This document shows, piece after piece, positions 1-64,000 of a stretch of 64,000 nt of DNA. The position numbers and the translations under genes were made by a program. The stretch is from NCBI GenBank assembly GCA_050950825.1, contig JBMNIH010000001.1, forward strand, positions 55,073 through 119,072, read 5' to 3'. Under the pieces are notes generated by a model. It searched no databases and was not told the DNA's origin. It worked only from the letters and a program-made list of their open reading frames with translations. Each line of letters begins with the position of its first letter. Positions within the stretch are counted from its first letter, which is position 1. This DNA is from Clostridia bacterium (lineage in GTDB: Bacteria > Bacillota > Clostridia > JAAYHZ01).

Positions 1-180
1 TTTCGGAAAGTACTTCATCCGTATACATATAAATTTATCGGAGATTATATGGGAATTGCAAAAGGGAATATCCGTCCGGATTATTCACCTCTTTCGTTTC
101 GCAACTCTTTTATTGGCGTACATGCAGGGATGACCGAAGAGGAAATGCAGGTACCGTTTATTACCATAGAATGCATTTAA
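1..180 (+). CDS. 3' end of alkaline phosphatase-superfamily / nucleotide pyrophosphatase-like protein (partial)
   Basis: Frame 1 reads ...FIGDYMGIAKG...FIGVHAGMTEEEMQVPFITIECI*; HAG(L/M)TxEEMxVP is a typical C-terminal motif of this family. Confidence 0.6.
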   Translation, partial: FRKVLHPYTYKFIGDYMGIAKGNIRPDYSPLSFRNSFIGVHAGMTEEEMQVPFITIECI

Positions 181-192
181 AAATTTTACAAG

Positions 193-222
193 AAAAAAAA
201 GCCTGTAAAAACAGGCTTTTTT
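193..222. terminator. Bidirectional intrinsic terminator between CDS and rRNA operon end
   Basis: A8-GCCTGT-AAAA-ACAGGC-T6 hairpin flanked by A and T runs. Confidence 0.8.
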
Positions 223-297
223 GGCTCCCCAAGTAGGACTCGAACCTACGACCCTGCGGTTAACAGCCGCATGCTCTACCGACTGAGCTATTGAGGA
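222..297 (-). tRNA. tRNA-Asn(GTT)
   Basis: Reverse complement TCCTCAATAGCTCAGTCGGTAGAGCATGCGGCTGTTAACCGCAGGGTCGTAGGTTCGAGTCCTACTTGGGGAGCCA; cloverleaf, GTT anticodon, CCA end. Confidence 0.97.
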
Positions 298-342
298 TCG
301 TCCGAACCATGACCGGATTCTACCGATTCATGGTTCATAATT

Positions 343-459
343 TTCCGGCAGCGACCTATCTTCCCGGGGCGCCACGCCCCGGTATTTTCAGCACCGAGAA
401 GCTTAACTGCCGTGTTCGGGATGGGAACGGGTGGGTCCTTCTCGTTATTGCCACCGAAA
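343..459 (-). rRNA. rrf: 5S rRNA (ends approximate)
   Basis: Conserved 5S segment CCCATCCCGAACACGGCAGTTAAGC on the minus strand, downstream of 23S. Confidence 0.93.
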
Positions 460-535
460 ATCTTTATTCTCTTCGCGCGCTTTTTATCGCACCCTCAAAA
501 CTGCATAATACGTCTTTTTTCTTCAGCGACGACCT

Positions 536-3457
<2,922 letters not shown>

Positions 3458-3715
3458 TTTCCTTTGGTCCATCATTTCATATAGGTTGATTGTCCCAAGC
3501 TCGTCGCTTTTCCTGATTATTTTTTTAGCATTGTTTCAGCATTGTTTTTTTGTCGTTTTCGATAAAATTGCAGACTCAGTGAGTCACTCGTTACCGTTTT
3601 TTATTTCGGCTTCTCGTTTTAACTCTCTTTGTCTTCCTTTTTGTCGCGGTTCCATTCTTCATGGAACCTTTTGACGCATTATGCAGTTTTCAAGGTGCGA
3701 TCGCTTGCGCGTTCT

Positions 3716-3792
<77 letters not shown>

Positions 3793-3874
3793 TCAAATCC
3801 TTGATCATGTACAGTGTATTGAACCGTCAATCGACCTTATACGATTACGGCGAAATTTCTTCCGTCGTCAATCT

Positions 3875-5417
<1,543 letters not shown>

Positions 5418-5613
5418 ATTCAATCTTCAAACCCTCTTCGGGTCTCTTGTTTGTCCTGTCTTTTTTTTAGACTTTTTGTCCCGTGCGATTTTCTCGCACT
5501 TTGGATTTACTTTTAAATGTTAAACTCTCGCTTTTTCAAGCTTAAGTTTGACGGGTTCAATACACTGTTCATTTTTCAAGGTTCTGCGCCGTCTATTTCC
5601 GGACGGCTCGTTT

Positions 5614-5643
5614 ATAGTAACATGATATCTCATATTATGTCAA
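5614..5643 (-). promoter_or_regulatory. sigma-A promoter of rRNA operon
   Basis: TTGACA-18 nt-TACTAT with extended TG, upstream of the 16S leader. Confidence 0.75.
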
Positions 5644-5804
5644 GAGTTTTTTGAATAATTTTATCGTTTTGCGTGTCGTCTTTTGCATACCGATATACGG
5701 TCTTATTCATTTCAATATTTATACAAAATCCCGTACCCGAGCATGTTCAACGATTTAATGTTTTGTATCAAAATATGGCAACGGTCAATATAATGTAGCA
5801 ACCG

Positions 5805-6599
5805 ATGAGTTTGGAGATCCATGCTTTGCGAAAGCTTATAGAAATAGATAAATTAAATAAGAAAATAAAAAACGGAAACAAAGAGGTAATATTAATTGAA
5901 GACCTTTCTTTAGAAATCGATTACGGAGAAGCCGTAGCTGCGGTTTGCTCTCCGAATCCGGGGCTTACGTATCTTTTGACTTGTCTGTCCGGTATGAAGC
6001 ATTCGTACGAAGGTATAATACGATACGATGCCGAAATTGAAAAAGATTTGTATTATAAAGTCCTATACACATGCAACAAAGACGTAATGTTCGAATGGCG
6101 AACGGTATTCGACAATACGCTTTTATTTTTAAAAATAAACTCAAAACAAAACGATGGCGACGAAGAGCTCCAAAAATATGTTTTGGATACGTTCGAAAAA
6201 TACAAATTGACAAAATACAAAGACAAGTATCCATCTTCTTTGTCCGGAAGCATTAAAAATAAAATTTCTATAGTAAAGCATATGATGCTAAAACCTACCC
6301 TTTTGATTATGAATGATAATTTTTCTAATATCGATTACAAAACCAAAACGGAATTGCTTCAAATTCTGCGAAACCGTTTCCTTTGCGACAAAAACGCCAT
6401 CCTGTATGCAACGCAAAACATTGATGATGTGTTTTTATTGGCCGATCGCATTTTACTGTTGAAGCCTTATCCTTTATCCTTGGTAGCATCCATCGACATT
6501 TCGGATATCGGTAACGAGAGAACTCCCGAGCTAATTAAAGAAAGCCCGGCATATACCGAGCTTTCGAATCTTCTTTCCAAAGAGCATTTATATGATTAA
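5805..6599 (+). CDS. ABC ATPase-like protein (TauB/SsuB-like) with degenerate Walker motifs
   Basis: Overall ABC layout (EWRTVFDN, YPSSLSGS, LADRILLL) but Walker A reads CSPNPGLT, Walker B LLIMND, H-loop YATQN. Confidence 0.65.
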   Translation: MSLEIHALRKLIEIDKLNKKIKNGNKEVILIEDLSLEIDYGEAVAAVCSPNPGLTYLLTCLSGMKHSYEGIIRYDAEIEKDLYYKVLYTCNKDVMFEWRTVFDNTLLFLKINSKQNDGDEELQKYVLDTFEKYKLTKYKDKYPSSLSGSIKNKISIVKHMMLKPTLLIMNDNFSNIDYKTKTELLQILRNRFLCDKNAILYATQNIDDVFLLADRILLLKPYPLSLVASIDISDIGNERTPELIKESPAYTELSNLLSKEHLYD

Positions 6600-8024
6600 T
6601 CAATCCATTTTTTCATAAAAAGCTTTGTATCCTAAATAAGCGGAATACAAGTCGGCCTTGCTTGCGACCTCTAAGGTGGAGTGCATTCCGATAACGGGAA
6701 TACCGCAGTCGATAACTTCACTGCCTAGGTTAGCAACAAATTGGGCAATGGTTCCGCCGCCACCCTTGTCCATTTTCCCTAGTTCGGCGGCTTGCCAAGG
6801 TACATTGTTATCGTTGAAAAGCTTTCTTACCTTATGCACAAATTCGGCATTCGCATCGCTTGCACCGCCTTTTGCGTTACCGCCGGTGTATTTCATAAGA
6901 ACAACGCCTTTTCCGATAAAGGCTGCATTGTTCGCTGCATGAAGCCCCTTAAAATTGGGATTTACTGCGGATGAAACGTCTGCGGAGAGTACCTTCGTAT
7001 TGACAAAGCATTTTCTCAATCCCAAATCCGTATACGGTCCCGTTTTTACCAGCAACTCCGCCAAAAAGTCCTGCAAGAACATTCCGCGAGCGCCGGTGTT
7101 GCCTACGCTGCCTATTTCCTCTTTATCGCTCATGTAGCATACGGCAGTCTTGTCCGGAGTTTCGGACATATCGAATAATCCCATTAGAGACGCATAAGCA
7201 CAAATTCTGTCATCGTGGCCGTATGCGCCGATTAAACCCCTGTCAAGTCCGATATCTACGGCTTTTTGGGTAGGCACGATTTCAAGTTCTGCCGAGACGA
7301 AATCTTCTTCCTTGATACCGTACTTTTCGTTCAATATATTTAAAACGTTTAATTTAATTTTTTCGGACACTTTATCGTCTTGAAAAGGAATCGAACCTAC
7401 AACCACATTCAAATCTTCTCCCGTTATACCTTCCGACATCTTTTTCGCCATCTGCTCTCTTGCCAAATGAGGCAGCAAGTCGGTTATGGTAAAGACCGGG
7501 TCGCCTTCGTCTTCGCCGATGGAAATCTTGATTTTTTCGTTGTTCTTGTTGTAGATAACGCCGTGTAAAGCCAAGGGAGTTGCAACCCAATGGTACGTTT
7601 TAATCCCGCCGTAATAGCGAGTACGAAATAACGCCATTTCGCTGTCTTCATATAAAGGATTCGGCCTTAAGTCCAAACGAGGTGCATCCACATGAGAACC
7701 GATTAAATTGACGCCTTCCGCTAAAGGCTTTTTACCAATTACGGCGGCAATTACGGTTTTATTGCGCGATACAAGGTAAACCTTATCTCCTTCTTTAAGC
7801 TCGGTGCATTCATTGATATCGGAAAATCCTCTGTCCAAGAGCATTTTTTCAACGAATTCCACGCATTCTCTTTCCGTTTTGCTTTGATCGGAGAATTTTT
7901 TATACCCTTCGGCAAAATCATGAATTTTTCGAGCATATTCTTCATCGGCTTTCAACCAAACATTTTTGGTTTTGCTAATCAATTCTTCTTCTTTTCTTTG
8001 TCCTACGGTTTTACTGTCTGCCAT
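6600..8024 (-). CDS. M18 family aminopeptidase
   Basis: GSHVDAPRLD, GHDDR, DKEEIGS, SADV, GMHS metal-ligand motifs; 474 aa. Confidence 0.92.
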   Translation of the reverse strand: MADSKTVGQRKEEELISKTKNVWLKADEEYARKIHDFAEGYKKFSDQSKTERECVEFVEKMLLDRGFSDINECTELKEGDKVYLVSRNKTVIAAVIGKKPLAEGVNLIGSHVDAPRLDLRPNPLYEDSEMALFRTRYYGGIKTYHWVATPLALHGVIYNKNNEKIKISIGEDEGDPVFTITDLLPHLAREQMAKKMSEGITGEDLNVVVGSIPFQDDKVSEKIKLNVLNILNEKYGIKEEDFVSAELEIVPTQKAVDIGLDRGLIGAYGHDDRICAYASLMGLFDMSETPDKTAVCYMSDKEEIGSVGNTGARGMFLQDFLAELLVKTGPYTDLGLRKCFVNTKVLSADVSSAVNPNFKGLHAANNAAFIGKGVVLMKYTGGNAKGGASDANAEFVHKVRKLFNDNNVPWQAAELGKMDKGGGGTIAQFVANLGSEVIDCGIPVIGMHSTLEVASKADLYSAYLGYKAFYEKMD

Positions 8025-8153
8025 ATTTCCAAACCTCTCCTAATTATTAAAATACTCTATTTCATACTTTATCACTATTTTTATTATAAATCAAAAAAAG
8101 GATCCTATTTTAAAGATCCTTTAAAAATTTGCTTCGTTCTTTTTCCGATCAAA

Positions 8154-8741
8154 CTATATTTTAACAAAATCCGGATCGGAAGAGCTTTCGGAATAGACGT
8201 CCTTTTTCATTATATATAACGTTTCTCTAAAATTAAAAACTTCTTCTTTCGAATACCATTTGACATCAAGGCAAATGTTTCCTTCTGTGTGTTCAATCAA
8301 AAGAAGCGCTCTTTTAGAAAACGTATAAGCTAACGCCGAGATAACGGCCAACAAAATGGTCAGCGGGGTGTACGATCTTAAAAAGCGGTATACGATCAAG
8401 GACACAATGACAAAGATTAAACACACGATCAACATGGTCAAAGGATATCGAGTTCCGTAGGTTGTGGATTTAATGTTTTCTACGGGGATTTTATTTCTTC
8501 GATTGTGTATACGAGGCAGCGTTCCGTGGATTCGTTCCATAAGAACACCTTCTTGGTAAAGATGTTTGTCCGTCAATACCAAAACGGTACGAGTCCTTTT
8601 TCCGGCTAACCCTCTTTTTAAATATCTCGATCCCAAGACATTAATCAAGGTTTCGCCTTTTTCCTTCACATAATCCTCCAGCAGTTTTCTTTTGCTTTCG
8701 GACAACATACTGACATTGTCGTAGCTAATTCTCTCATCCAT
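8154..8741 (-). CDS. Hypothetical membrane protein (2 TM)
   Basis: 195-aa ORF with two hydrophobic segments. Confidence 0.6.
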   Translation of the reverse strand: MDERISYDNVSMLSESKRKLLEDYVKEKGETLINVLGSRYLKRGLAGKRTRTVLVLTDKHLYQEGVLMERIHGTLPRIHNRRNKIPVENIKSTTYGTRYPLTMLIVCLIFVIVSLIVYRFLRSYTPLTILLAVISALAYTFSKRALLLIEHTEGNICLDVKWYSKEEVFNFRETLYIMKKDVYSESSSDPDFVKI

Positions 8742-8847
8742 TTTATCGCAACACCCTTTTTGATCGATTTATTATATTATATCATTCTTTCCTTTGACAT
8801 GTCAAAAAATGCTACACTTTTCCATTGAATTTGCAAAACCGACATAT

Positions 8848-9624
8848 TCACTCGGATATTTTACTTAAATCGTACTCGATATTAAAAGACGTTAAAAATT
8901 CGTTTTCGCTTAATGGAATCGAGGAAGCAATAAACCGGATATGATCGTTGTAACGCGATGTTACGGAAATCGCTCTCGTTTCGTCGTCGGAAGTTTTTTC
9001 GTGATTATCCTTATACACGGTTTCATAATGTCCGATAAATTTATCCGTATACTCATTATCCAAAATCCAATATCTTTCAAAGGTTAGGGTATTTTGTTCC
9101 GAGTCATATTCCAACCCTCGAACTCCGGAAAATACGTTCAACCATTCCGGAAAAGGCTTTATAATTCGATCCGGATATTCATTGTCTATATACGGGAAAA
9201 CAATGGAATTGTACACCGAATAAATTTTCACCGATAAAGAAACACGGTCGTCTTCATCGAAACGAATGGTGATATGAATTTGCTTATTTTTTACGGAGTA
9301 TGAGTTTTCCGATACTTTGGGAATGGACATTTCGAATAATTCTTCCGTGTTTTTAATAAAGCTCTCCATACCGCCGCTTTTGTCATAGGTAACATCATAA
9401 GTCAATACTTCTTCCTTCGGGTCATAGTATTTATGAAGATAGATGATTTTACCCGAAGTCAAATGTGTATCCAAGCCGTATATGTCCTCCAATAAGGCTT
9501 CCGTCGGGTGTTCCGTTAAATACGGGTCCAATGCCGAATAATCCTTCGGTTCTTCTTTTGCTTTACATGCGGATAAAAATATCAATATTAAAATCAAGCT
9601 ATATGCAAGAAAAGCTTTTCTCAT
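8848..9624 (-). CDS. Hypothetical lipoprotein
   Basis: Signal peptide with lipobox LSAC. Confidence 0.7.
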   Translation of the reverse strand: MRKAFLAYSLILILIFLSACKAKEEPKDYSALDPYLTEHPTEALLEDIYGLDTHLTSGKIIYLHKYYDPKEEVLTYDVTYDKSGGMESFIKNTEELFEMSIPKVSENSYSVKNKQIHITIRFDEDDRVSLSVKIYSVYNSIVFPYIDNEYPDRIIKPFPEWLNVFSGVRGLEYDSEQNTLTFERYWILDNEYTDKFIGHYETVYKDNHEKTSDDETRAISVTSRYNDHIRFIASSIPLSENEFLTSFNIEYDLSKISE

Positions 9625-9710
9625 ACTTAATACTTAACCTCAATCTATGTTCTTTCAATATATTGCACCGTCGAAAAATTTATATGAGTCGTGAATCGAT
9701 CAAAAACTTT

Positions 9711-10520
9711 TTACTTATCGATTCCGAATTTTCTCCGGATGTTTTTCATTACAACATCCTTCGGCAGCAGTCGGGATGCCAAATGCAAAAACCGAGAATT
9801 TCTTCCGACGGCATAAAACATCTTCGGTTTTTTCAATTCCATAATCTTTACAATCTTTTTTGCTATAATATCCGGCGAATCGCCGTTGTTTATGCCGGCA
9901 TCACGCATATCCGATACTTTTTTGTAGTAGGGATAATAATCGGATTCTTTGGAACAACTTTTTTCTTGGTATATGTTTGTTTTCACGAACACAGGAGCAA
10001 CCGCCGTCACAAAAACTCCGAACTGTCGGGTTTCGCTGTTAAGAGCAAAAGACAGGGTTTCCATAGCCGCCTTGGCCGATGCATAAACGGCCGAAAACGG
10101 AACCGGTGTACGGGATGCAAAAGAAGTGACATTAATAATCAGCCCCTTTTTTTGCTTTCGCATACCGGGTAACACTCCTTGCATCACAATGCTATGTCCG
10201 AAAAGATTAATCTGAAAAAGCTTTTTGATTGTATCTTGGGACAATTCCTCCAAAGGTCCCATTAAACTGGAGCCGGCATTGTTGATTAATACATCAACCG
10301 TCGGTATTTCCGAAAGCAGCCTTTTGATGCTCTCTTCATCGGACAAATCCAACCTTTTGTAAAGAACGCCTTGAACCTTATCTTCTTCCTTTAATCTTTC
10401 CGGTTCCCTGCAGGTACCGATAACACGATAGCCTTTTTTGACCAATTTTTCGGCAGTCGCTCTTCCGATTCCTTTGGATGCTCCCGTGATCAGCACGGTT
10501 TTTTCTTTTTTATCATTCAC
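9711..10520 (-). CDS. SDR family oxidoreductase (candidate 3-keto-capnine/3-ketosphinganine-type reductase)
   Basis: TGASKGIG, NNAG, YASAK motifs; 2 bp from the upstream VOC gene. The substrate is inferred from context only. Confidence 0.85.
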   Translation of the reverse strand: MNDKKEKTVLITGASKGIGRATAEKLVKKGYRVIGTCREPERLKEEDKVQGVLYKRLDLSDEESIKRLLSEIPTVDVLINNAGSSLMGPLEELSQDTIKKLFQINLFGHSIVMQGVLPGMRKQKKGLIINVTSFASRTPVPFSAVYASAKAAMETLSFALNSETRQFGVFVTAVAPVFVKTNIYQEKSCSKESDYYPYYKKVSDMRDAGINNGDSPDIIAKKIVKIMELKKPKMFYAVGRNSRFLHLASRLLPKDVVMKNIRRKFGIDK

Positions 10521-10522
10521 TT

Positions 10523-11587
10523 TTAGTCCCGCCCTATATCCAACAGTTTTAATACAAAGTCAGGCAGCGGTTTTTCTCGATCTCTCTTTCTTAAGTCGAT
10601 AAACCACCCTAATTTCTTGATAACAGGGATTTTATGGGTTTCCACAAACTCGATCAACGTCCCGTCGGGATCTTCTATGTAGGAAAAACGGCCGGCTCCT
10701 TGTCCCATATCGAAGGATTCTCCTTTTTGCCCGGCACCGCTGTCCACCGTAAAAGGAAAACCGGCTTTCTCGCATTTTTCTTTTAACGCATTCATATCCA
10801 ATACATCAAAACACAAATGGATAAAGCCCAAATCGCCCCATAACCGGTCTTTGAATATTTTCTCTCCTTTTCGTTCTTCGGACCTTATCAACTCGATTTC
10901 GCTTTTCCCAAAAAGCCGGGAGAAAGGACCGGGTCTTTTATTGCTATGAGTTAAAAGCACACGCCTTAGTATCCATGCTCCTCCGGGGATTTCTTTGTAG
11001 TCGTCGAAAGCTTCGGTACGGTCGTAAAGGATCCGGTCGTATCCGAGCACATCTCGATAAAAGGCAACGGATGCCTCCATGTCGGAAACACCGATTACCG
11101 CTCCGAATACGCCTCCGTTTTTGTATTTGGTTTTCTTAAAGACCTCTTCCGTTTCCACCGCTTGAAAAAGGTTTCCGTAAGGGTCGGAAAAATACAACAC
11201 GCTCCGACCGTCCGGGGATTTTTTCAAATCCCCTAAGACGGCGACATTTTCTTTCTTTAGCCGGTCATACAAGGCTTTCACATCTTTGGATTTGATTTTG
11301 GTCATATGGATGCCCAAATCTCCTAAATGAAGGTCGAAAGCAGGCGGAGAAGGTGTGCGATCAACATACTGCCAAATTTCCAAGCCTCCCCCTCCCTGCA
11401 GATTGTACGCCATAACCGCGTGCCTTTTTTGAGGCTTTCCGGCGGTGTAAGGCAGCATCAATTCCGCCGTTCCGGCATCGTCGATAACCGGCGTGTTAAA
11501 TCCTAAATGCTTGTGATACCAATCCAAGGCCTCGTAAACTTTCTTAACGCCCACTCCCACTTGTTGAATTCCGCTTATTAAATTCAT
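10523..11587 (-). CDS. Tandem VOC (glyoxalase-fold) protein
   Basis: Two VOC units with DPYGNLFQ and DPDGTLIEFVE motifs; start overlaps the upstream stop (ATGA). Confidence 0.85.
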   Translation of the reverse strand: MNLISGIQQVGVGVKKVYEALDWYHKHLGFNTPVIDDAGTAELMLPYTAGKPQKRHAVMAYNLQGGGGLEIWQYVDRTPSPPAFDLHLGDLGIHMTKIKSKDVKALYDRLKKENVAVLGDLKKSPDGRSVLYFSDPYGNLFQAVETEEVFKKTKYKNGGVFGAVIGVSDMEASVAFYRDVLGYDRILYDRTEAFDDYKEIPGGAWILRRVLLTHSNKRPGPFSRLFGKSEIELIRSEERKGEKIFKDRLWGDLGFIHLCFDVLDMNALKEKCEKAGFPFTVDSGAGQKGESFDMGQGAGRFSYIEDPDGTLIEFVETHKIPVIKKLGWFIDLRKRDREKPLPDFVLKLLDIGRD

Positions 11588-12852
11588 TCTTCTTCACCGT
11601 AAAGTCTTCGAATATCTTTCGGATCAAGGTTCAGATCCATCTTCATTTCGTCACGTAAGCATTTGAAGGCTTCCAACGTTTTCTCTACGTCTTCGTCCGT
11701 ATGGTCCGCCGTGGGAATGATGCGAAATTCGACAAAATTCTTCGGAATAACGGGATACATTACGGCCGTTGTAAAGATTCCTTTGTTTCTTAAGAACAAA
11801 ATCCATTCCATACCGATTTTCGGGTCCCCTCCCGGAACAAATACCGGAATAATCGGCGATTTTACATCACCCACGTAAAAGCCCAAGGCCTTCAATCCTT
11901 CGGATAACTTGTCGGAAATATGGAACAGCTTCTTTCTTCTGTCCGCTCCGTTTCTCACCAGCTCCAACGTCTTCTGTAGACTCTTGACGTAGATCATTGG
12001 CAAGCTTTTAGCGAACACCTGCGTTCTGGAGTTGTACCGAATCCACTCCGTTACGGGCTTATCGGCGGCGGAAAAGCCTCCGATGGATGCAAAAGCCTTG
12101 GCAAAGGTTCCGAAGTAGATATCGATTTTATCTTGAACGCCGAAATATTCGCCGGTACCGACGCCGTTTTTACCCATGACACCTACACCGTGGGCATCGT
12201 CCACGAATAATCGAGCTTCGTATTTATCCTTTAAAGCGCAAATCTCATCCAATTTGGCCAAGTCCCCGGTCATTCCGTAAACACCTTCGGTTAAAACCAG
12301 AACGCCGCCTTTTCGTTTTTCATTCACCTGCTTTAATATTTTTTCAAGGCTGTCCATATCGTTGTGCTTGAATACGCGAAGCTTTCTTCGGTCGGAAACC
12401 GCGGAAATAGCTGCGTCCACGATGGAAGCATGGGCCAGCTTGTCCATAACAATGACATCATCGGGACCTACTAAAGATGCAACGGTACCGATAACACCCA
12501 AATAGCCGTAGTTAAACAGGATGGACGACTCTTTTTGTGCAAAGTCGGCCAACCCTTCTTCCAAAGCAATGTGCTCCGGTGTGTTGCCGCTCATCATTCT
12601 TGAGCCCATAGGGCCGCTTGTGCTCCAGATTTCCAATGCTTCTTTTGCCGCTTGCTTCACTTCTTCGTGTCCGGCCAGACCTAAATAATTGTTGATTGAC
12701 CACATAATATACTGTTTACCTGCAATGGTCATTTTCGAACCGGGCACCGAATCGATAACAGGCATCGTAAAGGTTCTGTCCCCTGCAGCCCTAAAAGCAC
12801 CAAAATAACCTGCGTCGGTATTACATTTTGCAAATATGTCCTCGTATGTCAT
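11584..12852 (-). CDS. PLP-dependent alpha-oxoamine synthase, cysteate C-acyltransferase (SulA/CapB)-like
   Basis: WSINNYLGLA, PMGSRMMSG, HASIVD, DDAHG, GTFAK (PLP Lys252), RTQVFAKSLP (Lys282), YPVIPK. Confidence 0.8.
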   Translation of the reverse strand: MTYEDIFAKCNTDAGYFGAFRAAGDRTFTMPVIDSVPGSKMTIAGKQYIMWSINNYLGLAGHEEVKQAAKEALEIWSTSGPMGSRMMSGNTPEHIALEEGLADFAQKESSILFNYGYLGVIGTVASLVGPDDVIVMDKLAHASIVDAAISAVSDRRKLRVFKHNDMDSLEKILKQVNEKRKGGVLVLTEGVYGMTGDLAKLDEICALKDKYEARLFVDDAHGVGVMGKNGVGTGEYFGVQDKIDIYFGTFAKAFASIGGFSAADKPVTEWIRYNSRTQVFAKSLPMIYVKSLQKTLELVRNGADRRKKLFHISDKLSEGLKALGFYVGDVKSPIIPVFVPGGDPKIGMEWILFLRNKGIFTTAVMYPVIPKNFVEFRIIPTADHTDEDVEKTLEAFKCLRDEMKMDLNLDPKDIRRLYGEEE

Positions 12853-12930
12853 TTACAGTTCTCCTTATAACTTAAATTTATATTATGAAATACTAGCACA
12901 TCATCCCGGGCAGTTCAACCCAAGTGACGC

Positions 12931-13707
12931 TTAGTCCTTAAACACATCGCCGATACCGTTTAAAATGTATTTCGGTCGATATGCAAATCTCTTGATATTC
13001 TCCGGCGTGGAAACGCCGCTTAAAACCAATACCGTATCAATTTCCGATTCGATTCCGGCAATAATATCGGTATCCATACGGTCTCCGATAATGACCGTCT
13101 CCGAACTGTCGCAGCCTAAGAGCTTTAATCCGTGCCTCATCATTAAGGGATTCGGCTTTCCCACAAAATAGGGTTTTACACCGGTTGCCAATTCAATGGG
13201 AGCAATCAGCGCTCGGGTTGCAGGGACAATTCCTTTTTCCGTAGGACCGGTAAGGTCCGAATTGGTCCCTATAAGCTTGGCTCCTTTTAGAACCAAATGA
13301 ACCGCATGCTCGATTACGTGGTAATTGTAGTTTCGCGTCTCTCCTACCACCACATAATCCGGGTTTACATCGTTCATCGAAAGTCCCGCATCGTACAATG
13401 CATTAATCAGCCCCGCCTCCCCGATAACAAACACCGATCCCCCGGGCTTTTGGGATTGCAAAAAAGCGGCCGTTGCCAAGGCGCTGGTATAAAAATATTG
13501 ATCCTCTACTTCGATTCCCATTCGCGCAAGCTTTTGCGACAGCTCCCTTCGGGAGCGTTCCGAGCTGTTGGTTAAAAACAAAAACCTTTTATTATACTTT
13601 CTTAATGCGTCAACAAACTCTTTCGCCCCCTCCAGCAATCGATTCCCGTGGTAAAGGACGCCGTCCATATCGATGATAAAACCGGTTTTTTCTCTTAATT
13701 CCTTCAT
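12931..13707 (-). CDS. HAD-IIA hydrolase (NagD family)
   Basis: DMDGVLY, LTNSS, GKPN, GDRMDTDI. Confidence 0.92.
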   Translation of the reverse strand: MKELREKTGFIIDMDGVLYHGNRLLEGAKEFVDALRKYNKRFLFLTNSSERSRRELSQKLARMGIEVEDQYFYTSALATAAFLQSQKPGGSVFVIGEAGLINALYDAGLSMNDVNPDYVVVGETRNYNYHVIEHAVHLVLKGAKLIGTNSDLTGPTEKGIVPATRALIAPIELATGVKPYFVGKPNPLMMRHGLKLLGCDSSETVIIGDRMDTDIIAGIESEIDTVLVLSGVSTPENIKRFAYRPKYILNGIGDVFKD

Positions 13708-13759
13708 ATTTATAACCTTTCCCGATCAAGATATAACATCACATTCCCGTTCATACGGT

Positions 13760-14593
13760 TCAGATTCGTTCAACGAACTCATGCATTTTCCCCAAGGCAA
13801 ACAGCTGTTGGGGAGTTTTCGTATTGTAGCCAAAGCCGTGAGCGGCACCTTCTACAAGAACCAATTCCGCGGAAACTCCGTGTTTTTTAAAGGCATCCAT
13901 CATATTATCTACGGCTTTTTTGGTTACCAGTTTATCTTCCGCAGCATGAATGACCAAGCAAGGAGCTTCTTTCCCTGTAATTCGGTAAACGGGTGATGCA
14001 ATTTTATAAAGCTCCTCGTTTCCTTCAATAGGTTTTCCCATAAAGTTTTGGTTACAGCTTATTTCATAGCCGTATATCGTCAAATCGTTGTAATGCAAAT
14101 CCAAAACCGGGCAATAAAGAACCGCACCGTACGGGGTTGTGTCCAAGAAGGTCATCTCTGCGGTATAGCCGAGCATATCTTCTTTCGGTATGGTCAAAAG
14201 CATCCCGCACAAATAGGCTCCGGCGGAGGAACCGGCGACGATAATCTTATCCTTGTCGTATCCGTATTTTGACGCATTTTCCTTGAGATAAGACATGCAA
14301 AGGCGAACATCTTCGATTTGAGCGGGAAAATGCCTTTTGTATCCTTCTTGAAAGCTTCCGGATCCTGCCGTATCTCCGGGAGCCAGCCGGTATTCCATGC
14401 TGCAGCTAACAAATCCCCTCTCGCAAAACCATCTTGCCAAAGGATGCCAAGCATCTTTTTTACCTGCGTGAAATCCTCCCCCGTGTATGAAAAAGATGCA
14501 TTTGTCGCTTTTGACTTCATCCGGAATGAACAAGTCCACTACACGTTCGTCCGTGTAATATTTGCTATAGGGTATGTTTAGCAATTCCCTCAT
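13760..14593 (-). CDS. Alpha/beta hydrolase (HSL-like esterase)
   Basis: HGGGF, GSSAG nucleophile elbow, Asp (EDKLV) and His (AHGF). Confidence 0.88.
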   Translation of the reverse strand: MRELLNIPYSKYYTDERVVDLFIPDEVKSDKCIFFIHGGGFHAGKKDAWHPLARWFCERGFVSCSMEYRLAPGDTAGSGSFQEGYKRHFPAQIEDVRLCMSYLKENASKYGYDKDKIIVAGSSAGAYLCGMLLTIPKEDMLGYTAEMTFLDTTPYGAVLYCPVLDLHYNDLTIYGYEISCNQNFMGKPIEGNEELYKIASPVYRITGKEAPCLVIHAAEDKLVTKKAVDNMMDAFKKHGVSAELVLVEGAAHGFGYNTKTPQQLFALGKMHEFVERI

Positions 14594-14604
14594 GTCGTCC
14601 TCCG

Positions 14605-15707
14605 TTATTTTTCCTTAGCCAATACGGGATACAAGATCTTTGCCATATTATAAAATCCCAAATCCGTAGGATGGGAACCGTCCACCGTCGTTTCCTCGAA
14701 GTCTTCTCCTAAAACCCGGCTGCCGTCAATAAAGTACATTTGGTCGTATCCTTCCTTTTTCAGCATCTCAATGGTTTCCACGATGAAATCTCCTATGACG
14801 TCTTTCGGGTCTTGGGGCATATTCAAGTCATCCATAAAATAGTAGAAAGATTTCCGTAAAGCCGATATCACGTATATAGGAACATGGGGCCTTTTATTCT
14901 TTAAAATTCTCATAAAACCCGGCAAGGTATCTTTATACATTTCCACGGTGCAATTGGCGACATAGTCCAGTATATAACAAGAGGCGTCGATTTCCGCCAT
15001 GCATTCGGCTACGATGGCATCTCCTTGGCCGTTTCCGGAAAAGCCCAGATTAATGCATTCCTCTTTCATCATGCGGCTTAAGATATTGGTATAGGCCATA
15101 CCGGGTCTTGAAGCACATCCCCCTTGGGTAATGGAGGTGCCGTAAAAGACGTTCTTTTTGCCCGGTTTTAAAAATCGGATTTTCCAATGGCCGCACCCTC
15201 GTCGATTCCCACAAGAACATGTTGTACACCCATGTACAAAGGGAAATTCAGTACAACGGTTCGCATTTTCTTTTTCGGAAAACTAAACATCTCCGATGCA
15301 TACGAATCCTTGGAGTGGTCGAATCGAGTGGTCTTGTAATATCTTACCTCGTTTTGATCTCCGATATATACGTCAAAACCGCATTGCCCTGTTGCCGGCA
15401 TGTGGTACATATTGGCCCTTGAAGGCATCTTGACGGCAATATAAAGGCGATTCGAATCGGTGGTAAAGTGAAGCTGTCCCCCGGCCGTGTTGTTTGCCAA
15501 CGCATCGACGGGAGGTCGTAACATGTCCTTCACCCTCAACGGCAATCTTCGATAAATCCTGTCTTCCTCAATCCACGGAAACCCTGCAATGAGTATGTCT
15601 TCCGAGTCCGGCGGGTTGATCCAACGAATGCCTTCAACGGAAGAAAAATCAAAGGCGATTTCGGCTTTAATTTCATCCGCTTTTAATATGTTCATTTGAT
15701 TGCTCAT
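14605..15707 (-). pseudogene. SGNH/GDSL esterase split by a 1-nt frameshift near 15170
   Basis: N-terminal ORF 15168-15707 (GFDVY domain) stops at GAT TTT TAA; the -1 frame continues KPGKKNVFYGTSITQGGCASRPGMAY...NLGFSGNG...DGSHPTDLG. Confidence 0.8.
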
Positions 15708-15776
15708 ATTAGTACCCCCCTCATATGATTAAGTCTTATTATACCATATTCCAAACAATTTCGTTTTCCTTTTCGA

Positions 15777-17915
15777 TTATTCGTTATACTTTAACGCCGA
15801 TAAATATCCGGGTATTTCCCCTTCAATGGTTCTTTTCACTTGACGAATTTTCCAAGATAAATGGTCCGGATCCGTCATGTATTCCATACTCGGCTCCCAT
15901 CCTAATCGAGAGTCCGCTTCCGACAAAGGAATGGTGTTTCTTGCATTCTCGATCTCATCGTATCCGATTTTTATCAAAGCTTGGCCGTACTCTTTGATTT
16001 TTTGGGGATCCGTCTCCACGAACAACTTCATTTTAAGCAAAGCCCATTCCTTTACATGGATTGTGGTGGTACAGCAGTTCGCGATAAACTTGCCGAGATT
16101 GATCATGTAAAAAGCGTCCTTTTTCTTGTTTTCCGGCAATGTCGGATAGATTTCTTCCAAAATGGCAACGCCCTCTTGGAAGTAGGACCTCATCTTTTTT
16201 ATGCGATTCATTTCTACCGGCAATCGGAATTGGAACAAAGAGCTTCTTGTATTGTCATGAGAGCCGTAATGCGGGTTGCATATTTTGTTTCCTCCGAACA
16301 TGGCATAAGGTATGGACGGTATGGTAACACCGGATCGGAACACCAACGGATAGGACGGTCCGATACGGAAAGGACCGTATTGGTCTTCGTTGGTCGAGAT
16401 GTAGCATCGAATGCCTTCGCTCCACAACCGCCATGCTTTCGTTACCTTTTCCACGTTTTGTTTTCCGAAATCTCTTTCCGCAATCAGCTCCAAAACCTTA
16501 TCTTCCGCGGGTGATTCCGTCCAATAGGACCATTTGGCCGCTTCGGAAATAAAAGAAGGCCAAAAGCCGTAATGATGAGATTCCATCAAGCCCGAAAGTC
16601 CCCAATTGATACGCGCCTCATGCAATTTTTCATGACGACGCATCCACTGATAAGGACAAGGCTCGTATGGGATGACACCGATATCCCAAGTCAGTCCTCC
16701 GGTGTTGCACATGGTATAAAGGCGTATTCCCCGTTCCTTTGCAATCTTCGCTTCGCTTGCAAAATACTTGCCCGGTCCTTCGAAGGATAAGGTATAGTCC
16801 ACACAGGTACTCATGACACCGTCCGTGGGAATCTTTTCGAACATCTCGAAGGTAACCAATAGGGAGACATCGTTCGGGATATTTTTTAAAAGCTCGATAC
16901 GGTGCTCTTCGTCCACATAACCCCAGTTATATGTCCAAAATACGATATCCGCATCTTCTTTGTGTTTTCGGATGGTTTTTTTGATCAAGTTCAACCATTG
17001 GGGATAATCGCTGCAAGGCCACCATCCGGGACTGGGTTTTCCCGTAGGCAAGCCGTCTTCGGTATTTTCGTAGTAAAACTTCCCGGAGGTGCGGGGGTCT
17101 TTACTGGGAAATTCCACCGACTCTCCCACCATGACAATGCCTTTTAAGCCCGGGCACTTTTGAAACAGCTTCCCGTATGTATTCCCGTAATAGCTTTCCG
17201 CATCCGGATCATCCGGATGCTTTAAGCTTTTCATATAGCTGTAGGCATACACGTCAATTCCATACCCTTCGGCACGGTAGATCAATTCGTTGAAGTCCAC
17301 GTATCCGTGAGGAGTAATATCCACATCCTTGGTAAATACCAAAATGGCATCGATGCCTTGATGGGCAATGGCATTCAAATGAGCATCCGGAAACATATCC
17401 AAGCCGTACCCGGAATGGACCATTCGAGGAGAGAACAGGGGTTTCCTTGCCATATCCTGTTTGGCAACCACGGGAGCGCATTTTAAATTCATCAAATCTT
17501 CCAAATAGTAAGCCCCCTGAGCCGCACCTTTGCAATCAAATCCGCAAATGAGGATGCCCTCATCCGTACATAAAAATCGGTAGCTGCGCTGTGTGTCCAA
17601 GTCTTTTCCGTATTCGGGGGATAATCTTTTATTGGTAAGAATAATCTTTCGAGATAAGGAAGCGATTTCCGTGGCAATGTTATCCGTGATTCTCAGCTTT
17701 AAAAATACTTTCATCGATACGGCAAAGTAGTCCTGAAGGTCATTTGCGGCGATTTTCAATACTCGGGCGGTATCCTCCGGAAGCACGATTTCCCAGGTTT
17801 CGTCCACTTGGATTTCGTTCTCGGACGGAAGTACGTGAAAATCTCTTCGGCCGGGCTTATGAACCTCCAGCATTCTTTTACGAAAATCGTAATTTCTTTC
17901 TTTTACAACGTCCAT
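15777..17915 (-). CDS. Putative glycoside hydrolase with GH20/GH67-like N-terminal domain
   Basis: 712 aa; N-terminal SYRF..ILICGFDCKGAAQGAYYLEDLM then P.FSPRMVH, typical of GH20-N domains; catalytic family not recognised. Confidence 0.55.
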   Translation of the reverse strand: MDVVKERNYDFRKRMLEVHKPGRRDFHVLPSENEIQVDETWEIVLPEDTARVLKIAANDLQDYFAVSMKVFLKLRITDNIATEIASLSRKIILTNKRLSPEYGKDLDTQRSYRFLCTDEGILICGFDCKGAAQGAYYLEDLMNLKCAPVVAKQDMARKPLFSPRMVHSGYGLDMFPDAHLNAIAHQGIDAILVFTKDVDITPHGYVDFNELIYRAEGYGIDVYAYSYMKSLKHPDDPDAESYYGNTYGKLFQKCPGLKGIVMVGESVEFPSKDPRTSGKFYYENTEDGLPTGKPSPGWWPCSDYPQWLNLIKKTIRKHKEDADIVFWTYNWGYVDEEHRIELLKNIPNDVSLLVTFEMFEKIPTDGVMSTCVDYTLSFEGPGKYFASEAKIAKERGIRLYTMCNTGGLTWDIGVIPYEPCPYQWMRRHEKLHEARINWGLSGLMESHHYGFWPSFISEAAKWSYWTESPAEDKVLELIAERDFGKQNVEKVTKAWRLWSEGIRCYISTNEDQYGPFRIGPSYPLVFRSGVTIPSIPYAMFGGNKICNPHYGSHDNTRSSLFQFRLPVEMNRIKKMRSYFQEGVAILEEIYPTLPENKKKDAFYMINLGKFIANCCTTTIHVKEWALLKMKLFVETDPQKIKEYGQALIKIGYDEIENARNTIPLSEADSRLGWEPSMEYMTDPDHLSWKIRQVKRTIEGEIPGYLSALKYNE

Positions 17916-17939
17916 GTTTCCTCCTTATCCTCGACCCCT

Positions 17940-18674
17940 TTATTTAATCTTCTTTTTCAAGTCTTCCAAGCAAAGCTTCACCATTTTTTCTCCCATTTCA
18001 ACGGAGGATTCCGTTGCATCTTGGATGAACCACTCGTCGCTGTCTTTAATACGATCTTTGATCACCGTTTCCGGGTACAAGGCGGCCAAAATGCTGCATT
18101 CGTATTTTCCGGCATGGTCATAACCGGTTTGGTTTTGCACCTCTTTGCTCATACAAGGAAGTACCGTAATCCAATTCCAAGGATTGTCGCCTTGGTCCAG
18201 CTTCTCGTAAAACTCCTTGTTCTTGTTATCTCCCCACCAGCCTTTGCCTCTTGTGTCCTCGAGAAATTCAAAGGTCAAGGTTTTTGCCGCTTTCATACAA
18301 GACAACGTCATGGGCAGAAGGTTTTCCTGTTCGTACTGGTGATGTATTAACATATAAATGTTTCGCCATCCGCCGTACAAAAGGGATTTTAATATCATTT
18401 TGATGTATTCTTCAAAAACGGAAGCTTCCACATGAACGGTACCTTTTTCGGGACCCGCCACCGCATAGCTTGAGGGGCTGTACCATACGGGCGGAGCAAC
18501 GATTATATCCATTTCTTTTTCCAAACGTTCCAATAACCCCAACGCCACTAAAGTATCGCAGCCGAAGGAACAGTGGGGCCCGTGGTATTCGATGGTACCT
18601 ACGGGTATGACTAAAGGCGTGCGATTTCTCTTCGCTTCTTCGATTTCTTTCGGAAATATGTATTCGAGTTTCAT
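17940..18674 (-). CDS. Creatininase family amidohydrolase
   Basis: PVGTIEYHGPH..GCDT and DHAGKYECS motifs. Confidence 0.88.
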   Translation of the reverse strand: MKLEYIFPKEIEEAKRNRTPLVIPVGTIEYHGPHCSFGCDTLVALGLLERLEKEMDIIVAPPVWYSPSSYAVAGPEKGTVHVEASVFEEYIKMILKSLLYGGWRNIYMLIHHQYEQENLLPMTLSCMKAAKTLTFEFLEDTRGKGWWGDNKNKEFYEKLDQGDNPWNWITVLPCMSKEVQNQTGYDHAGKYECSILAALYPETVIKDRIKDSDEWFIQDATESSVEMGEKMVKLCLEDLKKKIK

Positions 18675-18758
18675 AAGCCGGTTCTCCTTTATTCTCCGTA
18701 AAATACGAAGAAAAGCCCGTACCGTTACAAAGTCGAGCTTTTCTTCTGTCGTCGCTTT

Positions 18759-19928
18759 TTAAAAATCCAATTCAATAATATCTCCGATGGGACTGCAGAG
18801 GCTTTCGCATCCGTCTTTGGTGACAACGACACCTTTTTCCCATCTTAAACCGAAGGTGCTGCCGGACACAAAGGAATCCACTTGGAATGTCATATTCGGC
18901 TGCAGTTCATACACAGACGTGGTTTCCATCCAAGGAGCTTCCACTTCGATCATGCCGGTTCCATGGCAAGGTCCGTATACGTAATTGTCCTTTTTCCCAT
19001 TTGAAACGAACAATTCGTAATACCCTTTGGCAATATCGCATGCTTTCACACCGGCTTTGATTTGCGCGGTAGTCCAATTATGGACTTCCAAACCGAACTC
19101 CACCAATTCCCGTTTTTCCGGCGTGAGTTTTCCAACGCAAACCGGTATGCCAATGCTGGGAGAATATCCGTCTACTTTCGCGGAAAGGTTCAGTTGAACC
19201 AAATCGCCTTTTTCGATGACTCGGTAAGAGGAACGAGAGATGGCGTGGCGGGTGGATTTTTCCGAGAATACATACATGGGCAGTCCTTCGTATTCCGCAC
19301 CGTTTTCATATATCACTCTCTGGGCGATACCTACCATCTGCAGCTCGGTTACACCGGGTCTTAAGTTTTTAATCACCTCTTCGATGGCAAGCTCGGTTAT
19401 ACGAAATCCTTCCCGCATACATTTAAGCTCGTTCTCGGATTTGATTCCTCTTAAAGCCAGCATAATATCGTCGGCTTTTACGATTTCCGCATCGGGATAA
19501 TTTTCTTTTAAGCTTTCCATCATTACCGCATTGGTATCCAAAAAGCTTCCGATTCCAATACGAATCTTTTCTCCTTTTACACCCAGATCCTTAAAAATGT
19601 CCTTGTAGTTCAAGGTTTTCATTTCCGGGTACGAAGGATCCGCCGATTCTCTGTAAGCAAGAGACGTATAAATTTTATCAATTCTGCTTACATCCGCCGC
19701 AAAAATCACGCTTTCCGGTCCTACAATCAGTCCTGCATTCCCTTCAGGCGTAATGGCTACGCCCGCTCTTTCGAATAAAGGCCAAAAACCGCTGAAATAG
19801 CGGGCATTGGCATAATCCGCTTCATTGGAATTCACCAAAAATACATCCAAACCTTTTTCTTGGGCAAGCTTTGCCGCTCTTTGAATCCTTTCTTTGTATT
19901 CCCAATCCGGAATCATCACCCTGCTCAT
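18759..19928 (-). CDS. M24 (creatinase/prolidase) family protein
   Basis: Creatinase_N-like N-terminus, RGIKSENEL, CHGTG, LRWE; first two Asp metal ligands appear replaced. Confidence 0.85.
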   Translation of the reverse strand: MSRVMIPDWEYKERIQRAAKLAQEKGLDVFLVNSNEADYANARYFSGFWPLFERAGVAITPEGNAGLIVGPESVIFAADVSRIDKIYTSLAYRESADPSYPEMKTLNYKDIFKDLGVKGEKIRIGIGSFLDTNAVMMESLKENYPDAEIVKADDIMLALRGIKSENELKCMREGFRITELAIEEVIKNLRPGVTELQMVGIAQRVIYENGAEYEGLPMYVFSEKSTRHAISRSSYRVIEKGDLVQLNLSAKVDGYSPSIGIPVCVGKLTPEKRELVEFGLEVHNWTTAQIKAGVKACDIAKGYYELFVSNGKKDNYVYGPCHGTGMIEVEAPWMETTSVYELQPNMTFQVDSFVSGSTFGLRWEKGVVVTKDGCESLCSPIGDIIELDF

Positions 19929-20038
19929 AGATCATACCTCACTTTCCATTTTGATCGATTAAGCATATTTTAACGCAGAACGTAATATGTTCCGTCCGTT
20001 TATCCTTAACCTTGGGCTTTTTGACATGTAAAAAACGA

Positions 20039-20464
20039 TTATTCGGTTTCTTGCTTTTCCTTAAACTCCTTTGCTTTAACCCTTGCTTGCAACGTACGAA
20101 GAGTCATTAACGTTTCTTCTCCGGTGTTGTCGTCTATAAATCGTAAAGGAAATTTGTTGTTAATATATTCTTGGTCTAAAAGCGTATACCCGTTTGCTTT
20201 CGCAAATTCTCGAACTTCTTTTAAAGTCCATTTCGGTTTTCTTTTCGCTCCGGTTTTATTCCTCAAATAGCAACTCGGGCATCCGGAACCCCTTTCCAAA
20301 TTCTGAGGTAGGGCTTCAAAATCATTTCCGCATACCTTACAGTGAATCAATACTTTTTTATTCCAATTGGTAACATCCCCTTTTCTTTCCAAAGGGCGGC
20401 CTTCCAAGACTTTATCCAATCTCTCGTTTGTCCACGGTTCGTATCTTCTTGGCCTTTTCAACAT
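20039..20464 (-). CDS. Small basic zinc-ribbon protein
   Basis: CKVC-x16-CPSC zinc knuckles, Lys/Arg-rich, GGAGG RBS. Confidence 0.65.
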   Translation of the reverse strand: MLKRPRRYEPWTNERLDKVLEGRPLERKGDVTNWNKKVLIHCKVCGNDFEALPQNLERGSGCPSCYLRNKTGAKRKPKWTLKEVREFAKANGYTLLDQEYINNKFPLRFIDDNTGEETLMTLRTLQARVKAKEFKEKQETE

Positions 20465-20529
20465 ACGAACTCACCTCCATGAAATAGTATCACCTTATTT
20501 CATGTTTTTAGTCAAAAAGCGAAAGAAGA

Positions 20530-23265
20530 TTACCGTAATTTCTCGTAGTATTCCATCCTCCACTCGGTCCCGCCTGAGAAAAGGAATCCGTCTCCCGCAT
20601 CGTTCAATGTTCGAATAAAGGTTCCTTTTTCGTCCTCCGCAACATCAATAACAGGATACCCGGTCTTTTTAGTCCCGTCGGTAATGTATACGGTGTTTCC
20701 GATCCAAGAACGCGCATAATCCGAAGGGATACGAGTATAAAAGCCGAATGTATTGTAATCCGTAATTACTCCCGTATCTCGGCCTAATTTCCCTTCTACG
20801 ATATATTCTCCCGTAACAAGCCTTTTTCCTCCGTAAATAGATTCAAAACTCAGTTTCCCATCCTTTAAGGTCATATAGGCCATAACGCCGTCAAAGGAAA
20901 CAGACCCGAGATCCGTTTCGAAAGGTTCGTCCGAAGGTTCAAATTGATAAAGAATCATGTCCTTCGAGCCGTCCTCCAATTCGACGGTTATAAAAAGCCG
21001 CTTATTCGACGGGTCCGTCTTGTACGTAAATCCTTTTACTACGGGTTGTTCTTTCCTTGCTCCCATTACCGTTACAAAGGTATGGGCCGAATTTTTATCG
21101 TATCTTCTTAATAAGTAAGGGATTTTCGCACCCAAATCCGTTTTCCCTCTTTGTCCGAAGCCCGTTGCGATGACGGCTTTTTCTTCGGCGAAAAGAAGGT
21201 CCGGCAAGAAAATATCGAAACGGTCCTTCTCGTCATTGAACCACGTAATGACGGCGCGGTCGGATTCCGGGATCATCTCCTCGGGATCCTCCAAATCGTA
21301 CGGAAGACCTGCTTTCCTTTTTTCTTTTTTCAGTCCTTTTATTTCGTAATTAAAATGAATTCCGTGAATCAAATAGTCCTTTGTCGTTCCTCCGTCTACC
21401 CGGAAAAGATCGAGAATATAGTGTCGATCATCGTCATGTTCCACAACCAAGCAAGCTCTTCGGTAGGATGTGACTTGCGGATACACATCGGAAGACAAAT
21501 CCACAAGCTTTATGCCGTCTTTTACGACAAAGTGGTGCAGAAAACCGTTTCGGCCTTTTGATTTTTGCTCTTCTTCATCCACAATCACCAGTTGGTGAGC
21601 AGCGGTGCGCACGGTCATAAACTTATGAGGCTGATCCCATAAATAGCCTAAATCCGATAACCATTCGGTGTTGTCGTAATAATAGAATAAATTCAAGCTG
21701 TCATAATGATGGTGGATCCCCCATTCGCTTGCGTTTAAAACGAGGGTTCCTTTTTCATTGTTTTTACCGATACGAAGATATCCTTGTCGAAGGTCCGGGA
21801 AAAATAGGTCCCGGAAAACCAACGAGGGATTCAAAGGTTCTTTATTGTCAAAAGGCAGACATTGAATGCCGGTCTTCTTTACATGTTCCTTCTTTTTTTC
21901 ATTTTCCTTCACTTTAAGATAAAGCGCCCAATACTCCGGACGTCGGAACCGGTAGGCCAATATTCGACTGTAGGTAAGATTCAAGGAAGTATCCGGATAA
22001 GAATCGGCGCTCGCCGGATACAAAAGGTTTTGCAATAATGTGTCATACATTCCCTTCCATATGGCATGATATTTGGGACGGTCATAGACGGATATCGGCT
22101 TTTTCAATATCGGAAGATCTTTGCAGCCCTCCAGCATTTCGGATAAAATCCATAAAGTATGCATCACCATCAGGCTGTATGCAGGCGATTCCGATGTGCT
22201 TCCGTCCTTCAAATACCAGTTATCTATAATTCGATTGAAGCATTCAACCCCCATATCGACAAAATCGTCGACCCCTGTCACCAAGCCGGCAGAAAGAATT
22301 CCGATCTTATTCCCGGTATTTTTGTTGTTTAAGCTGTCATCGTTGTATGTCAAGGTTGCGGATTCGATTAACAGGTTAAGCTCGATATGCTCCTTTTCTT
22401 CCTCCGTCAATACCGGAATTCCGTTGTGCAGCACGATGTCGGCAACAAGGTCGTAAGCCAAGGCTGCCGGGAGCGTGATTGCGGACCCTTCCATTCCTGT
22501 TATCGACCCGCGGCCTAGACCCCAATATCCCACATGGATTTCCTTTTTAGGCATGTTAGGAGCCATACAGGTTCTTTCCTTCGGCAGATTTTTCGGGTTT
22601 TCCGCCGCGATTTTCGGATCCATATCCGCAATATCGCCGTACATGCCGTGAACAAGCCAGTAAGGATACACATCGGCAAAGCGAAGCAAAATATCCGCCG
22701 CTTTCAATGCATACCGAATATCGTCGGTAAGGTAGTACAGCAACGCCAGGCCATATGCCCCTCTTATCATATATTCGGATTTTCTCGCCCGAATCATCCC
22801 GGTAAAGCTCGGATAAAGATGATATCCGTTGTATTCCATAGACTTTCCGGTATAGAAGGAAAAGTTTTGGGGTTTTCCCCAATAGGTCTGAAGCACACTG
22901 TCCTCTTTGTACCGATCGTTCGGAAAAACGGTACCCGTAACCTCGTCGGTGATGACATCCGGATTCTTCGGATCCCATATCCACATGCCGTGAGGTACTC
23001 CGACATCATGCTCCGGAGGCAAATTAAAAAGACAAGGTCCGGGAGTCGTATCCGGGATCATATTGCAAAGAGCATCCCGATTCATGTCAAGCAAATGCCC
23101 GTATTCTTCTTCCAAGTCGGCTCGAAGACTTAACAATTCCTCATCTTTTCGGAGGATTTGTTTGCGAACACGTTCCAAATCGTCCTTCTTATGCAAAGCA
23201 CAAGGTCTTTTTATCGAACGTCTGTTCTTTTTCCACTTATCAACGATGGCGTTATAGTCAATCAT
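20530..23265 (-). CDS. Heparinase II/III-like polysaccharide lyase-fold protein
   Basis: 911 aa; DGSTSESPAY, HHHYDSLNL, LSDLGY, TAAHQLVIVDEEEQ motifs. Confidence 0.8.
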   Translation of the reverse strand: MIDYNAIVDKWKKNRRSIKRPCALHKKDDLERVRKQILRKDEELLSLRADLEEEYGHLLDMNRDALCNMIPDTTPGPCLFNLPPEHDVGVPHGMWIWDPKNPDVITDEVTGTVFPNDRYKEDSVLQTYWGKPQNFSFYTGKSMEYNGYHLYPSFTGMIRARKSEYMIRGAYGLALLYYLTDDIRYALKAADILLRFADVYPYWLVHGMYGDIADMDPKIAAENPKNLPKERTCMAPNMPKKEIHVGYWGLGRGSITGMEGSAITLPAALAYDLVADIVLHNGIPVLTEEEKEHIELNLLIESATLTYNDDSLNNKNTGNKIGILSAGLVTGVDDFVDMGVECFNRIIDNWYLKDGSTSESPAYSLMVMHTLWILSEMLEGCKDLPILKKPISVYDRPKYHAIWKGMYDTLLQNLLYPASADSYPDTSLNLTYSRILAYRFRRPEYWALYLKVKENEKKKEHVKKTGIQCLPFDNKEPLNPSLVFRDLFFPDLRQGYLRIGKNNEKGTLVLNASEWGIHHHYDSLNLFYYYDNTEWLSDLGYLWDQPHKFMTVRTAAHQLVIVDEEEQKSKGRNGFLHHFVVKDGIKLVDLSSDVYPQVTSYRRACLVVEHDDDRHYILDLFRVDGGTTKDYLIHGIHFNYEIKGLKKEKRKAGLPYDLEDPEEMIPESDRAVITWFNDEKDRFDIFLPDLLFAEEKAVIATGFGQRGKTDLGAKIPYLLRRYDKNSAHTFVTVMGARKEQPVVKGFTYKTDPSNKRLFITVELEDGSKDMILYQFEPSDEPFETDLGSVSFDGVMAYMTLKDGKLSFESIYGGKRLVTGEYIVEGKLGRDTGVITDYNTFGFYTRIPSDYARSWIGNTVYITDGTKKTGYPVIDVAEDEKGTFIRTLNDAGDGFLFSGGTEWRMEYYEKLR

Positions 23266-23286
23266 TCTTCGTTCTCCTTCGAAGAG

Positions 23287-23946
23287 CTATTCCAAAATAA
23301 AATCACCGAAGCATTCCGGACGATGGAAATCCGGTTTTTCGCTTGTTACCCTGTTCCAGCAACCGTAGTGGGGATACTCGGTGTCGTCACCGCATTTATA
23401 TACGTTCCCCTTGATTATTTTCCCGGATCGAATCTCCGTCTTCCCGTAGTATTTTTCCAAAAAGGAAAAGGGTATCTCGTATTGCAATGTCCAGTATTCT
23501 CCGTTGTATTGATTGATCCGGTCTTTTTTTACGGATGTTTTGATATTGAAAATATCGGGAGAAAGCCCTTCGATTTTAAATCGAGAATGTCGATCCTTAC
23601 CGAATCCTAGCAAAAAGGTTCCGATCGGATTCATCTCCATGTTCATATACCGATCATCCGATTCCGGATTCAAAATGAAGAAAAACTCCATACAGCTGTC
23701 TCTGCATACCGGATCGTTTATCGATTCGTAAACCGCCCTTATTTTCTTTTCATAGGATTTTAAAAAGACATGAATGGCTTTGTCGCTGTAGCAAATCTTT
23801 GCGATGGTTTCCGGCTTATAACCGTTCTCATCCCAAGGGAAATTTTGAACACGAAGCGTAGGGATTTGCTCCCACACATCATCCGTAAAAGGTTCCATTA
23901 TTTTTTTAATAACGTACGTTTCAGACATGACTCTTCTCCTTTTCAC
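23287..23946 (-). CDS. Carbohydrate-binding family 9-like (DOMON) protein
   Basis: DSCMEFF, YMNMEMNPIG, NVYKCGD, PDFHRPECFG. Confidence 0.85.
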   Translation of the reverse strand: MKRRRVMSETYVIKKIMEPFTDDVWEQIPTLRVQNFPWDENGYKPETIAKICYSDKAIHVFLKSYEKKIRAVYESINDPVCRDSCMEFFFILNPESDDRYMNMEMNPIGTFLLGFGKDRHSRFKIEGLSPDIFNIKTSVKKDRINQYNGEYWTLQYEIPFSFLEKYYGKTEIRSGKIIKGNVYKCGDDTEYPHYGCWNRVTSEKPDFHRPECFGDFILE

Positions 23947-24111
23947 ACCGGTGAAGCTTTTTACCTGCTGTTATTGTCGATTATAGCAAAAAGCCCGCCA
24001 TTATCAAACAACTATTTTTCCATATCTTGTTCTTTCAAGTTTCTTTATTGGATTGATCCTTGCAATCTGTTAGAATGTTGAAAGAGAGTATATTGCAGCG
24101 GGAGGAATATC

Positions 24112-25005
24112 ATGGCGATCGTAGAAATCGGCGGCTTAATCAAAAAGTTCGGAAATTTTACGGCTTTGAACGGGGTTGACCTTTGCGTTAACCAAGGCGA
24201 AATCTACGGATTCATCGGTCCTAACGGTGCCGGAAAAACCACCACCTTACGCATCATGCTGGGAATCTTGAAGGCGACTTCGGGAAGCGTTAAGATTTTC
24301 GGGAAAGATGCGTGGAAGGACGCCGTTGAAATCCACAAAAAGACAGCTTATGTCCCGGGAGAAGTTAATCTATGGCCGAATCTTACCGGCGGCGAAGTCA
24401 TTGATTTTTTTACAAGGCTTCGGGGATCCCCGAACGAAAAGCGAAAGAACGAGTTAATCGAAAGATTTCAATTGGACCCTTCCAAAAAATGCAGAACCTA
24501 TTCCAAAGGAAATCGACAAAAGGTAGCGTTAATAGCGGCTTTTGCATCCGATGCCGAGTTATATGTTCTGGATGAGCCTACATCGGGATTGGATCCGCTC
24601 ATGGAGAATATGTTTCGTCGTTGCGTAAGCCGGGCGAAAGAAGAGGGAAAAAGCGTACTGCTGTCCAGCCATATTTTATCCGAAGTCGAAAAATTGTGCG
24701 ACAAGGTCAGTATTATTCGAAAGGGCAAAATCATGGAATCCGGCCCTTTGGAAGAATTACGACATTTGACAAGTACCCGGATGACGATTGAAACCAAACG
24801 GCCGGTAGAAAATCCGGAATCCGTAAAAGGTATTCACGATATCGAGATTAAAGGTAATACCCTTTCCTTTCTTGTCGATACGGAAGATCTGGACGGCGTG
24901 TTGAAGCAAATCGTACCTTACGGAATTGCCAAGCTTGAAAGTGCACCGCCTACCTTAGAAGACCTTTTCATGCGGCACTACAAAGAGGACGGTGATCCGT
25001 CATGA
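24112..25005 (+). CDS. ABC-2 exporter ATP-binding protein (tetronasin/narasin resistance TnrB/NarA-like)
   Basis: GPNGAGKT, YSKGNRQK, LDEPTSGLD, SSH. Confidence 0.9.
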   Translation: MAIVEIGGLIKKFGNFTALNGVDLCVNQGEIYGFIGPNGAGKTTTLRIMLGILKATSGSVKIFGKDAWKDAVEIHKKTAYVPGEVNLWPNLTGGEVIDFFTRLRGSPNEKRKNELIERFQLDPSKKCRTYSKGNRQKVALIAAFASDAELYVLDEPTSGLDPLMENMFRRCVSRAKEEGKSVLLSSHILSEVEKLCDKVSIIRKGKIMESGPLEELRHLTSTRMTIETKRPVENPESVKGIHDIEIKGNTLSFLVDTEDLDGVLKQIVPYGIAKLESAPPTLEDLFMRHYKEDGDPS

Positions 25006-26606
25006 TGTCGAATCGGTTCGCCGGCACGAGTTTTTTAATAGGGTCTTTGCTCCGAAAAAATCGTATCAAAATACCCATATGGATTCTCTCTATCGCTTTT
25101 TCCGTGATTTTTTTCGGAAAATTAATACCGGATATGTATACCACCGGCGTTGATCGGCAAATCATGGCGGAAACCATGAAAAACCCGGCCGTCACGGTGA
25201 TGCTGGGTCCCGGCTACGGTCTTGATAACTACAACAACGGAGCCATGATGGCTCATTTTATGCTTCTATTTGCAGCCGTTGCCTCCGGTATGATGGGTAT
25301 TCTATTGACTCTTCCCCATACCAGAGAAGACGAAGAAGACGGACGTACCGAAATGATTCGCTCCCTTCCCGTCGGATCCTCATCTTCTTTAACGGCGGCA
25401 ATATCCGTTTCCGCTCTGTCCCAATTGGTTCTCATGCTTTTTGTCGGATGGGGTCTGTATTTTTTGAAGCTTGAGGGTATGGATTTTTCAGGTTCTATGC
25501 TGTACGGAGCCTGTTTGGGAGCCGTCGGTATATTCTTTTCCGCTCTTACCGGGCTTTTTGCTCAATTGATGTCCAACACAAGAGCAACATCGGGAGCCTC
25601 CTTCGTTTTTCTCATAACCGCATATATTGTCAGGGGAATCGGAGATGTAAGCAGTGAGGCGCTTTCTTTAATCTCTCCCTTAGGCTTGATTTTACGGTCG
25701 CAGGTTTATGTCAAAAACCGATGGTACCCCGTATGGATTACGCTTGCCTTATCCCTTGCTTTATTCGCTGTTTCCTTGTACCTTTGCTCCGTTCGCGATT
25801 TGGGTGCCGGCTTTATAGCCACAAAGCCGGGAAGATCAAAAGCTTCCAAGCTTTTAACGGGTCCTTTTGGACTTTCCTTCAGGCTGCTGCGAACGCCTTT
25901 TCTTGCGTGGGCTGTGGGGATGTTTGCTTTAGGTGCGGCCTACGGGTCGGTATTAGGCGACTTGGAAGGCTTTATCGAAAGCAGCGAGCTTGTTCGACAA
26001 ATGATTCCCGAGCAGGAAGGCTTGAGTATGACCGAAGGCTTTATCGCCTTGATAATCGCCGTTTTAAGCATCCTCGGAGCGGTTCCCGTCTTAATGTTCA
26101 CTTTGAAACTAAGAAACGAAGAAAAGAAAAACCGAACCGAAGCTCTTTTGTCCAATGCCGTATCACGAAGAGGCGTTTTAGGTGGATACCTTCTTGTCGC
26201 TCTCCTTATGTCCGTTACGGTACAAATCATGTCTGCATTAGGTTTATGGTCGGCAGCGGTTGCGGTCATGGAAGAGGCGGTATCTTTAAAAACCTTGATT
26301 ACGGCGGCGCTCGTTCATGTACCGGCCATATGGCTGATGTCGGGACTTTCCCTTTTACTCGTCGGGTTTTTCCCGAACCGAACCGGGTTTATATGGCTGT
26401 ACTTGACTTATGCCTTTTTCGTCATTTATATGGGAGATATGCTGAAGCTTCCGGAATGGACATACCGCTTATCTCCTTTCGGATATGTTCCCATGATACC
26501 CGCAGACGAGATCAATTTCGTGACCCTTCTTCTGTTAACGTTTATTGCCGCTTTATTCATGTTCCTCGGTTTCATCGGGTATGAAAGACGGGATTTGGAA
26601 GGTTGA
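25002..26606 (+). CDS. ABC exporter permease (TnrB3/NarB-like)
   Basis: 534 aa, two repeated multi-TM halves with TREDEEDGRTE and EEKKNRTE motifs; ATGA overlap with the ATPase. Confidence 0.85.
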   Translation: MMSNRFAGTSFLIGSLLRKNRIKIPIWILSIAFSVIFFGKLIPDMYTTGVDRQIMAETMKNPAVTVMLGPGYGLDNYNNGAMMAHFMLLFAAVASGMMGILLTLPHTREDEEDGRTEMIRSLPVGSSSSLTAAISVSALSQLVLMLFVGWGLYFLKLEGMDFSGSMLYGACLGAVGIFFSALTGLFAQLMSNTRATSGASFVFLITAYIVRGIGDVSSEALSLISPLGLILRSQVYVKNRWYPVWITLALSLALFAVSLYLCSVRDLGAGFIATKPGRSKASKLLTGPFGLSFRLLRTPFLAWAVGMFALGAAYGSVLGDLEGFIESSELVRQMIPEQEGLSMTEGFIALIIAVLSILGAVPVLMFTLKLRNEEKKNRTEALLSNAVSRRGVLGGYLLVALLMSVTVQIMSALGLWSAAVAVMEEAVSLKTLITAALVHVPAIWLMSGLSLLLVGFFPNRTGFIWLYLTYAFFVIYMGDMLKLPEWTYRLSPFGYVPMIPADEINFVTLLLLTFIAALFMFLGFIGYERRDLEG

Positions 26607-26610
26607 GGAT

Positions 26611-26642
26611 AAAAAAACAGGAGATTTCACTCCTGTTTTTTT
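26611..26642. terminator. Bidirectional intrinsic terminator
   Basis: A7-CAGGAG-ATTTCA-CTCCTG-T7 between convergent genes. Confidence 0.85.
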
Positions 26643-26655
26643 ATCCTGTGAACTT

Positions 26656-28611
26656 TTAGATCTTCAACGCGACTTTACGTCCGTCCGCCACGGCTTCGAA
26701 TATCTTTCCCGCCTTCTTGGCATCGCCGATTACTTCATGAGGTATACCCATTTTCTCCAGTTCTTTGGCCAATTCGTTGGAGGAAGCGGTACCGATAGCG
26801 GAAATAACGGTATCGACACCGTCTAAGGTCAATTCTCCGTTCGGGCAATTGCAAAGGATGCGGTCTTCCGTTACATCCTTGACTTCGATACCGGTCAGAA
26901 TTTCTACACCTTTATCCTTCAAGCGAGAAACCAAATAATCTCTTACCGGCGTAAAATCGTCGGTCATGATATTGTCCTTCATTTCCACAACGGTGATCTT
27001 TCTTCCGCCTAATGTACGGAAATCGTGTGCATCCGCTAAGAAATCCGCCGTTTCGCAGCCTACGGAACCGCCGCCGATAATGACGATGTTGTTTCCGACG
27101 GGTTTTTCGCTTTTTAAAGCTTCCCATGCCGTCATTACGTTTTTATGGCTGCAGCACTTAAGCCAACCGGGCAAAATGGGCTTTCCGCCTGTAGCTACGA
27201 CTACGAAATCGGGCTTCATTTCCTTGATTTCATCGGCCGTAATCCGATGTCCGGTTACCACCTTCGCATCGGTCTTTTTCAATTCGTTAATGAAATATTT
27301 CAACCCTGCCGCAAGTTCTTGTTTCACAGGCGGATAGCTTGCCAAGATAAATTGACCTCCCAATTTCTTGTCCGCTTCTACCAATGTGACGTCGTGTCCA
27401 CGTTGAGCCAGCACGCGGGCGGCTTCCAATCCTGCCGGTCCTCCCCCCACAACCAATACTTTCTTCTTGGTTTCTGCAGGACGAATATCGTCCAAGGCCA
27501 CTTGCCCTACTGCGGGATTCATAGCACAGCGAATGGAGTTACCTACTAAGGACTGTGCAAAGCAGGTTAAACAACCGATACACGGACGAATATCGTCGTC
27601 TCGGCCTTCTTTTGCTTTATTGGGCAATTCCGGGTCGCACATCATGGCACGTCCCATGTATACGAAGTCCACCATTCCCGTTTCGATCAGCATGTCGGCA
27701 ATCCAAGGCTCTTTAATGCGTCCCGGACAGCCTACGGGTATGGAAACGGCCTTTTTAATGGCTTCCACGTAAGGAGCGTTAAGGGCCGTCGGTGTCCCTG
27801 TAGGAGGAAGCAGCGTGCCCGAATTAAACAAGGATCCGTTGGAGAAATCAAGATAATCTACGCCTGCCTTTTCCAGTAAACGAGCGACATAGATCATATC
27901 GATCAAACGGTTGGAGCCGGGCTCCATTTCATCGGCGGACAGTCTTACGCTGACGGGAAAATCTTCTCCGACAACGTTTCTTACGGCTTCCACAACTTCA
28001 AGTAGCAAACGAACGCGGCCGTTAATATCTCCGCCGTATTCGTCCGTTCGTTTATTCATGGTAGGCGACAAGAAGTTGCCGAGCAGACCGTGGGTATGAG
28101 CGCAGTGGATCTCTACGGAATCGCATCCTGCGTTCTTCGCTCTTCGAGCGGCATCCGCGTATTTTTGAATGTATTCTTCTATATCGGCTTTGGTCATTTC
28201 GATAGGAACATCTCCACGATTCCAAATGTGCGGTATCGGAGAAGCCGCTAAGGGCATAACACCGCTGAAAGCGGAGGAAGCAAATGCGCCGGCTTGTATC
28301 AGCTGGGCGGATACCTTCGCACCGTGGCGATGCACGGCTTCGGTGATGCGAGCAAGACCCTTCGCCGTTTCGTCATCATAGATTCCGAACATTTTCGGCA
28401 TGTATCGACGGAGTCCGTCGATATCGCAGGCTTCAATGGTGATTAATCCCGCACCGCCTTTGGCCATATTTTCGTAATAGCGAACCATTTCATCGGTCAC
28501 TTCGCTCTTATCCGAAGCTTGGTTGGAATGCATAGGAGGAACAAAAATTCGATTGTGAATTTCCAAGTTTCGAAAACGAATCGGTTTAAACAAATTAGGA
28601 TACTTCGTCAT
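26656..28611 (-). CDS. NADH:flavin oxidoreductase (OYE + FeS + FAD/NAD domains; BaiH/2,4-dienoyl-CoA reductase-like)
   Basis: HCAHTH..FLSP..NKRTDEYGG, CIGCLTC..C FeS motif, GGGPAG, GGGSVG; start at MTKYP after an AAGGAG RBS. Confidence 0.9.
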   Translation of the reverse strand: MTKYPNLFKPIRFRNLEIHNRIFVPPMHSNQASDKSEVTDEMVRYYENMAKGGAGLITIEACDIDGLRRYMPKMFGIYDDETAKGLARITEAVHRHGAKVSAQLIQAGAFASSAFSGVMPLAASPIPHIWNRGDVPIEMTKADIEEYIQKYADAARRAKNAGCDSVEIHCAHTHGLLGNFLSPTMNKRTDEYGGDINGRVRLLLEVVEAVRNVVGEDFPVSVRLSADEMEPGSNRLIDMIYVARLLEKAGVDYLDFSNGSLFNSGTLLPPTGTPTALNAPYVEAIKKAVSIPVGCPGRIKEPWIADMLIETGMVDFVYMGRAMMCDPELPNKAKEGRDDDIRPCIGCLTCFAQSLVGNSIRCAMNPAVGQVALDDIRPAETKKKVLVVGGGPAGLEAARVLAQRGHDVTLVEADKKLGGQFILASYPPVKQELAAGLKYFINELKKTDAKVVTGHRITADEIKEMKPDFVVVATGGKPILPGWLKCCSHKNVMTAWEALKSEKPVGNNIVIIGGGSVGCETADFLADAHDFRTLGGRKITVVEMKDNIMTDDFTPVRDYLVSRLKDKGVEILTGIEVKDVTEDRILCNCPNGELTLDGVDTVISAIGTASSNELAKELEKMGIPHEVIGDAKKAGKIFEAVADGRKVALKI

Positions 28612-28797
28612 CGTGTCACTCTCCTTCGTTAATTTATTCAAGATTTAACTTGTATCTCTATTATACCGGTATTCGTTTAAAAAAACTTATACTTTATAAA
28701 ATAATTGTTATATTATTAACTAACTTTTTGTCGGAAAAACGGGTGAAAAATTGAAAATAAAAAAAATTCCGGCTTTTTAAATTAAAACCGGAAATAC

Positions 28798-28872
28798 TGG
28801 AGCCGCTGGTGGGAATCGAACCCACGGCCTGCTCATTACGAGTGAGCTGCTCTACCTCTGAGCCACAGCGGC
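28798..28872 (-). tRNA. tRNA-Thr(CGT)
   Basis: GCCGCTGTGGCTCAGAGGTAGAGCAGCTCACTCGTAATGAGCAGGCCGTGGGTTCGATTCCCACCAGCGGCTCCA. Confidence 0.96.
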
Positions 28873-28885
28873 AATCGCATTCTCT

Positions 28886-28914
28886 ATTGTACTTGCATCT
28901 TTCCCGATTGTCAA
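28886..28914 (-). promoter_or_regulatory. sigma-A promoter of tRNA-Thr
   Basis: TTGACA-17 nt-TACAAT. Confidence 0.8.
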
Positions 28915-28958
28915 TACCGTGTTTTCAATGTTTTTTAATTTCTCATTGAAAAATTCAA

Positions 28959-29711
28959 TTAAAGCACGGCTGCAGCCGATGTGATTATGGTATATATCCC
29001 CGATACGGCCAAGAAAATATACACCGCCTTATTAAATACATTCACGTTCATTTTATGAAAAACCTTAAGACCGATGATGCTTCCGATGAGAACGCCGATA
29101 TATCCGACACCGGAAAAAGCGACAGTGGACCATACCACGTTCCCGTATAATATATGGAGCATCACGCTGAAGAGGGTGGCAAGCATAAAGTAAAGCTGCA
29201 AATTGGCCATGTACCGCTCCTTCGACAGGTTTCCGGCCATAAAATACAACACGATGGGAGGTCCGGAAATGTTAAACATGCCTCCGAAGACACCGCTTAT
29301 GAAACCGAATATAAGGCCGTTTTTTACCGTATATTGAATTTGCACGCGGTTCTTGTAGAAAGCAAAATAGATTGCGAGAACAACAAAAGAAAATCCTAAG
29401 AAAATCTTTATGTATTCCCCTTCCGATCCCATCAAAAATTGCATTCCCAATACTCTTCCCGCCATGCTTGCAACCAAGGGAATCATCACGATTTTCATAT
29501 CAATATCTTTTCGCAATTTGTACGTGTTCCGGATATAGCATAAAGTGCCCAATATGGACAAAATGGCTACCGATTGCTTTAGAGGCAGGATCATGACGAT
29601 AAACGGCAACGCAATGATGGCAAAGCCGAAGCCGATGGAAGATTGAACAAATCCGGCCCCTAAAGCAATAAAAAGAATGGCTAATAGATTCCAAAGCGTA
29701 ATATGTTCCAA
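28959..29711 (-). CDS. TauE/SafE family membrane protein
   Basis: GFVQSSIGFGF and GGMFNISGPP repeats, ~8 TM. Confidence 0.85.
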   Translation of the reverse strand: MEHITLWNLLAILFIALGAGFVQSSIGFGFAIIALPFIVMILPLKQSVAILSILGTLCYIRNTYKLRKDIDMKIVMIPLVASMAGRVLGMQFLMGSEGEYIKIFLGFSFVVLAIYFAFYKNRVQIQYTVKNGLIFGFISGVFGGMFNISGPPIVLYFMAGNLSKERYMANLQLYFMLATLFSVMLHILYGNVVWSTVAFSGVGYIGVLIGSIIGLKVFHKMNVNVFNKAVYIFLAVSGIYTIITSAAAVL

Positions 29712-29736
29712 GTAGAAAACCTCAATTGTCTATATT

Positions 29737-30882
29737 TCAAAACTCGATCTTTTCAAACATATTCTTTTCCGCCGATTCGTTGGCCTTAATGCACATTAAG
29801 CAGCTTAACAGCCCCGCTTCCAAAGGAGCTACCGATTCCCCTTCTCCGCGCATAATGTCGATAAAGCTGAAGGCCAGAACGCTGTCTCCTCCTCCGTGGG
29901 ACATGGATTTGGTATTGACATCGTAGGTTTCAACCCGAGGCGTATCGTGCATAAATATCTTCAGCTGGTCTTTGTACCAATCGAATTCCAACGTCCCTTT
30001 GTAGCCTAAGAATCTTGCGCCTCTTGTTCCCGCCCCTTTTCTTGCAAAAAAGTTTTGGGTGTAGTTTACATGCATTCCGGTGGAATAGCGGATGATGGCA
30101 CTGCCGGAATCCTCGTTGCCGGTATCAACGGCAAAGCTGCACATATCCCCTTGGGGATTGTCGTACTTCACATACTTCATTTGGTAAGGTCCTTCCGGGC
30201 ACGTGTTCTTTTCCGGGCAGTCTTTGCAATACAAACCGGCAGGCTTGTCCCCTTTGAATATTTGTTTGGATTTCATGGCACAGACCATCACCGGGTCGAT
30301 TTGCAGAATGTTGTTTATGTAATCGAAATCATGGGTGGCCTTCTGCAAAAACAGACCTCCGGTTTCGTTTTCGTCACGATACCAATTATGGAAGTAGACT
30401 CCGCCGTAAGGCACGTTGTTATATGCTTGAACATGCTCCACGGTTCCGATTTTACCGGAATCGATAATTTCTTTCGCAAGCTTTGCCAAAGGTGTCACGC
30501 GAAGAGGAAAAGAAACGACCACCTTGCTTTTGGATTCTTCATAAGCTTTCTTCAGCATCAGCAAATCTTCCATGCATGTAGATACCGGTTTTTCAATAAA
30601 CATGGGCAGGTTTCGCTTTAAGACCTTCGCCCCATACCGGCTGTGCAGTGAACAGCGGGTACCGATCATGACCCCGTCCAATTCCTCTTGGTCCAGCATT
30701 TGGTCGGCATCCAAATACATCCTTATCTCGTCGTTCCAAATGCCTCTTTTTTGAAGGTTGCCCTTCGCATTTTCGGGATTAATATCCGTAACCGCAACAA
30801 GCTTTATATCACCTGCCAGCTCCAATACCAGCTTCGCCATACCGGTGATCCGGGTACCGCATCCGATAATTCCTAATTTCAT
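29737..30882 (-). CDS. Gfo/Idh/MocA family oxidoreductase
   Basis: GIIGCG, EKP, KATHDFD; start at MKLG after GGAGG. Confidence 0.88.
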   Translation of the reverse strand: MKLGIIGCGTRITGMAKLVLELAGDIKLVAVTDINPENAKGNLQKRGIWNDEIRMYLDADQMLDQEELDGVMIGTRCSLHSRYGAKVLKRNLPMFIEKPVSTCMEDLLMLKKAYEESKSKVVVSFPLRVTPLAKLAKEIIDSGKIGTVEHVQAYNNVPYGGVYFHNWYRDENETGGLFLQKATHDFDYINNILQIDPVMVCAMKSKQIFKGDKPAGLYCKDCPEKNTCPEGPYQMKYVKYDNPQGDMCSFAVDTGNEDSGSAIIRYSTGMHVNYTQNFFARKGAGTRGARFLGYKGTLEFDWYKDQLKIFMHDTPRVETYDVNTKSMSHGGGDSVLAFSFIDIMRGEGESVAPLEAGLLSCLMCIKANESAEKNMFEKIEF

Positions 30883-30923
30883 ACCATACCTCCGATCATT
30901 CGCATATTTAATCGATGAAATCT

Positions 30924-32219
30924 TTAAATTTCCAATCTTTTTCGTATTCTTTTTACTTCGGCTTTTATTCTTTCCGTATCCATGCAAAGGATTTCTCGAT
31001 CCCTCATAACCGTCTCTCCGTCTATGATAACGGTTTTTACGTCGCTTCCCTGCATGGAATATACGATTTGAGCGATAGGATCTCCGGAGCCCGGAACGTT
31101 GTGGAATCCGGTTTCGTCCAGCAATACGATATCCGCCAAATATCCTCTTTCAAGCTTGCCGATTGGAAATCCCAACGCCTTCCCGCCGTTTTCGGTTGCC
31201 ATACGGAAGGTTTCCCGTGCACTCATTAATTTGCTGTCTCGATGAACCCCTTTATGAATCAAAGAAGCGATATGCATTTCTTCGATCATATTCAAATTGT
31301 TGTTTGAAGCGGCTCCGTCGGTACCCAAGCATACACAAATCCCTTCTTTTAGCATCTTATCGACGGGAGATATTCCGGACCCTAACTTTAAATTGCTTGT
31401 AGGGTTGTGTACCGGATAAATCCTTTTATCCTTCATAAAGGAAATATCGGCATCATCCACGTGTACCGTATGGGCCGCGATAACCGGAACACGAAACATC
31501 CCCAGCTCCTCCATGGTTTCCAATACTCTTTTTCCGAACTTCGACTCTAAGCTCCTTTTTTCATCGGCGGTTTCCAAAACGTGAATATGAATGGTGCTGT
31601 TCGTTTCAGCGGCCAAATCCACCGACTCTTTAATTCTGTCATAATCGTACAGATACAAAGAATGAATTTCCATGGATACTCGAATCCTGTTGTTTGCAGC
31701 CCCATGGTATTCTTTAAGAAAGCTTTCATACCCTTGCTTGTCGAAAAGAGTTCCTCTTTCAATCCTGCTGTCCGAGGTTAAAGTATTTTTCGATATGTTC
31801 GCCCGCATTTTGCTGTCGATTACCGCTTTTGCGCACTGCTCCATATCCAAATACATATCCAAAAAACAAGTGGTGCCGGAAGAAATCATCTCACAAGCCG
31901 CCAGCATGGTCCCCCAATAATAGTCGTCGCCCGCAAGGCGGGCTTCGATGGGTATAATATGTCCGAAAAGCCAATCTTCCAGCTTCATATCGTTGGCAAT
32001 GTTTCTTAAAATGACCATAGGTGCATGGCAGTGGCAATTGACCAATCCCGGTATGGCAATGCAGCCCTTCCCGTCTATAATTTGATCAAAGGGACCTTGT
32101 GCTTCCGTTCTTTTTCCTGCATAGGTAATGAGATTTCCCTCATAGATGATCATGCCGTCATCCATAACTTCGCTATCCGCATCTCTTACCAGCTTGACAT
32201 TCTTGATTAACCCTTTCAT
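30924..32219 (-). CDS. mtaD: 5-methylthioadenosine/S-adenosylhomocysteine deaminase
   Basis: HCH, HVLET, AHTVH, NLKLGSG, GTDGAASNN motifs; adjacent to ahcY and PNP. Confidence 0.85.
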   Translation of the reverse strand: MKGLIKNVKLVRDADSEVMDDGMIIYEGNLITYAGKRTEAQGPFDQIIDGKGCIAIPGLVNCHCHAPMVILRNIANDMKLEDWLFGHIIPIEARLAGDDYYWGTMLAACEMISSGTTCFLDMYLDMEQCAKAVIDSKMRANISKNTLTSDSRIERGTLFDKQGYESFLKEYHGAANNRIRVSMEIHSLYLYDYDRIKESVDLAAETNSTIHIHVLETADEKRSLESKFGKRVLETMEELGMFRVPVIAAHTVHVDDADISFMKDKRIYPVHNPTSNLKLGSGISPVDKMLKEGICVCLGTDGAASNNNLNMIEEMHIASLIHKGVHRDSKLMSARETFRMATENGGKALGFPIGKLERGYLADIVLLDETGFHNVPGSGDPIAQIVYSMQGSDVKTVIIDGETVMRDREILCMDTERIKAEVKRIRKRLEI

Positions 32220-32239
32220 TTTCTTACCTCGATCGTATA

Positions 32240-33487
32240 TTAAAGATCCCAACTGCTCAGATATTTTCTTTGCTCTTCATCCAATACGTCGATGGTCTTA
32301 CCCCGGCTTTCCAGATTGATGAAGGCAACATTTTTATCGATGGACTCCGGTACGGCATAGACGTTTTTTTGAAGCTCTTTTCCCTTTTCCAATAGGTACA
32401 AATTGCACAAAGCTTGAAGGGCAAAGCTCATATCCATAATTTCAGCCGGATGCCCGTCTCCCGCCGCCAAATTGACCAAACGTCCCTCCGCCAACAGATA
32501 GATTTCATTCCCGTTTTCAAGAGTGTATCCGGTTATGTTACGACGAGCTTGGCGTTTGGAAACGGCCGCCTGCTCCAGCTGCTCCACACTGATTTCCACG
32601 TTAAAATGACCGGCGTTGCATAAAATGGCTCCGTTTTTCAGCTTGGAAAAATGCCGCTTCGTAATCACGTCCTTGCATCCCGTGACGGTTATGAAAAGAT
32701 CTCCAATTTCACAGGCTTGATCCATGGGCATTACGTCAAATCCGTCCATTATCGCTTCACAAGCCTTAATGGGGTCGATTTCGGTAATCACCACATGGGC
32801 ACCGAAGCCTTTCGCTCGCATAGCTACGCCTTTTCCGCACCATCCGTACCCGGCGATGACGACGGTTTTACCGGCAACGATAAGATTGGTGGTTCTGTTA
32901 ATCCCGTCCCAAACCGATTGTCCCGTGCCGTAGCGATTGTCAAACAGGTATTTCATCTTTGCGTCATTCACGGCAATCATGGGGAATTTCAGTTTCTTTT
33001 CTTTTGCCAAGGCGCGTAGGCGCATAACACCTGTTGTGGTTTCTTCGCAGCCGCCGATGAGGTTTTCCGCAAATTCCGGACATACGGTGTGCAAAAGATG
33101 CACCAAATCTCCGCCGTCGTCTATGATGAGGTGAGGCTTGCATTCCAAAACCTTAATCAAATTGTTTACGTATTCTTCCTCGGTACAGTCGTACCATGCA
33201 AAAACATTGATCCCCTCTTTCACCAGGGCGGCGGCCACGTCGTCTTGGGTAGACAAGGGGTTGCATCCCGTTAAATAGACGGTTGCTCCTAATTCCTTCA
33301 GCTTTAACGCCAAATAGGCGGTTTTTGCTTCCAAGTGAATCGACATGGCGATTCGGTATCCGGAAAAAGGTTTTTGATCTCGATAAATCTCCGCTATTTT
33401 GTTTAATATGGGCATCTTGTTTGCTACCCAACGAATCTTTTGTTGTCCGGATTCATAGACTTCCGTATTCTTCACGGCATAAGACAT
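32240..33487 (-). CDS. ahcY: Adenosylhomocysteinase (short archaeal/Thermotoga-type)
   Basis: HLEAKTA, NPLSTQD, DDGGD, EETTTG, DNRYGTGQS, GYGWCGKG, GHPAEIMD. Confidence 0.95.
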   Translation of the reverse strand: MSYAVKNTEVYESGQQKIRWVANKMPILNKIAEIYRDQKPFSGYRIAMSIHLEAKTAYLALKLKELGATVYLTGCNPLSTQDDVAAALVKEGINVFAWYDCTEEEYVNNLIKVLECKPHLIIDDGGDLVHLLHTVCPEFAENLIGGCEETTTGVMRLRALAKEKKLKFPMIAVNDAKMKYLFDNRYGTGQSVWDGINRTTNLIVAGKTVVIAGYGWCGKGVAMRAKGFGAHVVITEIDPIKACEAIMDGFDVMPMDQACEIGDLFITVTGCKDVITKRHFSKLKNGAILCNAGHFNVEISVEQLEQAAVSKRQARRNITGYTLENGNEIYLLAEGRLVNLAAGDGHPAEIMDMSFALQALCNLYLLEKGKELQKNVYAVPESIDKNVAFINLESRGKTIDVLDEEQRKYLSSWDL

Positions 33488-33509
33488 AACGTACCTTCCT
33501 TTCCAAGGA

Positions 33510-34319
33510 TCATATCCGATCCAATATTTCTTTTACGAAAGAAATAAAGAGGGGTTTTATACGATCTCCGGTTTCCATAACCTCTTCATGACTTAGGGGT
33601 TGATCCAAAACTCCGGCCGCCATGTTGGATATGCAGGATATTCCCAAAACTTTAATACCGCAGTGATTTGCCGTTATGACCTCCGGAACCGTCGACATTC
33701 CCACCGCATCTCCCCCCAATATGCGTATCGCTCGGATTTCAGCGGGAGTTTCGAACATGGGACCTTGCGTGAAAACATACACCCCTTTTCGTACGGGAAT
33801 ATTCAGCTTTTTTGCACAAGCTTCTGCAATACGAATCAATTCGGGATTGTATGCATAAGACATGTCCGGAAAGCGGGGACCGAACTCCGAAAAATTCGGA
33901 CCTCTTAAAGGAGACGGAGCAAAAAGGCCGATATGATCGGTGATAATCATCAAATCTCCCGGATTAAACTCGGTATTAACCCCTCCGGCCGCGTTGGTAA
34001 TAATCAGCTTTTCGACTCCTAAAAGCTTCATCAGCCGTACACCGTATACAACCCGAGAAGGTTCGTACCCTTCGTAAAAATGGAAACGTCCTTTCATCAG
34101 TACGGCAAATTTTCCATTGTACTCACCGAACACCAGCCGTCCGTCATGACCGGGAACCGTGGATACCGGAAACTCCGGTATTTCGTTATACGAAATCTCG
34201 ATTTTGTTTTCAAAAGAATCGGTTACTCCGCCTAATCCCGACCCTAAAATCAAACCGTAAGATACTTTTCTTTTTATGATATTGTACACATAATTATAGG
34301 CTTTTTTCAGTTCTTCCAT
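33510..34319 (-). CDS. punA: Purine-nucleoside phosphorylase (trimeric type)
   Basis: LGSGLG, GRFHFYEG, TNAAGG, GPMFETPAE, GMSTVPE, SHEEV. Confidence 0.93.
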   Translation of the reverse strand: MEELKKAYNYVYNIIKRKVSYGLILGSGLGGVTDSFENKIEISYNEIPEFPVSTVPGHDGRLVFGEYNGKFAVLMKGRFHFYEGYEPSRVVYGVRLMKLLGVEKLIITNAAGGVNTEFNPGDLMIITDHIGLFAPSPLRGPNFSEFGPRFPDMSYAYNPELIRIAEACAKKLNIPVRKGVYVFTQGPMFETPAEIRAIRILGGDAVGMSTVPEVITANHCGIKVLGISCISNMAAGVLDQPLSHEEVMETGDRIKPLFISFVKEILDRI

Positions 34320-34335
34320 GGTTCCATCTCCTTTA

Positions 34336-35529
34336 TCATATATCCAGACTGTTCATATCCGGCCGTCTTCTTTTTCGAGTCATCTCCACTAAATTCAACT
34401 TCGTTATTCCTACGACTACGGTTCTTGTTTTGTCTTCCTTCAAGGACCTTTTAAGCTCCTCCAGCAAAACACGCTTGTCTTCCTCTTGCTTCATATCAAT
34501 GAAATCGATAATAATGATACCGCCGATATCTCGCAAACGCAATTGCTTCGCAATTTCTCTTGCCGCTTGGATATTGGTTTCCATGATGGTATCACGAAGC
34601 TCGCTTTTTCCCACATTCTTCCCCGTATTCACATCGATGACCGTCAAAGCTTCCGTTTTGTCTATGACAATATATCCGCCGCATTTTAACCAAACCTTTC
34701 TTGCCGCCATTTTTACAAGGCAGGCATCGATTCGGTCGTGCCAAAATCGGCTTTCTTCCACGCCGGCGTACTTTAATACCGATCTTGACTCCGGAGATAT
34801 CCATCCGAGCATTTCATCCATAACACGATATACATCCGTATCGTCGGTAATCACCTTTTCCACGGATTGCTTAAGCAACTCTCGAATGGCGAATTCCACC
34901 GCATCGGCACCGTGGTACAGCAAACAAGGAACGGGCCCGTCCGATTCTTTTTTCATAATTCCTTCGATTCTATGCATGATGAAAGACAAATCGTTGCAAA
35001 TTTGGTCTTCCTCCGCACCTTCCGCCTCCGTCCGAATAATCAAACCGAAGCCTTCCGGTTTAATCTTGCTTGCCAAGCGGAACAATCTTTCTCTTTCCGC
35101 CAAGTCCTTGATCTTTTTTGAAACGTAAGCGCCTTCGCTTCCCGGTATGCAGATTACGTACATACCGGCAAAGGTAACGTTTGTTGTCACCCGAGGACCT
35201 TTGCTTCCCGGAGCTTCTTTCAAAACCTGCACGGTTATCTTATCTCCCGGCTTCAGCTGCGCTAGGGTTTGCTCTCCTGACAACATCATTTTAACGGATG
35301 CACGGTTTTCACCCAAGTACAAATAGGCGTTTTTATGTACACCGATATCAATAAAAGCGGCTTGCATGCCGGGCAGGTAACTTTGGATCTTTCCTCGATA
35401 TACGTTGCCTACGATTCCGCTGTCATTTTTTCTATCGATATACAACTCCGCAATTCGATCGTTTTCGTATAAAGCAATTCGCAATTCGTTTTCGTGCTTT
35501 CCTATAAACAATGTGTCCGACACCGACAT
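34336..35529 (-). CDS. rng: Ribonuclease G/E family
   Basis: S1 domain GNVYRG, KGPRVT, IDVNTG, RLRDIGGIIIIDFID; start at MSVSD after GGAGG. Confidence 0.9.
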   Translation of the reverse strand: MSVSDTLFIGKHENELRIALYENDRIAELYIDRKNDSGIVGNVYRGKIQSYLPGMQAAFIDIGVHKNAYLYLGENRASVKMMLSGEQTLAQLKPGDKITVQVLKEAPGSKGPRVTTNVTFAGMYVICIPGSEGAYVSKKIKDLAERERLFRLASKIKPEGFGLIIRTEAEGAEEDQICNDLSFIMHRIEGIMKKESDGPVPCLLYHGADAVEFAIRELLKQSVEKVITDDTDVYRVMDEMLGWISPESRSVLKYAGVEESRFWHDRIDACLVKMAARKVWLKCGGYIVIDKTEALTVIDVNTGKNVGKSELRDTIMETNIQAAREIAKQLRLRDIGGIIIIDFIDMKQEEDKRVLLEELKRSLKEDKTRTVVVGITKLNLVEMTRKRRRPDMNSLDI

Positions 35530-35567
35530 CCCTCCGCTAATTGTTCCGCAATGAACCGGTTTTCGCC

Positions 35568-36248
35568 TTATCGGATCGGTACCGTTTTGCCGTTTTCGTT
35601 TTTGTACAGCCCCGTTCTTTCTAAAGACAACAAATCGAATCGATAGTCGGTATACATACAAACGGCTCTCCATAGCAGTATGGGATTTAAATTGTTAACG
35701 CTTCCCGCACTGCACATAACATCCAAAACGGTCGTTTCTCCTTCTCGGCTGACGCGATACCATTGGAGCATGTCCTTAATATTTATCATTTTCAAGCTTT
35801 TCTTTGTTTCTTTTTCGATGTAGATGCCCTCTTGGTCCAAAATGCTTTTCATCTCGTTTGTAAAAACGTCCGCATCGCAATCCAAAGGTCTCATCACATA
35901 CCGGTAGCTTGCGTTTGTAACTTGACTCATAAGACTTTTTTTATCTTCCGTGACAACCGCCTCGTATACAATCAGCCCTTCCGGCAAGGCTTTGTTCAAA
36001 CGTTGAACAAGCTCGTCGCAGGAGAACGGCTCTTCGATAACCGCATCCATAAAGCAGACATCGGATACGACCCCTACGGGAAGAGGCAGGTCGAATGACA
36101 ATTTCGGATGAGGATTAAATCCTTCCGTGTGCTCCAACGGAATGCCGGCTCTCCGAAAGCTTCTTTCCATACAACGCATTAAATCCAGGTGGGAAACAAA
36201 TTGGGTTTGTCCTTTTTTCCCGAACCGAAATCGGACGGTTTTACTCAT
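35568..36248 (-). CDS. Radical SAM-linked protein (TIGR03936/DUF2344-like)
   Basis: SHLDLMR..ERSFRRAGIP...GFNPHPK motif; overlaps the upstream radical SAM gene. Confidence 0.88.
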   Translation of the reverse strand: MSKTVRFRFGKKGQTQFVSHLDLMRCMERSFRRAGIPLEHTEGFNPHPKLSFDLPLPVGVVSDVCFMDAVIEEPFSCDELVQRLNKALPEGLIVYEAVVTEDKKSLMSQVTNASYRYVMRPLDCDADVFTNEMKSILDQEGIYIEKETKKSLKMINIKDMLQWYRVSREGETTVLDVMCSAGSVNNLNPILLWRAVCMYTDYRFDLLSLERTGLYKNENGKTVPIR

Positions 36249-38082
36249 AGCAGACACCTCCCCCGAAGGAAACGGCGCCGCATCCGGTACAAAGAGTTCT
36301 GCAATCCGGTGTGGTTTCTCCCGCCTTGGCTTTTTCATATTCGCGCCATAAATACTTGCGAGAAACCCCTATGTCTATATGATCCCAAGGCAGGATCTCC
36401 TCTTTTCCTCTTTCGCGCATACTGAAAAATGCAGGATCTATACCGCATTCTTTAAAGGCCTTGACCCATTTTTCGTAATTGAAATGCTCATTCCAAGAAT
36501 CGAATTTGCATCCGCTTTCCCATGCTTTGTAAATGGCTTTGGCTATGGATCGGTCGCCCCTCGCCATAACGGCTTCCAATACACTCATATCCCCGTGATG
36601 CCAATTGTAGCGAACCTTTTTGTTTTTCTTAAGGAGCTTTTCCAAATGCTGCTGCCTTTTTACATACTCCTCTTTCTCGATTTGCGGTACCCATTGGAAA
36701 GGAGTAAAAGGCTTCGGTACAAAATACGACGTACTTACCGTAATGCTTAACCTTCCGTACAGCTTTTTGTTTTCCGACTCTTTATATATATCGGTAATTT
36801 TCTCCGTCAATTGAGCGATACCTTCCACGTCTTCGAGAGTCTCTCCGGGAAGACCCAGCATAAAATACAGCTTGATCGTCGTATAACCGCCGGATTGGGC
36901 GATCTTTACGGCATTTAAAATGTCCTCTTCCGAAATGTTTTTGTTGATGACATCCCTCAATCGTTGAGTTCCGGCCTCCGGTGCGAAGGTAAGTCCGCTT
37001 TTTCTCACCTTTTGCGTCTTCTCCATTAAATCCAGAGAAAAAGAATCCACCCTTAAAGAAGGTAGCGACAGATTGACTTTTCTTTTTTCCGTTTCCTCCG
37101 TCAGTTTTTCCGTAAATTCGGCAAGCTGCGTATAATCGCTGGTACTCAAGGAGGTTAAAGCCACTTCCGAGTGTCCCGTACAGTCTAGCAAATCGAGGGC
37201 TTGTTTTATCAAGGTATCGGCCTTTTTCTCTCGAACGGGACGATACACAAAACCGGCTTGGCAAAAACGGCAGCCTCGGATGCAGCCTCGAAACAGCTCT
37301 AATACCACGCGATCGTGAACGGGCTCTATGAAGGGTACAATGTCATTGGTAAGGTATTCTGCAGCGTCAAAATCTTTTACGATTCTTTTTCGAATAACGT
37401 CGGGAGCAAAATCCTCCTTCACCCGTTTGCTTATGGTGCCGTCCGAATTGTATTCGAAATCATAAAAGCAAGGCACATAAACGCCTTGTATGGAAGAAAT
37501 CGACTTTAGAAAATCTTTTCTTTTCCCTTTTTGATTCTTCCACCGGGTATAGGCATCCATGATCTCCAAAATGACTTCTTCTCCTTCTCCCAAAACGAAA
37601 AAGTCGAAAAAATCGGCGACAGGCTCGGGGTTATAGGTACAAGAGCCTCCGGCCAAAACAAAGGGGTGCTCTTCCGTTCTGTCTTTTGAGAAAAGAGGTA
37701 CTTTTCCTAAATCCAGCATATTCAGAACGTTGGTATAGCACATTTCGTATTGAAGGGTAAAACCTAAAAAGTCGAATTCGGTAAGAGGGTCCTTTGACTC
37801 GAGTCCATACAAGGGTATGCCTTCGGCTCGCATGACCTCTTCCATATCGACTTTAGGCGCAAAAACACGCTCACACCAGATATCTTCTTGACGATTTAAT
37901 ACATGGTACAATATTTTCATTCCCAAATGGGACATTCCGATTTCATAAGTATCCGGGAAACAAAATGCAAATCGAATATTGACTTTATCTTTGTCTTTTA
38001 CAACGCTGTTGTATTCGCCGCCGATATAGGCGGCAGGCTTTTCAACCTTCTGAAGCAGTTGGTTGCTTATATTTACAGGCAT
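36241..38082 (-). CDS. TIGR03960-like B12-binding radical SAM protein
   Basis: FPDTYEIGMSHLG, RGCIRGCRFC, FAPEAGTQRLR, C-terminal DCR..CTGCG. Confidence 0.9.
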   Translation of the reverse strand: MPVNISNQLLQKVEKPAAYIGGEYNSVVKDKDKVNIRFAFCFPDTYEIGMSHLGMKILYHVLNRQEDIWCERVFAPKVDMEEVMRAEGIPLYGLESKDPLTEFDFLGFTLQYEMCYTNVLNMLDLGKVPLFSKDRTEEHPFVLAGGSCTYNPEPVADFFDFFVLGEGEEVILEIMDAYTRWKNQKGKRKDFLKSISSIQGVYVPCFYDFEYNSDGTISKRVKEDFAPDVIRKRIVKDFDAAEYLTNDIVPFIEPVHDRVVLELFRGCIRGCRFCQAGFVYRPVREKKADTLIKQALDLLDCTGHSEVALTSLSTSDYTQLAEFTEKLTEETEKRKVNLSLPSLRVDSFSLDLMEKTQKVRKSGLTFAPEAGTQRLRDVINKNISEEDILNAVKIAQSGGYTTIKLYFMLGLPGETLEDVEGIAQLTEKITDIYKESENKKLYGRLSITVSTSYFVPKPFTPFQWVPQIEKEEYVKRQQHLEKLLKKNKKVRYNWHHGDMSVLEAVMARGDRSIAKAIYKAWESGCKFDSWNEHFNYEKWVKAFKECGIDPAFFSMRERGKEEILPWDHIDIGVSRKYLWREYEKAKAGETTPDCRTLCTGCGAVSFGGGVCYE

Positions 38083-38151
38083 TCAATAATCCTCCGGAGC
38101 AATTTGATAGTATCATTATTTTATTGTACCACATATTACCGCAGATATTTA

Positions 38152-38913
38152 CTAGTTTTCAAACCGACTTAAGAATGCTTTTGTTCTGCCGTTTTGAGGA
38201 TTATTGATTACTTGATCCGGACATCCTTGCTCTACGATGACACCGCCGTCCATAAATATGACATGGTTGGATACGTCGCGCGCAAAGCTCATTTCGTGGG
38301 TAACAATCACCATGGTCATATGTTCGGCGGCCAAATCCTTGATTACTCTTAAGATTTCCCCCGTCAACTCCGGGTCCAAAGCGGAAGTAGGTTCGTCAAA
38401 AAATAACACCTTTGGATTTAAAGCCAATGCTCTTGCTATGGATACTCTCTGCTGCTGACCTCCCGACAATTGGTACGGATAGGCATTTTCTTTATCCAAA
38501 AGGCCCATTTTCCTTAAAAAATTTCGGCCTATTTCATAAGCTTCTTCCTTGCTTTTCTTTTGAACCGTAATTAAAGCATCCGTCACATTGCGAATAACGG
38601 AAAAGTGAGGAAAAAGGTTAAAGTTCTGAAATACCAGCCCGAAATACCGCTGTATTCTTTTTAAATCTTGGGGCGGTGCATAGACGGCACATCCGTTTTC
38701 ATCGGTTTTTACCGCATGCTCCCCCACATAAACTAATTCTCCCGAATCGATGGTTTCAAGCAAAGTAGCACAACGCAAAAGAGTGGACTTTCCCGATCCG
38801 GAAGGTCCGATAATGGACAACACTTCGCCTTGGTCCACCGACAAAGATATATCCTTTATGACATTTAAATCGCCGAAGCTTTTTTTCAAATTTTTTATTT
38901 CAAGTAGCTTCAT
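38152..38913 (-). CDS. Polar amino acid ABC transporter ATP-binding protein
   Basis: GPSGSGKS, LSGGQQQR, FDEPTSALD, VTHEM. Confidence 0.93.
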   Translation of the reverse strand: MKLLEIKNLKKSFGDLNVIKDISLSVDQGEVLSIIGPSGSGKSTLLRCATLLETIDSGELVYVGEHAVKTDENGCAVYAPPQDLKRIQRYFGLVFQNFNLFPHFSVIRNVTDALITVQKKSKEEAYEIGRNFLRKMGLLDKENAYPYQLSGGQQQRVSIARALALNPKVLFFDEPTSALDPELTGEILRVIKDLAAEHMTMVIVTHEMSFARDVSNHVIFMDGGVIVEQGCPDQVINNPQNGRTKAFLSRFEN

Positions 38914-38934
38914 ATTCTCTCTCCGTTCCATGAT

Positions 38935-39585
38935 TTATTGAAAATAGCTGAGTTTTTTCTCGAACCATTCCATCGTCGATGCAACAATGAAGTTGAACAC
39001 GTAATAGAAGATACCGGCAACGATATAGGGTACCATGGACGTTTGGGCGGAAGCAAAGGCTTTGGCCATCGTAAACATTTCCATAACGGAAATGACAAAT
39101 GCCAATGACGTGTCTTTAATAAGAGTGATGACCTCGTTGGTGACGGAAGGCAGTATTCTTTTTATCACTTGAGGGAAAACGATTCTTACAAATGTCTGGG
39201 ATTTGCTGTACCCTAACACTTTTGCCGCTTCATATTGCCCCACCGAAATGGATTCGATGCCACCTCGATAAATCTCTGCAAAATATGCAGCGTAATTCAG
39301 AACGAATCCGATAATAACCGCTTGAAAACGATACGCATAGGATAGAGGAATCTTGAAAATGTAAAATGGTCCAAAGTATACGACCATTAACTGCAGTATC
39401 AAAGGCGTTCCTCTCATAATGGAGATATAGATACGAAAGATATTTCGAATAATCAAATTTTTAGACATCCGTCCGAAGGCGACGAATAGTCCCAAAGGTA
39501 AAGAGAATACTAAGGTCAGTGTAAAAATCTCCACTGACGTTAGCATTCCCTTTGACAACTCCGTTATTAAACCGGTTAAAGACAA
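38935..39585 (-). CDS. Polar amino acid ABC transporter permease
   Basis: RGTPL, AAYFAEIYRGG, GQYEAA, LIKDTSL. Confidence 0.93.
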   Translation of the reverse strand: MSLTGLITELSKGMLTSVEIFTLTLVFSLPLGLFVAFGRMSKNLIIRNIFRIYISIMRGTPLILQLMVVYFGPFYIFKIPLSYAYRFQAVIIGFVLNYAAYFAEIYRGGIESISVGQYEAAKVLGYSKSQTFVRIVFPQVIKRILPSVTNEVITLIKDTSLAFVISVMEMFTMAKAFASAQTSMVPYIVAGIFYYVFNFIVASTMEWFEKKLSYFQ

Positions 39586-39649
39586 TGATATAAACCCCCT
39601 TGTTTTTTCCCCTAGTTACGATGCGTCAACGAATCGACGTACTCATCGT

Positions 39650-39674
39650 AAAAAAGAGCCGGTATAGCCGGCTC
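39650..39674 (-). terminator. Hairpin/terminator between SBP and permease genes
   Basis: GAGCCGG-loop-CCGGCTC followed by a T run on the minus strand. Confidence 0.6.
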
Positions 39675-40452
39675 AGTTTTCCTTACCGATTATCGTTACG
39701 TCTTTTCCGAACCATTTCTTGGAAATCTTCTCCATTGTGCCGTCTTTCGCCATGGCCTCCAGCTGCTTTTGCACTTGATCTCTCAGCTCGGTGTTGCCTT
39801 TTAAGAAACCGACACCGTATACTTCTTCCGATAAAACTTCATCCAATATGACAAAGTCGGCCTTTCTCTGTTCAATTTGGTAGTTGGCAACGATTACGTC
39901 CATAACGATAGCGTCTACCGCGCCGGATTCCAGATCCATAAACGCCGTGTTGTAATCCGCTGTTTTTATGTAAGATTTAAAGCTCTTCACCAGATCCGGT
40001 TCGTCTGCCAAAGCCGCCTCTGCACTGGATTCAATTTGCACGGTAACGACTTTACCTGCCAAGTCGCTTAACGTTTTGATACCGGAGTTCTTTCGTACTA
40101 CGAAAACCTGGGCGTTCTTCATATACGGTTCCGTCCATGTATACAGGTCTTCACGTTTATTCATGGTAAATCCGTTCCAAACGCAATCAATGTTTCCGGA
40201 TGCCAATTCCATGTCTTTTGCATCCCAAGCGATAGGCTGCAATACCAACTTCTTATTCAAGCGTTTAGCCACTTCCGCAGCCAACTCCAAGTCAAAGCCT
40301 GTAAATTCGCCCTTTTCATCCACAAAGCCCATAGGCGGGAAGTTTTGGTCAAAGCCGACGATAAATGTATCTTCACTATCTTCTTTTTTACAAGCTGCCA
40401 ATACGGTTATTAATAAAGTGATTACCAGTATGGACGTTAAAACTCTTTTCAT
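39673..40452 (-). CDS. Amino acid ABC transporter substrate-binding lipoprotein
   Basis: Lipobox LAAC; GFDQNFPPMGF, GFDLEL, SBP family 3 fold. Confidence 0.92.
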   Translation of the reverse strand: MKRVLTSILVITLLITVLAACKKEDSEDTFIVGFDQNFPPMGFVDEKGEFTGFDLELAAEVAKRLNKKLVLQPIAWDAKDMELASGNIDCVWNGFTMNKREDLYTWTEPYMKNAQVFVVRKNSGIKTLSDLAGKVVTVQIESSAEAALADEPDLVKSFKSYIKTADYNTAFMDLESGAVDAIVMDVIVANYQIEQRKADFVILDEVLSEEVYGVGFLKGNTELRDQVQKQLEAMAKDGTMEKISKKWFGKDVTIIGKEN

Positions 40453-40573
40453 AAATTACACGCATCCTTTCCATTAATCGAACTAGCACTTTGATATGTT
40501 ACCACATCAGCATGATAAAGTAAAGTAGTAAAATGAAGCCCGGAGAAAAAATTAGAAAATGATAAAAAGGTAC

Positions 40574-40602
40574 TTGATAAATATGAACGGATAGATTATA
40601 AT
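40574..40602 (+). promoter_or_regulatory. sigma-A promoter of tRNA-Pro
   Basis: TTGATA-17 nt-TATAAT. Confidence 0.7.
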
Positions 40603-40640
40603 ACAGCATGTGCCTTGAGTACTAGGTACAGCTCGGTTTA

Positions 40641-40717
40641 CGGGGTGTGGCTCAGCTTGGTAGAGCGCTTGGTTCGGGACCAAGAGGCCGGAGGTTCAAA
40701 TCCTCTCACTCCGACCA
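40641..40717 (+). tRNA. tRNA-Pro(CGG), integration target
   Basis: CGGGGTGTGGCTCAGCTTGGTAGAGCGCTTGGTTCGGGACCAAGAGGCCGGAGGTTCAAATCCTCTCACTCCGACCA. Confidence 0.97.
40673..40717 (+). repeat. attL core (45 bp, 3' part of tRNA-Pro)
   Basis: TTCGGGACCAAGAGGCCGGAGGTTCAAATCCTCTCACTCCGACCA, identical to 48991-49035. Confidence 0.95.
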
Positions 40718-40847
40718 AATAAATAAGCGGGTTTCAGGGTTTTGAGAATTTCAAAATTACTCGAAAAAATGCCCGTTTACACACTTTTTACACACATTGA
40801 AATACCGGGAAGCTTTTTGCCTCCCGGTCAAGATTTTTACATTAGTT

Positions 40848-42029
40848 TTAATTCTCTACTAGGGAAGCCAGCAGGTTGCCAACCTTGTCAGCGGCTTCCC
40901 TTTTCATTTTGGCCGTAACACTTGAGTAAACGTCCATCGTGAAAGCGGAGAAATGGTGCCCTAGGGTCTCCTGTATCGTCTTTACGTCAACGCCTTGCTC
41001 TAAGGCCAGGGTTGCAAATGTATGTCTTAGGCCGTGAAAGGTAACATTAAGGCCAGCCTTCTTAATTAGCCGTTCAAATACCCTGGTAAAGGCCCTGGGG
41101 CAGATCGGTTCTCCCAGCTCGTTTGCAAATACCAGGTCCAGGCCCTTTTCATCATAAGCACCGCCGGCCATAAGCCGGTATTCAGCCTGCTTCTTTTTAT
41201 GCTCCTTCAGCACCTGCACCACCGCCGGGGCAAGGTTGATCACCCTGTTAGATAACTTTGTTTTTGGTTCCTGAAATACCAGCCCTTGGCCGCTCACCCT
41301 TACCAATCCCTGGTTAACGGTAAGCTGGCCTGCCTCAAAGTCTATGTCTTTCCACCGCAAGCCAAGCAGTTCGCCTCTTCTCATGCCTGTGTTTAAAGCC
41401 AGGAAGAAGGCTACAAAGTATTTTGAATCTTTTGCCGCAGCCAAGAACTTAGCCACCCCTTCAGTGTCCAGGTATTTTATTTCTTTCTGCTCTCGTTTTG
41501 GCAACTTCACCGCATCAGCAGGGTTAATCGTTACCATCCCTTCTTTTTTGGCTTGCTCCAATGCTGAATGAATGACGGTATGAATGTAACGAACGCTTTT
41601 AGGGCTTAAGCCGCCATCCTTGCCGTCAAGCCTGCCGCCATGCAGTTTCTCGTTGTAAAGCCGCTGAATATGTGCCGTCTGCAGCTGTGCTAACTTCAAA
41701 TGTCCCAGGGCCGGTATTATATGCCCATTTACCTGGTATTTGTAGCTCTCCCACGTAGTGGGCCGCAGAGAAGGTTTCATATAATCGTTAAGCCAGGTAG
41801 TAAACCATTCAGCAACGGTCAGTTTTGACGGTTCCCGGTAGGTCCCGGCCTGCACCTTCAGGGCCACCTCATTGATTTTTTCTTGCACCTCTTTACGGGT
41901 CCTGCCGTAAAAGTATTTCCGCTTCGGCCTGCCGGTTTCCAGGTCGTAACCTATCAAGACGCTACCCTGCCATTTGCCGTCTTTTCGCTTGGTAATGCTC
42001 CCTTCGCCGTTTCCTCTTCTCTTTGCCAT
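40848..42029 (-). CDS. int: Tyrosine integrase
   Basis: MAKRRGNGEGSI arm domain; TGMRRGE, HGLRH, LGH, Tyr (MDVY) catalytic set intact. Confidence 0.95.
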   Translation of the reverse strand: MAKRRGNGEGSITKRKDGKWQGSVLIGYDLETGRPKRKYFYGRTRKEVQEKINEVALKVQAGTYREPSKLTVAEWFTTWLNDYMKPSLRPTTWESYKYQVNGHIIPALGHLKLAQLQTAHIQRLYNEKLHGGRLDGKDGGLSPKSVRYIHTVIHSALEQAKKEGMVTINPADAVKLPKREQKEIKYLDTEGVAKFLAAAKDSKYFVAFFLALNTGMRRGELLGLRWKDIDFEAGQLTVNQGLVRVSGQGLVFQEPKTKLSNRVINLAPAVVQVLKEHKKKQAEYRLMAGGAYDEKGLDLVFANELGEPICPRAFTRVFERLIKKAGLNVTFHGLRHTFATLALEQGVDVKTIQETLGHHFSAFTMDVYSSVTAKMKREAADKVGNLLASLVEN

Positions 42030-42143
42030 AATAGGATTACCTCCTTTCTGTCTCTTGTTATCTTTAATTATCCTTACTTATCTTTAGTTTAACATATTCT
42101 TATATATAGTCAACATTAGCGTAAAGTAAGTTTCGGATAATAA

Positions 42144-42689
42144 TCAATGGAGGAATATAACAAATAGAAAGAGGACCCCGATTGTGATATGATTAAATTT
42201 CCAAAACAAAAAATCACTGACGTTGATTTTTACCTTAAAATTAAGCATTTCATCAACCAATACCTTGGCAAGTTTAAGGTCGCTTGCCACTTTCAACCTG
42301 CCGGATTGAAGCAATACCTGCAGGGTCGTTACCAAGTCCCGCTTTGGTACGTGGTAGCCTCCATCACCGACAGTAACCACGTTTCCCCCGGTTATCGTTA
42401 TCGCTACTGGCCGCAGGCCGGCTTTACGAAACAGGTCCACCACGGGCCGGCCAACACCGGTAGCATCTACTACCAAGGCCGCCTGGTTTAATAGCTTGTT
42501 AGACTGCACCAAATCCTGGACTTTCTCAACAATGGCCGGGTAGGGGGTTCCCAGTTTTGGCCGCTCTAAGTGTCTAATGTGATATTGCTCTCTGGGCAAA
42601 CTATAGTTAAAATGTTTACGCTCAATAATTGTTAAGGCTGTATAGTCCTGCGCCTGTCCCAAGTCAAGGCCGATATAGAAGTTATACAC
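42144..42689 (-). CDS. Terminase large subunit RNase H-like nuclease domain as a separate gene, apparently C-terminally truncated
   Basis: GTG start with GGAGG RBS overlapping the upstream stop; IGLDLGQAQDYTA and VVDATGVG acidic motifs; no C-terminal HDD-type motif after FKVKINV. Confidence 0.75.
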   Translation of the reverse strand: MYNFYIGLDLGQAQDYTALTIIERKHFNYSLPREQYHIRHLERPKLGTPYPAIVEKVQDLVQSNKLLNQAALVVDATGVGRPVVDLFRKAGLRPVAITITGGNVVTVGDGGYHVPKRDLVTTLQVLLQSGRLKVASDLKLAKVLVDEMLNFKVKINVSDFLFWKFNHITIGVLFLFVIFLH

Positions 42690-43455
42690 CTTCAACACCT
42701 CCAAACAAAGGTTCAACTTCCTCTGTTATTGCCGCCATCACCTGGTCATAACTAAAAACCTGGTCCACCGTTTCCACGAATTCACATAGGTATTCCTGCT
42801 TAAACCACCATTCGCCAAGGGCCTGTCGCTCTTCCTCCAGGAATTCCGGGCTTATCCTGGGGCAGTCATGGGCCGTTATCATTATCCGCTCCCATGTGTC
42901 GCCGCCTTCCGTCCACTCCTTGAAGAAATGGCCGCGCTTGCCGAATGGAGTAGACATTAAGATCAGCCTGCCGCCGGATACTGCCAACATGGGCCTCACG
43001 GCAAAGTAAAGGTCGTCCGGCACCCTGGCCGCTTCATCTTCAATAATTAAGTTTGCGCCGCTAAAGCCTCTTATGGTTCCTTCGCTACCGGGTAGGGAGA
43101 CTATCCGGCTTTTGTTTTTCATGGTAAAGGACAGCTTGTTATCCTCTATAAGGTCAGGCTGCTGCTCTGCCGGTAATGCCTTTAAAAACTCCTTCACCTT
43201 GCGAAATAACTCTGAAGATTGCCGAAGAGAAGGGCTAACCAGAAGCACCAGGGAAGAAGGGTAAAATATTGCTCTGTGCAGGGCCAGAATTGCCGCCGTG
43301 GTAGACTTGCCACTTTGCCGGCTGCAGTTTAAAAGTAACCGCTTACCACTCCAGCGCAAGGCCTGCTCCTGCCAGGGGTCAGGGGTAAAGCTTAATGCTT
43401 CCCTGGCAAACAGCACCGGGTCCAGCGCTTGTGATAAGTCACTGGCCAACAACAT
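42682..43455 (-). CDS. Terminase large subunit ATPase domain
   Basis: PWQ adenine motif, SRQSGKST Walker A, LIIEDEAA Walker B, MSTP coupling motif, QEYLCEF. Confidence 0.88.
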   Translation of the reverse strand: MLLASDLSQALDPVLFAREALSFTPDPWQEQALRWSGKRLLLNCSRQSGKSTTAAILALHRAIFYPSSLVLLVSPSLRQSSELFRKVKEFLKALPAEQQPDLIEDNKLSFTMKNKSRIVSLPGSEGTIRGFSGANLIIEDEAARVPDDLYFAVRPMLAVSGGRLILMSTPFGKRGHFFKEWTEGGDTWERIMITAHDCPRISPEFLEEERQALGEWWFKQEYLCEFVETVDQVFSYDQVMAAITEEVEPLFGGVEGV

Positions 43456-43933
43456 TGCTTTCCACCTCCCGTAAAGCCCGGGCAACGGCTTGTCGGGCCT
43501 CCGGGTATCTGTCCAGGGCCTCAAGAATTACCGTCCGCAAGGATAGCCATTGGGGATTAATCAGGATATTAACTGTAGCTTGTTCCTGTAGTTCTCCCTG
43601 CAGCCGGGCAAGCAGTTCAAGGCATCCTTTGGCCTCCCTTACTCCCTGCAGGGCCGTCCGCAGGTCGCCGGCCTGCTCTGCTTTGTCAAGGATAGAAAGG
43701 GCCTTGTCCCGTAGTTCGGTTACCTGGTCAAGCAGGCTGTCAGCTTTGGCTATTTCCCTGGCTTCCTGGGCCTTTACCAGCTTCGCCGGCAAGTGGCCCT
43801 CTTTATGCCTGTGCAAGCTGGCTGCCGAAACGGAATACTGTTTCGCTATGTTTCGCAACGAAACGCCTTCAAGCAGCAACCGGTTTATTTCTTCAACTTT
43901 TTCATGTTCGCAAACAGTGCATTTTCTGGGCAT
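43439..43933 (-). CDS. Putative terminase small subunit (HTH + coiled coil)
   Basis: MPRKCTVCEH..SLRNIAKQYSVSAASLHRH HTH, helical oligomerisation region; overlaps the TerL ATPase start. Confidence 0.7.
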   Translation of the reverse strand: MPRKCTVCEHEKVEEINRLLLEGVSLRNIAKQYSVSAASLHRHKEGHLPAKLVKAQEAREIAKADSLLDQVTELRDKALSILDKAEQAGDLRTALQGVREAKGCLELLARLQGELQEQATVNILINPQWLSLRTVILEALDRYPEARQAVARALREVESNVVGQ

Positions 43934-44000
43934 TTCATCAACTCCATAAAAAGTAGTTAGTAGGGGGAAGGGCAGCATTCCAACCTTCCCCCTTAGGTCC

Positions 44001-44690
44001 TTACGGAAGCTTGTCCACACATACCGAAGCATAAAAACGCATGGACTTAATTGTCGCGGCAACGCTTTTTTGTTTGTCTGTAAGGAGCTTCAGCAGCCGC
44101 CGGGCTTCTGCTTGCTTCTGGTCCTGTCTATTAATAAGCGCAGCCTCTTTGGTTTTCTCCCATTCGCTAGGAGGAAACCCTCTGCTTTCCATGTAGAGGG
44201 AAGGCCAATCCGAAGCGCCAAGCAGCCAGGCCTTAACTTCATCGCCGGTCTCCAGCGCCTTTTCAAGTTCCTGGCCTAAGCGCATTCTTGCTGCGCTTTT
44301 ATCCATAGTATCAAGCAGCATCTTTAAATCGGCCTTCAGGTTCAGCAGTTCGCCCTGATCAAGTTCCTTAGGCTTTGGCACCGTGAGTATTTCCTGAAGT
44401 CTTTCAACCTCTTTCTGCAGTGCTTCGTTCATCTTCTCAACCTCTGCTGTGTAGGTTTCTACTACCATCTGTTTTACCTCGTCCATTTTACGCCGTCTGT
44501 AGTCGTCCGAAATGTCACCATTGCCCAGTAAAGATATAATCTCATTTTGTGCTTTTCCTAGCGCACCTGTTACCGCTGCAATACCGGCATCCACTGCATT
44601 TCTTAAGGTAGTAGGTACTTGGTCTGCGATCTTGTTCCACTCAACCAACAACGCCGTCCTAACGGTTTCATACTCTTTAATTCCCATCAT
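44001..44690 (-). CDS. Hypothetical all-helical protein of the element
   Basis: ~229 aa, GGAGG RBS, coiled-coil character; no family recognised. Confidence 0.7.
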   Translation of the reverse strand: MMGIKEYETVRTALLVEWNKIADQVPTTLRNAVDAGIAAVTGALGKAQNEIISLLGNGDISDDYRRRKMDEVKQMVVETYTAEVEKMNEALQKEVERLQEILTVPKPKELDQGELLNLKADLKMLLDTMDKSAARMRLGQELEKALETGDEVKAWLLGASDWPSLYMESRGFPPSEWEKTKEAALINRQDQKQAEARRLLKLLTDKQKSVAATIKSMRFYASVCVDKLP

Positions 44691-44762
44691 GTTTATCATC
44701 CTCCGTAAAGTGTGTAAAATTAATGTAACGCCTCGGGAAACGCCTGAATACCTGACATTTTG

Positions 44763-44957
44763 TTATTGCCTCTTGTCTCTTAACAATGTGTCCACCTCCT
44801 TCGTTACCCTGGCCTCATACTGCCGCCGCCGCAATATCGCTTTACCACGCTGCAGGGCCGTCTTTATCACCTCTGGGGGAAGGTTGTGTAATAGCTCCTT
44901 CTCCGTCAAGAACAAGGTCGCCTTTGTTATTTTAATTTCGATAAACTTGTCAACCAT
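44763..44957 (-). CDS. Small hypothetical protein
   Basis: MVDKFIEIKITK..RGKAILRRR; AAGGAG RBS. Confidence 0.6.
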   Translation of the reverse strand: MVDKFIEIKITKATLFLTEKELLHNLPPEVIKTALQRGKAILRRRQYEARVTKEVDTLLRDKRQ

Positions 44958-44959
44958 TA

Positions 44960-45283
44960 TTAACGTCTCCTTCTTGGTAACTTCTTCCACCAGCCCGGGT
45001 CAAGCACCGGCTTACCATTTACCCAGCGAACGTCCAGCGGGTCATATTCGCCGATTCCCAAAGTCTCATTAATAGGGTAGGGGAAGGGGTCCCTTTCCCT
45101 CAACTCTGCTTCCCTTGCCTGCAAATACTTAAACGCTTCGGATTTTCGGGCTTTAAGTTCCTCCAGCAATGGTTTCACAACTGCTGGATCAGGTCTCTCT
45201 TTGCCTTCGTGTTTGAACTTAATCTGTTCGCCTTCAAGCTGAAAACGGTATCCCAGCTTTTCAAGTTTTCTTAAAGCTTTCAT
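44960..45283 (-). CDS. Small primase-associated protein (TubC-N docking-like)
   Basis: LEKLGYRFQLEGEQIKF..P...LLEELKARK pattern, directly after the primase. Confidence 0.6.
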   Translation of the reverse strand: MKALRKLEKLGYRFQLEGEQIKFKHEGKERPDPAVVKPLLEELKARKSEAFKYLQAREAELRERDPFPYPINETLGIGEYDPLDVRWVNGKPVLDPGWWKKLPRRRR

Positions 45284-45284
45284 A

Positions 45285-47270
45285 CTAAAACAACCCCTCA
45301 GCAATATCATCATATTCCAAGGTATCTTGCCCATCACTTTGGGCATGGGCAACATGGGCAACATATCCAAATGCCGATTCTATCGGGGTTTTCGTATCTT
45401 GCCCATCTTGCCCATCGGTATTTGTATGGGCAACATCATTCCCTAAAGTATCTTGCTCATGCTCTTTTGTGTGAGCAAGATACTCATCGGGTAAATACCA
45501 GCAATTAGGTTTTCCGTTTTTACCGTAGAGAAATTTTATTCCTAACTTTTCCCTTGCTCTCCTTGCTGTTTTATCTGTTATGCCAACTTCCTTCCATTTC
45601 TCCCTAATTTCTTTGCAGGGGACTTTTTCACCGTTTCCCAGTATTCCTAAGAAGAACTCCACTGCTTCGTCAAGGGCTGGAGTTTCGGTTTCCTTTTCGT
45701 CTTTTTCCGGTATCGCTAATAAATCTTCGGCTGTGCAGCTACTAACCCCCGCCCACATAAAGCCATCAAGCTCGGTTATAGTGAAGCCCTGCGTAACCCC
45801 TTTTTCAGCGCAGCTGCTTTTTGTATGCACCATCGCCTTTTCGCCGGTCGAAGATTTTTCGCCTACAAGAAGAATACTTCGTGCTGCTGCCGTAAAGTCA
45901 ATGCTGCCTAGTCCCCGGTAAATGGCCTTCCCGCCGCCGGTTTTACTTAAATGCCGAATAGCAATAACAGCGCAGTTATATTCCTCTGCCAGCTTGCCTA
46001 AGCCTGAAAGTAGGGGACGGGTTTCGTTCGCTCTGTGCATATCCACCGGGCCTAAGTAGCCTTGCAAGGGGTCAATCACTACCAGCGCAGGTTTTACCTG
46101 TTCCAACGCTTCCCGTAATGCACCAATGTCCCGTAACGTAAAAGCCTTTTCCTCAGCTTCTTCGGCCTCCCGCCAACCTGTAAGACAATATACTTTACTT
46201 CGGTCTGCGCCCATTTTCTCAAGCCTTGGAACGATTGTATCAGCCAGCCCGTCCTCAGCAGTCATAAATAGAACTGTGCTGGGTTCGGTAACGAATTCTG
46301 GCTTGCCGTCCTGTCCTGGTAATGGCCAGCCGTTAGTAGCGGCTGCACATAAATTTAAAGCTAAAAAGGTCTTTCCCAGTCCGGGATCGCCTTCAAGAAT
46401 TGTTAATTTTCCTTTAGGGATATATGGTTTCCAGAAGAAGTCAACGTCCTCTGGTTCTACATCGGCCAAATTTATAATAGAAGGAATGACTTTCGGGCCG
46501 GGTCTCCACTCTGGACACTCTGCCGCCAACCGCAATAATTCGTCTTTTGTCCCGCCAGCAGTCAGCCAATCTGAAACGTCCCCTTTTTCGGCCAGCTCCG
46601 GCAGTTCCAGCACCCTGACGCTTACTGCTTTGCCGTAAAGAGATTGCGCCACCTGCTGTGCATGTTTACGGCCGGGTTCGTCATTATCCGGCAGGATTAC
46701 AGCCTTAGCGCCCTTCAAATGTTCGCTGTAATAATCCCGCCATTTTCCTGCACCCATCGGGCTTGTCGTAGCCGCCAGTCCCAACTGGACCAGGTTGTTT
46801 ACATCCTTTTCACCTTCCGGTATGAACACCATTTCCCCCCGTTCCACCGCTTGCAAGACTTCCGGCAGCCTATAAAGAATGGGCTTAACCTTGCCAAGGC
46901 CATTCACCCAACCGCCTTTACCATCAGGCCGCCGCTGGAAGAAACGCTTGTCCGCTGTCCTACAAACTTGAAAAAGCAGCTTCCCGTTTGCGTCCCGGTA
47001 GTCATAAGTAGCAACAACAGGGCTTTTCCCGCCTGCATAGACTTTAGGTTTTTGTGGAAACAAGTCCCTTAGATCAATCCCTAGGGCCCGGCAAATATCA
47101 TTAACAGAACAGCCAGCATGGCAATGAATTAAAACCCGCCCGTCTTTGCCTTCGCTTACGTGCAAGCTTTGCTTTTGGTCATCGTGGGCCGGGCAAAGGG
47201 CCTTCCAGCCATTGCCGCAAGGTTTGACGCCATTTAAGCGGGAGAGGATACTGTTCATTACCTGATTCAT
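45285..47270 (-). CDS. Primase-helicase (Zn-finger + TOPRIM + AAA_25/RepA-like helicase)
   Basis: CPAHDD..HCHAGC; EGEKD and PDND TOPRIM motifs; GDPGLGKT, VVIDP, RHLSK, RGLGS. Confidence 0.92.
   Translation of the reverse strand: MNQVMNSILSRLNGVKPCGNGWKALCPAHDDQKQSLHVSEGKDGRVLIHCHAGCSVNDICRALGIDLRDLFPQKPKVYAGGKSPVVATYDYRDANGKLLFQVCRTADKRFFQRRPDGKGGWVNGLGKVKPILYRLPEVLQAVERGEMVFIPEGEKDVNNLVQLGLAATTSPMGAGKWRDYYSEHLKGAKAVILPDNDEPGRKHAQQVAQSLYGKAVSVRVLELPELAEKGDVSDWLTAGGTKDELLRLAAECPEWRPGPKVIPSIINLADVEPEDVDFFWKPYIPKGKLTILEGDPGLGKTFLALNLCAAATNGWPLPGQDGKPEFVTEPSTVLFMTAEDGLADTIVPRLEKMGADRSKVYCLTGWREAEEAEEKAFTLRDIGALREALEQVKPALVVIDPLQGYLGPVDMHRANETRPLLSGLGKLAEEYNCAVIAIRHLSKTGGGKAIYRGLGSIDFTAAARSILLVGEKSSTGEKAMVHTKSSCAEKGVTQGFTITELDGFMWAGVSSCTAEDLLAIPEKDEKETETPALDEAVEFFLGILGNGEKVPCKEIREKWKEVGITDKTARRAREKLGIKFLYGKNGKPNCWYLPDEYLAHTKEHEQDTLGNDVAHTNTDGQDGQDTKTPIESAFGYVAHVAHAQSDGQDTLEYDDIAEGLF
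45322..45483. repeat. Iteron-like array (putative origin) inside the 3' end of the primase-helicase gene
   Basis: Eight copies of TTGC(C/T)CA(T/C) or its reverse complement, in three inverted groups (45322, 45345, 45354, 45394, 45408, 45426, 45448, 45471). Confidence 0.8.
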
Positions 47271-47563
47271 ACGCTATCCCTCTCCCTTCTATTTAGTTCC
47301 TCCTTAATTGCCCTGTAACGGGCTTTAAGCCAAATAAAGGCCGGAATGAATTGCCCCGGTCCAGTGAACAGCCAGGGCTGCTGCCGTAGGTCCAATTGCG
47401 CCAGGGCCGTTTTTACTTTGTAAAGTTCCTGCCATAGGGAGAAAACGTCAAATTCCTGTAGGTCCAAGTTATTAAACCTTTGCAGTTCTTCATAACTGCT
47501 AATAATATCCGGGAGAAAATAGCTAGCATTGCGAATTCGCTGTTTTTTTGCTAAAATAACCAT
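47267..47563 (-). CDS. Hypothetical protein upstream of primase
   Basis: MVILAKKQ start with GGAGG RBS; ATGA overlap with the primase start. Confidence 0.65.
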   Translation of the reverse strand: MVILAKKQRIRNASYFLPDIISSYEELQRFNNLDLQEFDVFSLWQELYKVKTALAQLDLRQQPWLFTGPGQFIPAFIWLKARYRAIKEELNRRERDSV

Positions 47564-47699
47564 AAGAGTATCCCTCCGTCCATCTGCCTGCTCCCGGTCC
47601 GCCTGCCAGCCGCCGGGGGTTTTATTTTGTGTGTAATTTTTTTGTACGCCCTTTCTAAAGCCGCATAAAACCTGCATTTTGGCTTCGTTCCCGTTTTGC

Positions 47700-47888
47700 T
47701 TACTCAAGGGGTTCGACCGCCTTTCGCTGCAACCATTCCTGAAGCATGTCCGCCGGAATTCTTATATTTCTCTCGCCAACCTTGACGGCTGGGAAATCCC
47801 TTGTTTTTGCCAGGCGTAAAATCGTTTTGTAGGATACGCCAAGCGCCGCCGCAGCCTCTTTAGGAGTTAAAACAGGTTTTTGAAGCAT
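47700..47888 (-). CDS. Excisionase / HTH_17 DNA-binding protein
   Basis: LTPKEAAAALGVSYKTI..FPAVKVG..IRIP; AGGAGG RBS. Confidence 0.88.
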   Translation of the reverse strand: MLQKPVLTPKEAAAALGVSYKTILRLAKTRDFPAVKVGERNIRIPADMLQEWLQRKAVEPLE

Positions 47889-47928
47889 TTTTAATCCCCT
47901 CCTTGTGCTAAGTTCCTTTATGTTGAAA

Positions 47929-47957
47929 TAAAAAAACGCCAGCTTTTGCTGACGTTC
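47929..47957 (-). terminator. Intrinsic terminator after the regulator gene
   Basis: ACGTCAGC-AAAA-GCTGGCGT followed by a T run on the minus strand. Confidence 0.65.
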
Positions 47958-47983
47958 TTAATCTTTGCTATTGCCTTATTTTT

Positions 47984-48724
47984 TTATATGTTTGTCTCTA
48001 GCTTTACCAACATCTTCCACCACTCGTCAAAATTAGGGGTTTCACCTTCGGTTAATGTAACTGGGTTCAAAACCCTTAAAAAGTCGTATCCATCCGGTAT
48101 ACCTTCCTCAAGTGCTGGATAATTCGCTACAGGAAACAATTCTAATTCAATAGTTCTTTCGGTTGTGCCTCCAAGGTCGATTTTACTCCCTTTTTTACTT
48201 ATCACCACTACAGGCAGACGCTGCCCCATCGCTTTGGCTTTAAATGCTAACCAGACAAGCGCAGCAAAGTTTTTAGGGCTTTTAAAAATATTCAACCAAA
48301 AAGCATTTTTGTCGCCTTGCAATGCAATTTGCCTTATTTCTGCGACTTCTTTAAAGTTTATCCCCAGTTTATCTTTTAAATGCTCAGAGGCATAAAACTC
48401 TGCTGGAGTATCATCCGGATAAAGTACTATTGTCCCTTTTCCTCTGCCCCCGCCTTTCATAAAAGGCCTTGGGATAAGTTCATCTTGATACCTGCGCTGT
48501 AAAGTTTTAGGTTTAACCGAAAAACCTAAACGTAACAACTGATCAATTACATCCTGTGGGGTTAGCTTGTACTCCGGTTTCTTTACTTTTTTATTGACAT
48601 AAAAACCATAAGTAATGCCGCCCAAATAAGGGTCCTGGTAATTATTACAAAACACATTGAACGGGGTTAAATCAGTTTTTCCATATTTGTTCCTTTTTGA
48701 AATGAGATCTTCCAATAGACACAC
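47984..48724 (-). CDS. Putative regulator with MerR/Xis-like winged HTH
   Basis: LTPQDVIDQL..GFSVKPKTLQRRYQDELIPRP...GRGKG...YP; GTG start with GGGAGG RBS. Confidence 0.6.
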   Translation of the reverse strand: MCLLEDLISKRNKYGKTDLTPFNVFCNNYQDPYLGGITYGFYVNKKVKKPEYKLTPQDVIDQLLRLGFSVKPKTLQRRYQDELIPRPFMKGGGRGKGTIVLYPDDTPAEFYASEHLKDKLGINFKEVAEIRQIALQGDKNAFWLNIFKSPKNFAALVWLAFKAKAMGQRLPVVVISKKGSKIDLGGTTERTIELELFPVANYPALEEGIPDGYDFLRVLNPVTLTEGETPNFDEWWKMLVKLETNI

Positions 48725-48786
48725 CTCCCCCTATACAGAAGACATTTTATGCTGGACATTTGGCTCTCAATTACTGTCCTATGTAA

Positions 48787-48815
48787 ATACTAACATACCT
48801 TTTCAAGGTTGTCAA
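48787..48815 (-). promoter_or_regulatory. sigma-A promoter of the element regulator gene
   Basis: TTGACA-17 nt-TAGTAT with extended TG. Confidence 0.7.
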
Positions 48816-48990
48816 TAGCCAAATTTTTTATCTTAATTATGGGCAAGGTTCGTACACACAAAAGTACACACTTTAAGAGGGAATATAATTCCACGCAAGG
48901 GAATATAGTAGGACTTGCCAGTGTCAGGAATGCAGTAAAATAGGGGCTTGAGGGCATATAGAGGAATTAAAGGGAATATCTCCCACGTTC

Positions 48991-49035
48991 TTCGGGACCA
49001 AGAGGCCGGAGGTTCAAATCCTCTCACTCCGACCA
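48991..49035 (+). repeat. attR core (45 bp duplicate of the tRNA-Pro 3' end)
   Basis: Identical to 40673-40717. Confidence 0.95.
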
Positions 49036-49039
49036 TCAT

Positions 49040-49074
49040 TCCCAAGAGTTATCATTCAGCTCTTGGGATTTTTA
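49040..49074 (+). terminator. Terminator, probably the displaced tRNA-Pro terminator
   Basis: TCCCAAGAG-loop-CTCTTGGGA-TTTTT just after attR. Confidence 0.75.
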
Positions 49075-49468
49075 TTTTATAGTTTTTCAATGACAGTTTC
49101 GAATGATAGCCTATATAAAAACTCCGGCACCCATATCTTTTTACTCCATAATATTTTCCTGTTACTTATATAAACCTGCTTCCAATACCTCTACCCTGCA
49201 TTTCGTTTGTTTTTTCTGTCCTAACCTTTCTATCTACTCCACACTTCAAAAATAATACAATGTTTTATTTTAAGCTTCGGTATTCTACAAGTATATTTTT
49301 TCGAACAATGCAAGCGACAAGAAAATCCTCCGCAAACGGACTGAAAAAAAACAATGAAAACATCTATGATTCTCCAGAAAAACACGGAAATTGTTGTTTT
49401 CACCGATATGACATGTTATAACTACAATTGACGGCTTAGCCGAATTTTAAGATAAGGAACCAAACAAG

Positions 49469-50365
49469 ATGAAGAAAACTGCATGGGAAATCGGAATATC
49501 TTCTACCTGTAAAAAATCAATCCACAGATTTGTTTTTGATGAATATGCGAAAAACAATGTTTTCAATATGGAGATCTCATTGCCATATACGGAATATGAT
49601 CATATCGACTGGAGTGCAACGAAGCAAGCTTCAAAGGATACGGGGGTACGGCTATGGTCGATCCATCTCCCCTTTTCCCCGTTTGAAATCAATAATCTTG
49701 CAAGCCCTGATATCCAAATCAGGAAAAGCACCCTAAAAATGCATTCGGAACTTATAAAAAAAGCGGGAGATATCGGAATAAACATTGCAGTTGTTCATCC
49801 TAGCGGAGAACCAAACAATCCGGATCAACGTGAAGAATTGTTAAAACACTCTACGGAATCCCTTTCCATTCTCGCTAAAGAAGGAGCTAAAGCCGGCGTT
49901 ACCATCGCAGTGGAAAATCTGCCGAGAACTTGCCTTGGCAATTGTTCAGATGAGATTATCACCCTCATTTCATCTGATGACCGGCTTCGTATCTGCTTTG
50001 ATACAAATCATCTCCTGATACAGAAGAACACAGATTTTATCAAGCTTTTAGGCGATAAAATCATTACGATTCATGTATCGGATTATGACTTCTTGAATGA
50101 GCGTCATTGGCTGCCCTATGAAGGTAAAAACAATTGGATAGAAATCGTTACTCTCTTGGAGAAAGCAAATTACAGCGGCCCGTTTATGTACGAAGTCCCT
50201 CTTGAAGCGCCGCCTACAATACAAAGGAGAGCGCTCACATTACAGGATTTCGTGGAGAATTTTAAAGCTTGTATCGAGAAGCGTGTTCCCGAGGTGATAG
50301 GAGTTCCCAATATTGAAGCGTGCAAAGAGCGGGCATATTTTCAAACTGCAAAGATCGAAGCATAA
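49469..50365 (+). CDS. Sugar phosphate isomerase/epimerase (xylose isomerase-like TIM barrel)
   Basis: SIHLPF, VVHPS, AVENLP, CFDTNH, HVSD, ERHWLP.EG, MYE. Confidence 0.88.
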   Translation: MKKTAWEIGISSTCKKSIHRFVFDEYAKNNVFNMEISLPYTEYDHIDWSATKQASKDTGVRLWSIHLPFSPFEINNLASPDIQIRKSTLKMHSELIKKAGDIGINIAVVHPSGEPNNPDQREELLKHSTESLSILAKEGAKAGVTIAVENLPRTCLGNCSDEIITLISSDDRLRICFDTNHLLIQKNTDFIKLLGDKIITIHVSDYDFLNERHWLPYEGKNNWIEIVTLLEKANYSGPFMYEVPLEAPPTIQRRALTLQDFVENFKACIEKRVPEVIGVPNIEACKERAYFQTAKIEA

Positions 50366-51094
50366 GAACAAAAAGGAGAAAGAAAACGAAATTATAAAGT
50401 TTATCGAACGGAAGGGTATCCGGAATATTTTTCATCCGTTCCTTTCGTGTTGTTAGGTATGCCTGAAATAATGGCTTTTCTTATACCCATGGTTTTAATA
50501 ACGGTACACTTGGACCAAACCCTTGGTTTTGGAATATGATGCCGAAGGTTAAACATTCTCATTTCGACCAAAATCACATAGTATAACCTTTTTTACCGTT
50601 TCATAATATCTAAAATATTCCGACCGATGATAAATATTAACATATTTTTAATATAAATAAAATAGTATATAGAATATACTGTGTATAATTTCAAGTAGTC
50701 GATATAGGAAAAAAACATATCAAGCGAAGTATCCGATATTTTATCAAATAATCGACTCAACGACCTTTATATTGAATTTGGTAATTTATTTTCCTTCTTC
50801 AGAAATTTCCGTGCAGAAATTTAAAAGACAAAACTATCTTATTGAATCAATTCGAGAATTAATATCAAATCCCTATTCGAGACCACAACGTCAAAGGCAC
50901 AAGACCTCTCACGTGAACCAATATACTCACCGGAAAACTTTCGTATTTTCATGTTGTATTAAAATAATAAGTGGAAAGATATATCAAAAGTGATATAATG
51001 TAAAATTAGATAATATTTATTACTAATATAAAAATAATATAGAAGCATTCGCGTTTTGGGTTATCGGGATGAAAAAATGCGAAGGGGTGGCTTT

Positions 51095-51540
51095 ATGTTT
51101 AAAAGAAAAATCCCGGTCATACTTTTTATAATATTTTTGTCGGCCAATGTAGGATGTGACGATATCAAGTATAATTCGATTCGGAATATATTCAATTCTG
51201 TTCCTGAGTATAATGAAGAACAGGATGAGTTGGAATACGGTGATTTGACGGTAGCAATTCCGGCATCGTCCTCTTCCCAGAAAGACTATTTTGATTCAAT
51301 CATTGAAGAATTAAATAATATAACCCTCAATGCAATCAATACAAAAGTGAAATTCATATATATGTCACAATCTCATCTATCCTATGAGACCCATTATCAA
51401 TTAAGTAGCGGTAATTGTGATATAGTACTTTGTCAAAATGGTAGTTTAGGTTATTCTTCAGATACCAGTTTACCCTATTTTGTATCTCAAGGACTCATAA
51501 AAGACATAACTGAAATGTTACCGGTGTATGCCCCCGAAAT
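51095..51540 (+). pseudogene. 5' fragment of a sugar-type solute-binding lipoprotein, interrupted
   Basis: Lipobox NVGC; SBP-like sequence (LSSGNCDI, GLIKDITEMLPVYAP) running into transposon sequence; junction approximate. Confidence 0.65.
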
Positions 51541-51595
51541 GAATCCAATAAAGCGAAGGCATGAGCGGATAACTAAAAGGTTATCCGCTATGTAT

Positions 51596-51922
51596 TTAGT
51601 CGTTATTGAAGTTTAAAAATGGTTCCAATGCTTTGAAAGCATAAGCTATTGTCATACCGTCTACAACATTTCCTAAAGCATAAATCAACTTCTCACTGTT
51701 GTAGAAAGTATCATTAAGGGTACTCAAATGGCACCCTGCGCTAAAATCAGGAAGACAGGCAAACAACCCTGAGGTTGATTGACCAACCAGTACCCGCAAG
51801 CTGCTCCGGCTTAAAATGAAAATCTCATAGTGGCTGCCGAAATTAATAACCTGGCTAACAGTACCATGCCATATGTCTTTACTACCATCATCCCATTGAT
51901 AAGAACAGTGGAATTGTATCAC
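51596..51922 (-). CDS. Small transposon accessory protein (DUF6618-like)
   Basis: GTGA overlap with the ATPase stop; WHGTV..YEIFI.SRSS..GLFACLPDF..GCHLS. Confidence 0.6.
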   Translation of the reverse strand: MIQFHCSYQWDDGSKDIWHGTVSQVINFGSHYEIFILSRSSLRVLVGQSTSGLFACLPDFSAGCHLSTLNDTFYNSEKLIYALGNVVDGMTIAYAFKALEPFLNFNND

Positions 51923-52719
51923 GCCAATTCCCCCTGTATCACGAGCTTTACCATATGGTCATCAATGATTTTGCGGCCATTTTGAGCACCGAACAGCAGG
52001 CAATGGGTGCAAAGCTTGTTTATGAGCCTGGCAGAGCCGCTGGAATACTTAAATATCTCATCCAACGCCGCTTCAGAGAAAATTTCCCTGTCGCAAGCTG
52101 CATACTCTAAATGTCTATGTACGTATTCACCCACCTGAGCCCGATCATAATGATTCAGTTTGCACTGAATATCAATACGTTGCTTGATGGCGGCATATGC
52201 CTGGAGCTGGAATTTATCCCACAACTCTGACTGTCCCACCAGAATTAAAGCCATTGGGCTTTCTGAGTCCATCTTGAAATTCAGCAGGAAACGAACCTCT
52301 TCCAGCATCTCTCGGTCTAAAAGATGAGCTTCATCAACTATGACAACAGGCTGCAGTTTATGGATTCCCTTCATAAGCTCAATTTCCCGGTGCAGCTGGC
52401 GTTTGGCATCTCCACGGTAGAATTTTGCCTCACACCCCAGCTGCTCCAGTAAACCCTTGTAGAAATGCCTGGGCGTCAGTTTGGAATCGGCAAGGTACAT
52501 AACATGAAATCGTGAAGAGTCCAGAATATCCCGGAAACGGCGGATAGCTGTGGTTTTGCCGGTACCGCAGTCCCCGGTAACAACAGCGAACAACTGACGA
52601 TCTGCAGCATATTGCAGGCGCCCTAATGTCTCTTCCAGTATGATGGGCTGATAAAGCTGGTCAGTAGGAATATCACGTGTGAAGGGTGTGCGTTTAAACC
52701 CATAAAAGGCTTCAAACAT
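51919..52719 (-). CDS. ExeA/TnsC-type AAA+ ATPase
   Basis: MFEAFYGF..PF, GDCGTGKT, IVDEAH, LILVGQ, RLINK. Confidence 0.9.
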   Translation of the reverse strand: MFEAFYGFKRTPFTRDIPTDQLYQPIILEETLGRLQYAADRQLFAVVTGDCGTGKTTAIRRFRDILDSSRFHVMYLADSKLTPRHFYKGLLEQLGCEAKFYRGDAKRQLHREIELMKGIHKLQPVVIVDEAHLLDREMLEEVRFLLNFKMDSESPMALILVGQSELWDKFQLQAYAAIKQRIDIQCKLNHYDRAQVGEYVHRHLEYAACDREIFSEAALDEIFKYSSGSARLINKLCTHCLLFGAQNGRKIIDDHMVKLVIQGELA

Positions 52720-54067
52720 TCTGCTCACCACCCTTGGCCACGTTTCTGTAAGAGACGGCAGGCATGTACTGTTCTATGCGCTGCTCGTTCTTCTTTTTGG
52801 CTGCTCTTAGCAAGCGGGATGCCTCCGCTTTTTCGGTGGTAAGATGTTCCGGTAAACCAGGCCGCCGACCGGCCCGTTCACCAATCACCAGCTTTTTAGC
52901 CTTCCATGGGCTATGGCCTTCATACTCAATGGTAAGCTCGTCCGTGCATGCCGGATCATAGATCACATCTACAGTGCAGCCAATAAAGGGAAGGCCAACC
53001 TCATACTTTTGGCCGTTGAAGCTGATACAGCCTGCTTTATCCACCTTGCGTTCCTCAAAATGCAAAAACGCCTGAGCCAGGACGTCCGGGTCAATAAACC
53101 TTTGGGGTTTCGTATCACTTCGGTATGCAACCTCCGGACTCATGTGATTCACCAGGGCGGAATGGGGCCTGTTCTGATAGCATTCGGTAAGCCATACCTG
53201 GAACAGCTCGTTCAACCTTTCCAGGGTCTGTGGTTTCTCCAAAGCGGCCTCTGTAAGAAAGGAATCCACTACCCGGTTCAGCCTCTCAACTTTGCCGGTT
53301 GCTTCCGGCGAGTAGGGGCGGGCATAGAGCAGACGAATGCCCATTTTTGCACATGCCCGTGTCATCCACTTGTTCCTGTATTGGCTGCCGTTATCAAAAA
53401 ATACGGCCTCGGGCACACCATGCTTAAGAATGGACTTCCGGAAGCAATCCTCTACGATGACTTTATCCAGGGTGGGATAAAATTCTCCATGAAGAACGTA
53501 TCTGGTAGCATCATCCACGAAGAGAACCAAAAACACCTGCTTTTTTTCTCCATCCCTGCCGATAGGAAGATAAGGGCCATACTTGATGTCCGAATGCCAG
53601 AGCTTATTGCGATACCGATGTTGGAACCTGCGCGCTGCTACTCCCGTTGAAGTGTACATTTTCATCTGTCTTGCACTGTATCCCCGGTTTGCCAATTGCT
53701 CCTGCAGTGTGCTGCGCTTTATCCGGCCCGGCTCTACAATTCCTTCCCACTCCAGGATGTTTATCAACTGTGATACGCTACGGCTTGGAACCTGCCTGCG
53801 CAGAAGAATAGCCTGCTCCAATACATGGGATGGTATGGCATCCTCTGTTTTTCTTTGGCTCTTTCCTTTAGGCTTTAAACCGTCGAATCCGGCTTCCCGG
53901 TATTGTGCCACATATCTTCGGAGAGTACGCTCTGATATACCGGTTTGTTCACATATTCGGGCTTTGATCTCTTTCGCCTTTGCAGGATCCAGGCCGTCGG
54001 CCAGCAGTGGCGATATCAGTTCCATCCGCTCCTGTGCTATTATCTCTGCTTTCCTCTGATCTCTCAT
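52712..54067 (-). CDS. DDE-type integrase/transposase (rve core + Mu-like C-terminus)
   Basis: N-terminal HTH; WHSDIK, FFDNG, GKVER catalytic triad; RKVDKAGCISF. Confidence 0.92.
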   Translation of the reverse strand: MRDQRKAEIIAQERMELISPLLADGLDPAKAKEIKARICEQTGISERTLRRYVAQYREAGFDGLKPKGKSQRKTEDAIPSHVLEQAILLRRQVPSRSVSQLINILEWEGIVEPGRIKRSTLQEQLANRGYSARQMKMYTSTGVAARRFQHRYRNKLWHSDIKYGPYLPIGRDGEKKQVFLVLFVDDATRYVLHGEFYPTLDKVIVEDCFRKSILKHGVPEAVFFDNGSQYRNKWMTRACAKMGIRLLYARPYSPEATGKVERLNRVVDSFLTEAALEKPQTLERLNELFQVWLTECYQNRPHSALVNHMSPEVAYRSDTKPQRFIDPDVLAQAFLHFEERKVDKAGCISFNGQKYEVGLPFIGCTVDVIYDPACTDELTIEYEGHSPWKAKKLVIGERAGRRPGLPEHLTTEKAEASRLLRAAKKKNEQRIEQYMPAVSYRNVAKGGEQNV

Positions 54068-54106
54068 GTTGAATACCCCCTTTGATTGATTCAACATGAG
54101 TGTATA

Positions 54107-54565
54107 CTATGCATATCCGGACAGGAATGCAGAACGGGTCTGTACCCATAAATTCCAATTTACAAGCGTATGGACAATTCGCGCCAGCCAGCCTGGTGCA
54201 TCACCAACATAAAACCATATCCTATGGAGGACGGATATTGGTCCTGAAGCTTCTTCAGTTTCTTTTCCCAGTTGTATTGCTATGGACTGCAAGCAACCTG
54301 CAAAATACCTGCTTAAAGAGTTAAACCACTTTTTCCACCGGTATAGCGTAGATTCATCACATGCTATTGCTAGCGGAGTGTTGTTATCTTCTGCTACAAC
54401 TGTCTCTATGCATTCGCTTTTGTACCGTTTGTATGGAACCAAAATATCCGGTAATTCGTGATGTATCTTGTTACACTCCATGCACCGCAACCTGCGGATT
54501 ATCAGTATCACTTGCGAGGCATCCTCCTGCAGGTACTTCCTGGGCCTGCTTCCTACAACCTTTGC
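54107..54565 (-). pseudogene. DUF6431-like protein lacking its native N-terminus
   Basis: KVVGSRPR..IRRLRCMECNKIHHELPDILVPYKRY..STLYRW; upstream sequence is the antisense of the SBP 3' fragment. Confidence 0.65.
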
Positions 54566-55137
54566 TCCTATATAAATCAAAGAAATTCGAGTCTTTCCAT
54601 TACGTACCGTTGTGGGTGATATCCGCTGCATCTCATAAAAGCGAAAGATCATTGATATTCTTGAATTATTTATTCAATAATATGGATGCAAACCTATTAG
54701 CTTCATATGGAATCGAAAATCGGAATTATAAAATCGGTAATAACGGTGTTCTCGTAAATATAAAACCGGCTTCTCTGATGAGAATTTGTAACCCGAAATA
54801 TATTTTACCCACATGGCCTGATCCGACATCTTTTCGAGAGATATTTGATCTTTACCACCGTAGTGTCTTTGCTCAAGACCGACTTCTGGACTTGTACAAT
54901 GATTACGATCTGCTGAAAGAATATATAAGAATTATAGAATCTAAGGATGCACATGTTTTTACGGAAAGAAAAGAAGCCCTAAGACCATACACTTTGACTA
55001 TGGGAAAGGAAGAAAAAATTCAAGCATTTAACGACATGCTGCAAGCCTTAGAAAAAATCGGTGATGAAAACCCGGAATTGCTAGTAATTTTGGAATCCTT
55101 TATGAACGGTGCTGCATTAGCAGGTTATGGCGAATGA
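54565..55137 (+). pseudogene. 3' fragment of solute-binding protein
   Basis: WVISAASHKSERSLIFLNYL...LLASYGIENRNY matches the SBP C-terminal motif; no start of its own. Confidence 0.6.
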
Positions 55138-55479
55138 CCTAACAGCACAGTAAGTATATACCCATTAATGGAGTTACCAAGGACTTTTCGTCACCCGGTT
55201 TCATCGATAAGAGGATATTATAAATAAATCGAATCATGTACATACGCATTATTCCTACCCCTTCAGGAATATATGGTTATACATCCGCCGTCTTTGACCG
55301 GCATAGGTGAGCCTTCTAAGATTGAACCGATAGTGTCCATAAGTCACTTTCCTATCGTCACATCTTTGATTCCGTAATTTTTGACCGGTTCTCCGATCCG
55401 ATCTTTAGAAATAAAGACTTTATCAATTCCAAAAATCAATGTCATTTCTATATACCATTTTTTCTCCTTATTGATCTCC

Positions 55480-56200
55480 TCATTGATATCGATTTGCTTG
55501 AAGTTTGAACATACGGGCATATTTACCGTTTTTCCGCAAAAGGTCGAAATGCGAGCCTTCCTCAATAATACGACCGTCCTCAAGAACCAAAATCCGATTG
55601 ACCAATGTTGTATTGGAAAGTCTGTGCGAAATGGTTGTCGCACTTTTCCCCTCGCTTAAGCGATACAACTGTTCAAAGATTCGGTCTTCCGTAATTGGGT
55701 CTAGCGATGCCGACGGTTCATCAAGTATGACATAATCGGTTTCGTGAAAATAGGCTCTCGCTAAGCCGAGCATTTACCATTGGCCGACGGATAACTCTTT
55801 CCCCTTTTCGTCGATATAACGTCCTAAGTAGGTGTCAAACCATTTTCCCAATCCTTTATAACTTGATCAAAACCGCTTATTCTGCACGCCTTTGCCAATT
55901 TTTCATTGAACTTCGGAAAATACCGATAATGCAATCGTCTCACGAAGCGACAAGTAGTACGGCACGGGATCTTGAAACAGTACGGAGAAAAGCCGTCTCA
56001 AGGCATACACATCGTATTCTTTTATGTTGATGTCGTCGATAAAAATCTCTCCTTCATCGACATCATAAAAACGAAACTAAAGCTTTAAAATCGTCGACTT
56101 TCCGGAACCGTTAGAGCCCACCAACCCTACTTTTTCACCGGGCTCAATAACAAAAGAACAATTCTTCAGTACGTATTCCTCGGAATTGGGATAACGGCAA
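55480..56200 (-). pseudogene. ABC exporter ATPase domain remnant
   Basis: [34 protein letters not shown] ..LDEPSASLD..SHRLS, with internal stops and frameshifts and no membrane domain. Confidence 0.8.
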
Positions 56201-56466
56201 TACATATTTATCGGTACCGGGGTATTTGAAATATACGTCTCGAAATTCAAGAGATTTTTAGTACACAGTCCCCATATCGATTTCAAAGAACCGCATTCTT
56301 TTGTAAATTCAATTATCGTATCATAATTTAACTTTTTCGGTAATTCATATCTGTCTGCTATCCGGTTTAACCGCTCTATATAGTCGTCCATGTTCATAAC
56401 CTCCTGACAATGTTACCTCTCGTATCATCAGACTATGAAATAGGTTGAATAATATAGCAATTTGCA

Positions 56467-56778
56467 TCATTTCATTAAAGCCACCCTGTATGGAAATAGT
56501 TCCGCTTTCATGATGCCTTCCGCTACTTCGGGATCACTTTTCATTATAGCTAACGCTTCCTCTTCGGAATCCGTTTCCAAAATTACAATACCGAATGTTT
56601 TTTCATCGTTGCCTTCGGTTTTACCTGCCAGAATAAGCTTTCCTTCTTTCAGCAGTTCTTGTAACTCCCTAAAATGTCTATGAACGATTTTTTCTTCTCG
56701 GTCTGTCCAATTGTTTACATCATACAATTCCGGTATCAGCTTCAAAACGTAAATAAATTGCTTTTTGCTGTTATCCAT
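56467..56778 (-). CDS. YciI-like protein
   Basis: H..LQEL..GKLILAGKT..FGIVI..SDP.V..G. Confidence 0.8.
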   Translation of the reverse strand: MDNSKKQFIYVLKLIPELYDVNNWTDREEKIVHRHFRELQELLKEGKLILAGKTEGNDEKTFGIVILETDSEEEALAIMKSDPEVAEGIMKAELFPYRVALMK

Positions 56779-56827
56779 TCGTTTTATTCCTCCGACTTCT
56801 CTCATCAGGTTAACTATGTACTTAAGA

Positions 56828-57295
56828 CTAGCGATTAACGGCCTTAACCATTTTATAATTCACAAGGATTACTCCGTTTCGAACGACTTGATTCTCCGCT
56901 TTTACCGTATACCCTATTTTTTCAAAGAAGGGTTTAGCGGTAACGGATGCGTAAGTAATAAACGTATGAACACCTGCTTTTTGTGCATTCCGCTCCAATT
57001 CCTTTACCAAAGCCGTTGCGATACCTCTTCGTTGAAAATCCTTATGAACATAGAGTTTGTCCAAGTAGCCCTTATCATCCATATCCGCAAATCCTGCAAT
57101 TTCTCCGTTTATTTCTGCAACCAAAGTATAATGCCCGGTAAAAGATTGATTCCATTCATCTAAATCGACGTTTCCCGTTGCCCATGCATTTATCTGTTCT
57201 TCGGTATAATCCTTAGCGTTTACGGTATGCACCGTATCATAAAACAGTTTCGCCATAATAGGACAATCGCTCGGTCGATATTTTCGAATTATCAT
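56828..57295 (-). CDS. GNAT acetyltransferase
   Basis: LYVHKDFQRRGIA, ASVTAKPFFEKIG. Confidence 0.9.
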   Translation of the reverse strand: MIIRKYRPSDCPIMAKLFYDTVHTVNAKDYTEEQINAWATGNVDLDEWNQSFTGHYTLVAEINGEIAGFADMDDKGYLDKLYVHKDFQRRGIATALVKELERNAQKAGVHTFITYASVTAKPFFEKIGYTVKAENQVVRNGVILVNYKMVKAVNR

Positions 57296-57771
57296 AGTTT
57301 ATTCATTCTCCGCATAAATTCGCTTTTTCTGTCACAGAGACATTCATCGGGTTTTTCCCGTTACAATAAAATTAAATCCGCCAAGCCGGTCATAACTTCT
57401 GTCGTTTTCAAAGCCGTATTCCCTCTCATCCATATTATAGCATATCTTTTAAAATATCGAATTTACGATTGTTTATATTAGCATAGCAACAACCGACATA
57501 CATGAAAATAGCGGCATTCATTGACTTTCAAGGCACCAAAAGCGGAAAAGGAATCGACTACATCCGGTCTCCTGAACTCTACACTTTTTCAATTGATGCC
57601 ATCAAGCGATTAAATGACAGACGGTAATTTGGTGATCGGTATCACCACCAATCGGTATACCCAAAGGTATACTTTCGTGGGAAGCTCTTATATCATCGAA
57701 GATAAAAGACCGTCAGCTTCCTTTTGGTTACTGACGGTCTATAGGCATAAAGTGAGAATTTCTTCTGCTTG

Positions 57772-58782
57772 TTATTCAAATGCAATGATGCTTGCCAATT
57801 TATCCATTCTGTAAGCTGTGATCTCATCCGTAAGCTTGTAATCGTTTTTTTCAATTAACTCCATGAATTCGGACAGCATAGTTATGTATTCGCTTTGCTC
57901 ATTTCCGTTAAGGGCAGCCTCGTATGCCTTCTTCGCTTCTTCCTTCATGGTTTTCGTTTCATAGTCAAACAAGGGGGTATTATCTAATCCCGACAGTGTT
58001 ATGTATACGTATCTTGCGTATAACGCTTTTACATAATCGGTCCTCTCGGACTGATCGTATTCTTTTATATATTTTTCTTGCATCAAGGCGCGACGGATGA
58101 CTTCATCCCATTCGATCAACAAAGCCGCATCCTTTGCAAAAGCTTGTTCCGTCTCTATGGCTAGTATATCAATGTAATCACGTACTTCCGGGGTTGCGTA
58201 CTCGCTAAAGTTTTTCAAATACGCGTAATCAAGAATCGGGAAAAACATCCCTTCGGCATGGTCTACCTTATACCCGTTTTCTTTGGCTGTTCGAATCAAT
58301 TCTTTAATTTCGGAATCATTAAAATCCTCAGGATCGTTTAAATCTATATCCGAAGAAAAGCTTTCTAAAAATTTCTTCTGTACGGTTTGATGACTGAAGT
58401 TCTCTTCCATTTCCGATAAACGGTCCATCATGTGGCTTTCCATCTTCAGAACCATCAAGGAAGCGTTTTCCGCCGATACTTTTCCGATATGTTCTTTTAC
58501 AAAGTCCCCGATTTCCTTCAAATCGACTTCCTTTTGTTCGAATAACACTTCGAATTCGCTCATGATATCTTCTTCGTTTGCTTCTTCCGTTGTAACGGGT
58601 ACTTCGGAGGTTGTTTCTTCTTTTGTTTCTTCCGTTGTTTGTCTTACGGTTTCCGTTGTTACGGTTCTTTGCGTCGTTTGGCTTTCTTCCGTGTTTATAG
58701 GATCCGTATTTTGGGATCCGCAAGCACTAAAGGTCAGCATAACGACAGCAAAAAATAGTATCAATAGGTTTTTCTTTTTCAT
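57772..58782 (-). CDS. Hypothetical lipoprotein with Thr/Glu-rich linker
   Basis: Lipobox FSAC; low-complexity linker; AEGMFFPILDY domain. Confidence 0.75.
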   Translation of the reverse strand: MKKKNLLILFFAVVMLTFSACGSQNTDPINTEESQTTQRTVTTETVRQTTEETKEETTSEVPVTTEEANEEDIMSEFEVLFEQKEVDLKEIGDFVKEHIGKVSAENASLMVLKMESHMMDRLSEMEENFSHQTVQKKFLESFSSDIDLNDPEDFNDSEIKELIRTAKENGYKVDHAEGMFFPILDYAYLKNFSEYATPEVRDYIDILAIETEQAFAKDAALLIEWDEVIRRALMQEKYIKEYDQSERTDYVKALYARYVYITLSGLDNTPLFDYETKTMKEEAKKAYEAALNGNEQSEYITMLSEFMELIEKNDYKLTDEITAYRMDKLASIIAFE

Positions 58783-58869
58783 TTGATAAAACTCCTTTGC
58801 CTTATTCTCATTGTAAAAGAAAATTCCCCTTACTCTTGCATCTCCTATGCAAGATATGCCATATCTCGT

Positions 58870-58896
58870 TAGACGAATTTGATACCGAATTGTTCC
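58870..58896 (-). promoter_or_regulatory. Putative ECF-sigma promoter
   Basis: GGAAC-16 nt-CGTCTA upstream of the lipoprotein gene. Confidence 0.55.
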
Positions 58897-58899
58897 CTG

Positions 58900-60450
58900 T
58901 CAATTGGTCAGAGCTTTCTTTACCTTGAATTTTCTTCTTCTTTCCAATACCGTTTGCTGTATGGTGGACGTAGCAATCATACCGGCTTTTTTCGTCAGGT
59001 GTCGAAATCGAACAAGCTTTGTAGACACTTTATACAACAAACTCGCCATATCTACGGCTAAAGCTTTGTTCGAGCGTACCGCCAAATAGTCGATTATCGA
59101 ACCGAATCCATTGAACTGGGACAAATGAATCAGATGCAGCCAAAAATTCGATCGGGAATTCCTGTTTTCCAAACCCCAATAGTGGCTATACTGTTCTTCC
59201 ATGGTCCCGTACATGATCTTATTTAGCTTATCAAAATCCACGACTTTTCTTTCCAAAGCGATTTTTACAATATCGGTACCGGGAAGAAAATTTAATCCGT
59301 GAATTTGTAAGGAAAAAGGACGAGGTATTCTGCGGACCAATTCATAGGTTTCGATTAAATCCCCTTCCGTTTCAAAAGGATGCAATAGGATAAAGTCGTA
59401 AACGATTTCAGGAACCTTACATTCGTGCAAAATGTTGCATGCCTTCAAGATATCGTTTGTACTTTCGTATCGCCGGAAAACGTCCTTTAGGATTCTCTCC
59501 GATCCGCTTTGAATGCCCATAACCGCTTTATACAAGCCGGCGGCAGTCAAACGACGTATTATGCTTTTTTTAACCTTTAAAGGATGGCACCATATTTCAA
59601 AGGGCAGATTGATATGCTCCACATAGCTTTCGCAGAATCGTTCAACCCAGTCTTCGTTGTCCGAAAAGATTTCATCCCAAAAACGTATATACTTTAAATT
59701 CTTTATCTTTTCCTTTGCTTCGATCAGCTCGTTTATAACCGATTCTACGCTTCGATACCGAAGGTATTCGCCTTTGCCTTTGTATAATCGTCTTAAATTT
59801 ATGGAGCTGCAAAAAGAACAAGCGAAAGGACAGCCTTTCGTTGCAGCGGTTTCATAGCTCATCGAAAGCAGTTGAGGATCGCCGAAGAAGATTCTATCGT
59901 TTTCAATGGAAAACTTGTTGTCTCCGCCAATGATCGGTGGTCCGAATTCATCGGGATCTTTACTCAGATGGCGTAATTCGTTGATTCTCACATCATCGTT
60001 GAAGCGGTATCCTACGTTTTGGATGTTATGAATCTTTTGCTTGTCTCTGATGGCATTGGCAAACTCAATAAGAGCATGCTCTCCTTCTCCGACAATCACG
60101 TAATCGCTGAATTTCAAACAGTCCTCAGGAAATAAAGACGGATAAACTCCTCCCCATACCACGGGAATATCGTAATTATTCGTTATCACTTGGTTTACCT
60201 TTAATACCGCTTCCAAATAGAAGGTGGACATCACGCTAAGACCGATCAACATAGGATCAATCATCCCGATGAGATCCGTCAATAAATTCAACTCTTTCTC
60301 GGTACACATTTTCGGTTTTACGCTGTTGAACTTTTTAAAAAATACGATATATACATCAAATCCGGCCGTTACCAATGCTTTTTCCAAGCAGCGGATTCCC
60401 ATAGCCTTGTTGTTATAGAAGCTGATGAGTAAGATCCTGTTCTTTTCCAT
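58900..60450 (-). CDS. B12-binding domain radical SAM protein
   Basis: WGGVYP, GEGE, GCPFACSFC, GIQSGSERI. Confidence 0.88.
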   Translation of the reverse strand: MEKNRILLISFYNNKAMGIRCLEKALVTAGFDVYIVFFKKFNSVKPKMCTEKELNLLTDLIGMIDPMLIGLSVMSTFYLEAVLKVNQVITNNYDIPVVWGGVYPSLFPEDCLKFSDYVIVGEGEHALIEFANAIRDKQKIHNIQNVGYRFNDDVRINELRHLSKDPDEFGPPIIGGDNKFSIENDRIFFGDPQLLSMSYETAATKGCPFACSFCSSINLRRLYKGKGEYLRYRSVESVINELIEAKEKIKNLKYIRFWDEIFSDNEDWVERFCESYVEHINLPFEIWCHPLKVKKSIIRRLTAAGLYKAVMGIQSGSERILKDVFRRYESTNDILKACNILHECKVPEIVYDFILLHPFETEGDLIETYELVRRIPRPFSLQIHGLNFLPGTDIVKIALERKVVDFDKLNKIMYGTMEEQYSHYWGLENRNSRSNFWLHLIHLSQFNGFGSIIDYLAVRSNKALAVDMASLLYKVSTKLVRFRHLTKKAGMIATSTIQQTVLERRRKFKVKKALTN

Positions 60451-60633
60451 TTTAAATCACCTATTCATGTTAATACCCCGTATTATTGCCTTTTTCCGGA
60501 GATTTATAATAGGCGAAGAAAAGTTGATAATATGGGAAATAGGACCGCTTGTACAACGGGATTATATCGATAATACAAAACATAAAAAGAAATACGGTTG
60601 CATCTGTGATACAATGTTGTTCGAGGTGAGTAT

Positions 60634-61077
60634 ATGTCTAAAATATCGAAAGAAAGAAAAGTTACATACTATATCGGTATCATTATGATTGTGTTGGGAT
60701 TCATTCTCTTTTTTTCCGTATTCCTTTTTACTGCGAGCATGATGAGTAACCCCTTTGGCGGCAAGGTACCGCCTTTTGGAAATGCCGTCATCGGTATGAT
60801 CTTAATCATTGTCGGCTCCTTGGTAAAGAACATCGGTGCCAAAGGAACGGCAGGCTCCGGATTGATATTGGATCCCGATAAAGCACGGGAGGATTTAAAG
60901 CCCTTTAACGAAGCAAAAGGCGCCATGATCAACGATACCATCAGTAAGATTGATGTTGTGAGTAAATTAGCGACACCGCAACAAGAAAAAGAAGTTATTA
61001 AGATTAGGTGCAGAAGCTGCGGTACGCTCAATGACGAAGATGCAAAGTTCTGCAAGGAATGCGGAAAAGAAATATAA
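60634..61077 (+). CDS. Membrane protein with C-terminal zinc ribbon
   Basis: Two TM segments; CRSCGTLNDEDAKFCKECG. Confidence 0.8.
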   Translation: MSKISKERKVTYYIGIIMIVLGFILFFSVFLFTASMMSNPFGGKVPPFGNAVIGMILIIVGSLVKNIGAKGTAGSGLILDPDKAREDLKPFNEAKGAMINDTISKIDVVSKLATPQQEKEVIKIRCRSCGTLNDEDAKFCKECGKEI

Positions 61078-61139
61078 TCTTAAAGAAAGCATTATCCTGC
61101 CAAAAGCAAGATCCCATGGATCTTGCCTTTGACAGGAAG

Positions 61140-62495
61140 TTATTCATTCGTTGTTATTAAGGAACGGAATTCAGGAGAATCCTTGTAGGGTTCAAAGGCA
61201 TTTCCCGGTTCTTTAATTTCTTCTATACGTTTCGGATTTCGTCGGATCGCTTTTTCAAGGTAAGATAGCATGTTAATCGGTTCTTTCCGCTTGGCGTATA
61301 AAAGAGCAATTTCGTATTCGTACTCTCCTAAATCAAACCCGGAACAAGTTATTTCATCATGAGTCAATAAATGATCGTACTCTTTCAGCAACCGGTCAAG
61401 CTCTTTTTCACTATCGCCTAACCTTTTGTAACAAAGAGTCACTCGATTTAAAATCATTTGACGATCAAAGGGAGATAGATCGGATTCGAGTAAAGCCAAG
61501 TAATAATCCCTTGCCTTTTCGTATTGCCGTTGAGATAAATATATTTCTCCTTCTATAAAATTGTTTTTCATCCCCAAATCAACGGCTTTACAGGCATAAA
61601 CCAAGGCTTTGTCATACTTCCCCCAATCCGTATATACTTCCGCCATGAAATAATAGTATACATGTTTCGGTACTTCTTGACCGGTATCAAGATCCATATA
61701 TCCTTCGAAATTCAGTTTTTCCATTAACTTGAATTCCTGCTCTACCGGTACAAACAAACTTTCTCTTTTTCTTTTGCACCATGCATTCTCCACGCGGATC
61801 ACATAATGACAATGCCGAGCAATGTGCAGATGTGCTTCCACATTATCTCCCGCAAGAGCAGGCGCCTCCTGCAAAATTTGTTCGGCACGATCAAAGTCTT
61901 TTCGCCCAATCGCGTCATAAATTTCATTCAAGTACGTTAACACTTTGTCAACCTTGGATCTGCTCTCCATTAAAAACTTTTCAAAAATTTCCGAGCTTCT
62001 TTCCATAATGGATCCCCTTTCTTTTTTTAGCAATTGTCTTGCTTTGTAAAGGCGATTATTAACCGTCGTGACCGGGATGTTCAATATTTCGGCGCAATCT
62101 TTTTGAGAAAGTCCGCATACAATACCCAATATCGTCACATAAGCAATGTGCTTCGGCAAACGTAGGAGACATTCATCCAATTGATTCTGCAACTCATCCG
62201 TTAAAACGTGTTCTTCCGGTTTCGGATTCGGATCCTGTACATCAGCAACGATTTCATTATCTAAAGAAACGGTATCTTTTTCGTTTTTCTTTTTTCGATA
62301 ATATGAAGCAATTGTATTTTTCGCAATCGTATCCAACCAAGCTTTTAAACTGCCCGGATTCTTCAAGCTGTCTTTTTTAAGAATGGCAGTTAAAAAGGTG
62401 TCTTGGGTGATGTCTTTCGCATCCTCAAAAGATCCTGTTTTTACATAGATGAGCCCGAAGATTCTTTTGTAATGTTCATCAATCCATGTTTGCAT
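61140..62495 (-). CDS. ECF sigma-70 factor with C-terminal TPR extension
   Basis: Region 2 DAKDITQDTF..LKAWL..IAKN; region 4 SQKDCAEILNIPVTTVNNRLYKAR; ~290-aa TPR-like tail. Confidence 0.85.
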   Translation of the reverse strand: MQTWIDEHYKRIFGLIYVKTGSFEDAKDITQDTFLTAILKKDSLKNPGSLKAWLDTIAKNTIASYYRKKKNEKDTVSLDNEIVADVQDPNPKPEEHVLTDELQNQLDECLLRLPKHIAYVTILGIVCGLSQKDCAEILNIPVTTVNNRLYKARQLLKKERGSIMERSSEIFEKFLMESRSKVDKVLTYLNEIYDAIGRKDFDRAEQILQEAPALAGDNVEAHLHIARHCHYVIRVENAWCKRKRESLFVPVEQEFKLMEKLNFEGYMDLDTGQEVPKHVYYYFMAEVYTDWGKYDKALVYACKAVDLGMKNNFIEGEIYLSQRQYEKARDYYLALLESDLSPFDRQMILNRVTLCYKRLGDSEKELDRLLKEYDHLLTHDEITCSGFDLGEYEYEIALLYAKRKEPINMLSYLEKAIRRNPKRIEEIKEPGNAFEPYKDSPEFRSLITTNE

Positions 62496-62656
62496 GTTTT
62501 CGCCTCCCGAATATATAGACGCAACAACTCGGGGATTCCTTTATTCTTTTTTTATTTTACCAATAAATGAAGAAAGGCAGCATTAAAGAAAAGAATTCAT
62601 CTTCCGCTTATCCGCTGCGCTCACCGGGATATATTTATTGTTTAATGTGCTAAAGA

Positions 62657-63622
62657 TTAACGGTACACGGTAACAATAAATCCGTCTACGTTATTGCCCG
62701 AAATGTCATAAGGCAAATCCTTAGGAACCGGTACACGGGTTTCGGTAGTGAAATAGATTTCGTATTCCCGGTCTTCGTATGTAACGATCAAATGATTCTT
62801 GCCGTATTCAAACCCGCGAAGGTAGTCGATATATTCTTCCAAGCAAAAATCCTTTTCGACCATGATATAAGAATGAGGTATACCGACATAACGGAAATGC
62901 CAAGGTTCATGAGCAATGCCGGTCAAGTTCTCTTTTTGCCGGTCATACCTCATGACAAATCCGTATTTATGAGCATTGTCGTTTATCTTTCGGTAATCTC
63001 CTTTGCCGTCATAGGTTGCGCTGGTACCGTTGTTGAAGAATAATGAAAAGTCCACCGCAAGTCCGGTATGGTGCTCGCTTCCGCCGGGTCTTGCCACCCA
63101 GCGTTTGGCTTCCGCTTCCCCCTTTTGCTTCACTTCATCCAAATAAAGAGATTCCTGAAACTCGTATGTACGAAAGCCGCTAACTACATTCACCGTTTTC
63201 AATCCGGTGCTTTTATAAAAATCGTCCAGCATACGGTTCAAAGGATCGATAATGGTTTTGGACACCGTAACCAAGGTATCCTTCACGTTGTAGTTCAAGC
63301 TTTTGTAATCGAACAAGCTGACGCATTCCGTTTGATCAACCAAAGGATACAGATATTCGTTATTGACCAAAATCAAGCTTCCCTTCGAGATGTCTTCCGG
63401 CAGCATGGTAACATATGTATAATCATTTTCGTTTTCCGAGAATTCACGATTGGTTATGGAAATATTGGGACTGTTGTGGGGGCCATTCGTATTCCAATTT
63501 AGATTCGAAACCACGGAATAAACCCTATAACCTGCTTGCACCGCACCGTATACGATCCCCGTAAAGAAAATCAAAAACAGAATAAACCTTCCGATTTTTA
63601 ATTGACGTTTTTTCTTACTCAT
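62657..63622 (-). CDS. D-Ala-D-Ala carboxypeptidase (M15B, VanY-like)
   Basis: N-terminal TM; SGFR, SEHHTGLAVD, EPWHFRYVG. Confidence 0.9.
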   Translation of the reverse strand: MSKKKRQLKIGRFILFLIFFTGIVYGAVQAGYRVYSVVSNLNWNTNGPHNSPNISITNREFSENENDYTYVTMLPEDISKGSLILVNNEYLYPLVDQTECVSLFDYKSLNYNVKDTLVTVSKTIIDPLNRMLDDFYKSTGLKTVNVVSGFRTYEFQESLYLDEVKQKGEAEAKRWVARPGGSEHHTGLAVDFSLFFNNGTSATYDGKGDYRKINDNAHKYGFVMRYDRQKENLTGIAHEPWHFRYVGIPHSYIMVEKDFCLEEYIDYLRGFEYGKNHLIVTYEDREYEIYFTTETRVPVPKDLPYDISGNNVDGFIVTVYR

Positions 63623-63788
63623 GTTAATAACAGACTTTCTATGTAAATACTGCAGCTGTCAACATAAAAAACGGCTACCGTCTCATTATAGTCAAGCAAC
63701 CGGAAAAGTTCAATAAAAAACATGCGACCAATGATTGATTTAAAAGTGCATCTTTTTCGATGATGCATTATGATATGAATCATTTTTA

Positions 63789-64000
63789 TTAAAAAATCAA
63801 TAAATATGCTAATAGCACGGACATAACGCTTAATAGCGTTCCCAGAAGATAGTATTCCGAAAATTTAGGATCCTCCACGATCTTGTTATAGCGCGCTATG
63901 GATTTTGCCGTTAATACCAGTCCGATAGCGGAATACTGTCCCATGTATAAAAACAGTAAAATGATACACCGCTCCAATATCCCTATAAACGCACCGGCAT
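63789..64000 (-). CDS. 3' end of DUF3307-like membrane protein (partial)
   Basis: AGAFIGILER..AIGLVLTAKSIARY..EYYLLGTLLS. Confidence 0.75.
   Translation of the reverse strand, partial: AGAFIGILERCIILLFLYMGQYSAIGLVLTAKSIARYNKIVEDPKFSEYYLLGTLLSVMSVLLAYLLIF

Follow-up and report, generated by a model that had tools for sequence, protein, structure and literature searches.

Sulfonolipids have biological activity, with roles in gliding motility, in the induction of choanoflagellate rosettes and in TLR4 signaling in the gut, and to our knowledge they have been treated as a trait of Bacteroidota. The cysteate synthase family, which supplies the sulfonated amino acid, converts O-phosphoserine and sulfite to L-cysteate. 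The capnine/sulfobacin pathway of Bacteroidota uses three enzyme types (CapA/Cys, CFAT and CapC/KCR), of which the condensing enzyme has been characterized as SulA of Alistipes finegoldii (7u7h) and as CapB/CFAT of Capnocytophaga ochracea (28eh), both built on the fold-type I α-oxoamine synthase (AOS) scaffold. Bacterial SPT and 3-ketodihydrosphingosine reductase follow the same logic: a PLP enzyme carries out a decarboxylative Claisen condensation, an SDR then reduces the product, and the AOS and SDR genes are paired. PMC9304779 locates the sulfonolipids of Bacteroidota in the outer membrane, and PMC11211663 describes the cfat, Cys and kcr genes of C. gleum and A. finegoldii as scattered. The genome analyzed here contains the same three enzyme types, which in relatives stand in one cluster, as operons that also include a VOC gene and genes for sulfate activation or APS reductase; their hosts include monoderm bacteria.

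The window (the entire 64-kb stretch of DNA analyzed) carries at 9711-12852 on the minus strand a tightly packed trio encoding an AOS, a two-domain VOC protein and an SDR (Table 1). The AOS stop and the VOC start share 4 nt and the VOC and SDR genes are 2 nt apart, in agreement with the tight coupling described in an initial annotation made from the sequence. Pfam matches were Aminotran_1_2 (PF00155, E = 1.1e-46) for AOS, two Glyoxalase domains (9.4e-25) for VOC and adh_short (2.9e-47) for SDR. A promoter and terminator scan of the stretch gave no sites above shuffled sequences (promoter-like, 16 versus 13.7). Whether the flanking genes belong to the pathway is uncertain: the HAD-IIA gene 5' of AOS is kept in one of the 80 AOS loci (L005, 81% identity), and an ORF homologous to the lipoprotein-like ORF sits after the SDR in a genome of the same genus (G007).

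Table 1. Features of the AOS-VOC-SDR locus and its flanks in the window
Feature	Coordinates	Strand	Evidence
AOS, CFAT/SulA/CapB-like PLP-dependent, 422 aa, predicted cysteate C-acyltransferase	11584..12852	-	PDB phmmer, residues, tree
Two-domain VOC (glyoxalase/bleomycin-resistance/dioxygenase superfamily), 354 aa, AOS companion	10523..11587	-	Pfam Glyoxalase x2, AF2 model
Classical SDR, 269 aa, predicted 3-ketocapnine reductase	9711..10520	-	Pfam adh_short, motifs
Intergenic region 5' of AOS; AAGGAG ribosome-binding site 8 nt before ATG	12853..12930	-	Sequence
HAD-IIA family hydrolase, 258 aa, upstream of AOS	12931..13707	-	NCBIfam TIGR01460 139 bits (cut-off 100)
ORF, 258 aa, lipoprotein-like N-terminus, downstream of SDR	8848..9624	-	No Pfam match

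A complete bacterial 16S gene (3881-5421, minus strand) lies on the same contig together with 23S and 5S genes, and the closest named relative of the operon comes from a MAG labeled 'uncultured Clostridiaceae bacterium'. The contig is unlikely to be chimeric, because the HAD-AOS-VOC order is repeated in a genome of the same family (L005/G006), the AOS(3' end)-VOC-SDR-lipoprotein order is repeated in G007, and GC content is uniform across the operon region. The genome gave no match for BamA and contains a Spo0A-like gene scoring near the cut-off. The host is a Gram-positive anaerobe of biogas reactors. Its identity with a Lachnospiraceae (Firmicutes_A) species flagged in PMC11525784 was considered and is unlikely; its own GTDB order holds just three genomes.

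With the window AOS as a phmmer query against solved structures in the PDB, SulA (362 bits) and CapB/CFAT (28eh, 'Cysteate-C-fatty acyltransferase', 356 bits) led SPT (233 bits) and Kbl (223 bits) by about 130 bits, and BioF matches reached at most 163 bits. Identity to SulA and CapB is about 50%, a distance that counts against a capnine assignment, and none of the NCBIfam equivalog cut-offs was reached. A quick IQ-TREE phylogeny was computed from 87 rows (80 CFAT-like, 3 SPT-like and 4 Kbl), with the SulA, CapB and BioF sequences themselves left out. The CFAT-like superclade, which includes the window AOS, separated from the SPT-like and Kbl rows with an SH-aLRT of 100. The window AOS clade (support 86), with members from Firmicutes, Spirochaetota, Marinimicrobia and Aminicenantes, is sister to a Bacteroidota branch that stands for SulA and CapB: its row L079, used as a proxy for the characterized enzymes, scores 608 bits against SulA and 584 bits against CapB, and the characterized enzymes are therefore placed in the sister branch. 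The match to SulA and CapB claimed in the initial annotation is supported. The clade of the window enzyme is sister to that of the characterized enzymes, and the substrate of the window enzyme is predicted from sequence.

The motifs named in that annotation are all present in the translation: WSINNYLGLA (residues 51-60), PMGSRMMSG (81-89), GTFAK (248-252) with the PLP lysine K252 (CFAT K250, SulA K251), and RTQVFAKSLP (276-285) with K282. Lysine at SulA position 281 and CFAT position 280, where SPT has alanine, has been proposed as a marker that distinguishes condensing enzymes for sulfonolipids from those for sphingolipids (PMC9304779). In our alignment the position is lysine in 80 of 80 CFAT-like rows, alanine in all three SPT-like rows and asparagine in all four Kbl rows, and the window AOS has K282; its E189, F247 and A251 are also CFAT-type. 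The further claim that the lysine of FAKS binds the sulfonate is not supported. According to PMC9304779, SulA K281A retains cysteate binding, and a structural role is proposed there for the lysine. The CFAT-cysteate structure described in PMC13692747 shows sulfonate hydrogen bonds from Asn52, His139 and Lys250. The residue is still a valid marker.

For the pocket as a whole, residues were mapped using the list given for the PLP-cysteate structure in PMC13692747 (N52, G81, A82, F113, G114, Y115, H139, C141, H219, T247, K250, M277, F278 and K280). Ten of these 14 are identical in the window AOS, the differences being A82S, F113Y, C141S and M277V, and 15 of all 19 mapped positions are identical to C. 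ochracea CFAT. The first of these differences, S84 in the window AOS, is an SPT-type residue where 36 of 36 Bacteroidota/Chlorobi rows have alanine, and it counts against a capnine assignment. The other three first-shell differences are conservative, and tyrosine at the F113 position also occurs in 18 of the 36 Bacteroidota/Chlorobi rows.

No cysteate synthase lies in the window, as was noted initially. A search of the whole genome gave a single match, on contig C8 (128562-129878), with 420.2 bits to TIGR03844 against a cut-off of 324.9; among 14 control genomes, Methanosarcina was the sole one above this cut-off. In related loci the gene is found directly 5' of AOS (22 of 80), often with sulfate-activation or APS-reductase genes beside it. 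A cluster from a Ruminiclostridium MAG showed the order VOC - cysteate synthase - AOS - SDR - AprA-type - AprB-like ferredoxin, in which the AprA-type protein scored 888 bits to NF005331 (cut-off 557), and six Spirochaetota loci have cysD-like and cysN/C-like genes upstream. Across a sample of 400 genomes of the same class, AOS (E<=1e-100) was present in 3/400 and cysteate synthase above the cut-off in 3/399, and these were the same three genomes.

We consider that the three genes are probably an operon that makes a sulfonated long-chain base of the capnine type, with product, substrates and chain length as predicted below. The cysteate synthase on contig C8 would make L-cysteate from O-phosphoserine and sulfite. 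Because AOS belongs to the CFAT superclade, it is expected to join cysteate to a fatty acyl group supplied as a thioester, acyl-ACP being the likeliest donor, to give 2-amino-3-keto-alkane-1-sulfonate (3-ketocapnine) and CO2. On the basis of its gene position and the known pathway, SDR would reduce the 3-keto group to form capnine, and VOC may be a conserved accessory that acts together with this reductase on the intermediate amino-ketone. SDR has the TGxxxGIG, NNAG and S..YxxxK motifs and reached no equivalog cut-off (PRK06179, 229 bits with a cut-off of 310; KDS reductase NF049977, 161 bits with a cut-off of 400). Because the published KCRs are diverse with little sequence identity among them (PMC11211663), sequence does not discriminate the role of SDR; its position next to AOS supports a reductase role, and an orthologue with 39-51% identity lies directly 3' of AOS in 10 of 80 loci. 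For a putative N-acylation step, no N-acyltransferase was identified, nor does one lie in the clusters. A 70-aa ORF downstream of AOS in G291 was considered as an ACP and set aside, its translation, judged by eye, being unlike an ACP.

The VOC protein, initially described as an unassigned tandem companion, fits that description, as its gene is conserved in 24 of the 80 AOS loci. Its AF2 model (pLDDT 90.4) contains four beta-alpha-beta-beta-beta modules, a fold common to the two-domain VOC proteins maize glyoxalase I, PcpA hydroquinone dioxygenase, human GLOD4 and B. cereus 1zsw. TM-scores to these folds were 0.50-0.58 when normalized to the query and 0.61-0.66 when normalized to the target, with identity of just 13-14% and a sole sequence-level PDB match at E = 1.5e-4. 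The fold search returned generic two-domain VOC folds and no characterized close relative, the protein atlas gave clusters named 'VOC family protein' only, and the literature search found no VOC protein described in an AOS/SDR gene context. A putative ligand set consists of E232, H257 and E313, of which the histidine is replaced by glutamine in 3 of 17 homologues, and the gene is found in lineages of strict anaerobes; both features would fit a non-redox VOC. With low confidence, and by analogy to glyoxalase I or methylmalonyl-CoA epimerase, VOC may be a metal-dependent proton-transfer enzyme, a C2 epimerase or isomerase, and an O2-dependent dioxygenase appears less likely. The C-terminal tail (residues about 320-354) is basic and aromatic-rich and may be suited to work at a membrane surface.

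Outside Bacteroidota, the VOC gene follows AOS closely. Among Spirochaetota it was present in 13 of the 14 genomes with AOS and in none of the 127 without, and it was present in 3/399 genomes of the class sample, every one of them AOS-positive, although Fisher values overstate such co-occurrence, since related genomes are not independent. The co-occurrence seen in these two sets is weak in Bacteroidia (78/174 versus 7/27, p = 0.09), which counts against it there. One AOS-positive Spirochaetota genome and G291, which has cysteate synthase and AOS, are without VOC. A Treponema row is nested among Firmicutes in both the AOS and the VOC trees, which we read as joint transfer of the two genes; the backbone of the VOC tree is unresolved (9 of 41 inner branches starred), and only the Firmicutes and Treponema grouping was used from it.

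A broader interpretation is possible and is put forward tentatively: a self-contained sulfate to sulfite to cysteate to capnine operon family may exist outside Bacteroidota and may have been transferred between monoderm Firmicutes, Spirochaetota and Marinimicrobia. VOC would be an unrecognized sulfonolipid enzyme, perhaps one that, together with the reductase, epimerizes or isomerizes 3-ketocapnine at C2. The VOC would then serve the Bacteroidota pathway too, as suggested by the SDR-VOC tandem in 15 of 29 VOC loci of Bacteroidia. If correct, sulfonated sphingoid lipids would be products of Gram-positive anaerobes that have just one membrane. The key enzyme has a distinct clade in monoderm Firmicutes, in spirochaetes and in marine phyla not yet cultured, packaged there with sulfur-supply genes. 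This would broaden the range of producers and pose the question of what role such lipids have in a single membrane. Two candidates emerge from the operon form that the scattered genes of Bacteroidota could not point to, namely a dedicated reductase and a VOC protein as a new partner. Several of the carriers are cultured, among them Sporobacter termitidis DSM 10068, Haloplasma contractile, Paenibacillus sp. V4I9 and Bacillus salacetis.

The capnine assignment has to be weighed against other uses of the same genes. AOS could use cysteate with a short or medium acyl-CoA, which would yield, in place of a membrane lipid, a soluble amino-ketone or amino-alcohol with a sulfonate group, such as a small metabolite, an osmolyte or the precursor of a natural product. 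The link to cysteate is strong, yet no computed result bears on acyl chain length; the window AOS clade is only sister to the characterized long-chain enzymes, the clusters are without an N-acyltransferase, and the monoderm carriers lack the outer membrane in which PMC9304779 places the sulfonolipids of Bacteroidota. We nevertheless regard a short-chain product as unlikely, considering that 6/6 CFATs tested make long-chain bases (PMC13692747), that first-shell and neighboring residues are kept in both CFAT clades and that the VOC tail would fit a membrane surface.

It is also conceivable, though quite improbable, that the genes are a decaying remnant, with the operon intact in sequence and the pathway stopped by a lost supply of sulfite or cysteate. 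Unlike in the relatives, the pathway is split in this genome, with the cysteate synthase on a contig other than that of the AOS operon, and no cysteate synthase was found in G007; both points count against the capnine assignment. Beside the cysteate synthase, frame changes and stops interrupt aprA (at least six pieces) and aprB (two pieces), with a transposase and split AbiE genes close by. The genome gave no match to Sat (TIGR00339), and no intact step from APS or PAPS to sulfite was identified there, which also weighs against capnine; the pathway in this genome may be decaying. However, AOS, VOC, SDR and cysteate synthase are all full-length frames without stops, AOS-VOC-SDR is retained in the sister species G007 at 76-87% identity, and cysD, cysN and cysC are intact. 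The stretch is also covered by contigs from four metatranscriptome-labeled runs; single contigs span VOC-AOS in three of the four, and in two of those three most of SDR too, evidence that consists of contigs, was read only for the parts they cover and may include DNA carry-over.

An SPT-like AOS that makes an ordinary sphingoid base, with the neighboring cysteate synthase of the relatives serving another purpose, is very unlikely. CFAT and SPT have fold and chemistry in common, S84 is SPT-type, and the NCBIfam SPT models reach about 295 bits; yet their scores (295, 293 and 218 bits) are far below the cut-offs (640, 500 and 670). K282 replaces the alanine of SPT, and E189, F247 and A251 are not SPT-like. 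The supply gene associated with the window-type AOS is a cysteate synthase, which in the class sample occurs in exactly the three genomes that carry the AOS and which neighbors it in relatives. Elsewhere in the genome, a separate and much more SPT-like paralogue (565 bits, cut-off 640) lies within its own SDR-AOS-glycosyltransferase cluster.

Finally, a glycine C-acetyltransferase (Kbl) or BioF, as suggested by the public annotation of relatives and by model scores of about 310 bits, can practically be dismissed, as the bioF (311.6 bits) and Kbl (308.6 bits) scores fall below their cut-offs (426.45 and 460), Kbl sequences proper fall in a clade of their own and carry Asn, Gly and Thr where the CFAT markers lie, and PDB matches to BioF are low; no BioF above its cut-off was available for the tree. 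Relatives of the window AOS are named 'glycine C-acetyltransferase' or generic aminotransferase in their sources, and assignment of the clade to the CFAT superclade would fix this widespread misannotation.

On the basis of its CFAT residues, its position in the tree and the linkage of its relatives to cysteate synthase, the gene set annotated initially as a sulfonolipid (capnine)-type operon is a real operon of the cysteate C-fatty-acyltransferase (CFAT) type. It is very probably cysteate-dependent, with a predicted sulfonolipid-type product. Its pathway is a known one, of which it represents an undescribed branch outside Bacteroidota, and it includes a new conserved partner, a two-domain VOC (glyoxalase-superfamily) protein. 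The open reading frames of the α-oxoamine synthase (AOS), VOC protein and short-chain reductase (SDR) were present where they had been placed, all on one strand. The motifs quoted for the AOS were recovered, and the numbering of K252 and K282 was correct. The AOS stop and VOC start overlap by 4 nt, 2 nt separate VOC from SDR, and an AAGGAG site lies 8 nt 5' of the AOS ATG. The reported 16S gene on this contig was borne out as part of a full rRNA operon, which accounts for the high GC content of the first 5.5 kb of the window.

Coordinates of the operon, the rRNA genes and two further loci of the source genome (G000; C8 and C10 are other contigs, L002 and L004 the corresponding stretches)
Feature	Position	Strand	Description
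AOS	11584-12852	minus	422 aa; Pfam Aminotran_1_2
VOC protein	10523-11587	minus	354 aa; Pfam Glyoxalase x2
SDR	9711-10520	minus	269 aa; Pfam adh_short
Complete 5S-23S-16S rRNA operon	343-5421	minus	same contig; tRNAs flanking and in spacer at 225-297, 3719-3792
Broken aprA-type and aprB-like genes	G000:C8:126567-128550 (L002 about 8570-10563)		3' of cysteate synthase; aprA in at least 6 collinear pieces, aprB in 2; frame changes and stops
Second long-chain-base-like cluster	G000:C10:154880-158959 (L004: 232-1407, 1480-2652, 2663-3505)	all minus	SDR, SPT-like AOS, GT4 glycosyltransferase

The window stretch was found in 14 DNA runs, comprising sludge, bioreactor and anaerobic-digester metagenomes and three labelled only "metagenome," and in six metatranscriptome-labelled runs, four of which were examined contig by contig. 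Single assembled contigs covered most of SDR, VOC and AOS in X15 (9952-13103) and X16 (9894-12844) and VOC and AOS in X17 (10659-13305); being contigs, they may combine several transcripts or stem from carried-over DNA. X19 gave short pieces only.

The AOS scored below every NCBIfam equivalog cut-off, including bioF (311.6; cut-off 426), Kbl (308.6; 460) and serine palmitoyltransferase (SPT; 295; 640). Among all PDB sequences, its top two matches were 7u7h (362 bits) and 28eh, "Cysteate-C-fatty acyltransferase" (356 bits), followed by SPT (233 bits), Kbl (223 bits) and BioF (at most 163 bits). The deposited name of 7u7h is "7-keto-8-aminopelargonate synthetase-like enzyme"; we take it as SulA of Alistipes finegoldii because the numbering and the K281 context agree with PMC9304779. 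CFAT pocket residues, taken from PMC13692747, were placed on an 87-sequence alignment, in which window numbering equals that of the Capnocytophaga ochracea CFAT (CapB) plus 2. E189, F247 and A251 of the window AOS follow the CFAT pattern, unlike SPT and Kbl. Its pocket differs from that of C. ochracea by A82S, F113Y, C141S and M277V (CFAT numbering). At position 82 every one of the 36 Bacteroidota/Chlorobi rows has Ala, whereas Ser, the SPT residue, predominates in the other clade; the Tyr at position 113 is shared by 18 of those 36 rows. The marker lysine, K282 in the window, is Lys in 80/80 CFAT-like rows, Ala in 3/3 SPT-like rows and Asn in 4/4 Kbl rows. In PMC9304779, this lysine is proposed as a marker dividing sulfonolipid from sphingolipid condensing enzymes. 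The initial annotation was thus right about the type of the FAKS lysine but wrong in detail in having it bind the sulfonate, since the same paper reports that SulA K281A still binds cysteate.

A quick IQ-TREE tree of 87 rows contained the window AOS, 76 locus proteins, three named proteins and seven paralogues, classed by NCBIfam as one true SPT, two SPT-like and four Kbl; the partial sequences L021, L039, L048 and L062 were excluded. Eighty of the rows, the window AOS among them, form a CFAT-like superclade (SH-aLRT 100, stem length 1.58) apart from the SPT-like and Kbl rows, in a tree whose rows do not include BioF, SulA or CapB. Within the superclade, Bacteroidota and Chlorobi make up one clade (36 rows, support 99), and its sister clade of 44 rows (support 86) is composed of Firmicutes together with a single Treponema row (12 rows, support 99), Spirochaetota with Marinimicrobia, and a third group of Aminicenantes, Acidobacteria and "Eubacteriales"-labelled MAGs. 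The Roseimarinus (Bacteroidota) protein L079 scored 608 and 584 bits against SulA and CapB, versus 362 and 356 bits for the window AOS, which places the characterised enzymes in the Bacteroidota and Chlorobi sister clade.

All 120 protein-collection clusters listed were at least 60% identical to the AOS over the aligned parts, one spanning only 70% of the query. Among these, the source names (P0002-P0120) were only "glycine C-acetyltransferase" or generic aminotransferase names, a systematic misannotation of the clade. Named cultured carriers include Sporobacter termitidis DSM 10068, Haloplasma contractile, Paenibacillus sp. V4I9 and Bacillus salacetis. In the AOS tree (support 95) as well as the VOC tree (support 93-94), the Treponema MAG L010 nests among Firmicutes, adjoining Sporobacter, which suggests joint interphylum transfer of AOS and VOC. 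Six "uncultured Eubacteriales" MAGs (L019, L020, L023, L024, L029, L046) carry an AOS nearly identical to that of Aminicenantes MAGs next to an outer-membrane beta-barrel gene, and their taxonomic labels look doubtful. Three "Sphingomonadales" MAG contigs (L055, L060, L061), with CFAT genes almost identical to those of Chitinophagaceae, are probably mis-binned.

A search of the source genome for cysteate synthase, as the initial annotation had proposed, gave one match on contig C8 (420 bits; cut-off 324.9), a cut-off passed by Methanosarcina only among 14 control genomes. Gene context was counted in 80 related loci, all counts being lower bounds as many contigs end early. Cysteate synthase lies immediately 5' of the AOS in at least 22 loci, all among the 43 of the non-Bacteroidota clade, and in none of the 37 Bacteroidota/Chlorobi loci. 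A VOC gene was present in at least 24 (19 non-Bacteroidota, three Chlorobi, two Bacteroidales), an SDR directly 3' of the AOS in at least 10 and an AprA-type gene in at least four. The Ruminiclostridium MAG locus L012 has the order VOC, cysteate synthase (475 bits), AOS, SDR, AprA-type (NF005331, 888 bits; cut-off 557) and AprB-like ferredoxin. In six Spirochaetota loci (L016, L022, L028, L032, L033, L035), cysD-like (PAPS_reduct domain) and cysN/APS-kinase-like genes lie directly 5' of the cysteate synthase-AOS pair. An AOS that did not consume cysteate would hardly account for two distinct sulfur-activation modules on one cysteate synthase-AOS core. Seven other Spirochaetota loci have a TetR regulator in common.

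CFAT, cysteate synthase and 3-ketocapnine reductase (KCR) are characterised from Bacteroidota only (PMC9304779, PMC13692747, PMC11211663). According to PMC11211663, C. gleum and A. finegoldii do not have these three genes clustered, whereas L012 holds cysteate synthase, AOS and SDR in one cluster. In a table of PMC12927429 the accession numbers of C. ochracea CapA and CapB follow one another directly, and their genes are therefore probably adjacent. Filtering at 50% similarity, a survey of gut genomes listed 42 species of Bacteroidota and a single one of Firmicutes_A (Lachnospiraceae; 1/9,633 genomes), which it did not pursue (PMC11525784), and a looser survey gave Firmicutes matches at E<1e-20 (PMC11211663). 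In the literature searched, which did not extend to subscription journals, we found neither the clade outside Bacteroidota nor its operons or its link to VOC described, and no sulfonolipid reported from Firmicutes or Spirochaetota.

In the source genome the cluster is split, with cysteate synthase on C8 away from the operon. A DDE transposase and split AbiEii/AbiEi genes lie a few kb from the apr fragments, and this locus appears to be decaying. Intact cysD, cysN and cysC are found on contig C4; neither Sat nor an intact step to sulfite was found in this genome, whose pathway may be eroding. The proposed monoderm host fits the genome: at 97% completeness no BamA was matched, and a Spo0A-like gene came close to its cut-off (184 bits; cut-off 200), both as in a monoderm Firmicute. 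In the cluster on C10, the SDR has 3-ketodihydrosphingosine reductase as its best NCBIfam match (280 bits; cut-off 400) and the AOS is SPT-like (NF047600, 565 bits; cut-off 640); this cluster may be a sign that Clostridia can make sphingolipids or glycosphingolipids. A comparable SPT-like paralogue is encoded by Sporobacter (L099, 530 bits).

The VOC protein had been proposed as a pathway component, and its distribution supports this outside Bacteroidia. The source genome's GTDB order holds three genomes only, and the class was sampled evenly. The AOS (E<=1e-100) occurred in 3/400 genomes, namely the source genome, the same-family G006 and G291, and cysteate synthase passed its cut-off in the identical trio (3/399). 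VOC (E<=1e-20) occurred in 3/399, all with AOS: the source genome, G006 and the same-genus G007; it was absent from G291 although AOS and cysteate synthase are present there. In G007 the AOS is cut by the contig end (104 aa, 87% identical) and followed by VOC and SDR; cysteate synthase was looked for in this genome and not found. Among 141 Spirochaetota genomes, VOC was present in 13 of the 14 with AOS and in 0/127 without it (Fisher test 1.8e-17, overstated as related genomes are not independent). Six of these 13 proteins are 50-54% identical to the window VOC and seven 30-35%. The distant form (query residues 2-322) takes the place of the close orthologue in AOS-positive G612, G627, G653, G665, G694, G703 and G711 and occurs as a second copy in G732; it may represent another VOC subfamily linked with this pathway. 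In 201 Bacteroidia genomes, including two flagged unpublished (G499, G585), AOS is nearly universal (174) and VOC common (85), but their association is weak (78/174 AOS-positive versus 7/27 AOS-negative, p = 0.09). A same-strand SDR, 28% identical to the window SDR, lies directly 5' of VOC in 15/29 Bacteroidia VOC loci.

The AF2 model of the VOC protein (pLDDT 90.4, pTM 0.91) contains four VOC modules. The Foldseek matches were all remote, being two-domain VOC folds (PcpA, 1zsw, maize glyoxalase I, GLOD4) of 13-14% identity, and the best PDB sequence match had E = 1.5e-4. Every atlas cluster, mostly from Bacteroidota, is named "VOC family protein." Of the papers searched outside subscription journals, two mention both a sulfonolipid and a glyoxalase, and to judge from title and abstract neither deals with this pathway. 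Invariant polar residues in a 17-homologue alignment include Q8, Q9, E70, D135, N139, E232, R248, D252, C259, D261, E313 and E316, while H257 is kept in 14 rows and replaced by Gln in three. Because the Glu/His/Glu site tolerates Gln and the gene is present in strict anaerobes, we tentatively consider non-redox proton transfer a likelier activity than dioxygenation. That the gene so constantly accompanies an SDR hints at an amino-ketone intermediate as putative substrate. KCRs are reported to yield two capnine epimers (PMC11211663), which would make stereochemical control at C2 of this intermediate, alongside the SDR, a reasonable if speculative role. The conserved VOC tail (residues about 320-354) abounds in basic and aromatic side chains; K324, K334, R335, K339, P342 and K347 are invariant or nearly so, and the tail looks like an interfacial membrane-binding segment.
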